From Podarcis cretensis (taxonomy: Eukaryota), in contig OX638149.1 in assembly GCA_951804945.1 (NCBI GenBank), forward strand, positions 37,138,001 through 37,202,000: a stretch of DNA of 64,000 nucleotides. Reading direction: 5' to 3'. Within the stretch, counting starts at the first letter, position 1; the number at the start of each line of letters is the position of its first letter. The translations under genes and the position numbers were made by a program. This document shows, piece after piece, positions 1 through 64,000 of the stretch. The notes under the pieces are model-generated. The model had not been told where the DNA came from and made no database searches. It was given only the letters and a program-made list of their open reading frames with translations.

Positions 1-704
1 TTCATATTTATCTCAAAGTAATCCTTCAATGCTTTCTGGGCCTTCTTAGTAATCTCCTGATCTCTGAACAGGTTGTCATTCATCTTCCATCTAAAAGAAC
101 CAGTTGGTAATAGTATCATATCCATTTTCAGTGCGTTATGGTCGGAGCAGGTTTTTGGGCAGATTTCCACCTTTCTGACCTTCGGTGCCAGACCTCTAGT
201 TATCCATATTTGGTCGATTCTTGTCCAAGTCAGCTGAGCTTCAGAGAAGAATGTTCCTTCTTTTCCCAAGGGATTCTTCGTTCTCCAAATGTCAATCCAG
301 TCCATATTGTCAGTCAGTTCAAAAAAGGTCTTTGGTAGTCTGCCATCTTTAGTGACATTCTGACTTTGTGACTTATCCATGTTTGTTGATACGACCCCGT
401 TCCTGTCTCCCATCATGATGATGTTGTCATAATCCAGATGTTCCAGCATAGTCTCATGCAACTTCTTGAAAAATTCCGACTTCCCTTGTCACCTTCAAAA
501 TAAATAGGTCAGTGACAGCATCTGCAATGTCTGCTGAAGGTCTCAGGTTCAGTCCCTGGAATCTCCCAGGTATAGCTGGGAGAGTAAATTGGCTAATTTC
601 ACAGAGAGCCACTGCCAGTCAGTATACTGAGTTAGATGGACCAATGGTTTAACTCAGTTTCCTATGTAATATCTCAGTTATATTCAGGTACTTCTTGGGC
701 AAGG

Positions 705-985
705 TTCCCTCACTGCGAGAGGCCAAGTTGCAGGGAACCAGGCAGAGGGCCTTCTCGGTGGTGGCGCCCGCCCTGTGGAATGCCCTCCCATCGGATGTCA
801 AGGCGATGGACAACTACCTGACATTCAGAAAACATCTGAAGGCAGCCCTGTTCAGGGAAGTTTTTAATATGTGACATTTTAGTGTATTTTTCATCTCTGT
901 TGGAAGCCGCCCAGAGTGGCTGGGGAAACCCAGCCAGATGGGCGGGGTACAAATAATAAATTATTATTATTATTATTATTATTAC
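705..985 (+). mobile_element. 3' fragment of the same L2 family
   Basis: Matches the 3' end of 33243-34360 (cagagggccttctcggtggtggcgccc...gggcggggtacaaataataaa(tta)n). Confidence 0.85.
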
Positions 986-1781
986 TTAGTTCTGAGTATT
1001 CAGTAGCTTAAGTACACTATCATCTTTTTTATTTAAAGCTCACAAGAAATGACTCTCCTGTCCCAATTATATAATTCACAGCTCCTTAGAAAATATCCTA
1101 AAGTTTGTCCACCAGTTTCTGGGCTCTGTTGTTGTTGTTCTAAACTCTCTGGATCATCTTTTGAAGGCTTCAGGGCTTGATGCCTCTACCAAGCTGATAA
1201 GATGGCCTGTTGTACTGTTAAATAATATCCTAGGCTGCTGTGTGCTCTTATGGCTTGCCAAGAAAAGCACTGTTGCTTACCAAAATATCCAGCAAGTCAA
1301 CATAAACATATATCCAGCCAGCCTAATATGCTGCTACCTTCTTCTACTAAGAATACATTTAACTTTTATTTTTGTTTTAAAAAGCTATTAGCATCTTCCC
1401 ACAAATCATTCTAATAAATACAGTTCAGACCACCAGTGAAAAGCAGTCCAGGAAAATGCCATCAAATTATTATGATTTCTAAAACACATTTAAATCCAAG
1501 GCAAGCTCTCCCTGCAGGCTTACAAACTAACAGACCTAAGCAGAATCTGCTGGTAGAATCTAGAGTGAGGAGGTAAAAGCTGAGATGTTTGCATTGGAAA
1601 TTTATTTTAAAGAGAGATGGCTCACTGCAAAATCCCCTGTTGTTCTCTGACCTTCTTCTCACATGCAGAACCTCTACAATCCACTCACTTTATCCTCCCT
1701 CCTTGGAAGGGTTCCCAGGTCTCCTGCTTTGGCCCAGTGCATCTAGACCTGGGGCCCAATATTTGGGCTATCAAGGCTGTA

Positions 1782-2015
1782 CAGTGGTACCTCAGGTTAC
1801 ATACGCTTCAGGTTACATATGCTTCAGGTTACAGACTCCGCTAACCCTGAAATAGTGCTTCAAGTTAAGAACTTTGCTTCAGGATGAGAACAGAAATCGG
1901 GCTCCAGCGGTGCGGCAGCAGCAGGAGGCCCCATTAGCTAAAGTGGTGCTTCAGGTTAAGAACAGTTTCAGGTTAAGTACGGAACAAATTAAGTACTTAA
2001 CATGAGGTACCACTG
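1782..2015. mobile_element. Tc1/mariner-type MITE
   Basis: TIR cagtggtacctc...gaggtaccactg, TA TSD. Confidence 0.88.
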
Positions 2016-3737
2016 TAACTCAAATGTGAAGACTGTAGGGCCTGTCCTGGAAGACTGAGGGGTGGGGGAAGCTGGTAAATGGGAATGTCACGACATCTAT
2101 ATTCCAGACTCTTCAGAGGCAGGGGATAAAAACCTTAGACACATGACAGAATTTAACCTCAAGGAACCACACAGCGCATTTACCTTCACCTGCAGCCCTT
2201 GAAGGTAGCGAAGGGCCCCAAAGGCCAAATCCTGCAATGTTATAATCAACAACCTAACTCTTCTCATACAAATGGAGGCAGGAGATACAACTGTCCTCCC
2301 AGGAAATATATACCCTGATGGTTCCAATAACACTAATATAGAGCCACGAAGGCTACCATTCACCCTGGGCTCCTTGGGGAGGAAAGGCATAATATAAATT
2401 TATTTAATCTAATTACATATAGTTTTATTACTAAATTTAGAAAATCCTATATATACTCACTTGCTACCTGGGAGCCAACCCCCTTGAACTCAGGATGAGT
2501 TCAGCTGTTAGGCTTTCTCATTTTCTTCATTTCCCTTTTCTTCATTTCCTTTCCAAATACAAAAACATATACCGTACTTTCGCATGTATACACATGCGTA
2601 TATTGAAGGTGTGAAAGGCTCTTTTCTGTGAGGCCCCATTACCTTCAGTAGCTTAGGGCCTCATCAAACCTAAATCTGACCCTGAGCCGAACTATGAAAT
2701 TCACTTCCACAAAATGTAAAGGATCACATAAATTCACGGTGAACAAGGCTATCAATGGCTACTAGTTATGATGGCTATATTATTATTATTACTGCTGCTA
2801 TAACCATAACTAAAAAAACCCCCCACAAACCGATGTGTAGATGTGAACTCATCTCAATAATGGAAAAATGAGAAATGGAGAGAAGTCAAAACCAAGAGCC
2901 CTCCCCGTTCCTAATTGCTCTACACAATTATACATACAATATAATGAATCTTATAAACTTCCTGACTTTGTTGCTCAGTTCAATCTCATGGCAGGGTCTT
3001 TATATGTACTATGGTGTTTTACGTATTATGATCTTGTTGCTTTTTATTGATTTTAGTTTAGTAATGATTTATTGCAGTTGTTGAGAGTAAATTATTTTAA
3101 ATTATTTCCTGATATTTTGAGAGTTAATTTTATTGCGCAATTTATTCAAAGTGGATTATCAACGATGACCTTATTTCATATAAGTTGCTTCTTTTAAAGT
3201 AATATGTTTTATTGTGACTTTTTTGTATTGGGTCAGATTGTTAGAGGACGTGTGATCCTTGTTGTGTATTTTGTTGCTTCTACAGCTTGTAAGTGGCCTT
3301 GTGTATAGAAAGGCAGTATACAAATTAAAAGTGAAGTGGAATGAATGTAGGGGCTGAGAACGTACTTGCATTTGCATGCATTCACTCCACCAGCATCCGA
3401 TCGCAGAGATTTCAGTTCTGAAGACTCAGAGATAGAACTGAAGCCTGAAGACTGGCAGCTGAAACAAACAATGGCAAAACTGGTGACTCAAATCAGTGGA
3501 AGGTGAGAAGGCTTTCCCCCCACTGCTTCCTTTTCTTGTCAGGTTTTTTCCTTGCCCTCCTGCTGGTTACAGACTGGCATTGTTTTCTTCATGTTCTGGG
3601 GAAATGAGGGGGCCTTGAATCCAGCAGATCAAAAGCCTCCCCCAGTCTGCCCCTGACACGCTCCAAAAACAACCCATTCTTGCCTTTATTGCCTCCAGAG
3701 CAGCTTGGCAATAGCACAGCTTCCCATTACCTATCAT

Positions 3738-4094
3738 AAAGGTAAAGGCAAGGGGACCCCTGACCATTAGGTCCAGTCGCGGACGACTCTGGGGTTGCAG
3801 CGCTCATCTCGCTTTATTGGCCGAGGGAGCCGGCATACAGCTTCCGGGTCATGTGGCCAGCATGACTAAGCCACTTCTGGCGAACCAGAGCAGCACACGG
3901 AAATGCTGTTTCCCTTCCTGCCGGAGCGGTACCTATTTATCTACTTGCACTTTGATGTGCTTTCGAACTGCTAGGTTGGTAGGAGCAGGGACCGAGCAAT
4001 GGGAGCTCACCCCGTTGTGGGGATTCAAACCACTGACCTTCTGATCGGCAAGCCCTAGGTTCTGTGGTTTAACCCACAGCGCCACCTGTGTCCC
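3738..4094 (-). mobile_element. Sauria SINE (subfamily A), full length
   Basis: tRNA-derived head gggacacaggtggcgctgtgggtt on - strand, (ACCTTT)n-type tail, TSD cctatcat. Confidence 0.9.
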
Positions 4095-4985
4095 TATCAT
4101 GGCAACTGGCAAAAAGGCCATTATTAAACTTAAGCTCTCAAATACATAGCTATGAACCTAGGATGTACAGTTTAGAAGTTGTTATCTTCTTTTTGTTGTT
4201 CTTTTTTTAAAAAGTTCTTGTTCTTTTTTTAAAAAATAAATGCTTTCTTAAAAAAAAAAGATGTCACCAATGTATTGTCTTAGATATGGACAACGTTAGG
4301 TGTACATTGTGATTAGAAGGCTGTAAGTCACAGCAGTGTATTCAGAGCAGAAAAATACAAAGGCAAGTGCTATAAATTCATACAAATAATTAGGCTTGGC
4401 AAATCTTTTGTTTTCCTTATGTAGGTAAGACAAATTGATCCAATTGAATATTATACCTCGCTTAAGAATGCAAAACTCTTGAGAGAGTAAATTGCTTTTA
4501 TGATTGTCTGATGTTATTTTCTTAATGATTCTGGAGATTGTCAATCTAGTTACACCAAAACGAAGCATTAATCTGGGATATTTGAAAGGCATGATTTATG
4601 CCCATGTACATTTCTCCTGGAAATTTAAAGTAAATTAGAATAGACAACGCATAAATTTTCGGAATAAAGAAACAAAGGAAATATTCAAGTTGTGTGGTCA
4701 TTTTTGGCTCATCAGGGTGGCACTGTAGAATTGTTTAGTTACAGCCTTCAGATGGAAGCATGGATTTTAATTCTGTTGGTTATGGCAAGGCTTGTGCTTT
4801 TGAACACATTTTTTTTATATAAAAAAATAACGGTGGTGGGGAAAAAACAGACTTTCTTTTAAAAAACATCCCTTGCTGCAATAAATCAGCTTGATGGGTA
4901 TATACCTCCTAAAATGATTTATGTCAAAGGAGCATAAGCAGAACAAGCCTAATACCTATTTAAACACAGAACTAAAATGAAAGTA

Positions 4986-5253
4986 CCGTATTGGCCTGAA
5001 TATAAGCTGCACCTGAATATAAGACACACCTTTAAAATTCAAGGGGGAAAAAAGAAGAAAAGACAATACCTGAATATAAGCCGCTCCCTTAAAATTCCGC
5101 AGGCACTCACCCCCATTCTGTTTCACCATATGTCTGTTTCAGCAGCGATATCATAAAAGCCAATTTTTGTAAGGTCGTGAATTTAAGCCGCACTTTAACT
5201 TTTCACAGTCAGAATTTGGGGGGAAAGTGAGGCTTATATTCAGACCAATATGG
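4986..5253. mobile_element. pogo/Tigger-like MITE
   Basis: TIR ccgtattggcctgaatataagc / gcttatattcagaccaatatgg, TA TSD, internal tgaatataag repeats. Confidence 0.8.
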
Positions 5254-6581
5254 TAATTTACATCTATTCATAGGGAGAAACGCTGGTAGGACTTCTGCAC
5301 CACAATGTATTTTATTTGAGAAGAATAAGCAAACTCATAAAAAGCATCATGGTGGTATACAATAACACCATTAAAACATAAAATTCTAAAATAATACAAA
5401 AAAAATCCCCACTGAGGAATGGGTAGATTTGGGCTCCGTGTCGGGCTAGGACTGCTTATGAAATCCATTTTAAGCACAAAAACTAAAGATTGCTAAAGAA
5501 GCCACAGTGTGTTGGCAACTAACTTGGGTCTTTTATTTTTAGTGCAAATGCAAAAACATACTACCAGCTCTGTCCATACATCCTAGGAGGAATCCAAGCA
5601 GAAATGCAGCTGGAGAAAACCATGGAAGAAAGAGCTTCATAGAACAGCACAGTCCCACCCCCCCAGACCATTGTTCCGTAGTTGTGTTCCTGGGCGCTTT
5701 TTGCAACTGGTCCTGGTGCTTGCTGCCAAAGAGAAGGAGTCCAGTCTCCCCAAATGTTCCCATGGCAAATGTTAGGTAACTTTTAACGACAAAGAGTCCT
5801 ATTGCTTCAGTGCTGGCATGATTCAATAGATCCCAGAAAGCTTGAGGTCAGTGATAGTTCATAGCATCATAATTCGCCTTCATGACTGCCAGGCCTACAG
5901 GAAGCCCATTCAGGCACCTGATTGTTGCAAAAATATTTTTGTAAACCAAAGGCTTCTCTATTCATTGTCCCAGAAATGTTGTTTTGGAGTTCAAAAGGAA
6001 TGTATCCGATCTCAAGGCCCCAGAGCCAGGTATTAGGGGGTGGGGGAGACGCGTAGATTAAACTATGTATTTCAGATGCAAAACTTGAACCTTTTAGAAA
6101 GATGCTGCCATGTGTCTGTATTTTTAAAAAATGATAATCTAAGTGCTCAGGGTAGCCAATGTTCCGGAAAAGCTCTCAGCAGGAACTGTAATATGGAACT
6201 CACTGCTGCTTCGTTGCTCAGCATCACCTCAAGACATCTGCTAAAAATAAAGCTATAATGGGTACATTGTTCTTGGACTTTTGTTGTTGTTAAATAACCT
6301 GTTACTACACTATGGACAAATAAGGTTCTTCTTGGCCATCAGTCCATTTTAGCTGTTACTTCTTTTTACCCCACTGAAACGCTGATTACCAAGCTTCCCA
6401 GCAACTTTTCGCTCAAGGAGCCCATGCTATTTTTGATATTTCTAGCAACTATTCAACTCTTTAACTCCCCCCCCCCCAATTGGTTGCCACCAGCTATTTC
6501 TTCCTCTGTCTCTTTTCTTCTGCACCTTCTGCACCCCATAGTGGTCACTCTGGGTGCCATTCTTAGTCCCTTACATTTCTC

Positions 6582-6760
6582 ATAGGAAGCTGCCTTTACT
6601 AAGTCAGACCATTGGTCCATCCAGCTCTGTCTTGTCTACACTGACTGTAGTGGCCTCCAGAGTTTCAGGCAGAAGTCCTTCCTAACCCTACCTGGAGATG
6701 CTGAGGTCTGAACCTGGGACTTTCTGCATGCACAGCAGATGCTCTGCTGCTGAGTTATCA
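6582..6760 (-). mobile_element. Older tRNA-derived SINE (related copy at about 530-668, + strand)
   Basis: cataggaagctgcc...cagaccattggtccatccagctc...gaacctgggac; reverse-complement similarity to 530-668. Confidence 0.55.
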
Positions 6761-6809
6761 GCCTTCCTCCTGGCTGTATATTCTTTCCATTGGACTTAGC
6801 ATTGTGTTA

Positions 6810-7166
6810 AAGGTAAAGGGTAAAGGGACCCCTGACCATTAGGTCCAGTTGTGGCTGACTCTGGGGTTGCGGTGCTCATCTCACTTTATTGGCCGAGGGA
6901 GCCGGCGTATAGCTTCCGGGTCCTGTGGCCAGCATGAGTAAGCCACTTATGGTGAACCAGAGCAGCGCAGGGAAATGCTGTTTACCTTCCTGCTGGAGCA
7001 GTACCTATTTATCTACTTGCACTTTGACGTGCTTTCGAACTGCTAGGTTGGCAGGAGCAGGGACCGAGCAATGGGAGCTCACCCTGTCGTGGGGATTCGA
7101 ACCGCCGAGCTTCTGATCGGCAAGTCCTAGGCTCTGTGGTTTAACCCACAGTGCCACCCACTTCCC
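6810..7166 (-). mobile_element. Sauria SINE (subfamily A)
   Basis: Homologous to 3738-4094; TSD cattgtgtta (6800-6809 / 7171-7180). Confidence 0.9.
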
Positions 7167-7622
7167 TTTCCATTGTGTTAGCCACACCCTTCTAGGTTAC
7201 TATTCTGCATCTGACCTTTCCTCAACTGCTGTGTTTCATGAGTCTGCTTCACCAGTATTTCAAGCTGAGCCCAAAACAAAACCCAAAGGTCCCAAATCTT
7301 ACCATCTTAATCCTCTGTGTCCAACATCTCTGTGTCATTGCCAAAGTGACACAAAACCCAGGCTGAGAGAGGCCATGGAAGGATTGGAGTTGTCACCAAC
7401 CATCTGGTAATTCCTCACTGGCCTCCATCTGACGCTTTCAAAACTGTGATGGTAAGGCACTGGCAACTCTAGTAAGATGGATTGTAAATGTGAAAATTAG
7501 TGCTAATGTAGAAAGATAAGATGAATATTCAGACTCAGTTGATCTGCTTGAACTTTCAAAGTGTTTCTTTGTACTCTAATGGATGTTCAAGGTGTTAGAC
7601 TGTCCTGAGTATTTGTGAGATA

Positions 7623-7831
7623 CAGTCAAACCTCGGTTCCCGAATGCCGAAAACCTGGAAGTAAATGCTCTGGTTTTCGAATGGTTTTTGAAAGCTGAAC
7701 GTCTGGTTCAGCTTCCACTTGAGTACAGGAAGCTCTTGCAACCAATTGGAAGCCACGCTTTGGTTGTCGAACGTTTTGGAAACTGAATGGACTTCCGGAA
7801 TGGATTACGTTCGACAACCAAGGTTTAACTG
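7623..7831. mobile_element. Tc1/mariner-type MITE, second family
   Basis: ta-cagtcaaacctcggtt...aaccaaggtttaactg-ta. Confidence 0.78.
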
Positions 7832-8367
7832 TATTGTATTTGAAAATGGTAGTCATGATTGGTGCAGGGTTTTGCAAATAAAGGAAAAAGAATTGGTCTA
7901 GGCAGGAAATGGAAAACAAAACAAATACTATACATAACAGCATAAACAGGAAGCATATATTTTAACTGGACAAATATATTTCATTATTAGTAAATGTAAC
8001 ATGCTCTTAACAAAAAGCTTCTAGGAAAAAAGCCTGTTTCCTTCTTAGAAAGACGGTTTCCACCAATGAATTTTAAGGTGTAGTAAAATTATACTTTTTT
8101 AAAAATACGAAATATATTAATAAATTAAGGACAAAAACTGTTGCTGGGAAACTTAATTGCCAGGATATTTATTTCTTCAGCCCAAGGTCAGAGTCAGACT
8201 ATCTTTTATACCTTGGAATTGTTTTAGCGACTACAACAATAAGTTTATTAGAAACAAGAGAACAAATGTAGGTCCTTCTGAAGCCAAAGGATGGTGTCTC
8301 TGGACACTCAATTAATTTCTACGTCTGGCATTTTATCCTCAGGAACTTTGGACACCAAATACTTCTG

Positions 8368-8658
8368 TCAGTTTGGACAGACTGCTGGCTCATGCCTTTG
8401 ATCCAGCACCAACATAGGCATTTGCATGGCTGACTCCTTGTCTCTTTTGAGGCAACGAAACAAAGTTACTATGTCCTTACGGAATTTAGAACTCATGCCA
8501 ATATAGATGAATGGGTTGTAAAAACTGGCAGATTTGGCAAAAAGGCTGGCTAGGCTACTGGTGAGTGCAGGCACCTGAAACCCACATGCTGACCACATGG
8601 AGATGACCGCATAAGGAGACTAGGCCAAGAGAAAGGCTGAACAAATTACAAATGACAC
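8368..8658 (-). pseudogene. Terminal coding exon (TM6-TM7-helix 8) of an OPN5-group / neuropsin-like opsin, probably OPN6-like, with an in-frame TAG at the TM6 Trp
   Basis: After ttcctctag the exon reads VSFVICSAFLLA*SPYAVISMWSACGFQVPALTSSLASLFAKSASFYNPFIYIGMSSKFRKDIV...PN*. The Schiff-base Lys codon is at 8535-8533, with NPxxY and FR motifs following. The phase-0 acceptor is at the same position as the TM6-TM7 exon of OPN5 (VAMLICAGFLIAWIPY). TAG at 8622-8620. Subfamily assignment is from memory. Confidence 0.88.
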
Positions 8659-8905
8659 CTAGAGGAATAGAAAAGAGGTTGAGGGCACCAAATCTGTAAA
8701 TACCACATTTCATTTCACATAATACGGCGATTCTAGAATTACTGCAGTTTTTGGAAGAACATTTTAGTTTTATAACTACGGAAATATCCACTCTAAAGAA
8801 AGGAAAGCTTTTCAAAAACCTCCATGCATTAACTAACTAAATGAAAGGCAGATTTGTTCTCCCTCTCTCTGTTCAAAAAAATCTTATGAAAAATAAGAAA
8901 AAAAT

Positions 8906-9255
8906 GGTGTATGTGGCAGCAAAGTTGGCATCTGGGTTTATTGCAGGCTCTGGTACCAGTGTCCATGTTAAGACTGGTTGCTGTATTATTGTGGGTGAGG
9001 ATTTGTTTAAGATTGGGTGGCTGTCTGTAGGCAATGAAAGGACTACCTCCCACAGCTTGATGCCAACTTTGCTGCCACATACACCCAGACAACACCATCA
9101 CTGGACCCAACAACATCAAACATACCATCTCAGGTCTATTCAATTGGTCATCTTCTAACATACCAAGAACAAACTTAGTTGGTCTCTAAAGTGCTACCGG
9201 ACAATTTTATTTTCCCTCCCGTCTGTGTCAGACTAACACGGCTACCTACCTGTAT
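8906..9255. mobile_element. Rearranged Penelope-like fragment with an internal inversion
   Basis: - strand PFIAYRQPPNLKQIL...ACNKPRCQLCCHI, continued on the + strand, then terminal-repeat sequence ataccaagaacaaacttagttggtctctaaagtgctac...cagactaacacggctacc. Confidence 0.8.
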
Positions 9256-11322
9256 CAAGAAAAAATTGTGTTTTTAAATTTATTTCATTGCATACATATG
9301 TTGTACTGATCCTCTATCCACTATTTAAGGGATAGAGGTCAACAAAGTGAAGGATGGTTAGGTGAGATTTTTCTTCTCTTCCACCCACACACCACCAGAT
9401 GGGGAAAGTGCTCCTTACTTGATCTTTGTTAACTAAGTGTGGCAATTAGTGTTATTTATTTGCAACACATGTATCAAACCCTTCATCAAGGACTTCAGAG
9501 TGATATGGCTGGGATTTCCAGAAAGCCTTCCCTCTAGGTACTTGCAAGACCAGCTTAATGTCATGGACGGAATTAAATCAGGAGGTTTCAGATAAAATTA
9601 GGGTTGACATATTTCAAATAGTAAAATTCCTGATACCCACAAAGTTGTTGAGCATTTTTTGGGATCAAACCCAAATTGTTTAACTTTTGGGGGGAAACCT
9701 ACCCCCCCATAGTGATTTTAAGCTTTTTGAGTGGTTTTCCATGGCATTTTCCCTAACATTTTGCCAATTCAGCAAAATATCCCCCCAAAGCCATTTTTAC
9801 ACCTGAAATCCGGGACATGTCAGGAGTTTTCCTGACGTATGGCAAGCCTAGATAAAATATTGTACTTGAATAAGAATACATTTTCTGCTTATGTGCTTGA
9901 GCAAGGCAGTATCTTTTCACCTCAGACCACTCTCCGTAAAATAGGGATACAAATAAAGCATATCTCGTAAAATAGGGCTACAAAGAAATAAAGAGTTTGA
10001 GAGACCACATTAATTCCTAGATGCCATGAAAATGGAAATGGACCTTGAGTATAAATATTTAGGGAGGAATAAAATGCCTGAATTATTTTAATTTTTAGGC
10101 TCTCAGCCTTCAAGGAAAATGTGGTTTATTATACTTTGCACCGTTTGTCTTCTTTGAAAATAGGCAGGGGTTTCAGATAGTTCTCAAACTTCGAACAAGG
10201 AATGTGTGTCCTAAGTCTTGTGACCACATCTCAATATTTGTTGAGTTGTATCTGACTAAATCATACAGGTCCAGACCCATTGAAATCAATGGGCTTAAAC
10301 CAGTCGTGCCAGTTGGGTCTTCTCTTAATATGATGTGCCTACAGCCAACTCAACAGAATTATCTGACAAAAATGTAAAGCATAATGCCAAATGGTTTTTT
10401 GTCTCCGTTTTGTTTAGCCAGATAGTGACTGATCTCATAGGTCTGCTAAGGAGCAGTTTGGGAGCAAGAACTGTGCTTGATTTTTTGCATTAAAGGACAC
10501 AGTTCTGATCAACAGCAGTGCCATGATAATCCTTTTGCTCTATTTCTATGCTTTTTGTTAAGCTGGGACCAGCTAAGCTGTGGAACCATCAATCTTAGCA
10601 AACTGCTAATAACGATATTGGTCTATTGCTACATTCTCACTTTACTTTCTCAGGTGGACGGGATGGAATCCCATTTCACAACCATGGATTTCAATACTGA
10701 TGATTTCCAGCTGTTTCTCTTCTGCAGACCACATCCTCTCAGTCCAGTCCAGTATCTCTGCCAGTCTGCCTGATATATTCACTGGGGGTGTCTCATTGCT
10801 ATCTCAAATTCAACAGTCCAAGTCTTGACTAATTTTTGTCCCAGGATGGCTTACTCCAGACACACAATCTAGGCTTTATCTTTGACCCTTCTGCTCAACA
10901 CATCAAATCCTTTCCCTAGTTGCGGCCCCTCTCCCTTCTCCTTGTACAACACTTAAAGAACTCCAGCCTTTCTTCTGTACTCTTGGCTAAAACGTTGGTT
11001 TATGCTCTGGCCATACCTGTTGCAATCTTCTTCCCTGGCCATCCCCTATGAACTCTTTTCCTTCTATCCAAAGCACCACTGCCAAAATTATTCATCACTC
11101 TGATTGCTCAGGATCATGACATGCTCTTGACTAGGTACAACCAGAGGTGGCTGCAATGCAAGGATTGAGGGGGAAATGTTGGGCTGATGCGAAACATATG
11201 GATCTTCTAAAGTGGTGGGCAACAAGACAAAATCATGTCCTGTCTCTGATGCCATTTCACATTAGTTCCAAATTATACAGCCGAATTTTAAATTTTTGTT
11301 GGGGGTACCCATACATCAAGTA

Positions 11323-11687
11323 GGGACGCAGGTGGCGCTGTGGGTTAAAGCCTCAGCGCCTAGGACTTGCCGATCGAAAGGTCGGCGGTTCGAATCCCTG
11401 CGGCGGGGTGCGCTCCCGCTGCTCGGTCCCAGCACCTGCCAACCTAGCAGTTCGAAAGCACCTCCGGGTGCAAGTAGATAAATAGGGACCGCTTACCAGC
11501 GGGAAGGTAAACGGCGTTTCCGTGCGCGGCTCTGGCTCGCCAGAGCAGCGATGTCACGCTGGCCACGTGACCCGGAAGTGTCTCCGGACAGCGCTGGCCC
11601 CTGGCCTCTTAAGTGAGATGGGCGCACAACCCCAGAGTCTGTCAAGACTGGCCCGTACGGGCAGGGGTACCTTTACCTTTACCTTTT
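11323..11687 (+). mobile_element. Sauria SINE (subfamily B), young
   Basis: gggacgcaggtggcgctgtgggttaaagcc head, ACCTTT tail, CpGs retained, 14-bp TSD acccatacatcaag. Confidence 0.92.
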
Positions 11688-14211
11688 ACCCATACATCAA
11701 GCTCCGGACAAGTCCAAAAATCACTTATATTGCTGCATTAATTAAACAGTTCTATCCAGTTCAATCCAGATAGTCCTTTATTACTTTCTTCAGCTTCTTG
11801 TTGTTATCGTATATTCCTTTCTTTGCGATCTCTGATAATTTTCACAAGCAGATTGGAAACAGACATGCTCTGTGCGGGTTTTGTACTCTCCAAAGATCAT
11901 ATCGCTCAGGGACAGCCGCTGTTCCTCGCTTCCATTAAAAAAAAAAAAAATATCTTCAGTCTGTCCTTTACTTTTCTCAGACTTGCCCAGTATATCAGGA
12001 GGCTCTGTCAGGTCAAAATTACATTCCAGCAATCCTTCTCATTCCAATGGTCCTGATTCTCCTCCCCCTGTCCTTCTTTCTCCGGCAAATCTGTCTTGGC
12101 GAGACACCATTTTTTGACTGCGTCATAGAATTTTCCTCCGTTCTCATTGTTTACCAATCCTTTCTTTAGCTATAATCCATCCCACACAGTTTTTAACTTC
12201 CTGCTTGTGATTAGTAAAACACAACGATCTTGTTTCTTTCTGGGGTGAAGGGTTATTAATATCACATAGTACAAAGAAAAAAGGTTTTTTTCCTCCACCC
12301 CCTTCATTCCAAACATACAGTCTCTTAATGGTGATTCATCAGAAGATTTACTTATCCGTCCGTCACTCCTGGTCACAGAGATCCATTAATCAGCAGTCTT
12401 ATCTCTCGAGCCTTACTTGATGTATGTGCTTCAGCTTCATTCCAATCGTATGTTACCAATTATAATTCCGAGCTGAAGCTAACCAGCACGCGCTGATTGG
12501 AATCGGCGTCAGGAAGAGCTGACCGCATCGAGGGCTCGTGGCAAGTGACCGGCACCCCCAGACCTCAGATCTGGGGGTGCATTGTGGACACCGCTGGCAA
12601 GGCAGCCCCCCGTCTCCTTGGGGGGGTGGGAAGACTGCACACTTCCCATAGCAGCCTCTTAATTACCTCGTATGGGTCAGAGAGATGTTATTGTCGGCCA
12701 TCTTCCAATGCGCCACCTGGTGACCCCCCCGGTATTCTACAAATCTGAATGGGATTCAACCTAAGTAGATGAGCAGAATGCAAGCGATGCATACAGGTAA
12801 ATGAAAAAATAGAATAATTTCATCTAGTTCAATCACGTCAGACAAAATGGATGTGAACAATATGCCACTTTTAGGACATGAAAAAAACCACCTATCTTAA
12901 GTTGATTATTCAGAACTGTACCCCCAAAAGGTCATCCTTTTATTTTTGAATGAAACACTCCACAGATAAAATCCTTAGTGTAAAATATGCTTAGGTGAAT
13001 GTTCGCCCTGCATCTCAGCTGTTTGTACAAAGCCTACTAATTCTGTCCAAAGTCAGCCTAAATATTTCCCAAAACACTTGATGAAATCTGCACAGCAACT
13101 GGAAATGCGATGAATATATTATTCCATGCTTCTGAAATATCTGTAATGATAATTCTATTTCTAAGCCTAAAAAAACAAAAATAGAGTGTGAAGTTTTCAT
13201 AAACTGGATGAAATGAATTGAATCCAACTCTTTTTTGAGACGAAGGCTTCCTTGAACTCCCTGTAATTTTGTTTTTGGCACTTGATCATGGCTGATGGGA
13301 GCTGCAGTTCGATAGCATCTAGAAGGCCACAGCTAAACCGTGCCTGTTTTGATAAAAAAAGTTTTATGTACTCCTATCTTTGGGGGAAGCTCTGTATTAG
13401 TTTTGGACATTCCATTCAGACTGTTTTGGGGGTCCTTTTCATAAAATGGCTGCAGTCTGGAAGCCACTTGGAAATGGTCTCACAAGGCAGTTTCCTCATG
13501 GAGTAGGCCAATAATCCACACCTGGGTAAGGTCACTTCCTATGCGCCTCTAGCAAACAACATTGCAAAGGAGACTTCCCTGTGCTAGAGGTTCTTAATCA
13601 ATTTAGACAAAAGTCATGGGAATTTAAATAGCAATGTGTGCATGTTACGTCCTTATAACTCACCAGAGAGTCCTTCTCTACACAGAATCAAATTCCCTCC
13701 CATTATTGTTTCTGATCCCATAAATCACTTCAGGGCAATTTGTTTGAAAGGCATATTAGGCACACCTCAGGGACCTTAGCACAGAAAGTTTCCTTCGTAA
13801 CCCTAAACTTCCCCTCAAACTTATTCTGAGACATAATTCCCATTTCCGTCCTTATTCTCCCCTAGCCCCATACATAGGGAAAAATAAAACTGAGTAACAA
13901 ATCAGAGCATTTAGATCTTGATTTCTGTATTTTTTTTTAAAAAAAACCACACACCATTGAATTAATAACCTGGAAAACCATGGTCCAGATTTTCTAGGAC
14001 CCCCTTTCTTTTAAGCAAAGTCCAATATGCCTTGTACAGTATGACCACTCAGGAAAACATAAGAGGAACAAACTGTCTACTTACCTAAGACTTCAAATGA
14101 GACCTGTTACTCTGCAACAGGCTGGAGCTGTCCATCAGCACTACCTACTGTCCGTAGCAGCACACCTACAAGTCAGTGAATGAAGCACCCACAACAGAAT
14201 AAAGACAATAC

Positions 14212-14640
14212 CTAGAATCATAGAATCATAGAGTTGGAAGAGACCACAAGGGCCATCGAGTCCAACCCCCTGCCAAGCAGGAAACACCATCAGAGCACTC
14301 CTGACATATGGTTGTCAAGCCTCTGCTTAAAGACCTCCAAAGAAGGAGACTCCACCACACTCCTTGGCAGCAAATTCCACTGTCGAACAGCTCTTACTGT
14401 CAGGAAGTTCTTCCTAATGTTTAGGTGGAATCTTCTTTCTTGTAGTTTGGATCCATTGCTCCGTGTCCGCTTCTCTGGAGCAGCAGAAAACAACCTTTCT
14501 CCCTCCTCTATGTGACATCCTTTTATATATTTGAACATGGCTATCATATCACCCCTTAACCTCCTCTTCTCCAGGCTAAACATGCCCAGCTCCCTTAGCC
14601 GTTCCTCATAAGGCATCGTTTCCAGGCCTTTGACCATTTT
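14212..14640 (-). mobile_element. CR1 LINE 3' fragment
   Basis: MVKGLETMPYEERLRELGMFSLEKRRLRGDMI...[20 protein letters not shown]; (ATTCTATG)n tail. Confidence 0.92.
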
Positions 14641-16974
14641 GGCCATTTTGCAACCATGCTGTAAGTGCCTATCTGAGGGGATGGATGATGCAATGGCACA
14701 CTCTGTCAGTTGCTCTACATGACTTGAAGTAATTTGTAGCACCATAAATGCTGGAGGCATTCGAAGTTTCGAGGTCTTGACGTTCACAACTGTCTCTGCG
14801 ACCCAGATCTGTCTCGCAGGGCAAGCAGAACAAGGTGATTAGGTGAAAGTGAAGCACCCATTCCAAAAGAACTTGCACTTGCCCCCAGCCTCAGTTTGTA
14901 TTTAGACTAACATAATCGAAGTCTGGAAGGGGCAAAGATAATCTAATGCCTTGAGCGACCTTCCTCACCAGCCAGCATTTTGCTTCCTCCTCCTCAATAT
15001 ACCGAATCTTCCAAATTTTACTATGCAGCAGCCAGAGAACATTAGTGAAGAATATTCCCAGTGCTTGAGGTAGGCCTGCTCAAATGCTAAAACAACTTTA
15101 GATAGCTCAGTGCATTGTGCCATTTCATACATGGGAAATCCCCCCTTGGCAAAAGAATACAAATAGACTGACAAGCCGGGGAATCAACTTGATTGGGGTG
15201 AGGATTGCTTTTCCAGCCCAAGAGCTGCAATTCCCTTATGGGCAGCCTTCAGGGGCCTGCATGCCAGCGTTGGGCAAAAGTTTCCAGAGGCAAAAGTGGG
15301 GGGCAAAATGGACGATTCTTACCTTTTTGCAATGAGCTACATTCTAGCCATAGTCAGAGGTTTCTACCCTTCCACTCCTCACCCTCTTTCTAGAGAAACA
15401 AAAGGCATTGTGATACGATGGTTCGAGGATCCATTCTAGCCACGCAAAATAAATCCAGGATTTATTTGCAGAGGACCGCTGGTGAGAGGCATGGCATTGG
15501 AAAGTTCCCAAGGCTGGGTAGAGAGCCCCAGAAGACTACATTTGACCCTAGGGCCTGAGGTTCACCATCCCTGGACTACATGCTTATCTTGAAGCAAGAT
15601 TGTCTCAAAATTTTGGCACTAGTCCATCTAACCTACTTTTGATAACTTGGAACCAGGTTACATTCAAGCTTGTTTGTATAGCCCTGCCTGGTTAATTTGA
15701 TCCTTGGGAGAGACACTATTGGGCTCTATACTTCTGAGGTTTATTTTATGCCCACTAAGACCAGAACCTGTAGTGTGGCAGTATCTGCCTTTTGGTGTGC
15801 ACTTCCAATTAACATGAGGCAGGTAATTACTGTATTGACATTTATTTACTGGCATAAAACTCACCTGTTCACCCAGGCTTTCCCTGAAGGATTCACAGAA
15901 TCACAGAACTGTGGAGATGGAAGGGATTGCAATGCAGAAATCTCAACAGAGTCCCCTATCCAATGTGAAACCATACTGGACTCTGCTTAACTTTGCAAAT
16001 GTGCTGTTTTTTAAAAAAATTATTATTGCCGTCTCACTAGGCAGTTTCAGCTGTGTTGTATTAATTTAATTGACTGATTTGTGATGTATTTTTCATTTCT
16101 TTTATGAATGTAACCTTGTTAGTGATTTTATGCTGGCTCTGATAGCTTTCTTGATGCTGGTACAGAAAATCTTGCAAATAAATACCGTAACTCCCATGTG
16201 CAGCTTCATTTTCAAAATGCTAATTGTGATACCTAATTTCCCCAGGGTGATGAATGGCCTACGAAAGCTGGATGTACCTTTGTTTGAAATCTGGATTATC
16301 ACTGCCTGTGAAGGTAGGAGCATTTGGAGGGAGGGGGAGGGGCAGTAAAGGATTTGAAGAAAATGGCACAGGGATATACACACTATAAGGGCTATTTTAT
16401 AGCCTTGGTAAAATGCTTGATATGTATTTGAGTTTACTTTAGATAATGTCAATTCATAGAGCAAAGTAACTCATCATTATCAGTGAGACACACAGCTCAC
16501 TCCCTTCCTTCCTTCCTTCCTAATTTTAGAAAGAGTGTCTGAATGGATTTTCATTCACGTTTATATTGGAGTAAGAGATGTGTACATTGCAATTAGTGAT
16601 GCTGCAGGTTGTGGTGTTCTGGTCTGGAAATCAGTTTGGTAATTTGGGATTAGAATTCTACTGAATCTGGGGCTTGGATTAAAATCCCAGTTTATTTCCC
16701 ACCCATCAGCAAAATGGCAGGTGGGGACGCAAAGAGTAATTATTTCTTGTCCCAAGAGTTTTTAGTGGTAGGTTGCTATTTGCGTCCCCCCCCCTGCCAT
16801 TTTCAAGGCTGCAGAGTCCTTAAATCTGTGTTGAAACCCAAGCACTTGGATAAATTCCACCTACATCTGTAATCAATAAAGTTGTGGTCATTTTTAATCC
16901 AGATTGTTGTCTGTCTGAGTTGTTATTAACCATATATTACATGTAGACACTGATGGGGGGGGCAACACTGAGAC

Positions 16975-17227
16975 TAAAGGTGTCATGGGCTTTGAAGATA
17001 CCCAAACTCAGGACACAAGGGAGAAACGTGCTAAGAGGAAGGCACGCTTGGCAAATCCACACTGTGATCAACTCTCTCCCCCCCGGAAACCAATTTCCCC
17101 ACTGTGGAAGGACGTGTGGATCCAGAATTGGCCTCCACAGTCACTTACGGACTCACTGTTAAAACCGTGTTTATGGAAGACAATCTTACTTGGCTACGAG
17201 TGATCGCCAAAGAGGAAGAAGAAGAAG
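16975..17227 (+). mobile_element. RTE-clade LINE 3' end
   Basis: Encodes ...FPHCGRTCGSRIGLHSHLRTHC* (RTE C-terminal zinc-finger-like motif), followed by a (GAA)n tail. Confidence 0.75.
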
Positions 17228-17869
17228 GGTCTGCAACTAACACTCCAATGGCATAATGGACTTCTGTGCTTGCAAATGAACTTCCTCTACTGTTCCCTCC
17301 AGCCCCTGCACACCTTCAAAATCAGCTTCAGAGTGCTGGAGGCCTGTTTGGAGCAGATTTTGGGGGCTGTAGAAGAAATGGCAGTCCCATTGCACCTGTG
17401 GAACTATGTGTGTGGCAATAATTCACAGGTTATAGAATATAGGACTGGTAAATGTTCACATAGTACAGTGATGATCATAGATCTCTCAAGACTCATTAGG
17501 CTGGTACAAAAGTCTCGCCCCGCTCTGCCCCCAGGCAAAATGAAGTGTTTCCATATCAAAGGCTTTCGAAGGTAAGAAGAAATGAAAAGCCACCTTGTAC
17601 AAGAAAGATGAAAGATGAATGAATGATTAATAATCTATGCACACACAATTGAATGCCTTCACAGCTAGATAAAATTACACAGCTGAGCTAAAATGGAACG
17701 TGTTCCTTAGGAGGGATCTGAGCTTAATTTATTCCAACAAATTAAATGAGAAATATTAGTACAAATTACATTCCAGATGCAATAGCCTACCGATAAATTA
17801 TCACTTGAATCTAACAACATATAAACAAATTGAAGAAATATCACAGCAGGCAGAATCCAAGTGTTGTGG

Positions 17870-17875
17870 TTTATT
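17870..17875 (-). terminator. Candidate SCFD1 polyadenylation signal (AATAAA)
   Basis: tttatt on + strand about 180 nt downstream of the stop; alternative ATTAAA near 17932. Confidence 0.5.
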
Positions 17876-18053
17876 TGATATCATTCTGCATGTAGTATGT
17901 CTTATATATATATATAGAAGTACAGAATATCCTTTAATAAAAATTATCAGTTTAAGGGATCATTTGAGGATTAAATACTATGCACAGGTTAAGATGTTAC
18001 ATGTTGCCATGATCTTTTCTTCACATTTTGTCAAAAGGCCAGATAATCTTTTC

Positions 18054-18077
18054 CTATTTCTGTCCAAGTTGGGAAAG
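18054..18077 (-). CDS. SCFD1: SCFD1 exon 25 coding part (LSQLGQK*)
   Basis: tttag acceptor, TAG stop at 18056-18054. Confidence 0.94.
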   Translation of the reverse strand, partial: LSQLGQK

Positions 18078-21035
18078 CTAAATATAAAAAGATAAGAAAA
18101 ACGTTAGATTACCCTTAATACTCCAGTTTATAAGGAGAAAACTGACTTCATCCAAATATTGTGTACTAATGTATTACTAAAGAGAAACAAAGTAGGCAAT
18201 ATTTTCAGACTCAAAATAATTTATTTTCTCAATAATGTTTCATAAAATAGAGCAGGGTTGAGGAATCTGTGGCTCTGCAGATGTTGCTGGACTCTCATCC
18301 TTAGACAGGATGTCCAATAGTCAGGGATGATAGGAGTTATATAGCAATATTTGGAGGACCATAGATTCCCCACTCCTGAAACAAAGCAATATTTTTAGTT
18401 AAGGAATGATTCTTCCCTGTGGGTACACAGCCCTTCTCTCTTGAGGATGACAAGAGACAGCACAACTGTCTGAATGGGAGACCTGGATGTGTGTCATCTC
18501 CACATCATAATCCATCTCTCCACTTAGACAAGCTGCCTGGGTCAGATCTTCCATTTCCAAGATTTCCATGGGATGAAGGCAAACCAATTTATTTTAAGTC
18601 CTACAGGGAATCATCTGCATGTAGGGTACTGTGTGCCCACAAAAGGCTCATGGGGGGGGAAACCCCAAAATAAACACCTAGTACAGTATAGGTGTGAATC
18701 ATGCTTTCATGTCTTTGCAGAAGAACTCCATTATGGGTACTTGTTATGTAATAATAATAATAATAATAATAATCAATTAAATTTATATACCACCCTTCTT
18801 CCAAAGATCACAGCGTGGTTTAAAACATAAAAACTTAATACTCAGATATTACTTTGCTCTAATACTACTAGAAAAATATTTAATATGCACAAAACATCTG
18901 GAAGGGGAAGTATGACCAGCAACACTAACTAAGCCAAGCTGTTAAACCTTCTGACCATCAGGAGAGGAAGTTATTTTAGCACTGCTACATAGTGGAGGGA
19001 AGATCACTTTAATAGGGACACCACTTTTACTCGTTCCTGGTTTTTTCTGCTTCACACAGCCCTCCCTTCACATGGGATGAACAGGCTGCTGTTGAGGAAA
19101 CAAGTAGCAGCAGGGTAAGTAGAAGCAAATTTGAGAGGCTTGTTTTACACCAGGTTTCTGGTTCACTTTTCCAATAGGTTGGAAAAGACTTTGCAAATTC
19201 AATGGAGTTGGTGCTGGCCCGCCCAAAGCAACATCTGAGAAACTTGCATGCTGTTTTCAATCTAGCTGACGAATCACCCCACATTTTTTTTAAAAAAAAC
19301 ATGCCTCAGATAGCTGTGAAGTATGCATGCAAAGTGTGTATTCTCTCCCTCCCTGCCAGCTCGTTTCCTCTATAGAACTTCTGTGAGCAGTGAACATCTT
19401 GCCAAGCGCAATGAACCAAAAAACTTGATGGGCCTTTCTTGGGTTTACGATGAATACCACAAATAAAAAGACTTGTTGAAAAATTTTTTTAGTTGACTTG
19501 TGCATTATATTTTAAAATGATAACTGCATTATCATTTAAATTCTTACCTGTTTTAAAAACTGTGCAGCATTAAAGAGTTCACTGCAGCCATATAAGACAT
19601 GTTTACCTTGCTTGCCCTAGGTGAGACAACACAGATTTCATCAAAACATTGCTCAGTTTTATATTAAGAAGGCCATTCTACAACTTCAGAGAATGGAGGT
19701 GTTTTGTTTTTTTAAAGAACTGCAGTGTAGCAGGAAGAGAGCTCAGTTTCCCCCCATTGTTGTATATAAGCAATTGACAACCAGAACAACAATTTATTTA
19801 TATGCCGCCCATCTGACTGGGTAGCCGCAGCCACTTTGGGTGGCTTCCAACAAATTAAAACACAGTGAGACATCAAACATTAAAAACTTCCCTATATGGG
19901 GCTTCCCTATTTAGCCTATCTTTCTGTTAAAAACATTTTCAAAGCATTTTAAAAACAAACAATATAAATAAAACCATAAATTTGTGAATCTGCATTTCAA
20001 CCCTCACTTGTGTTTCAAACATACCACAAAGAAACGTAATTGTTTGCGGTGGAAAGTTAAAGAAACTGAAGAAATAGATCACTGACTTTACCATTATATA
20101 AATGACCCGATGTATTAATTTCATGTGTGTGCTGCTACCTTCCCATTTACTTCAATGGAGGAGGAAGCATGGTGCACATATATCTGTGTTCACGTCTATA
20201 CTTGTGATTAAAATGAAAAAGGAAGTCCACCAGAGAGGCATGTAAAAATGCAAGAAGAGATATAATAATAAAAGAAACTCACAAAGTGGTAACATACCTT
20301 TACGTAATCAATAAGGTTTTGGTATTCAATGTAATTGCCTCCTCCAACTACAAACACAATTGCCTACAATGCAAAAACAAACGAAACAAATAATATTCTG
20401 TAGCTACTGCTGCATGCTAAGCTTACGACAGAAAGAAGATACAAATTCGGCATATTTTTAAAACAGTTGAATTTTTGTTATCTGGATGAATTTCAGGGCA
20501 TCAAAAAGCGAAGCAACGAAGGTGCTTGTGATGGCAGAAACAGAACTTTTCAGCTGTTTAAACCTTTAGAATGCATCTCAAAATCTGGGCACAGCAACCC
20601 TATAATCCTGCCAAATCCTTTTGGGGAAGGTAAGATGGGGCACAAATGTGGATCCACTAACTCAATGATCCACCTGCCATAGAGACCTTGGTATGCCCAT
20701 AGAAAAGCTCTGTGGATGTAGATATACTGCTGGAAGTAGAGCTCAATCCCAGGATTGGTCTTGAATCTGTTAAATTCAAAGCTGCTTTGCTCCTGTGGAC
20801 AGTCCCCTGGATTTGGCCCATTAATTATGCCAGCCTGAAGCAGTGCAGTTAAGTTCCCTTTCACTGGCTTTAATAGGAAGGGTTTAAAAAGCAACACCAA
20901 CAGTGAGAAATAAGAGGGGGGAAAAACTGAGGCTTTGGAAATAAGAGGGGGGAAAAACTGAGGCTTTGGATGTGGTGTAGCTTCTATCACCAAACCTCCA
21001 CCTCCAGCTTACAGAATCTTTTATTAGCAGCATTA

Positions 21036-21086
<51 letters not shown>

Positions 21087-24000
21087 TTATTACTATGTAA
21101 GATTAGCCACTTCTGTTCTAGAAAATGTATGATTACTGCGGATAAACAGTCAAATTTTCTTTTAGTTCTCCAAAGCAAAAAATGTCCATTTAGTAACAAA
21201 ACGTCAGTTTAAACATTCACTTATTTTTATTGCATTAAGTTACTACCACAGATGCTATTTATTATTGTGACTTTAATTACTTTTTTATTTATTTAAGGTA
21301 TTAATACATTTCCCTTCATAATATTTATCTCAGGACAGAATGTGTTTTGATTTACGCCTTATGGGACTTTTTATAGTGGAAATGCAGCATCACATTAAAA
21401 ATAGATAAATATACAAACATATAAATCATGGGCTTCATCCGATGCTGTCCACCCTTGAAGACAACGGACTTCCACTTGCACAACGGGACTTCACCTACCT
21501 CTCTTCCTTTCCTTGTGGTCTCCTTCATGCCGTCAAATCTGCTCTGAAGGGCTGGAGGACACTCTACAGTGGATTTTATTTGGCAGGATAAGTTTCTAAG
21601 GGTCCTCATACAATGACAGATTGTACCTCATGTATTTTGCCAAAGGCAGCTAATTATCCACACAATTTATTTTGCCATAGGGTTTAGATATTTTATTTTT
21701 GCAGTTAAGAGCATTGAACTATTTATATTTGATCGAATCCTAATTTAAAATAGCAGTTTCATGACAAAATAGTCATTTTAAATTGTCATTTTAAATCCTG
21801 TATTTAAATTTTTTTCCCCTCCCTCTCTTCCCCCCCCTATTATGTTTTTACTGTGATTTTATTTTATTGGTGTTAGCTGCCCTGAGCACCCGGCTCTGGC
21901 TGGGAAGGGCGGGGTATAAATATTATTTATTTATTTATTTATTTTCATTATTAATAAATGGGAAAGTATTGAATCATATTTATTTCTTAAATATTTGCAG
22001 TCTGCTTTTCTATTTCAGGGAAATACTTGACATCAATCAACATCAAAATAGTAAACTTCATCTAAAAAATGATAACCACCATAACCAATTTAAAAAACTC
22101 ACCAATAAATCAAAATTTACATTAGATAACATTTTAAAACACTGCAATTTTACTGCCTGCTGGAAGAAGAGCAGGGAAGAAGCCCGGCAGGGCTCCCCTG
22201 GAAAGGGCATTCCATAACCTTGGCACCACAACACAGAAGGCCTTGCCCTCATGCCCACACTTCTGGAATGCCCACAGTGGATGTAATATTCAATTACAAG
22301 ACTGGGAAGAGACTCTGAGCTTGCTCACAGCTCTTTTCCCCAACACAGAGAAGTGAAGGACCAGACCAGGACCTTTAATTGATAGGTAAAGGTAAAGGTA
22401 CCCCTGCCCGTTCGGGTGAGTCTTGCCAGACTCTAGGGTTGTGCGCTCATCTCACTCTATAGGCCGGGAGCCAGCGCTGTCCGCAGACACTTCCAGGTCA
22501 TGTGGCCAGCGTGATGAAGCTGCTCCGGCGAGCCAGCGCAGCACATGGAACGCCGTTTACCTTCCCGCTGGTAAGTGGTCCCTATTTATCTATTTGCACC
22601 CGGAGGTGCTTTCGAACTGCTAGGTTGGCAGGCGCTGGGACCGAACGTCGGGAGCGCACCCCGCCGCAGGGATTCGAACCACCGACCATGCGATCGGCAA
22701 GTCCTAGGCGCTGAGGTTTTACCCACAGCGCCACCCAAGTCCCTTTAATTTTAATTGATACTCCAACATTAAAACCAAATACCGCTATCTCCCTTGTGCA
22801 ATATTGTCTGCACAGGGCTATTATGCTGGGACTGGGTCAAAGTTAGGAGAGAAAAAAAGGTGCAGAATGTGTGTTTTTAGTGTGTACTCATTTTCAGCAA
22901 AAACGTGAATTTTTTTTTGAAGTTATGTTTTGCATTTCTCCTTAGGAGTGACATTTCACATTTTAAATTGCTCATCAACCAAGAACCTAAACACATTTCT
23001 TTACAATTATTTTCTCCTAATTTCTTAAGTAAATGTGTTTAAGGCCAGGGTGTTAAGAATGTTGGAAAAGATTAGCTTATGCTTACTTGACTCTTTGAAG
23101 ATGAAAGGAGCTTACAATCGCTGTTGGATATCATTTAACAAAACTGTAATCACACTAATGATTTCATATAACGGGATCCAATTTTCTGTAAGGAGTGACC
23201 AACTTCTATTATATTTAAAGCAAATGTTCATACCACTGATTTGGAGAAGTACGATCTGTTCTTACCTCCTGAAATGGATTTTTGTTTCTTGGAACTGAGC
23301 TGAAATAAATAAATAAAAACTTTATCAAAAGCTCAGTTAATTTTTAAAAATCAAGCATTCAATATTCATAAACACCTTGAACTATAAAACAGGAGCGTTG
23401 GTCTTGCCTAAAATGTGTTTGTGACTGGGTATTAATATTCCTCTAAGTGGGACTCTGTTCCTTCTCCTGCTTGCCAGGTTCAGGCTTGGGGCATTTGGTG
23501 ACAATGCAATTAGAGAACCTGCTGCTCTAGAGGGCTTCAGCTGACCTTTAGTGGTTCAAAAGACAGAAATTGCCACTGTTCAAGCTTCTAAAAATTTTTC
23601 AAAGCTCCTAAAATCAACCACATATTCTCAAACTAACCATTTCAGGGTTGTCAGGAACAGAACTTTCAGCCATCAAATGCTTGGGTTAACAGGAATGTTT
23701 TAAAATTTATCCTAAAAGTTCATAGTGAGGAAGACGGACACAATTTATTAGGGAGGGCATTCCACAAATGAGGGAATGTCAAACGCCCTGTCACTGATCA
23801 CTGCCAACCAGGGAACCCTTAGTAGTGGGTCCACTAACAGGGCCTCCTCTGCTGATCATAGGGCCCAAGATGGTTGATATTGAGAATGGCACTCAGTCAC
23901 CTAAACATTTAACTTAAACATTAGAAAAGCACATCCCCAAACACATGAGTTGTAGTGGAGTTCTGTCCAGACAAGAGAACTTCATCTTTTTCTCCTCTTT

Positions 24001-26558
24001 GTGAACCCTCAAAATCTTGGGCCAAGTGCAGATTTTGGAATGTGTACAGGAGGCTCCAGATAAGAGAATGGTTTCTTTACTCTTTTATTTAATGTTACAC
24101 AGACTGCACATTAACTATATTTCAAACGGCAGGCATCACACTTACTAAAATTGCATGGTAAACTCACCTGTCACTGCCTCGCAACATCTTAGGGTCAAAA
24201 TACCTGTAGTCATCCGTTTCCTATTTAACAAGAGAAATCTTGGTAACAATTTATTGCTATGTTCAGTCCCACAAGTTTTTACTACTGTGGCTTCTATTCA
24301 TCTATTTCCCAACTTACAAATCTAGAAGTATTCATACAGAAAAACAAACACATATGCTAGCTGCCACCAATATTCATTCAGTCACATTGGTAAAATACCT
24401 ATGTTAGCTGCCACCAGCTGGTGGGTGAGGAGAAGAGGTGGCTCATGGGAAATTCACAACTCCCAAACTTTCAAAATATACTATTTGCGTAATATGTTCT
24501 AGCTCTGAAGCAATATATTAATCTAAAGATGTCACTAGTTTTAGAGCTCACACTAGGTCCCCCAACAGTATGTCCCCCCCCCCATAGTAACCAAGATTGC
24601 CTGCTTTCTTTTAAAAAATGTAATGGCAATGAATGTTGAAACGATGCACCAGTCAAATTTATTTCAGCCCTAGTACTATTAAAGCAAAATAAGTTTGTTT
24701 TTAAAAAACGTGAGGCATTACATTTTTTTTTTTAACTGTTGACATCATTATGATATGAAGGATTTTTTCCTCCCTCAAAGACACTCAATATTTTTATTGG
24801 CAAATAGCACCAGTTTTTCTGTCTCTACTTTTGCAGTTACTTTTATCAAGGAGGTTGAACAAGAAATAACTCTCACTAGGCTATATTTTCCACATTATAT
24901 CTGTAGAATTAAAAAAAAAACCCTCCTCCCAAATGAATCCACAACAATTTTCAGAAATTTAGTTTATTCTTGTGCATACCAATGTACAAAAACTTCTGAA
25001 TGGAATTATCTCATAGAGATTCATCTTGTAGGCCACCAAAATATATGTGCCCTCAGTTGTGTTTGGGAGCTGTTTTTCATGATACAACCTCACAGGTGTT
25101 GGTTTTCCTATAGTATTTACCACCTTGGTAGCATATTTGTGTGTATATCTACACCCACACAAATAAGGAAAGGTAATGAGATGATATTGAAATACTTGTT
25201 CTATGTTCTATGTTTTGGTCAGCTTCATCATTCTGTTAAACTGTAAAGTGGTAAATGCAGACTTACAGATATGATATGAAACACAATTTCTTCCTATAAT
25301 GTTAAAATTAGTTCATGGCACCAAAATTTTGTATATCAGTATTTAATTTTTTAAAATTAAATTTAATGCACACCTTTCACTAGCAAGACCCCGAGTGGGT
25401 TACAACAATTTACAATTCAGTATTAAAAGTAGTTAAAACAAATTATAGTCACATGTATAGGGTGGATTGGGAAAACACACCTCAGGTTTCAAAGGCCGGG
25501 GTAAAGGGACTTTATAAATAAAATCTAATGTGCAAGCTTGTTTGCTGTACTTACAGGATTGGACTTCATCTCCATAAGGTTGTCTAAAATGCGGGTGACA
25601 GGAAGATTCTATAGAAGAGAATACTTAATTCAAGTAAATTGCAGAAATTGTTGTTCAATGTAGCTTAGGAAAGAAACAGGCACAGACACAATTGGATCAC
25701 TTTTCACATTGCTATTGGAGCCCTTCCTCATTTGAAAAGGAATACAGTTGGTCTGCTATATATGCCTCTGCCATACTAAAATAAATACACACTATCTGAG
25801 TGTTTGTTCCCAGGGTAAAAAGAAAAAAGAGGCAATTCAGATATTGCATTTATTTATTTATTTGGTCATTACCCACCCTTCACCTTGATGGAATAGCATT
25901 GGACATACCAGGTGGAACAGCACATAGGCGGTCTGGATATTAAGACTGACGGAACTGCGCCCAAGTTAGTAGCCACTGAACTTTGAGCCTCAATATTGGG
26001 GAAAGCAGCTTCAATCAGTTAGCCTGCAGCTTGTTTTAAAGCACCTGTTTTTTCCCCTTTCAAAGCTCTCACTGGGTGCCAACTCACCTGCCACCCTCCT
26101 TCCTCGAGAAACAGTCAAGAAAGAGGAGATAGAATAATAGGTAGTAGCATGGAGACTGATGGGAACACACAAGTCTTCAGAGATATTCTGGAACTGTAGT
26201 AGATTATTCTTGTATCGCTTATCAATTTCTTTAAAATTCTAGGTGTCCCATATGAAGTACTTAATGCCAAAGAGTTGCATGCAGCTTAAGAAACTGTTTT
26301 GCCCAACCTTGTTGGCAGTCCAAGAAATCTAACCCATGCTTATCTAGTCATACTGTGAAATATCATTGGTTTCAAATACTAGAATATGAACATGCTTAAT
26401 GTTCTTCAACACAGAATCTACATTGTTAAACACACCTGTTGCTTTAGCACGAAATTCTTGACTCCTTCCATCACAAACTGGGATCCTGTATTCATGACAC
26501 GTGAGAAAAGGCTAAAACATAAAGAGCACATCGAGCATAATTTTGTGTGCCTTCATGT

Positions 26559-26601
<43 letters not shown>

Positions 26602-29600
26602 GTGAACTATACCATATGAAGGTAAGAAACAGAAATTCAGCATTAAAGATATGAAGAACTGCCACCACTACCTTTTGTTCTGTTTCAGATTTATCTGAAT
26701 ATCATTTATTTTTTAATGCACCTTTTGTTTCTTTGTTCATTTTTTATTTTGTTTAACTGAATTTTTAAAACAAAAAATAAAATGAATTAAAAAAACTGTG
26801 TGTGAAATATTTTACCACACTTTTCTTCTATTCACGTAGGATATACAAAATCAGACAATTAGTGGAAAAGAAATTTTGCATCTACTTTAACCAATGTAAT
26901 GCATGGAAAGCTCTGTATTAAAACAGTAGAACGAGGGTTGCTGGTGGCAAACTGCCAAGAAGTGAAATCCTGAATCAGCAAAGCTTCTGCACACCAATTC
27001 ATACCAATACTGCATACCAATACTACTACTACTACTGCTACTACGAATCTGCTTTTGAATTTATTTTTCTATTGCTTTTACACATATTATACAATTTCAT
27101 TGCTACATAATATTTGTTGAATTTTGTTTCACTCTTTGTTGTCCTAATAGTAAACCACTTTGGAAGTCCTTTGGAACCGAAAGCGCAGGGCAGTAAATTA
27201 AATAAATGAATAAATAAATAAATAATCTAAGAGAAGTTAAACCTCACAGGCAGAAGCGATCAGAGGCAGCACTCAACCTGTTCCCAGTAAAAATGAAAGG
27301 CTTTTCAAGTAGCAGTAACAAAATGTACTTTGAAACTTACCCCAGAGACTTGGCTGCACTGTTTCCATACGTAGTTGGAGCTGAAGCCATCTTGGCAAAA
27401 GCTCTGTGAAATAAGCAAGTTAATATCTACACACTTAATTTATTTTCATCAGAACACTACTAAATCTACCAATTATACCATGAAAAAAGCATTAAGTTTG
27501 AAAATCTAGCCTTTCTAGTCATTTGAGGACGGAACTGCTCTTTACTTCACATCAGAAAGCAACATGACTAACAATTAATAAGCAGATACTACAAGTAACA
27601 CCTGTCTCCTACTTTACTACCTCCCAAATACTTCAGCTTCACAATTCACAAAAATAAACCATTTTGAAAGTATAGAGAAAATTATAGAGAATTATAGAGA
27701 AAATTCTGTGTTCAAAGCAGAACAAACAATTGCAATACATGTTCAAAGTCAATGGGGTCAAAGGGGACAGGAGGGAATAGCTGAAAAAGAAAAAAAGGTA
27801 TTTTTCAGAAAGAATTGTAATAATCTTATCTATTACACTGACTATCATCCTGAACCTATCAAAGTCTTAGGCCAGTTTGTTTGGAAATGTTCTATTCTAA
27901 TACTTTAAAATTTCTGTAATCACTATGAGGACACTTCTCCCCTAGAGATGTGACTAGGGTACTGAACAAAGTATGACTGCAGATGCTGAATCTGACTGCT
28001 GCTCCACAATTGTGAGAATCTAGGGCACTGCATTTTTAAGCAGAAGAAGTTTTTAGTGTGCATGGTAGTATCTAATGCACTTTTTGTTGAATTGTTTGAG
28101 GGGAAAGAGGGGCAGGATGAAGTGCCCAGTAGCCAGACAGTAGACATTTTCTTGCAACTCCAGGTCTCTTTAAGTTTTTGCAATATATAATTTCATTGCT
28201 TTATGAAAACAAAAATAACTTACTTCCATTGTTTAATGTAGTTTAAGGGACTAAGATTACACCCTGCATCTGTCAACGCTTTTTTGTATTGTTCCAGATC
28301 TGCCTAGAATCAAACAGGAGATTCGAGATGTGTTACCTGTCTTCTAAATTTAGCAGTAAACTGTCACCATTATTTGCTAATAATAAATCTAACACTTTTA
28401 CTTCATGGCATAGAAAATTGTCATTATCTTCTAAACAATCATGAATACAAAAATCACTGGATATATGCCAAAGGATAAACGGACATAAATCTGACATCAG
28501 GAATCGCAAGACAGAGAAACCAGTAGGAGAACACTTCAATCTCCCAGGACATTCTATACAAGATCTCAAAGTAGCTGTTCTATTACAAAGGAATTTCAGA
28601 AATAGACTGGAAAGAGAAGCTGCTGAATTGCAACTTATTACCAAACTTAAAACCATGGAGAGACCTGGTCTGAACAAAGACTTTGGATTCTTATCTCATT
28701 ATACATGACAAAGCCATTTTTCACCTTCTCACCCCTTGCTTTTTCCTGTAAGACCTATTGCAGTCGTTAAGAGTCGTCAACAGGCTCATCACAGCTATCT
28801 GCCAATCACCCATTCCCACCACCCTTCTGAGTAATACCCCTCCCCACCTTCTCACTATATAGAAGGGTCTGGTGACTTCTGTTTCAGTGTATCTGAAGAA
28901 GTGTGCATGCACACGAAAGCTCCTACCTAGAACTAACTTAGTTGGTCTTTAAGGTGCTACTGGAAGGAATTTTTTTATTTTGTTTTGGATATATGCAGAC
29001 ATATTAACATTTCATTCAGAACAAATCATGCACGATTGCTATGAAACTGCAAATTAGGAAGGGTGTTGAAATAAATGAACAAAAGCAATCATTGCCTTCT
29101 TTTACGCATCACTTGAACTTATGGTTAAACTTCTTAACTATGGTTTAAAAGTGACATATGAACTGGGCCACTATCAGATTGTCACCTTACAATCCTTGAG
29201 AAAATTAAGCCAATGTACCCGTCGTTCGGTCCCAGCGCCTGCCAACCTAGCAGTTCGAAAGCACCCCTGGGTGCAAGTAGATAAATAGGGACTGCTTACT
29301 AGCGGGAAGGTAAACGGCGTTTCCGTGTGCGGCTCTGGCTCTGGCTCTGGCCAGAGCAGCGATGTCACGCTGGCCACGTGACCCGGAAGTGTCTCCGGAC
29401 AGCGCTGGCCCCTGGCCTCTTAAGTGAGATGGGCGCACAACCCCAGAGTCTGTCAAGACTGGCCCGTACGGGCAGGGGTACCTTTACCTTTTACCTTTTA
29501 AGTTTTTTAAAATATATTCCATGGCTCATTACATGAAAAATCAATGCATGGTACTCTCTGTACTATAGATTATATTCTGCTTTCAAATTTCAGGGGTGAT

Positions 29601-32600
29601 TCCCTGGCATTATGTGGCCAAAGCAGCAGCACCCATGTAGATGGGAGATATCTATGGACTATAGGGAAAAAATCCTAAGGAGTTCAGAGAGAATGGTTTA
29701 TTAAAGATCTGAATACCACAGGTCAGGTTCTGAGTGGTTTACAACATTTCTGCAGCATTGTCTAGTGGCATTAGACCACTACTACAGGCTGGAGGACTGT
29801 GCTGAGATAGAACAGCATACAGCAGACCTGCAATGTAGTCCAATGTTCATATAAAGCTATTTAAGCGGTCTTGATAATATATTTATAGGAAGTGATCTAG
29901 AATTATTAAAAAATACAATAAATGCTTCCAATTTCCTGTCACTGCCAAATACATATTTCTTTATTTCAAGAAAACACACCAAAGCTCCTCACAAATTTGG
30001 TTAGTTGTGACCAAATATTTGGCAACATTTCAGAATTTAGCTTCAAGTGTGGTGGCTGGGGAAGCTAGAAAGACCATATGAGTAAACATGTTTAGGACTG
30101 CATTGCCAAGCAGTTAACTTTTATAGCGTTCTTTCTTAGGGGTATAAAACGCTTTCTTGAGATCCTCAATGTTGCCTACCTTTACTTTTCAGGACAGGGC
30201 ATCTATGGACAAGAATTTTACACTTAACACACTGAAGTTGCTCTGTTTCTTTGTGCCCACAGAGGCAAGTGGTGAAAGAATGCCTGCACATAGTACTGGA
30301 GTGAAAATAGCAGATTGCTTGTAAATCTCCTACTTTTAAACTCCAGAAGAACATGTGCCTGTCAACCTGACTCAGGCCTGCATTTTCTATGCTCTGTCTA
30401 CAGCCAGTGCCACAGCATACTACCAAGTAAGAGCAAAACATTGGGAAGGATTCCTAATGAAATTGTGTGACCGTTTCATAAAAAATCCATACCTCAGAAG
30501 GACACTGTACACAACTTATGTAATATATAAGAAACAGTCTCATCTTGTCCTCTGCAGTTCCCGCTGAGGAAAGAAAAGTTCTGAATTAATTTTCTCTCTC
30601 TTAATAATAATCATCTGCGTAATTAAAAACAATTTGGTATACAATATCATAGGCAGGAAGTAAAACTTTGAATTGTTTCAATGAAGTGAACTAAGTTTAG
30701 CAGCATACAACAAAAGTTTTATATACAACTAAATAAGCAGCCCTTAAAAAAAAAAGAGTACTGTAAACAGTTAAAATCTTTAGCAGGGATGCAATGACAC
30801 TTGTAATGTGGAATGATTTAGGATAATTATGGTAGTATAACAGATGGATAATGGTAAAAGATGCTGCAAATTTAATCTTAAACATGGAATCCATGGAGGG
30901 AGAGAAGGAGGTCCGAAGGTTCAAAAGAATGTTTGAAATGGTTATATTAAATATGTATAAAATTATTTTAAAAACCAATAAAAAATTATAATAAAAAATA
31001 AAAAGAGTACTCATGAGGCATGATATTAAGCCTGAAGTATGGGAAGTTGCCATCAGAGGAGGAGGATTTGTCAAGACAAAGCTATCACTCTGGGAGTGTG
31101 ACACAGCTATCGCATCTCTGAAGGACTTTTCCACCAGTTGTTCCAAGTCAGCCTACTTGGCCTCAAGGGAAGGTACTTGTTGCCTGAGGGCCAGGAGCTC
31201 ATTGAATCGAGGATACACCCACCACTTCTGTCCAGCAGGCAGCTAGTAATACATGTGACATTCTGTACAATACACTGGATATCGCTCATCCCTGTTGTCT
31301 TTCAACCTGTCTGTTTTTGTAGCCTATTGAAATAGTTTTCTAGGGAGCTTAGAATTTGTTAGTTCACAAAGGAGAAGGGCAAAGTAGTCTGCCCTAGCCT
31401 TCTCACCCTGCAGCTGAACTCGCCTGCTACCTTGGCTTGATGCTTTGTTACTGGGGTTAAGATGCTGAGCTAGCTGGGGTTCTTTATAGCCCTGGCTAGC
31501 ATCCTCTACTTGCTGAAGCAATTGGACCAGGAGTTCCTGAGGCCTACCCTTTGACTTTAGTTTGTAAGCTGAATGTGCAAACTTTAGAAGACTTGCCAAA
31601 TTTTAAAAGCTAAGACTTTTAAAGAATAAACATACCAAACAATTTCATACAGTGATATATTGTGTATGATATGATATCCGACCGGCAGTGGCATTTCAAG
31701 TTCCCAGGCAGAAAGTCTTTAATAGCATGAGCTTGCTTATATGGTGACAATTCTCAGAATGTTATGAACCGAAAGAAACTTTATTTTTTTTACTTACCAT
31801 CAGGATCAGAAATCATGTCCAAAAGTGATTTATCCAAGGTGGACTTGCTCATGATTTTTTCTTCATATTCAAAATACAAATCTAGTTTCCGTGTCTTTAA
31901 ATTAAATAAAAACAGATTTGTTGTTAGAATATCATTACTGCAGTAGATTTGATTAGCTACTTTTAATATATGAAACTGTTCATATGGTGATTTTCCTCAG
32001 CCTGGGATAACCTATGATTAGAGATTGGAAGCAGGTCTCAGAATCATATTTGTACACTCCTTCTTACAGTGGGAGAAAAAAAGTCTGAATAAGGGGAGCC
32101 AACATTCAAATAACCACACAATATGTTAGTTTGGTCATTCTCTTCTTCCCATGATCAGAAGTGAGAAAGTAGCATTCAAACCTGTCTTAAGACCTGTATT
32201 TATATAACATTTATATACTATCTTTCTTCCATGAAACTCAAAGCAGCATACATGAAGTGCCTAAAGGTAAAGGTAAAGGTACCCCTGCCCGTACGGCCCA
32301 GTCTTGACAGACTCTGGGGTTGTGCGCCCATCTCACTTAAGAGGCCAGGGGCCAGCGCTGTCCGGAGACACTTCCGGGTCACGTGGCCAGCGTGACATCG
32401 CTGCTCTGGCGAGCCAGAGCCACACACGGAAACGCCGTTTACCTTCCCGCTGGTAAGCGGTCCCTATTTATCTACTTGCACCCGGAGGTGCTTTCGAACT
32501 GCTAGGTTGGCAGGCGCTGGGACCGAGCAGCGGGAGCGCACCCCGCCGCAGGGATTCGAACCGCCGACCTTTCGATCGGCAAGCCCTAGGCGCTGAGGCT

Positions 32601-33242
32601 TTAACCCACAGCGCCACCTGCGTCCCTTACATGAAGTGCCTAGGTAGTCTCAAAACCAAGCACTTATCAGATTCAAATGTGCTCATCTTCAGCAAGGTTG
32701 CTATACTATGTGCCTTTAGACTGTGTTCTGGGGTCTTTGCTATAGTAGTACACACATTCTACTCATGTAAAAACACTAGGCAGGCCCCACAAATAAACCA
32801 GAGATGCATTTTAAATAAAAGGACACATTCTACTCATGTAAAAACATGCTGATTCCCGAACCGTTCGCGGGCCGGATTTAAAAGGCGATTGGGCTGGATC
32901 TGGCCCCCGGGCCTTACTTTGCCTACCAATGGTGTACACAAGTGCAAAATGATGCATTTTGAGGCAGAAAATCTTCATTTTATATATACTCTTATGAGGC
33001 CTGAATTGGCGGTGACTGACCAAAACGAGATCTTGGGGTCAGAGTGGATAGCTTGATGAAGATGTTGGTTGAGTGTGTGGCAGCTGTGAAAAAGGTAGCC
33101 CAGAGTTTAGTGCTATGCAAGAGGCAGACAAACAAAATGACTTTCTAGAAGGGCCTTAGGCCCCTGTAAAGCAAAAAAGTACTTGATGGCCACCATGCAG
33201 GGGAAGGTGCTAATTGTTCTGCAAATATTTCAGGTCTTTAAC

Positions 33243-33284
<42 letters not shown>

Positions 33285-36200
33285 TTATTATTTATATCCC
33301 GCCCATCTGGCTGGGCCTCCCCAGCCACTCTGGGCGGCTTCCATAAAAACCAAAAATACAGTAAAATCACACGTTAAAAACTTCCCTGAACAGGGCTGCC
33401 TTAAGATGTCTTCTGAATGTCAGGTAGTTGTTTATCGCTTTGACATCTGCTGGAAGGGCGTTCCACAGGGTGGGCGCCACTACCGAGAAGGCCCTCTGCC
33501 TGGTTCCCTGTAGCTTTGCTTCTCGCAATGAGGGAACCGCCAGAAGGCCCTCGGCGCTGGACCTCAGCGTCCGGGCAGAATGATGGGGGTGGAGACGCTC
33601 CTTCAGGTATACTGGACCGAGGCCGTTTGGGGCTTTAAAGGTCAGCACCAACACTTTGAATTGTGCTCGGAAACATACTGGGAGCCAATGTAGGTCTTTC
33701 AAGACCGGTGTTATATGGTCTCGGCGGCCGCTCCCAGTCACCAGTCTAGCTGCCGCTTTCTGGATTAGTTGTAGTTTCCGAGTCACCTTCAAAGGTAGCC
33801 CCACGTAGAGTGCATTGCAGTAGTCCAAGCGGGAGATAACCAGAGCATGCACCACTCTGGCGAGACAGTCCGCAGGCAGATAGGGTCTCAGCCTACGTAC
33901 CAGATGGAGCTGGTAAACAGCTGCCCTGGACACAGATTTGACCTGTGCCTCCATGGACAGCTGTGAGTCCAAAATGACTCCCAGGCTGCGCACCTGGTCC
34001 TTCAGGGGCACAGTTACCCCATTCAGGACCAGGGAATCCTCCACACCTGCCCGCCTCCTGTCCCCCAGAAACAGTACTTCTGTCTTGTCAGGATTCAACC
34101 TCAATCTGTTAGCCGCCATCCATCCTCCAACCGCCTCCAGACACTCACACAGGACCTTCACTGCCCTCACTGGTTCTGATTTAAAAGAGAGGTAGAGCTG
34201 GGTATCATCTGCATACTGATGAACACCCAGCCCAAACCTCCTGATGATCTCTCCCAGCGGCTGCATGTAGATGTTGAAAAGCATGGGGGAGAGGACAGAA
34301 CCCTGAGGCACCCCACAAATGAGAGCCCAGGGGTCTGAACACTCATCCCTCACCACCATATTCACATATTCTATGATGCTAGAGTAGTATTTGTCCAATA
34401 GTCACAATCCTTCTGTCAAACTATTTGTTCTATTATATCTTAAAATAAACTTGTAGAAAAAGTCACATATCTACATTATTGTTTTTGGAAATACTATAAA
34501 TCTATGAAAAAATTCAACAGAAATCAGACCACAATTAGATTAAAATAAGGAAATACTATACACCAAGACTTCAACCATGTATCCACTGCTAATGCTTAAC
34601 TCTCACTGAATCTAGTGGGAAAGAAAAATGCGTAAAGGTGCCCAGAACAGCAGTATAAGAATGTTTCCAATAAAATGACAGCCTTTTTAAGAACAAAACA
34701 AAACAAACCCTATTTTGGCTATGATTATTAGTTGCCAAACTCCTAACAGCTTAAACAATTAACCTAAAACAATGTTTCTTTTCTTCTAAGCTTTACCAAT
34801 AAATATTTGCTAATCCATCCTGAGAAATACTGGTGTGTTCTTTCCAGAATTTTTGCTCAACACTGAAATATGCCAAAAAACTGCCAGGTTCCATGAGCTG
34901 GTGATTAATCTCACAGTTCCTCTTGCTGTGCCTTCGAAAATGATCTAACGCAATGTGGAAAGCAGCTGCAAACTGAATCTAAAAATACCACTATTACACA
35001 TAGTATGATTTTAAAATTACTTCTCAGATAAAGTACAAATGATCAGATCAGGTAATACTACACTCTACGAAGTAACACCCTTTAAATAAGTCTTTGTAAA
35101 TCTTTAACTGCAACTCTGTGCCCAATTACTCTTCTCTAAACTACAATGAAGTCAAAAGGTATGTGTGTGTGTGCATGCGTGCACATATATGTGCAGTCTT
35201 AAGACACAGTCTAATCCAAATATTTATACTAAAGGGTTTTTACCATCAGAACCTTGCGCCTCCTTCCCAACGCCCAGTGTCTCCAGCTTTGGGAAGGCAG
35301 CATGAAGGCTAGGGGAAAGGACGTAAAATTTTGGCCTTCTCCCAATGCCCGCAGGTTCCATGCTGAAGTGCTCTTGCAGCCCACTTGGTATGAAAAGTTG
35401 GACTGCCCTGAGTTCGATGATGGATCTGTCTTTTATTTTTCTTTAATAATCTCCCATCTTGAGACAGAAAGGGGACACACTAATAATTTATTCTACCTCT
35501 GCAGTGTCAAAAGCATCCACTTCAGAAAGGACATCAGATTTCTGTGCCTTGGAAGTGGGAGATAGTCAACCATGCAATTATTTCCAAACCACATCCTGCC
35601 TTGGAATTTGATCGAAGTTCAATGTAAAATGCTGCTGTCAATGACCTGCCACCACTTTCCCAGAAAAAAGAGGTGACAAATAAGGCATCAAATAAGGACT
35701 CAACGTCACCCACTGCACATTTGACTTCAATCAAATTCTATGGAAATACTGCACTGTTATTCAGATCTCATAAAGCTGTCATGAAATGTTCCATGTCAAA
35801 CACTGCAGGGGGAAAAAATGATATTGGTGTCAAATCCAGAGGAGGGGAAATAGTGTGTAAATAATAAAAATTCTTTCAATTAAAATTACACTGATTAGGT
35901 GCATTGCTGAAGGTGGGTATTAATCCATGGTATTGTTTTGGGTTACATAGATTGGGCAGCTGGTGATCACAAATTTTCAAAATTCAACCGACGTAAATTA
36001 TTCTTTGTGAAGTTATTCTCAGGAACCAATAAGCTTTTTAAAAGGAAAGCAGTGGATAAAAATTGCTTGGGTTAGCTATTTCTGATACTGTAGTTGTTCT
36101 CTTAATAGCAGCATGATATACAGGCATGGCCTTCTGCTTAAACATTTCCCTCTCTTTTTTTGTTCGTAAGATGAGAATATGATCTGGCAGAATACCAGCT

Positions 36201-38391
36201 TGTGTCTAAGATCATTTCTGAATAAGATAAAAATAAGTTTCTTATTCATTTTTATCAAACATAAGATGCTGTAGCTGTTTCAATTTTTGTTAACACTGTA
36301 CATTCCAAAAATGTAGCCTATAAATTGACAACACAATGATATTCTCTATTAAAAAATGAAAGCTAGAACTTTAAAACTGGCTATGTTTTTCCACCTGAAG
36401 AATGACCCCTGCTTTAAATAATAGAACCAGGATTCCAAAATGGAACTAATGTATCCCTTCAGAGTCCTGAGAAAACAACCTTCATTTTACAGTACAGTGG
36501 ACGCTCGGGTTGCGAACGTGATCTGTGCAGGAGGCATGTTCGCAACCCCCAGCATCCGCAACCCGCAGCGCCGTGTCTGTGCAATTCGGCGCTTCTGCGC
36601 ATGCACCGAAAACCGGAAGTAACCTGTTCCAGTACTTCCGGGTTCAGTGCAGTTCGCAACCCGAAAACGCGCAATTTGAAGCATCTGTAACCCGAGGTAT
36701 GACTGTACTCATATTTTTAGCTCTAGATTGAAGATGAGCGATAGTACTTTGCCTAAGGTCATGTAGAGTGTTTGTGGCTGATAGGAAATTTGCATCAGTC
36801 TACGACTTATGCTATTGGCTGCCAAACTGCACCAGTTCTCAAAAATGTTGAAGGCGATGGTAGTAGCTGCTAATGATTCAGAATGTCATGAAGTGGTGAT
36901 CCTGCGAGCAAGTACTGCTGGGTGGGGCCCCTTAGGCAGGTGGTAACAATTAGTCTCCCAAAGTGGGAGCATGTGATGGGGCTGGCTGGTTGCTTGCATC
37001 CCCCAGCCCCTATAAATCATCGAGTTAACCCGTCGGGGGCAGGAGAGAACATGCCGTTTATTAGATTTGTTGTTTGACGTCCTGTAACTTGTGCCAAGGA
37101 AGAAGCCAAAAAAGCCTGGTAACCCGCTCAGTGCCTGTGTGTAACTGATGAGTAGCCTGGAGGGAGGAATTGGGGAGCCGACTCCCTCCATGACACAGAC
37201 AACTATGGTTAAGTTTGCACAGCGAGGAAGTGGCACATCATTGCCTATCCATGTAGACTGCAATATTTGATACTGACAAGTACATACAAGCAGAATTACA
37301 CTCCTCACTCAAGGCACTTAGGATGAATCCAGCTCAAGCAATTGTTCACTATAACAGCTCTTATCTACTGTCTCTCTTCTCATCAAGAATCTCTGCTCTC
37401 TCAGTCCCCCCCCCCCTTACTCATAATAAGGCTCCATCAGTTGCAGAACCACAGCTATAGGAATAGCCCCTTCCTCAAACGAAGCATAGCAGATAACTTC
37501 AGTGGTTCGCTTAAGTGTTATGCAAAAATGTTAATTTTTGTTTGGCATTTTAATTTGATCCTGATAGATAGTATCTTTCTTGTTCTTTTTGCTGTTAACT
37601 TACTTGTTCCTTCTTCTAAAAATGAAGTTATTGCAAATGTTTTACAGAAGAACACTGATTTCAGAATATTTAGTATGTAAGAAAGCTTCATGATTAATGA
37701 GCTTCAAATAACTCTTTTTTCCATACCTTTATGTGTTCCAGAACAGCTGTTGCCACATTTGTATGAAGATCTATGAGCCTCTTCTTTTCTAGCAGCTCTG
37801 GAAGAGAGCTGAAGAAATTACATACAAACTAACTGTCCACACTATGTAGTCCAATTCAACTCCATATTTAGCATTACAAAAGCAACCCAAAATATGATAT
37901 ACATATGAGGGAACAAGATAACACTTTTGAGAGACAGTAGTACGCTCAAATCAGCAGCTGCTGAGATACAGGAAATGGATATCCAAAACAAGTTTAAGAT
38001 TTCTGTGCGAAGACGCACTTTAGACCAGCCTTTTCCAGCCTGGTATTCTACAGATGTTTTGGATGACAACTCCCATCAACATCAGCCGACATGACATCAC
38101 GAAGGACAGAATTGTAGTCCAAAATGTCAGGGGGAACCAGGTTGGGAAAGGCTGCCTTAGGCCCTACCTTGCTCTACTCACTGGCTCTGTGATAAGAGTT
38201 CCCAAGTATGTGACTTGGGGACAGCAGGTGGGAAGGAACTTGAATGGAATCACTAGCCACTGAAAAGTTTAAAATGCCTCTAGGAGTCTTCACCTATAAA
38301 CAGGCACCTGTGAGATCTGAGGCCTTTGGTCACTTCGGAAGCAAGCTAATAATAACAGTACCACCAGAGAAGAGATATGGAAGGCAAACAC

Positions 38392-38433
<42 letters not shown>

Positions 38434-41400
38434 GAACAGGCAATTTCAGCGGGCCATACATTGAGGCTCCCTGGCCACTGCCAGCATAGCGCAGGCAGGC
38501 AGACAGATGGGAGTGAAATGTGCTGTGCTGGCAGTGGCCAGGGAGCTGCGATGCATGGCAGCCTCAAAAAGTCTGAAACCGGTATCACAATCTGAACTTC
38601 ATACCAGTTTCAGACAAAGAATTGAAATGTCACCCAGCTCTAGCACAGGATCAGGATATTGGATATGTAAATCCTATTTCTCTGCCCCTCAGCAAATGTT
38701 ACAAGATGTAATCTGCAGTGGTATGATTTCAATAATCAGACTTCCTAATCTTCCCAGCCTATAATTTGGCACCCATGTTATCTTATATCATTGGGCTACA
38801 CTAGTGTGTCACAGTGTTGTGCTTCTACTAAGGGACATACTCTGTAGAGTCAGTCAAGTATCCTTAAAACTGAATAAGAAAGAAAACTGATTAAATGACA
38901 AGTCTTTTGCAAGCACTTAAGAATGCTTCAGTAATATGCTTACCTAACAGCTGAAGTTAGCTTAGCTGTGTTATCAGAAAGCATACTTATTGCTCCTTCA
39001 TCTTCACCTTCTAGTCCCTGGGAAGAAAAATAATTTCAAAAAAACAACCACCATATATACTTGAAGAACAAAAATATGGTGAAAATCCAGTTGAGAAATC
39101 AAACTTTATAACAGAAGAACCGCAATTCAATTTTACACAGGTTTTGAAGAAAGATAAATCTAGGTCTACTGGTTTATATATTTGTTTCATAGAATTTATA
39201 TATCACTTAACTAGAAAAAGAATTTCAAAGCAGTTCACAAAAAGGATTGAAAATACTGAAACATTTTCAAGTCTCTTCTGTGAATAATGGCCCATGGCTC
39301 CCTAAAATATGATTACCAACACAATGGGTGAATGCAGACTTCCAACAAGCCCTCTGCCAGACCTTAAAATTACCTCTAAATATAGAGATATTGTTCACTG
39401 CTTTCCTAGTGTTGTTGGCAGCTGTCTGCATCAAAAGATACAGTGTGCCTCCAGGGATGAAGTCAAACCACAGGAGAATACCAGCACCTGCTGGGGGCTG
39501 CAGAGACCAGTAACTTGTAACTGCTGCCTCCTGTCTTCTCCAGCACCGAAGGGATTTCTTTGGGGTACAAGCCTGGACAGTGTGTATGGAGGTCCTGGGC
39601 TGCCCAGATGAGACAACCCCCCCCCTCTCAGCCCCGCTGATGTGGTCCAAAGGAAAGCAGAGCAATACATTTGGCACAAGCTTAGTTGCAGGAGTTGTCT
39701 TCCATGCGACTCTTAAAAGTGCAGCCTTGTTAGAGGTTTAAACTCCAGTCCCAATAGGGTTGTGCTGCCCTGCCTCGCAAGCCCTCCAAACTCCCCCTTC
39801 CTGTGCATTTACTTCCTGGAAACACCCAGTTCATTTCTTGAATGCCAACATTTTAAAGCACTGTATAAATTCCAAGAATAATATTATAAGTTAGATATAA
39901 GCAAATCTTACCATTATACTTTTAAGCCTCTTGACTTCATCTTCCTGAGCTCTGTAAGTTTCTAGCTCTTGCTGAACCGACTCAGCTACCTCTGGGAAAG
40001 GGCTAAAGAGATTATGTAGGCACTGTTTAAATCTACACTTTAAATTAACACAGTTTGTAAAAAAAAAAATGGCTTCCATAGTCCTTTATTCACTTATTTA
40101 AAATGTTTCAGCCCACCAACCCTTCATCGCAAACACACCCGGGGCTGCACACAGTAACTCAGTACCCCTCTCTTTTCTCCTTGTTAAAACTGTTTGTTTT
40201 TTTAAATGAGCCCTCACTGTCTCTCCATCCCTGCTTTACTCAAACCTCTGTTTTTGTTCAAAACCACAATTTTCTTCTCAGTATCCCTTTGCCCTTCTTA
40301 AGTTCTGCCATTGTTTGAGGAGTCCAGAAAGAAGGGACACTGAAAATTGGCTGTTTTAAACCTCTTCTTCTTCTATTCCTCAGCTGCTTCATGTGAGAGA
40401 GATAAACAATGTGAAGCCTTCAAATATTTCATAGTAACTTCCCACAATTATGTATTTCACTTCTCGTACCCTGTGTTGTCTTCGACATGATGTTTTAGAT
40501 TCAATGTAGTAATTTAGAAGAGGTATTTTATTAACAAGCAAACACCAATCTATGTGTAACACCCATCAAGTGACCTTAGTCTTCTGTAACTGAATAAGCT
40601 AACTGACAGATTCGCTGTTAAGATTTTATTCATCTTAAATATAGAGTAACATATATCATCATGGTGTGCATGTGTAAGGAAGGCTGCAAAACTGGAGAGA
40701 GGAGAAGGCATGAAAATGGGAGTGGTCTGTGTGCAAGGGAGAGGAGGGTGGAGGTGCAAAGGGGGTTAAAAAGGAGGGAATAAGAGGAATGGGAGTGGGG
40801 TTGAAGATGAAAGCAGGGGCATGAAAGGGTCTGTAGAATAGAAGGGGGTGGCTTCATAGACAGGCAGAAGGTGAAAAGGCTGCTTAGTAGCTGCAGTGTG
40901 TGGGATGAGAAAGATAGAGGAGGTTTCTATGGGGGTGATTTTTATTCAAGGAGAGTTGCACAAAAGGAAGTTGGGGTGAAGGTGAAAATGAGTGTAAAGC
41001 AAGCCTGAAGAAGAGAGCTGTGGCTTTGGAAATGGGGTTAGGAAGGTGAACAGTGACCTCCGTAGTGGCATGAGGTGGGAAGGGGTTTGATGTGGTGGGG
41101 AATGGCAGAGAGGTTGGTAAGTGGAGTGAGCAGGGGCAAAGCCCCTCGTTAGTAATATACCTTGAAGCAGAAGTAGTTAATTTAAAATATCCATCTTACC
41201 TTCCTTTATGCTTCTGCCAAAATTTATCAGCTGCAGTTAAATCATATGACTTTTTATTTTTTTTCTTTGGTCTAGCACCTGCTGGGGAATTTTCCATTCC
41301 TGAAGACTCTTCCAAAACAACTCTGTTCAAATGAAAATCCTTTAAAGAAAATTATATGGATTAAACATTTTTGCCTGTTGCCCCACAATGGAAAGCAGAA

Positions 41401-44400
41401 TATTCCTAATTCAAAATGGTATTATAAAAAGGGCAACTGTTGAATGTGATTCTGAATATGCAGAGCAAATGAAATGTCATATTATTTCTATTAAATATGA
41501 CATTTTAAACGCTGCCTCAAATTGTGCTAGTTTACTTGTAGTCTACTCTTTGTACAAAAGCTTAAGAATAGATATTATTATTGGCTTTTTCCATTGGGCA
41601 ACTGTTGCAACTTCTTAATATTACAAAACATTATTTGGCTATGTTTCTGCGAAACATTCAGAAGCTTTTTAATTTGCCTCCTTCCTCTTTTGTTCTGAGA
41701 ATGCCCAGGCAATCCAAGACAACCTGGGAAATGGGAGGGATGGGGATGGAAGAAAATATACATTGAAAGTGAGAGAAAATAAGGTTCTCCTTTTTCCTTG
41801 CTGTGGATTACCCTCTCATCCTCTGAACTGGAGTCTCAATTGTAGGAAGAACAGCTTGGAGATGGGACAGAGAAAAGAGAGACAAAGGGAGTTCTTTAAT
41901 TTTGCCCATATCTATCTCCTCCCATTCCTGGAACCATTTCAGGCGACACAAATGAAAGGCACCTCTGGATTATTATTATTAAATGCATTTACACCCCACA
42001 TTTCCTCACACAGTTGGTGTTTGGGAATTAAAAATGGCATCTCCCTAGAAGCTGCAGCTACCAGTGCAACTCTCTGTATTTGTTTCTTACTTTTAAAAAT
42101 AATGGCTAAAGGTTAGTAACTGTCCTTACTGTTCTTTTTCTCTTCCTAGCAAAAAGTCAAAATGGAAGAGTCACACATTATATTAAACACTACACACAAC
42201 TATAATAAGCATTTCACTCTGGCATATAATTGTGTTCAAATAATAGCATAGAATTGTAGAGCTGGAAGGAACACCAAGGGTCATCTAGTTTAACCCCATG
42301 CAATGCAGAAATCACAACTAAAGCATCTATGGCCATCCAACCTTTGCTTAAAAACCTCCAAGGAAGGAGAGTCCACAACCTCCTGAGGGAGACCGTTCCA
42401 CTTTCAAACAGCTCTTACTGTCAGAAAGTTTTATCAGTTGTTTAGTCAAAATGGCTCCTAACTTGAAGCCATTGGTTTGAGTCTTACACTCCAGAGCAGG
42501 AGAAAACATGCCACTACAGAGAAGGTCCATTCTCATGTTGCCATAGCTTCAGGTATTGTGGTCCTGAGCCATTGAACTCGTTGGGCCTGGAAACTAATTG
42601 GCAGCCAAACCAGGGTTGGCATTATATGCTCAAACAGTCTTGCCCCGGTGAGCAACCCAGCCACCGAATTTGGCTCTTCAATGGCTTTAATCCAACAGCA
42701 AATGGGAGGATACTGCAATTTTCCAAGCATTTTCTCCTTATACTGACTGGCATTATTATATTTCAGCTCCATTTATATCTATTTTCCCAACCAAAAATAC
42801 GGTAAAACTTGTGCATCTGTGTAGGAAGAACAGACTCCATGCTTCAGGTGGTAGGAATGAAATGGGGGAGATGAGGATGTCCCATGGACTACTCAGTTCA
42901 TAAGAATGGAAAGAGGATCTAATAGACCGATACTGCCATGGGAGGGGTGGGGAGAAAAAGAGAGAAAAGAGTTGGGTAGGAGAGTGCCAAGCCTACTCTT
43001 TGCTTTGCTTGACTCCTCTAGTAAAGAACTGAAAGATATTAATGTGAATTATGGGGAAATGTCTACCCCACTCAGGAGAAGAAAAATATTTTCTGTACTT
43101 TCACAGAACACAACTTTCTAACTTCCAATGAAAAGAGTAATGCAATTCTCCACAGATCAACCTGTTTATAAGCATCAATGGTACAGTTATTACCTAAACA
43201 GATGAATTGCTATAAATATGTGGCTGGAATGGCATTTGGTTCAGCATGCCACAATCTCCCTTGAGTACATCAGCCGAGAGAAAAATGAACATTGATTTAA
43301 ATGAAAAAGAAAAAACTTATGTAACTTTTTCCCATAACAAAAATAAAAATTCTATAAAAGGGATAAAATGCCCCTAAATAAATTATACTAGCTTTATGAA
43401 GTATTAATTCTGAAATTCAACTTGTATGTCAGAAATGTTAGAAAAACATCTATTAACTCTATTTAAAATGTTTCCCAGAAATATGCTTTTAAGAAGTTAT
43501 TATTTGAATTTCAAAGGTAACTGTATCCTAAAAACAATTTCATATTTCAGAACCCCCACCTGCTTTAAGACATAATATACATTTTCTTGAAATAGTTTAT
43601 TTTTATTAAGATATCAGTATGATCAGTATTCTCCATAGGCAAGACTATGAGTGTCTGTGCAGATGGAGCGTTGTAATAACATGCTGTTGAATTCCACCTG
43701 TATTTTATTGTATTACAATTTGAATTCCATACAAATCAAAATATTATAAATTAAAAGTAGCAGCAAATATACAATTAAAAATCAATATGAATGTTTAATG
43801 TGATGCATATGCTGTCTTCAATCACAAATCCACAAACTAACCATGGACCACCACTTGTGGTCCTCGGACCACAGTTTGGGAATCTCTGGTTTGGGTTCAT
43901 AAACAAAAATGAAGGATTTTTCAAAAAGAAAGTTAATATGCCCAGATCGGTAGCAAGGGGAGTTGTCAAGTCTTAAAAGACTGATAAATTTATTATGGCA
44001 TAATTTATGTAAGTGGACTCTAGTCTCATTCAGATGCATAAAGTTACATGTAGATGGAGAGGCCTGAAATAGTCTAACAGGGCTATATCATCTGGAAATT
44101 TTAAAAGCAGCTCTGGTTAACAGCTATCCATAATTCTTTAGGTTTTCTTTTCCTAGTTAAAAAACAGCAACTTGTAATCGCAAGACTGTCTTGTTATTCT
44201 TTGAGTTTCTTAATATGGAACATCTACACCATCTTGTGGTGATGATTAATATTTTAATGTTTAATGTTGATAGTTGTGTTATGAACTGAATAGGAATTAT
44301 AAAACAGTACTAAATATTATTCTGATGATATGTGCAAACTTCTTGAAATATTCAAACAGTAAACTAAAAGCTTTTGTTACAACAGGTAAAAATGATCCTA

Positions 44401-46139
44401 AGTATATTTAATGGCTATATTTCATTTAAATTTCTATACCTCCCATCCTCTAAGGATCACAGGGCTGTTTACAATATAAAAACTCAAAAATACATAACAT
44501 AGGGGGGAAAAAAGTTTAAAATGCCATAGATTGTTTAATTAGCCAAAGGCCTGGAAAATGAGGAATGGTTCCTATAGATATGTAACGAAGGCACTAGGCG
44601 AGCCTTCTAGGAGAGCATTCCACAAATTGGAAGCCACCACTGAAAAGGCCAATTCTTGTGCTACCTCCCTCCAGACCTCTTGCAGACGAGGCACACTAAG
44701 AAAGACCTAAGATGATGATTGTAGGTTGGGGGTAGGTTCATATGGGGAAAGGAATTCTTAAGTTATTGTGGTCCCAAGCCGTTTAAGGCTTTATAGTCAA
44801 AACCAGCACTTTGAGTTAGGCCCGGAAAACTAATTGGCAGCCAATGGAGTCAGGCCAGGATTGGTGTTTTATGCTCAAACTGTCTTGCCCTGGCCGCTGA
44901 ATTCTGCACCAGCTGAAGTTTCCGAACCATCTTCAGAAGTAGCCCCACATATACGTTGCAATAATCTAACCTAGAGGTTACCAGAGCATAGACAACAGAA
45001 GTTAAGCTATCTCTGTCCAAACAGGGGTACAGCTATGCTACCAGCCAAAGCTGTTGGAAGGCACTTTGGACCACCTAGGCCACCTGAGCCTCAAGCAACA
45101 GCAATGGATTAAGAAGTATCCACAAGGCACATTCCCTCTTCTTCAGAGGTATTGTAACTTCATCAAATACAGGCCACCTTCCCATCTGGTCTAAAGGAAC
45201 CACCCATTAAGAGTGCCTCAGTCTTATCCAGACTGAGCTTCAGTTTACTAGCTCTCATCCAGTTTATTAGCTCTCATCTCATCTTGCTGTTATTACTGCA
45301 TCCACTATGCATATCACTCAACTTCAGTGGTCTACAAATATGGCAACCAACCCACGTAAATCCACCTCACCAGAAAGCAAGTACAAAAGCAATGTACTTG
45401 TAGAGCAGCAAGTGACTACTGACTACTAGATATAATGAATGGTTATGAAGTCCAGTCAAAATTTGAGGAATTTGACAGCACAACAGTCATTATGTGAAAG
45501 TTAGGTAGTAACCAAATTTGTACTACAGCAGACCACAGCCTCAAATTACATTCATAAACAGTTATAATGGGAGGGAAATTATGGTTCAAACTAACAGCTG
45601 CTTTGCACATGTAAGGATTTCTGTTTTCCTTTATGTAGAGAGAAATGGATTTTTAGGCAGTTTTAGCAGCCATGTTCTTAAGGCATGGATGGGGAATCTA
45701 TGGCTCTATGGATGTTGTTACTCAAACTCCCATCAGTACTAGCTAGCATAACTGATGGTCAGGGATGATGGGAGTTGTCATCCAATGCAATCTGGAGAGA
45801 AACAATTTCCCCATTCCTGTCTTAAGGCAAGCACTGAACCAAAGTTTTACATTATTAAGCTGGTAATAATAATAAACGAAGAATATATAGTCACAAAAAA
45901 CAAGTTTCTTACCAGTACATCGTGCACTAAGGCTTGGTAGGTCCAAGTATGGTGTAGAGGAGTTGCCAAATCGATGTTTCTGTCAACAAGTACCAAGAGA
46001 GGTCTCTGGAAACTAAATAAAAACATTAAGTTAATAACCTGAAACAAACCATCACATATTTGGAATATTTCCGTGGCCAAATTCATAGCCAAACTCTGCA
46101 GAATAGTTACGAAATATGAAGCATTTTGCCATCTGATGC

Positions 46140-46187
<48 letters not shown>

Positions 46188-49100
46188 TATTTATACCCTG
46201 CCCATCTGGCCGGGTTCCCCCATTTTAAAATCATTCCATCATTTTAAAATCATGTAGAATGTTTTTCTCTCCTTAGGATTTTAAATCCCAATATTGCTAA
46301 ATCTTCAAGCTAATCAGATGAAAAGCAATGACATGCTGCAAGTCTGCAAAGCACGAATACATATAGGGCTTTAAAAAAGGCTGCTGAAAAATACAAGTAG
46401 ATGCTGATACCTGAATTGTCCAGCCCCAAGTGTGTCACCTGTGAAAAGGCTGTTTCTGGCATCTCTGAGGTTCTCCCGGAGTTTCTTATCTAGTTTCTGA
46501 AAAAGATTTATCAGAGCTTTCATATATCCATAAAGATAGCTAAATATAACAGAATGAACCTGTCGATTTCCCCGCAGCCTGTATGAGGACGAAGATGAAA
46601 ATAATGAGAAAATGGTCCATGATGAAATAATGGTAGAGAGATAACCACCTTGAGATGACCTTCTGGAATTGAAAAGGTGGAGTATAAATATCTCAATAAT
46701 CAAGGAAAGCTGAAAGATCCAAAACTTGAGAATGGAGCATTTTAAACTTACGGTGAATGCTCCTTTTGGGAATGTGAGGGAGACAATGGGCTCAGTAAAC
46801 ACTAACTAAAGATCCACTACCCAGACATAGACAGGGGTGAGGTAATGAAAGTAAAAGCTTAGCAGCCAGCCCTCACATCCTGCCTCCAGTTCCTGCCCTG
46901 TTGCCAAATTGTTGCAGACCTTATGGAAGTGAAAACTGGCAGACAAAACTAAGAGGAAATTCAAGAAGAATCGTAATCAGGAGAAGAAGAAAAAACTATG
47001 AAAAGGCATGACACAAAGAGGATGTCTGACAGGTTGAAACGTTGGAGAAATTGCCGATATAAAAAGGAGCCAACTGAAAAGGCAAGGTCAAATAGAAAAC
47101 TGGATGCCACTCAACCACAAGGATTGGTCAGAAGGTCTCATGTGTCCCCCCAAAAGCAGCATCCACATTATTCAGTGGTTTGTGCTCTATGAGAGCCCTT
47201 CAGTAAACAATGGGATGTGCTCAAGCTACTCATCATAAACCAGGTAACTGTGCTATAAATCTCCAAGACAGAACCATTAGCAGAGTGAGCAGCAAATGCT
47301 GCTGAAGTCCTGGTGGAATGAGCTGAGCTGTGATGTTTAAAGGTGAGGAATATGTTGGATCTCATAAGCCACTACAATAGATATTGAAAGCTTTGCTAAG
47401 GTGGAGCAAGACAAACAGGATGTGACAAATGCATGTGTCACTATGGTAAAATCAGACATCAGATTTCCTGTACTGTTTCTTTTGCACAGCTAATCTTATT
47501 TCTTCTTGTTTTCCCCCCAGAAGGCATCTTGAATGCCCAGGCTGAGATAAACTAATCTATTCCAAGCAAGGCAGGGAAAGGAACTGGAGCCAATATGAGG
47601 GGTGGCTGCTAAGCTCTTCCATTTTATTATTCCTGCCTGTCTTTGGATGGGACTGAACCCAATGTTTACTGAAGGGCTCCTGCATGCTCATAGAGAAATG
47701 TCATTTTCCTATGAGCCATCAAAATTTTGTGATATTGGTTACATTAGATGACCCACTTAGCTAACACTTCTTAGCTAACACCACTTAGCTAACATCACTT
47801 ATTGTGATGACTATGTGAACGGCATAGTCACCTATGGTGTCACTGATGACAGACATCAATCCCCTCCACTGAAGACTACCCTTTTATTGCAAAGCAATGC
47901 TACACCATTCTGCAATCTTTTCTTTTTCATGTGTTACTGTGTTTGAAGGCTGAGTGTTCATACACTCCCTCCAAAACAATTTAAGTTCATCTGGAGGCAG
48001 TGGAATACAGAAGTGCCTGGTGTGCTCTGGTCCATGGGGTCACGAAGAGTCGGACACGACTAAACGACTAAACAACAACAACATTCTGCCTTTATTCTTT
48101 CATGGAACTCTTGGAAGTGTACACAGGATTCTGATATTATCTCCCATCCAAACACTAAGGCAATCCAAATCTTTTCATAAGAAAGCTTGATGAAATAACA
48201 AAGTCTTAAGTTGGCACCGAAACTCAGTACAGACTGTGCCAGATTGCTTTTTCTATATAAAGAGTGCCAAAGAGTGTTGAGGACAGTCTGACATGCCTGA
48301 GTGGCATATTGCAAAGATTAGACCGGGTATAAGGAATAAGGTGATCTTTTAAGTACACTACCCCTAGTTCATGTACAAATACACTGTGTTCTCAGTTCAT
48401 GCCCTTGAGAGGCACCAGATTACATATGGGCCATTTTTTAAAAGGGGACAAACAGGCCTTTCCACTTTACATCACAGCTATCTCCTCCCCTCCCAAGCAT
48501 TACTGTTCTAAAAATATTCCACTATTGTTGCAAGCTAGCATAAGCTCAGTACTAACCCCACAAACTTATGCACACTTAACTGGAAGCAAGTCCCGCTGAA
48601 CTGAATAGGCCTTGTGTCTAAGTACACATGAATAGGGTTATGCTGGACCAATAAAGAAGCTCTATCTTACAAAGCACTCAATGCAATTTAGAGTTCTTCC
48701 CATATCCTCAACCTCGTCTAAAGAGACAACACTTTCATATACCACTAGCTTTCCTTCCTAGACTACAGGAGTGCATGTCAGGATGTAATCAAAGACACAT
48801 AAGACACATGCACCTAGAATCAAGGGGGCACTGCATACCTAGGCCAGTTAAGAGGCAGCTAGCCAAGAACAACATACAATCCAAGACACGGAAAAGGTGG
48901 TGGAAGACTCAATGATAGAGAAACCACCACATCAACCTAACCTCTGCTTGCTTACCATTAGCAGGAGCTGGTTGAGCAGATTTTCCTGATATGGCCTTTT
49001 AAAACTATTCCCTCCCACTGGAACCAATGGGAGGGAAAATAATTATGCTCAGAGTTTGCATACTTCTTAAACTGGGCACCGAGTGCACAAGCCTAAGGCT

Positions 49101-52100
49101 GGTTTATGTGTAGCATTAAACCATAGCTTGATGCTATGTCCAAACCCAGAAATTCTACTGCACATGTCTTCCTAAGAATTGCAGTGGATAAAAACATTCT
49201 TAGATTGTGTCTGTTTAGCTTGGTACACACAAGTGGAGTTACCATGACAATGTAAAGTTACACTGACCGTTCTGTCTCCTCTGTGATATAGCTCGGTAAA
49301 TTGTCTGTCTGCTGTTCGGCTTTCAGTTAAACAGTGATTCTCCCTTCATAATGCCTGTCATACATATTTCAAAAAATTATTCAGTTGGAATATTTCACAA
49401 CTCACCACTGCCACCATTTCTGCTGCTGTTCCTCTTGAACATCGGATTATTGGAATAGCTCCTATTAAAAAATTATTTTGGGGGGAAATGCTGTTATAAA
49501 GTCTACCACGTTTCTTTTAGGATAAATGGCTTTTATATTGCCTGTTACCAAGTTAGTTTTATTAAATAAATATGGGTTAATAATATTTAAACAAAGCTTA
49601 TGAAAACTTTTAAAAGTGCTCAGAAATTCCCTTATTCAGAGGGAATTTTTACTTTATATCTTTATATCTACGTTATATCTTCCAGGAGATTTAAGTAATT
49701 GAATTGTTTGAAACCACATTCTGAAACATCACAGCTTGAGTGACAGATTATCACTGTCATAACAGGACATGCAAACTTAAATAGGGAAGCTTTTCCTGAA
49801 TAATTCTTAATTTTTAATCTTTAGCCAGATACAGATGAGTAAATTGTAAGCTCTGAGTTCAAACAATTCATATATCAAGAACATCTAATATCTATCAATA
49901 TCTTTAATTCCTACAAATTATTAAATGTTCAAAGAGAATAACATGAAATCATATCATACTGTTGCTGTCCTTGGTCTAGGACTCTATTTCTTTTCTGACA
50001 ACATTTACAGAAAAAGTCCTTATTTTACAAAGTCCAAGCCAGTGCAGAAATGGGGTTGTATCCAATGAACTGTTCCACCAACGCATGGACTTCCACTTCT
50101 CACAAACCCTCTCAAATCTGTTCTCCCAAGTCTCTGTAGCAGATTCAGGGAGGTGTGCAGGGAGAGGAGCAGTGGGACAGGAAGAACCTTTTCTCAATTA
50201 CTTTGCTATACAACACCCATAGGGTTGGATCCACAAAATCCAAGTGGAAGTGGGTGGGCAGAATATGATTTCTCCATAGCAGCTCCCAAAAGCCTCTCCA
50301 GAGGTCTGGAGGATACTGCTGAATGCGGCAGGAAGCTGAGGGCAAAGGGGAGGTCCCTGAAAATGTGAAAATTTCTGCATGAGCAAATTCACTTAACCAT
50401 TGATCTGTACAATTCCTATGCTTTCTTCTCCTCTCTTCCAGCTGAATTCACCCTCACTTCATGTTTCACTACTATTCATGGTGCAAAATAGTATGTGTGC
50501 CAATGTTAATTCCAAGCATGATGAACCAGCTTCAAATTCTTTTTTGAAACTTTGCTTTATAAAAGCATTTGAAGCTGGTTTGCAAACTCTAGGAATAGGT
50601 AACCATGAATAGAGCTCAATTCAGTAGAAACAATTCAGGGCACTGGGCATTTTTGAGGAAGAGGTGGCTCGCTTTATCCTAACCACCTCCTTCGAATTAC
50701 ATACCTTACAGAGGTATGATATTTAAGAAACCAACACACTTACCAAGTGTAACAAAAAAACAGAAAAGGCTGTCTACAATTGTATCCATTACAGTCTCCA
50801 TTTCCGTGTCTGTTATATCTGGTCTGTTGATGGCTGCAATACCAAAAGGGAGAGGAGGAAAAAAAATCAGATTACAGTGGTACCTCGGGTTAAGTACTTA
50901 ATTTGTTCCGGAGGTCTGTTCTTAACCTGAAACTGTTCTTAACCTGAAGCACCACTTTAGCTAATGGGGCCTCCTGCTGCTGCCGCGCTGCTGGAGCCTG
51001 TTTTCTGTTCTTATCCTGAGGCAAAGTTCTTAACCTGAAGCACTATTTCTGGGTTAGCACTGTGTGTAACCTGAAGCGTATGTAACCCGAGGTACCACTG
51101 TACTGTATAAATTAAGCCTATGTGTCATTCACTCTAGATTAAAAGCTGAAAATTCTAGCAGACCAAAACAATGTTAAAATTCCAGGGTGTATCCAATGCT
51201 GTCTGTTGTGTGAGAGGTTATCACCTTAATCTCTTCCCCCTGCAGCCTTGCATGCACCCTCAAAATTTGCCCAAAAAGGGATGAAGGAGAGGAAGCAAAT
51301 TTGGGGGGCACGTAGGGGGCTGCAGGGGTGATGAGAGGAAGAAGCAACCTTGTCGCATGAGCAGCAGTCTGATTGCATGTTGGATTCTACCCTCCATTTA
51401 TGTTTCTTGCCTGATAGTAAAGATATATATCCTGGGTCCATGACACAAAAATAAGTTACTTGGTCTAAACAGCAGAAAGCACTTTATGTGCTTACTTTCA
51501 TAAACTTCAATAATCCATTACAGCTCAATAATAAATGTAGGCAAGTAATCAAGGCGAATAATGGAAAATGAAATCAGTAGCAAAACTCCACACTGTCACC
51601 AGCATTAGAATGTCTGCGTGCACATACAGAATTACATTATACACCATTATGTTCTCTTAAAATGCTAGACATTTAACAAAATAACTGTTTTAGAATAATC
51701 CACCTACCACGATACGAAACAAGCTCCTTGTTTTGATTGCATAATAAAAACATATCATCTTCCAAAGTAATGAAGTTGAGATATTGGTCAAAAACCTATA
51801 CATCAAAACAAAGGGATTGTTAGTAAGAATAACATGTAAATGATTAGTTTATATTAAATCAGTAATATATCAAAACATTATTTTTATTTAAGGAACAACA
51901 AGGGCTTATATGCAATAGCAGTATTATCTTTGCAAAATAGTTCCAACCTGCACAAATTGAAATACCCAATTTTGCCAACTCCCAACTTAAGAACCCCACA
52001 CTTCAAAAAACTTGTTGAATCAGTTTTGAAAGTAACAGGTACTCCAATATGAATGTTTGGAGTAATGTACTTTACCTTTGCTACTTGTGCTACTGCACTG

Positions 52101-55100
52101 GCACCCAGAGCAGCATTTGCAATATCTTCCAGTTTACTTCTTGAAATGGCAGAAATAAAATTTAAATAATAATATTCGTAAAGCTGGTTTCTAAGATCCT
52201 GAAAGAAAAAATGAATGTTAAAAACACCAGAATTTTTAGATAAAAAGTATACTTTAAACATGAAATCCTTTACTATACAGTAGTGCTTCTAAAATTTAAT
52301 CTCCTATAAGGCAGCATAACCCATGCCAATAACAGACAATAGACCCATTTAATATTATCCAAGTATCCACACTTCAAACCAAAAATTAACAGAATATGCC
52401 ATTTCTTTATTTAGCCTGTTTTGACCCCAGTAAGAAGCTTTTCTGCTGAGCTCATTTGGGTAAATTTTGAATATATTGATTAGTTCATTTTTCTGCACAT
52501 TGTGTTATTGCATCTGTCCTGGATTAGATCTGTCTAGAGAAGAACAAAGTCTGAGATTTGAGTTTAAAAGCCTCTGCAGTGTCTGCATGTGTCCTGCAGG
52601 TGTCAGCAGTGTTAAATTGATATGCCGGACATTCATTCACTAAAAACTGCAATCCTAAATTGCACCAATACAAAGGTTGTGGCCTGCCCTGTAAGGGCTT
52701 TGATGGGAGAAAAAATTAATGTATGCAACCTGATTATATATAATTCCACTAATACCATCTGTTGCCTCAGCTTGTATAATATACATTAAATCTACAGGAA
52801 TGGGGCATAATGAATCATTTTCATGGGCATGGTTCCAGAAATCACTCCAAGAGATATCTCAGATTATGAAATGTTACATTCAAATCACCTGAAAACCTTA
52901 ATCAAATTAAGAATGTTGCAACAATTTTGGCTCACGTTCTTTACAAAAGGTGAAAATCATATTGTCATAATGCTCAGAGGTTGGGGTAAAAGAGAATGAA
53001 GGTTTTTTCCCCATGTGAAAAGGAGATTTGAGTTACACCTGATATTCACTGCTATATCAATTTCCGGATTTTAAGAAAAAGTTAAGCAAGCCAGCCAGTG
53101 TTACAAACTGAGATATGAAAGCTAGGAGCTAAATGCACCTTAAACCTAGGTTATGGGTGCAATAACAGAATGTCTAGGCACACTTTTTTATAACAAGAAT
53201 ACAAAGCTGAAAATGAATGAACTGCAGCTAAAATATTATGCTCATTTTTCACATGATCTGGTCCTTCCCCTGCCTACCCCCCTAATATTCTTAAGAGGGT
53301 CTCTTGTCCAGTCTTCAGAGAGTAGCTGGAAGTGGGGAGGCAGGAAAAGGTCTTCCTTTCCTTCCACTCTGCAGTTTGAAATCTTAGGCACAGTACTGCG
53401 CCCAGAGCTCAGAAGCTGCTCATGCTAATGAAATTCCCTGTCGCAAAATGCGCCTAGAACAATGGGAGCTTCGAACACTTGACACCTGATATATTCGTAG
53501 ACACTAGCACAGGTAGTAGATAGACTTTAAAACTGCAAGGAAAGTAGTGAATAATCATACAAGACAACACGTTTGCAGGGGCTACAGCAGTAGCAAGCTG
53601 TCTCTCCTAACTGGCAACGACACTTAAGAACCTCTCAGATCCATAGCATAACCACTGTAAGTAGTAAGAGTATTTTCTAAGCAGTTGGCTCATCACCGGA
53701 TTTGCTGATGTGGAGTACATGCTGCAAACAATGAAGTCACAGCCCTAACATCTATGCAGCTGAAGCATAAACACTACCTTTTATCTGGCAGTAAAACAAA
53801 GTCCAGTTTCTTGTGTTACAACATGAATTTTTAAACTCTTACAATGGACATTAAGAACATCACACTACCTGGCACAGCCTGTCAATATTTTCCTCTGTTG
53901 GCATTACAAAATAGATTGCTGGAACGTCTGGAATAGAATCTCGATCGGAGTGCAGAAGACTGGAAATAAAAGAACAAGCTTCATTTGTGAACTGTTTTTA
54001 CTCTTTCTTGAAACAAATGGAACAACAACAAAAAGCCCTAGAAACAAAAAAGGCTTCAACAGCTTCAATCCTATGCACACTTGCTTAGGGCAGAGCTTGA
54101 CCGTGCAATCAGCCTTCTTCCAAGTAATCATCTATTGGATTGGGCACACCTTTCTACATAATTTGCTGATGCAGAAGTCATGCTAGTTTTTCTTTAATTG
54201 AAGTTTAACTGAAAGCCTGCCCAAGGAAGATGTATTCCTTTCTCTCCTGTTCCCTTAACTATAGTTAAGCAGTTTGTTGACCACACATCATGAATTGCAA
54301 TCAAGGTTAACCACGGCATCTCAGTGTACCCATTCATAGCTTGTATGATTAGTCTGAAAAAAGGAAAAGGAGCTGTCTCAGGTGTTTCAAAACTATGACT
54401 TGAAAAGGTAGATTGCATAGACCTAAGTATAATGAAAATATATTTTTCAGATATGCTCTGACTGTATGCCCAGTAACTTGCAAAATTAAAACTGCTTTCA
54501 GCCTTCTCTTAATTTTGTAATCAATGTAATGGATTTATGTACTGTTTTAGGTAAAGACTGGCATACTTAGACATGCCAGAGCTTCAGTCTGCTTTTTACA
54601 AGATACATCACTGTAAGCATAACTAGCATCCTTCAGCTTGCCATTATTGACCAGTTACCCAGCTGGTGGTTTAACATCCAGCCTTATCCTCCTCACCATA
54701 AAAAACCACGTTTTTTCAAACAACGTATAAAGTAACACAACTGCAAAACGTATACATATAGATACATACAGATGTAAAGTAATGCCCATGTCTCTTAATT
54801 CTTTCACTGACAATAATGGAGATATTATATCTTGGCCAAATCTGTCATAAATGAGAACCTGCAACATAAAAATACCTATTAGCATAATTCCAGTAAGGAA
54901 CATGACATATTTGGGGGAGAGGATAGGACTCTTTTGAGGTCAACCAATCAGAGAGGAAGAAGAATGCTATGGTCAGGTTTTATTAGTTGCATACACACTA
55001 AGCAAACTAGAAAGCAATGTCAGTGCATGGATCACCATTCACTTCAGTGGGGCCTGAGCAGAGGTTGTGCAGCAGCTTTATGTCCATGAGCTTGTAATTA

Positions 55101-58100
55101 TTTAACAGATAAAGGGGTCTTAAGCAACATTTCAGATCTGAAGGAGTCAGTCACATTCTCATATGCTTTGAAATAAATACAGTGGTACCTCAGGTTAAAT
55201 ACGCTTCAGGTTACATATGCTTCAGGTTACAGACTCCGCTAACCCAGAAATAGTACCCCGGGTTAAGAACTTTGCTTCAGGCTGAGAACAGAAATCGTGC
55301 TCCGGCGGTGCAGCCGCAGCAAGAGGCCCCATTAACTAAAGTGGTGCTTCAGGTTAAGAACAGTTTCAGGTTAAGAATGGAGCTCCGGAACAAATTAAGT
55401 ATGTAACAAAAGGTACCACTGTAATTTCCTTTAAAACATATTATTATTTAAAAAATATGAAAACAACAGGAAAACATTTAAAAATATTGTTTAACATTGT
55501 ATTTGTTTAAAAAAAATAAGGGCAGCCTATCATACAAAACCAAGAGAGAATATTTGGACATAATAACTAACCATGATTTATTGTGAAGGGAATAATTCTA
55601 GATGAACCATGGGCTAAAATGCTTTTCCTGCTCCCTCCAGTGCAGTTAAATTAATGTTTTTTCCCATGTTTTTGATTAAACACCGTTTAGTGTCTAAATC
55701 AATCAATCTCAATGTTATGTCTCAAGCTTCAACTGTACAGTGGTACCTCTAGATACAAATTTAATTCATTCCGGAGGTCCATTCTTAACCTGAAACTGTT
55801 CTTAACTAGAGGAGTGCTTTCACTAATGGGGCCTCTTGCTGCCACTGCACTGCCGGGCACCCAATTTCCATTCTTATCCTGAGGCAAAGTTCTCAACTCG
55901 AGGTAACTCTTCCATGTTAGCGGAGTTTGTAACCTGAAGCGTTTGTAACTGGAGGTACGACTGTATTTAATGTTGTTTGTCAAAACCAGGCAGCTTCATA
56001 ATATATGGCTTGTTTCAAGCAAATCAGAGTTAAGATTAACTGGAGTTTCTCAGGGTCACACAACACAGCAAGCCTCAAACAAATGAATGAAAGAAAGAAA
56101 GAAAGAAAGAAAGGAAGGAAAAGCTTCAGAGCTCCTCATTGCAGCCATGCCAGAGAAGGAGGGAATGGGGCAGTGTGCATCTGATGCTCACCTAGCTAGT
56201 TCCTGTCAGAATTAAAAAAGTGTTTTATGATAATATCTGGACTTAAAAACCAACTGGAAAAGGTAACATGCACAATAAAGGCTGAAATGGTTCTATCATG
56301 CAATATTAAAACAGTCACAAACAATGTTTCTTTAACCATTAGTACAGTTTCCTCAATAAAATCCATCACCAGTGTCAAATACACTACCAAAGTAATTACT
56401 TCTATCTACTCAGCTATGTTTACTTTCACAGAGCTCTTCTTTATGCAGTTCTATGGGGTCACGAAGAGTTGGACACGACTAAACAACAATATAATTAAAA
56501 CACTTTCATTTTCATTATCAGCAATTGGTCCAAGTCAACAACCTATTTCGTAAAGCTATAAAATGTCATTTTCAAGAACAAGGCAAATAAGTTAATTTGA
56601 AACTAGAAATGATTACCATGGATGTAAAATTGGCATATAGTTTGACTTACTTTCCATACTGGTTCACCTGTACTGTTTTTAACAGGTGGCACATTGAAAT
56701 TCAACATACGTTTTAGAGCCACTGAAAATGAGAGAAAAGAGGATTTTGAATAGTTTTGAAAACGTATGACTAACCACATAAAATCTATTGAGAACGTTTT
56801 CAAAATATTGCAATCTGCTTATATGTTATTTCGAAAAAAACAATGCTATAGTTTATTTATTTGAGATTATTTTAGTCAAACAGTATATAAATTGTTAAAA
56901 TAAAATACAGAGGCCATGGCTGCTGTCTTATTTAAATTGATAACAACATTTGTCAAGATGTGTGGATATTGTAGCAACTGAAGAGACAAGAACCTAGGAG
57001 CAGAAACCTGGTCTTGTAAAATAACAGTACGTTTCCATTGTACCTCCTATGTACCAAAGCCTTCTTATACTCAGAGACATAAGTATGATGAAAATTGATG
57101 TGAAAGTCATATTAGATATTCCCAAGGCTCTGCCCTGAGACTAAAACTTTTAAAATAATCCATGAACAAACGCTCGGATGGGGAAAAAATGGCAAAGGAG
57201 ATTCAGCAGAAAGTGTAAAGTGCTGCACACAAGGGCACTGAATTTACATATATGCTGTCAAGTCCAAACTGGTAGTGACTTCTCAATATCTCTGACATAA
57301 GAAGAATGAAGCTGTAATAAAAAATGTGTGTGTGTGTTGAAGTCTGATGAAGAAGTCTAGTCCTAAACCCAAACCCTGACATGGGTGAGTCCGTGAAGAT
57401 TTCATACACCTTTACTGTTTGTGTTCCAGAATGGTACTAATAAATATATGTTCAGTATGGAATGCTTTGGCAATTAGAAGCCATTGGGACATACTACACC
57501 GACCTGCTTCTGACTGGATAACATAGGCAAATCTATTTGTTTGAAACAACCTTCCCCAACCTGGTAACCCCCAGATGTTCTGGACCATAAGTCCAACCAG
57601 TGCTGATTGTGGCTAATGGGAACTAGTCCAAAAACAACTGGAGGACACCAAGTGGAGGAACTTGAAGGGCTGTGCTTCAGTTTGGAGTAGTAACACCAGC
57701 CATTAAAATCACAGAAAAACACCCAGCCTAAAACCATCACGATTGCATCGGTGACATGTTCAGAACTCCTCGGAGCACAGCTTGAAAAAATGAAAAAAAT
57801 GCTGACTCTGATAAACCTTATATTTTCCTTTGAGGATGATGCGTATAAGGTACTAAAGGGGCATTACTTGGGGATCATTTGTTCTTGTATCTTCTAACAG
57901 TGCCTTGAGAATTGCTTAACGCGGGTAGGCGGATGATGCAAAGGCTGCTTTTAACAACGAACAGCATTGACTCCTCTTTAAGTTTAAGGGCTCCTTTGGA
58001 ATAACTGTAATGTCTATGAAACTGTGACGGCAGTCTCTCTGTGGACATGGTGGGGTGGGGTGGATTCCCCCCCCCTTTTGTACCAATTTAAAATCCCGTA

Positions 58101-58578
58101 GTGGTCTATGAAGTCCCTACTGCCCTATAATCCCAAACTGTTGTTGCTGTTCTTATAAAACCCGAGGGTTGGAAGCAGCGAAAGAAGAAACACAGCCGCG
58201 CCAGGAAACTAAGAGCAGGATGCGGAGTCAAGACAGGGAACCCCCTCGGCGCCTTGGCCGCCACGGGGCGACCCCCCCCCCAAAAAAAAATAAGGCAGGG
58301 CTCCGCTCCTCCAGAAGCGGATCGGCCAGCCAAAGAGAGCCTTCCTCGCGCGGGTTTTAAAGGCAGAGGCCCCGCAGAGGGTGCAGGAAGGAGCAGGCCG
58401 CGCGTATCCTCCGTGAGGTAACAAAGACGCCGCGAAACCCTCCCGCCGAGGAGGCGGCGGCGGTCCCGCCGCACCCCGCGGGCTCCCGGGCGACAGAGAG
58501 CCGGCGCCCCTTCGAGCCTGTCCCCGAGAGAAAAGCGGGGAACTCACCCGTCTGCTTCTCCCGGATGCTGGCCGCCAT
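18054..58578 (-). CDS. SCFD1: Sec1 family domain-containing protein 1 (SLY1 homolog); complete 25-exon gene, CDS 1899 nt / 632 aa
   Basis: Exons were translated by hand and join in frame with GT-AG sites: [20 protein letters not shown]...[30 protein letters not shown]...[31 protein letters not shown]...[14 protein letters not shown]...LSQLGQK*. This is recognisably vertebrate SCFD1. Confidence 0.98.
19548..19616 (-). CDS. SCFD1: SCFD1 exon 24 ([23 protein letters not shown])
   Basis: 69 nt, ag/gtaaga, ends in phase 0. Confidence 0.96.
20298..20363 (-). CDS. SCFD1: SCFD1 exon 23 ([22 protein letters not shown])
   Basis: 66 nt, ag/gtatgt. Confidence 0.96.
20907..20968. repeat. Perfect 31-bp tandem duplication
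   Basis: gaaataagaggggggaaaaactgaggctttg x2. Confidence 0.95.
21039..21081. repeat. (CT)n microsatellite
   Basis: Directly visible. Confidence 0.95.
22385..22743 (-). mobile_element. Sauria SINE (subfamily B)
   Basis: Homologous to the 11323 copy; TSD tttaattgata. Confidence 0.9.
23266..23299 (-). CDS. SCFD1: SCFD1 exon 22 ([11 protein letters not shown])
   Basis: 34 nt, ag/gtaaga. Confidence 0.95.
24168..24220 (-). CDS. SCFD1: SCFD1 exon 21 ([17 protein letters not shown])
   Basis: 53 nt, ag/gtgagt. Confidence 0.96.
25555..25608 (-). CDS. SCFD1: SCFD1 exon 20 ([18 protein letters not shown])
   Basis: 54 nt, ag/gtaagt. Confidence 0.96.
26436..26511 (-). CDS. SCFD1: SCFD1 exon 19 ([25 protein letters not shown])
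   Basis: 76 nt, ag/gt. Confidence 0.96.
26561..26600. repeat. (AAT)n microsatellite (others at about 18748-18773 and 46143-46186)
   Basis: Directly visible. Confidence 0.95.
27341..27403 (-). CDS. SCFD1: SCFD1 exon 18 ([20 protein letters not shown])
   Basis: 63 nt, ag/gtaagt. Confidence 0.95.
28224..28303 (-). CDS. SCFD1: SCFD1 exon 17 ([26 protein letters not shown])
   Basis: 80 nt, ag/gtaagt. Confidence 0.96.
28463..28980 (+). mobile_element. Penelope-like retroelement 3' fragment (GIY-YIG endonuclease C-terminus plus terminal repeat)
   Basis: [81 protein letters not shown], then ctgaagaagtgtgcatgcacacgaaagct and ttagttggtctttaaggtgctac. Confidence 0.88.
28889..28926 (+). ncRNA. Minimal type I hammerhead-ribozyme motif in the Penelope terminal repeat
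   Basis: gtat-CTGAAGA-a-gtgtg(catg)cacac-GAAA-gc-TC-ctac: core boxes, palindromic stem II and AGCT stem III; one stem I mismatch. Confidence 0.65.
29218..29499 (+). mobile_element. Sauria SINE (subfamily B), 5'-truncated
   Basis: Body and ACCTTT tail match the 11323 and 61832 copies. Confidence 0.9.
30493..30563 (-). CDS. SCFD1: SCFD1 exon 16 ([23 protein letters not shown])
   Basis: 71 nt, ag/gtatgg. Confidence 0.96.
30763..30999 (+). mobile_element. 5'-truncated LINE (L1-like) 3' end
   Basis: AATAAA plus A-rich tail, bounded by a 12-bp TSD aaaaagagtact (30751-30762 / 31000-31011). Confidence 0.65.
31100..31300 (-). mobile_element. CR1-type ORF1 N-terminal zinc-finger / leucine-zipper remnant
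   Basis: [47 protein letters not shown], with stops. Confidence 0.6.
31798..31894 (-). CDS. SCFD1: SCFD1 exon 15 ([32 protein letters not shown])
   Basis: 97 nt, ag/gtaagt. Confidence 0.96.
32264..32626 (-). mobile_element. Sauria SINE (subfamily B), young
   Basis: Near-identical reverse complement of 11323-11687; 15-bp TSD tacatgaagtgccta. Confidence 0.92.
33243..34360 (-). mobile_element. L2-clade LINE, 5'-truncated, with an uninterrupted reverse-transcriptase C-terminal ORF
   Basis: ORF 33367-34398 contains [28 protein letters not shown] and [10 protein letters not shown]; short 3' UTR and (TTA)n tail. Confidence 0.92.
36495..36705. mobile_element. Tc1/mariner-type MITE, third family
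   Basis: ta-cagtggacgctcgggttgc...gtaacccgaggtatgactg-ta; CpG-rich. Confidence 0.78.
36884..37195. mobile_element. Solo LTR (312 bp)
   Basis: TGTCATG...CATGACA inverted termini, flanks cagaa/cagac (5-bp TSD with 1 mismatch), TATAAA at 37011. Confidence 0.65.
37727..37808 (-). CDS. SCFD1: SCFD1 exon 14 ([27 protein letters not shown])
   Basis: 82 nt, ag/gtatgg. Confidence 0.96.
38394..38432. repeat. (GGCA)n microsatellite
   Basis: Directly visible. Confidence 0.9.
38453..38559. other. Ungapped 41-bp inverted repeat with a 25-nt loop in SCFD1 intron 13
   Basis: gccatacattgaggctccctggccactgccagcatagcgca / tgtgctgtgctggcagtggccagggagctgcgatgcatggc. Confidence 0.85.
38944..39017 (-). CDS. SCFD1: SCFD1 exon 13 ([24 protein letters not shown])
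   Basis: 74 nt, ag/gtaagc. Confidence 0.96.
39912..40002 (-). CDS. SCFD1: SCFD1 exon 12 ([30 protein letters not shown])
   Basis: 91 nt, ag/gtaag. Confidence 0.96.
41200..41339 (-). CDS. SCFD1: SCFD1 exon 11 ([46 protein letters not shown])
   Basis: 140 nt, ag/gtaaga. Confidence 0.96.
42245..42520 (-). mobile_element. Degenerate CR1 3' fragment
   Basis: Similar to 14212-14640 (catagaattgtagagctggaaggaacacc..., cagctcttactgtcagaaag). Confidence 0.75.
44430..45270 (-). mobile_element. Older degenerate L2-like LINE 3' fragment
   Basis: Diverged similarity to the L2 ORF2 C-terminus (LHWLP / SRLDYCN-type segments with frameshifts); related pieces at about 42535-42670 and 59670-60250. Confidence 0.65.
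45683..45818. mobile_element. Short palindromic non-autonomous element (related copies at about 18253-18378, 38026-38155, 57547-57660)
   Basis: Shared gatgtt...aactcccatc...gatgggagttg core with internal dyad symmetry. Confidence 0.55.
45913..46012 (-). CDS. SCFD1: SCFD1 exon 10 ([33 protein letters not shown])
   Basis: 100 nt, ag/gtaag. Confidence 0.96.
46411..46496 (-). CDS. SCFD1: SCFD1 exon 9 ([28 protein letters not shown])
   Basis: 86 nt, ag/gt. Confidence 0.96.
46850..47620 (-). mobile_element. DIRS-like tyrosine-recombinase retroelement remnant
   Basis: [28 protein letters not shown] (YR C-terminal HSTR...W box) followed by DAAFG; imperfect inverted repeats at 46856-46893 / 47580-47615. 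Confidence 0.6.
47994..48081 (+). mobile_element. BovB/RTE 3' tail fragment
   Basis: gtccatggggtcacgaagagtcggacacgactaaacgactaaac(aac)n; shorter copy at about 56450-56489. Confidence 0.8.
49406..49461 (-). CDS. SCFD1: SCFD1 exon 8 ([18 protein letters not shown])
   Basis: 56 nt, ag/gtgagt. Confidence 0.96.
50744..50833 (-). CDS. SCFD1: SCFD1 exon 7 ([29 protein letters not shown])
   Basis: 90 nt, ag/gtaagt. Confidence 0.96.
50875..51100. mobile_element. Tc1/mariner-type MITE (same family, opposite orientation to 1782 and 55180)
   Basis: TIR cagtggtacctcggg...cccgaggtaccactg, TA TSD. Confidence 0.88.
51708..51795 (-). CDS. SCFD1: SCFD1 exon 6 ([29 protein letters not shown])
   Basis: 88 nt, ag/gtaggt. 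Confidence 0.96.
52076..52198 (-). CDS. SCFD1: SCFD1 exon 5 ([41 protein letters not shown])
   Basis: 123 nt, ag/gtaa. Confidence 0.96.
53869..53959 (-). CDS. SCFD1: SCFD1 exon 4 ([30 protein letters not shown])
   Basis: 91 nt, ag/gt. Confidence 0.96.
54770..54858 (-). CDS. SCFD1: SCFD1 exon 3 ([29 protein letters not shown])
   Basis: 89 nt, ag/gtatgt. Confidence 0.96.
55180..55421. mobile_element. Tc1/mariner-type MITE
   Basis: Same TIR and body as 1782-2015, TA TSD. Confidence 0.88.
55738..55963. mobile_element. Tc1/mariner-type MITE (inverted relative to 55180)
   Basis: cagtggtacctc...gaggtacgactg, TA TSD. Confidence 0.85.
56651..56721 (-). CDS. SCFD1: SCFD1 exon 2 ([23 protein letters not shown])
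   Basis: 71 nt, ag/gtaagt. Confidence 0.96.
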
Positions 58579-59000
58579 CTTTTCTGCCACTTAGGCCGGC
58601 TCCGCCCCCGTCGTCGCTACAGCAGCCGGCAGACGTGGCGCCCCGGCGAGGCGGCCCCTGCTGCTGCTGCTGCGAGCGACCTGAGGCGCGGCGGGCGGAG
58701 CTTCCTCGCCCGGCGTCCCCTCTGGCTCCTCGTATATCCCAGCCGCCGGCGCCGCAACTGGGGCTTCTTGGTTATCTCCGGGGATGGTTGGAAGAGGAGA
58801 GGGCGGCGGACGGTTTCCTCCTTCTGCTTCTTCCCACCGCCCGCTCTTCTGCCACTGAGGCGCTCGCGGCCCTCGCGCGGGACGGGCTTGGCGGTGCCGG
58901 ATGGGGCGGTTCTGAGGTGAATTGGCAGCGAGGAGCCAAAATATAGGGAAGAGGGAGAAAATGCCACGCTCAAAAAGTTGCTGCTTACGGGCGGGTAGCT
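58180..59000 (-). promoter_or_regulatory. CpG island / SCFD1 promoter and 5' UTR
   Basis: Abrupt GC- and CpG-rich block in an otherwise CpG-depleted window; it spans exon 1 and contains GC boxes (gggcgg) and a YY1-like AAGATGGCG at the start codon. Confidence 0.9.
58548..58578 (-). CDS. SCFD1: SCFD1 coding exon 1 ([11 protein letters not shown])
   Basis: aagATGGcg start; donor G|gtgagt; 31 nt. Confidence 0.95.
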
Positions 59001-60372
59001 TCTTACGCTTGAAACAGCTGTTAGAAAATATACAGGGTTTCAAGGGGAAGGGCTGGGCAACATCCTAGATCTGACCACCATGTACCCCCCCAAAAAAAAC
59101 CCTTTTCTGTCTCTCTAGTAAAAGACTCGTAAAAGATCATCATAATATTCTCAAGGCTGCAATCCTAGCCCCTTACCTGCTAGTAAAACCTCCTTAGATT
59201 CTGCTGGATTTACTTCTCAGTAGACGTGGGTAGCCTTGCTTCCTAAATTATGATTTACCTCCAGGGCTACCACTGGTTTTATTATGCTTTTGTGATGGCT
59301 TTTGTTGTTGCTAAACCCAATAGTCACACAGAACCTCTGTCTTCAGAAGTACCAAATATTAGCGGAAAGAGAAGAAAGCCATTGTGGGGGTAAGAATCTG
59401 GCTGACATTAAGCCATATGCAGAGTAGACCCACTGAAATGAATGGAAACATGATTTCAGTGGGTTTGAGTATGGCTTAATTGGATATGGCATTGTATTTA
59501 TATTATTTTGCCATATACTCTTTATCTTATTCAGGGCTTGTATTCCTAACTGGATAGTCCAAGTTTGGCCTAAAGTCACAGTTTTCCAGGTTAACTAGTC
59601 AGAGAGGTTTACAAAGTGCTAGAAGTTGACATTTGGTCCTGTACACAAGCACTGTTGTTATTTAGGGAAGCTTTTTAATGTTGAATGTTTTACTGTTTTT
59701 TATATATGATGGAAGCCACCCAGAGTTGCTGGGGCAGCCCAGTCAGATGGTCAGGGTACAAAATAAAGTAATAACAATAATAATTTAGTCTACCACAGCA
59801 ATTCATACACAAACCCACAAAAAGAACTGCTTTGGTGTGTCCCCCACCCCATTAATTGGCCACTGTTGGGAGACAGATGGAGGAATGTGACTCTGTTGAT
59901 TCTTCTTGATCTCTCAGCAGCTTTCAGTACCATCCACCATGGTATCCAAAATACCAATTGTGTTGGAAGCATACAGGCAGCCAGTGTGGTTCTAGATCCA
60001 ATTCAATGTGCTGCTTTTGACCTATAAAACTCTATGGCTCAGAACCCCAGTATATTCTGGCATGTCTATCCCAAACATACCTGCATCCTTCTCCAGAGCC
60101 CATCCCCCTCTTTGGGGATGCTTGGAGGGTGGTAACAAGGAAGAGGACCTTTTCAGTTGTGGTTTCATTGGTTTAATGCCTTTTGCAGTGAAGTCGACCT
60201 GGCATCTTTGTTTCAGCACCAGACTTATCTCCTCCACCCAGCTTTTGATGGATTACAAATGGATGTTTTGCTACTGCTGTGCCGGCGATTTCCTGTAGCT
60301 GTTATAGGGATTGTTACATTTTTGTGGCATAAAGTATTACTATTTGTTTTTAATGTGTGATAAGTCACTTGA

Positions 60373-60725
60373 CTGGATGTGGGTGGCACTGTGGGTTAAA
60401 CCACAGAGCCTCGGACTTGCTGATCAGAAGGTCAGCGGTTCGAATCCCCGCGACGGGGTGAGCTCCCGTTGCTCTGTCCCTGCTCCTGCCAACCTAGCAG
60501 TTCAAAAGCACGTCAAAGTTCAAGTAGATAAATAGGTACCGCTCTGGCGGGAAGGTAAATGGCGGTTCCGTGCGCTGCTCTGGTTCGCCAGAGGCGGCTT
60601 AGTCATGCTGGCCACATGACCTGGAAGCTGTACGCCAGCTCCCTCGGCCAATAAAGCGAGATAAGCACCGCAACCCCAGAGTCGGTCACGACTGGACCTA
60701 ATGGTCAGGGGTCCCTTTACCTTTT
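60373..60725 (+). mobile_element. Sauria SINE (subfamily A)
   Basis: Homologous to the 3738 and 6810 copies; TSD agtcacttga. Confidence 0.9.
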
Positions 60726-61831
60726 AGTCACTTGAAGACCTTTGGGTAACAAATGACTGACAAGTCAAATAACAGTATTTAAAAAAAATATAATTTAAAG
60801 GTGCTTTATGGGATAATTATTCTTACTGAGCAATATTACCACCAGAAATGTGTAGGTCCAGAGCCCTACAGCTTCCAAACCATCTTCATGGCAGGGGAGG
60901 AGGAAAAGTGTGCCAGAAGGAATAGTCTTCTTCCCATTGGAGCAAATGGCATGGGGATGGCATGTTCCGGCTCATTATGTGGCATAATTTCTAGCATGTT
61001 TGTGTCACTGGGATTTCAGGGTGTTAGGATTCAGCACATTTGCTTCTTCATGCTGCTGCCCATTCTCAAGGACCAGCAGGCCAAACATTGCAATAATGTC
61101 CTACCTTCCAAGGAGCTCAAAGGGACAAAGAGTTTTGCTCCTCCCCATTTGCAGGGTAGGGATTTCAACCCTGGTCTCCCAGGTTTATCCACTACATCAA
61201 TAGTGTAGCCTTTGTGAAGTGTATAGAAGCATTTTCAGAGGCATGTTTTTGGTGGAAGTGGGTAGTCTAAATTTGGGAATTTTTCTGTCTCATCCTTCAA
61301 CCCCTCAGTGGAAACACTAAGTTTAGTTTATAATCTTTTCCATAAGTACCTGAACAGGAATCATATAAAATATATAAGAATGGGAGTCCCCTATCACACT
61401 TTAGGAAGAAATAAATCAGTGTCATTTGTGAATCTTCAGAGCTATAATATACCAATTTTATTTGTAAAATGAAGCTAGGTAAGTAACCCTGGACTACGAT
61501 AGAAGATATTCCTGTTTGCACTATTAACATTGTATGGTAACATGAGTATTATCATGAATCTCAGATGAAGCAACACCATTGTTGCACATGAACATCCTCA
61601 AAAGAATCAAGTCCAACTACATTTGAATGCATATATATTTAATACTGTTAACTGACACATCGTTGATTTATTGCACTTTATATACAGTACATGTAAATGA
61701 CGGTTCTCCCATAATACATTGCTGCAAGTAATAGAAGAGCAAACAGACACTGGAAGCCATAGAAAGCCCCAGGAAATAGATATTAAAGTTTTAAACAAAA
61801 ACTAATATTTACAAACTTATAATTGTACATG

Positions 61832-62182
61832 TGGGTTAAAGCCTCAGCGCCTAGGGCTTGCCGATCGAAAGGTCGGCGGTTCGAATCCCTGCGGCGGGGT
61901 GCGCTCCCGCTGCTCGGTCCCAGCGCCTGCCAACCTAGCAGTTCGAAAGCACCTCCGGGTGCAAGTAGATAAATAGGGACCGCTTACCAGCGGGAAGGTA
62001 AACGGCGTTTCCGTGTGCGGCTCTGGCTCTGGCTCTGGCCAGAGCAGCGATATCACGCTGGCCACGTGACCCATAAGTGTCTCCAGACAGCGCTGGCCCC
62101 TGGCCTCTTAAGTGAGATGGGCGCACAACCCCAGAGTCTGTCAAGACTGGCCCGTACGGGCAGGGGTACCTTTACCTTTACC
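61832..62182 (+). mobile_element. Sauria SINE (subfamily B), slightly 5'-truncated
   Basis: TSD taattgtacatg; ACCTTT tail. Confidence 0.9.
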
Positions 62183-62759
62183 TAATTGTACATGCAAATT
62201 TGTATTCTACACTATTTCTACATAATGCTAATTGTTTAATCCCCCCCACCCATGAAAGAGTTCAATCATACAGAAATGGTGCCTTCCTTTAATCCAAATT
62301 ACAGAACAAAAAAAATCAATGAATTTAAGAATGCTATGATAAAAGCATTCAGTGAAGTGTTAAAGGTACCTGAGCTGCCAAAAGGAATACTGTTGCCCTG
62401 AATTGACATCTATTTGCGGATTCCATTCATTTGCAGTTTATCCTACTTATGCTAGTATAGATGTAGCATTACAACTCTAATAAAGTAGTACATATTCAAA
62501 TAATCACAATTAGGAGGACTTAAGAGGTTCACATCCTGTGCACAGAGGTTTTAAGGCAGAAATAGCACAACAGCATTTTCTTTACTCCTAGTACTTTAAC
62601 CCAACAAACGGCTAAGCTAACAAGGTCATAAAATCACAAAGTGCAAAGAATAGATTGCCAGGATGCACTAATCATGGGAAGTAAATTAAATCCACAGATA
62701 CTGCAATATAAAATACAATGATCAAGACTTCTGTAGGGAACACAGATTATACAGTAGAC

Positions 62760-62916
62760 CAGTGGTGTCCATACTTTTTTCAAAGAGGGCCAGATTTGAT
62801 GAAGTGAAGGGCCATGAGGGCTGACCAAAGTTGTTGACCTTGTTTTTTAAGACTGAAGTTGTTGAGCTTTTTTTAGGGCCAGATTAGGGCCCTGAAACGG
62901 ACTTTGGACATGCCTA
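62760..62916. mobile_element. hAT-type MITE
   Basis: 8-bp TSD cagtagac; imperfect TIR cagtggtgtcca / tggacatgccta. Confidence 0.7.
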
Positions 62917-63469
62917 CAGTAGACCAACATGTTTATAAACTTAGAGGGTTCTATTCCATGCTGTATGAATAGAGTTTGTCTGCCCCCAAACATCTCCAGA
63001 GGGTTCCCCAACCTTCTAAAGCAGATTTTGAGGGAGGGGGGAGAATGCAGGGAAGAAGAGGGAGGAAAAGCTTAATTGAATACAACCCATAGCAGCCCAA
63101 AATCCTTTCTTCCTGTAGCCTACAAATTTTTGCTAGTTTGGGTAGCCAGCAAAATCTCTGCATTCCCCAGTACGGGAGGGAGCTCATTTCCAATGATTAG
63201 CATGACACAGGAGGTCTTTTAATGCTCAGCATGTCTGAGAGGTCTTTTAAGCAATTCTCCTCCCTGTTCTTAAGCTCAAGGAAAAGATTGAAGCATGTTT
63301 ATATGATGCTTATGATGTACCTGGAGGATTTTCAAAGCACAGTGCAACTGAAAATATTTAGGCCTGCAAAACCCAGGGCAGGGAGCAGGACATAAAGAAA
63401 AGCCATATACAGTCCAACAGAAAACACTGGAAAATTATCTTTTTGAGTAAGTGAAATACTTTACAATAA

Positions 63470-63618
63470 GGCGGATAGCTCAGTTGGTTAGAGCGTGGTG
63501 CTGATAACACTAAGGTTACAGGTTCAATCCTCATAATATACAGTTGCATATTCCTGCATTGCAGGGGGTTAGACTAGATGATCCTCTGGATCCCTTCCAA
63601 CTCTATGAGTCTATTCTA
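63470..63618 (+). mobile_element. tRNA(Ile-GAT)-derived SINE with a CR1-like 3' end
   Basis: A box tagctcagttgg, anticodon arm tggtg-ctGATaa-cacta, B box ggttcaatcc; no acceptor stem; tail ggttagactagatgatcctctggatcccttccaactctatga. Confidence 0.75.
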
Positions 63619-63825
63619 AGGTTTACAGGACTCACAGTGTAGTATGGAATGTTTAAATGTAAGGATCTATCCTACACGGAGAATAATAATTCCTGCAACA
63701 CTGCAATTCAAGATGTATTTCTACATATCATTTGTTGCCATTCTCATAACAGGCACATATAGGGCCTTCAATGTGTGTGAATTTCTGCTTGCTTTCATTT
63801 GAACTTTGATGAGTTTGGAGATACT

Positions 63826-64000
63826 CCTGCATGGTGTAGTGGTTAAGAGCGGTGGACTCGTAATCTGGTGAACTGGGTTCGCTTCCCCGCTCCTCCACAT
63901 GCAGCTGCTGGGTGACCTTGGGTTAGTCACACTTTTCTGAAGTCTCTCAGACTCACTCACCTCACGGAGTGTTTGTTGTGGGGGAGGAAGGGAAAGGAGA
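63826..64000 (+). mobile_element. tRNA-derived CORE/MIR-related SINE (Squam3-like), cut by the window edge
   Basis: tggtgtagtggttaagagc...ctgggttcgcttcccc...gctgggtgaccttggg CORE-like segment. Confidence 0.7.

Follow-up and report, generated by a model that had tools for sequence, protein, structure and literature searches.

OPN6 genes are known in fishes, amphibians, reptiles, birds and monotremes (PMC4617963; PMC10547888), and OPN6b was described in zebrafish (Davies et al. 2015; PMC4617963). Pseudogenes of other non-visual opsins are described in squamates, including, for geckos and snakes, OPNPP, OPN4M and OPN5L2 (Emerling 2017, 10.1101/127654) and, for lizards that have no parietal eye, OPNP, OPNPP, OPNPT and OPNLEP (PMC12043008). 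In the searchable literature we found no report on the state of OPN6 or OPN6b in lizards, or on OPN6 synteny. The locus described here lies in a 64,000-nucleotide stretch of lizard DNA, the whole of which was analysed and is referred to below as the window. It resembles the squamate opsin pseudogenes in that a non-visual opsin has been reduced to recognisable exons, with nonsense mutations, missing exons and an intact flanking gene, but it is a different opsin and it adjoins SCFD1. OPN5L2, in contrast, is reported to lie between CDC5L and MUT.

The closest described proteins are the annotated OPN6b proteins of turtles, Elgaria and Pogona, although the remnant in the window is very probably no longer a gene. 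It shares with OPN6b the position of an intron, the motif AWSPY (here A-stop-SPY), the motif FAKSASFYNP with the retinal lysine, NPxxY, and the FRKD of helix 8, and it has the same terminal stop as Pogona OPN6b. It differs from OPN6b in having two in-frame TAG codons and no exons for TM1–TM5. A more distant comparison is the amber/W site of the hepatitis delta virus antigenome, with which the locus shares only the triplet, a UAG where the ancestral residue is tryptophan; unlike the viral site, the codon here is not enclosed in a duplex, is not covered by RNA reads, and lies in a frame that recoding would leave incomplete. We regard the locus as an ordinary unitary opsin pseudogene, apparently undescribed. 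The features of the locus are listed in Table 1.

Table 1. Positions of opsin-related features in the window (position 1 is the first nucleotide).
Feature	Position	Strand	Content or basis
Last coding exon of the probable OPN6b pseudogene	8658..8368	minus	TM6, TM7, helix 8 FRK, C-tail
In-frame TAG at the TM6 Trp	8622-8620	minus	AWSPY in all relatives; rhodopsin W265
Splice acceptor with polypyrimidine tract	8659..8680, AG at 8660-8659	minus	sequence inspection
Native stop TGA of the last exon	8370-8368	minus	Pogona protein ends at the same position
Retinal Lys codon AAA, TM7	8535-8533	minus	cone opsin/rhodopsin alignment
Probable 3' UTR	8244..8367	minus	AATAAA at 8249-8244 (signal scan)
Exon 1 remnant	14085..14135	minus	ATG 14135-14133, MDSSSLLQSNRSHLKS, in-frame TAG 14087-14085
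Donor-like GTAAGT that immediately follows the exon 1 TAG	14079..14084	minus	putative exon 1 donor
Interval between the remnants	8681..14078	minus	no exons for residues ~20-243; partly interspersed repeats

A sequence-only reading of this DNA had proposed an opsin exon behind a clean polypyrimidine-AG acceptor, with a TAG codon in place of the TM6 tryptophan, and every coordinate of that proposal agrees with our analysis. The acceptor has the minus-strand context ...ttctattcctctag, followed directly by GTG TCA TTT..., and the exon translates as VSFVICSAFLLA, the internal TAG, SPYAVISMWSACGFQVPALTSSLASLFAKSASFYNPFIYIGMSSKFRKD...AVCPN and the terminal TGA; the part between the two stops reads SPYAVISMWSACGFQVPALTSSLASLFAKSASFYNPFIYIGMSSKFRKDIVTLFRCLKRDKESAMQMPMLVLDQRHEPAVCPN. 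The open reading frame list included only the part after the internal stop, as had been stated, the frame there starting at the ATG at 8598. The exon pieces on either side of the TAG were searched separately, and the TAG was entered as X in the phylogenetic trees. Among solved structures, the best matches of the 83-residue piece after the TAG are cone opsins and rhodopsin (E=4e-6), and in this alignment FAKSASFYNPFIY of the exon lies opposite FAKSATIYNPVIY of the cone opsins. AKS is aligned to the retinal lysine (rhodopsin K296), NPFIY corresponds to the NPxxY motif, and the FR of helix 8 is likewise kept, all as had been claimed. SPY is aligned with the proline and tyrosine of the WxPY motif in TM6, which places the TAG at the tryptophan equivalent to rhodopsin W265, and tryptophan is present at this position in every relative compared. 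A Pfam search with the 83-residue piece left 7tm_1 below threshold; an OPN6 profile compared with 3338 six-frame segments of the window matched the same piece with E=3e-31. The opsin match of the exon is far beyond chance.

The terminal TGA of the exon could be regarded as a second nonsense mutation, given that a turtle-like reading frame (P0001) continues past it. This reading was rejected on finding that in Pogona the protein terminates at the same ...ACPN, which makes the TGA the native squamate stop. Minus-strand sequence 3' of this stop (8211-8367) gives a translation that resembles the longer C-terminal tail of turtles (QKYLVSKVPEDKMPDVEIN compared with QREFVSKVPEAETPGLDMD), and beyond a frame shift the likeness continues, with CSLVSNKL..AKTIPR corresponding to CSPVSNQL..VKTIQR of the turtle. 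Because a turtle-like tail persists past the TGA, the squamate stop appears to have shortened an older and longer tail.

Several lines of evidence bear on which opsin the exon derives from. A HMMER search of 1.84 billion representatives gave 28 matches below 1e-10, the best of which are OPN6 proteins; the named matches are teleost 'opsin 6, group member a' as well as frog 'opsin-5-like' proteins, together with a partial bird protein. Two word searches with full-length relatives as queries show two types of OPN6 in tetrapods: an 'a' type of 397-399 residues in birds, crocodiles, snakes, geckos and agamids, and a 'b' type in frogs, five turtles and only two lizards, Elgaria multicarinata (P0173) and Pogona vitticeps (P0196). 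The two lizard OPN6b proteins are automatic predictions of 316-317 residues and are possibly incomplete. The exon is identical to Elgaria at 69/74 residues (93%), to Pogona at 83/96 (86%) and to a turtle at 61/74, and the lizard and turtle proteins recovered by word search have 70-93% identity to it. As OPN6b proteins are, frogs apart, predicted in these searches in only the turtles and these two lizards, survival of the gene in squamates appears to be patchy.

The trees agree with these matches. In a tree of the exon region the window lies within a 34-row OPN6 clade (support 95/97), apart from OPN8, peropsin and other OPN5-like proteins. In a tree of full-length relatives, in which the window contributes residues to only 24% of the columns, the window lies in a reptile OPN6b clade (98/97) nested within an OPN6b clade (98/98) that includes the named opn6b sequences from zebrafish, gar, bichir, sharks and coelacanth, and it is apart from OPN6a. 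The gene structure is also shared, with an intron directly before VS(F/I/L)xIC in TM6 at the same position in the window and in the OPN6 relatives; reading frame fragments of the relatives (P0001, P0002, P0003, P0006 and P0127) cross from this intron into VS(F/L/I)xIC at the same residue, and the acceptor at 8659/8658 matches them, in keeping with the earlier suggestion that the exon boundary is that of the OPN5 group. These sequence relationships place the exon with OPN6b, within the OPN5 (neuropsin) group, which narrows the earlier call of an OPN6-like or OPN5-group opsin.

The last exon had been described as an orphan, but a second remnant of the gene is present upstream. In tblastn searches, residues 1-12 of the Elgaria protein (MDSSSLLQSNRS) align to 14135..14100 (minus) with 12/12 positions identical (10/12 for turtles), on the correct strand and in the correct order relative to the last exon. 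The frame of this exon 1 remnant ends TCT TAG, with GTAAGT immediately following, where relatives have ...SSFGVSE; this second TAG sits at a position at which the relatives carry glutamate and not tryptophan. The last exon is thus not strictly an orphan. Similarly, the statement that the TM6 TAG is the only lesion holds for the last exon by itself and fails for the gene.

The missing exons were sought with several queries. Residues 20-243 (TM1–TM5) of frog, fish, lamprey, turtle and lizard OPN6 gave zero tblastn matches on either strand of the 64 kb, and full-length OPN6 queries from frog, teleosts, lamprey and shark matched the last exon alone in the 64 kb. A six-frame search with an OPN6 profile, all filters disabled, likewise gave nothing in the window beyond the last exon. 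No single reading frame of the window contains seven transmembrane helices; what is present is TM6, TM7 and helix 8, interrupted by the TAG. The opsin relic extends from 14135 to about 8245, and its inner 5.4 kb contains interspersed repeats and no opsin exons. From their absence in the window we infer that the inner exons were lost by deletion.

Taken with the two in-frame TAG codons, the absence of the TM1–TM5 exons supports the reading put forward earlier as the simplest, that of a dying gene. We consider it very probable that we are dealing with the 3' end of a unitary OPN6b pseudogene, inactivated by the lesions proposed here, and that no opsin is made from it. In this explanation OPN6b, one of two OPN6 paralogues, would once have lain just downstream of SCFD1 on the same strand, and would have been inactivated in this lizard lineage by at least three lesions: replacement of the TM6 tryptophan codon TGG by TAG, the in-frame TAG that closes exon 1, and the loss of the internal exons encoding TM1–TM5. 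The two surviving exons would be almost unchanged because purifying selection was long and death was recent, although death would have preceded the split of the sampled congeners. We infer that no opsin can be made from the locus, whereas OPN6b proteins are predicted in the related lineages (Elgaria, Pogona and five turtles). By analogy with the other opsins, loss of OPN6b here would be the usual fate of squamate non-visual opsins, and a recent loss beside an intact SCFD1 would add one dated point to the history of reptile non-visual opsins. Genome annotations should label the exon a remnant of a pseudogene instead of a partial opsin gene, and the main value of the locus lies in such annotation and in the map of opsin losses.

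The pattern of divergence around the last exon is more complex than this explanation would suggest. We aligned reads or contigs of four runs to positions 7400-10400; those of organisms D and H are DNA and come from other studies. The contig of organism D (8117-8935) has one difference from the window, at 8201, and that of organism H (7807-8970) has twelve. Over 8202-8813 (612 bases) the window differs from organisms D and H at 0 and 1 positions respectively, compared with 6 and 7 positions in the adjoining 297 bases (7905-8201). This is a dip of approximately ten-fold, as other unique stretches, including 9319-10400, differ by 1.4-2%. Relative to the adjoining 297 bases the dip has Fisher p values of about 0.001 and about 0.002, and relative to the wider background it has Poisson probabilities of 0.0015 and 6e-6, although in each case the two comparisons have history in common and are not independent of each other. 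The block consists of the exon, the presumed 3' UTR and about 155 intron bases, and it runs into a repeat at its upstream side; at the other side, differences resume at 8201, just beyond the AATAAA signal. A dip of this kind is unexpected for a freely drifting pseudogene, is left unexplained by the plain-pseudogene reading, and counts against it.

One way to account for the dip is a dead opsin whose terminal exon and UTR have been retained for another use, with the candidates including a non-coding transcript, a regulatory element of SCFD1 or of the next gene, and a TM6–TM7 protein translated from the ATG at 8598 (a 76-residue reading frame). This would fit not only the low divergence in two relatives and the return of differences just past the poly(A) signal, but also the intact acceptor, stop and poly(A) signal, and a contig of low depth (259 nt, depth 2) at 8286-8544 in run X17. 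However, X17 is only guessed to be RNA, its contig stops short of the TAG, and the run also covers about 10.2-10.3 kb, a presumptive intron, and thus resembles DNA or unspliced RNA. Transcription of the exon, which had been raised with the original proposal, was likewise not seen in RNA-seq run X24, where the part searched (12% of the letters of this one run, 1.9 billion) has 0 reads on 7905-8813, and all 46 mapped reads lie on the flanking high-copy repeats; the block is therefore not a common 3' exon of SCFD1. An Rfam search over 7900-14400 gave no match. Because the dip takes in about 155 intron bases as well as the UTR, it is not a coding signature. In groups whose species differences derive largely from ancestral polymorphism, short blocks with shallow ancestry are common, and a locally shallow genealogy in a young species group suffices to explain the dip. 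We therefore regard retention for another use as improbable, and consider it a shade less probable still that the terminal exon and 3' UTR were taken over after the death of the opsin and remain under selection in the genus; such a takeover, if true, would explain both the dip over 8202-8813 and the rise past the poly(A) signal.

The TAG itself could alternatively stem from a mistake in assembly or sequencing, or from a rare null allele carried by the sequenced animal, as might be suspected of a single-base change in an otherwise clean exon. Sharing of the TAG was checked at the last exon, and the codon is present and unchanged in the DNA contigs of both organisms, with 0 of the twelve differences of organism H falling at 8620-8622. 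In addition, 16 DNA runs under eight organism labels contain 94-100% of the sampled words of 8200-8800, and four of these runs contain all of them. The TAG is thus no artefact of the assembly, and it arose before these forms split; it is fixed, and is not private to one animal. As the remaining lesions are independent of the TAG base, error or a rare allele is a very improbable account of the locus, and neither the assembly error nor the polymorphic null allele entertained in the sequence-only reading survives these comparisons.

Returning to the OPN6b pseudogene, the amount of change in the exon bears on when the gene died. Over 74 shared columns the window has two lineage-specific states (tryptophan to stop and valine to serine), Elgaria has two and Pogona has three, and the end branch of the window in the tree of full-length relatives is short (0.021). 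As there is no excess of lineage-specific residue changes relative to the intact relatives, gene death appears to be recent, and the low level of change points to purifying selection for nearly the whole time since these lizard families parted. The sole exon difference of organism H is a T>C at 8556 (plus strand), which converts AGC (Ser) to GGC (Gly); with serine in the window, glycine in organism H, and valine in Elgaria, Pogona and turtles, there have been at least two successive replacements at this codon. These observations are consistent with a gene that died late and yet before organisms D and H and the form represented by the window diverged, the window differing from both organisms by about 1.4-2% in neutral flanks of the exon block.

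UAG is the triplet favoured by ADAR, and the sequence-only reading had suggested that A-to-I editing could in principle restore the tryptophan. The structure of the gene argues against such a rescue, since with the TM1–TM5 exons absent and a second TAG in exon 1, recoding of UAG to tryptophan would restore no opsin, and because the exon 1 TAG replaces glutamate, editing there would not regain the ancestral residue. The 281 nt around the TM6 TAG fold no better than shuffled sequences (z=+0.5; 137 of 200 shuffles were at least as good), and in a search for a duplex over the TAG the only nearby inverted repeat (19 nt, 84% complementarity) lies beside the codon and misses it. Editing as a route to a working receptor is thus not supported and is close to excluded. 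That a functional opsin is still made, whether by ADAR editing of UAG to tryptophan or by readthrough of the stop codon, is the least probable of the explanations, even though the triplet is a favoured one and the exon, apart from this codon, is intact and shows unusually low divergence among congeners, as the TAG has no coverage by RNA reads and the gene is lacking in the parts described above. A lone clean nonsense codon in a well-kept exon is no ground for proposing recoding before the rest of the gene has been found.

Most of the window is filled by a Sec1-family gene, complete or nearly so, at 18060-58600 on the minus strand. Its exon 1 is found near 58.4-58.6 kb, where the sequence is CpG-rich, and the last of its coding exons (LSQLGQK-stop) is near 18.06 kb. 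Matches to Pfam Sec1 were obtained for three of its exons, in order, with one above threshold (E=2.8e-16) and two weaker and below it, and yeast Sly1 is the best match among solved structures. Long stretches also appear to agree with human SCFD1, and we read the gene as SCFD1, the Sly1 homologue. The opsin relic lies about 4 kb downstream of the end of SCFD1 on the same strand, and SCFD1 bounds the space upstream of it, so that there is little room for the missing opsin exons.

Two other opsin loci were considered as sources of the remnant and were rejected. One is the OPN5L2 locus between CDC5L and MUT, for which short motif probes based on human CDC5L and MUT gave no convincing match: only two four-residue GGVW matches were found in the window, the longer motifs were absent, and the neighbouring gene is SCFD1. 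The other is lepidopsin (OPNLEP), which belongs to the OPN1 group, has TNNC1 and RPL29 as neighbours and has a different exon structure (PMC12043008); the best matches here are all OPN6.

Repeats lie around and within the locus. Very high-copy interspersed repeats at 7602-7904 and 8814-9318 flank the block that contains the last exon, with summed contig word depths of up to about 380,000. The repeat at 8814-9318 includes a perfect 27-nt inverted repeat (8906-8932/9059-9085) and a 118-residue reading frame without a Pfam match. A further repeat-like reading frame of 182 residues, also with no Pfam match, is at 14293-14838 on the minus strand and ends about 160 bases upstream of the opsin ATG. 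It looks like the tail of a LINE, and a LINE-like insertion in the former opsin promoter may constitute a further lesion. A SINE-like family of approximately 350 bases is represented by at least seven copies in the window that are 78-98% identical to each other, located at 6808-7168, 3737-4086, 11316-11690, 22384-22746, 32262-32634, 60375-60726 and 61830-62183; the copy at 11316-11690 lies between the two opsin remnants.
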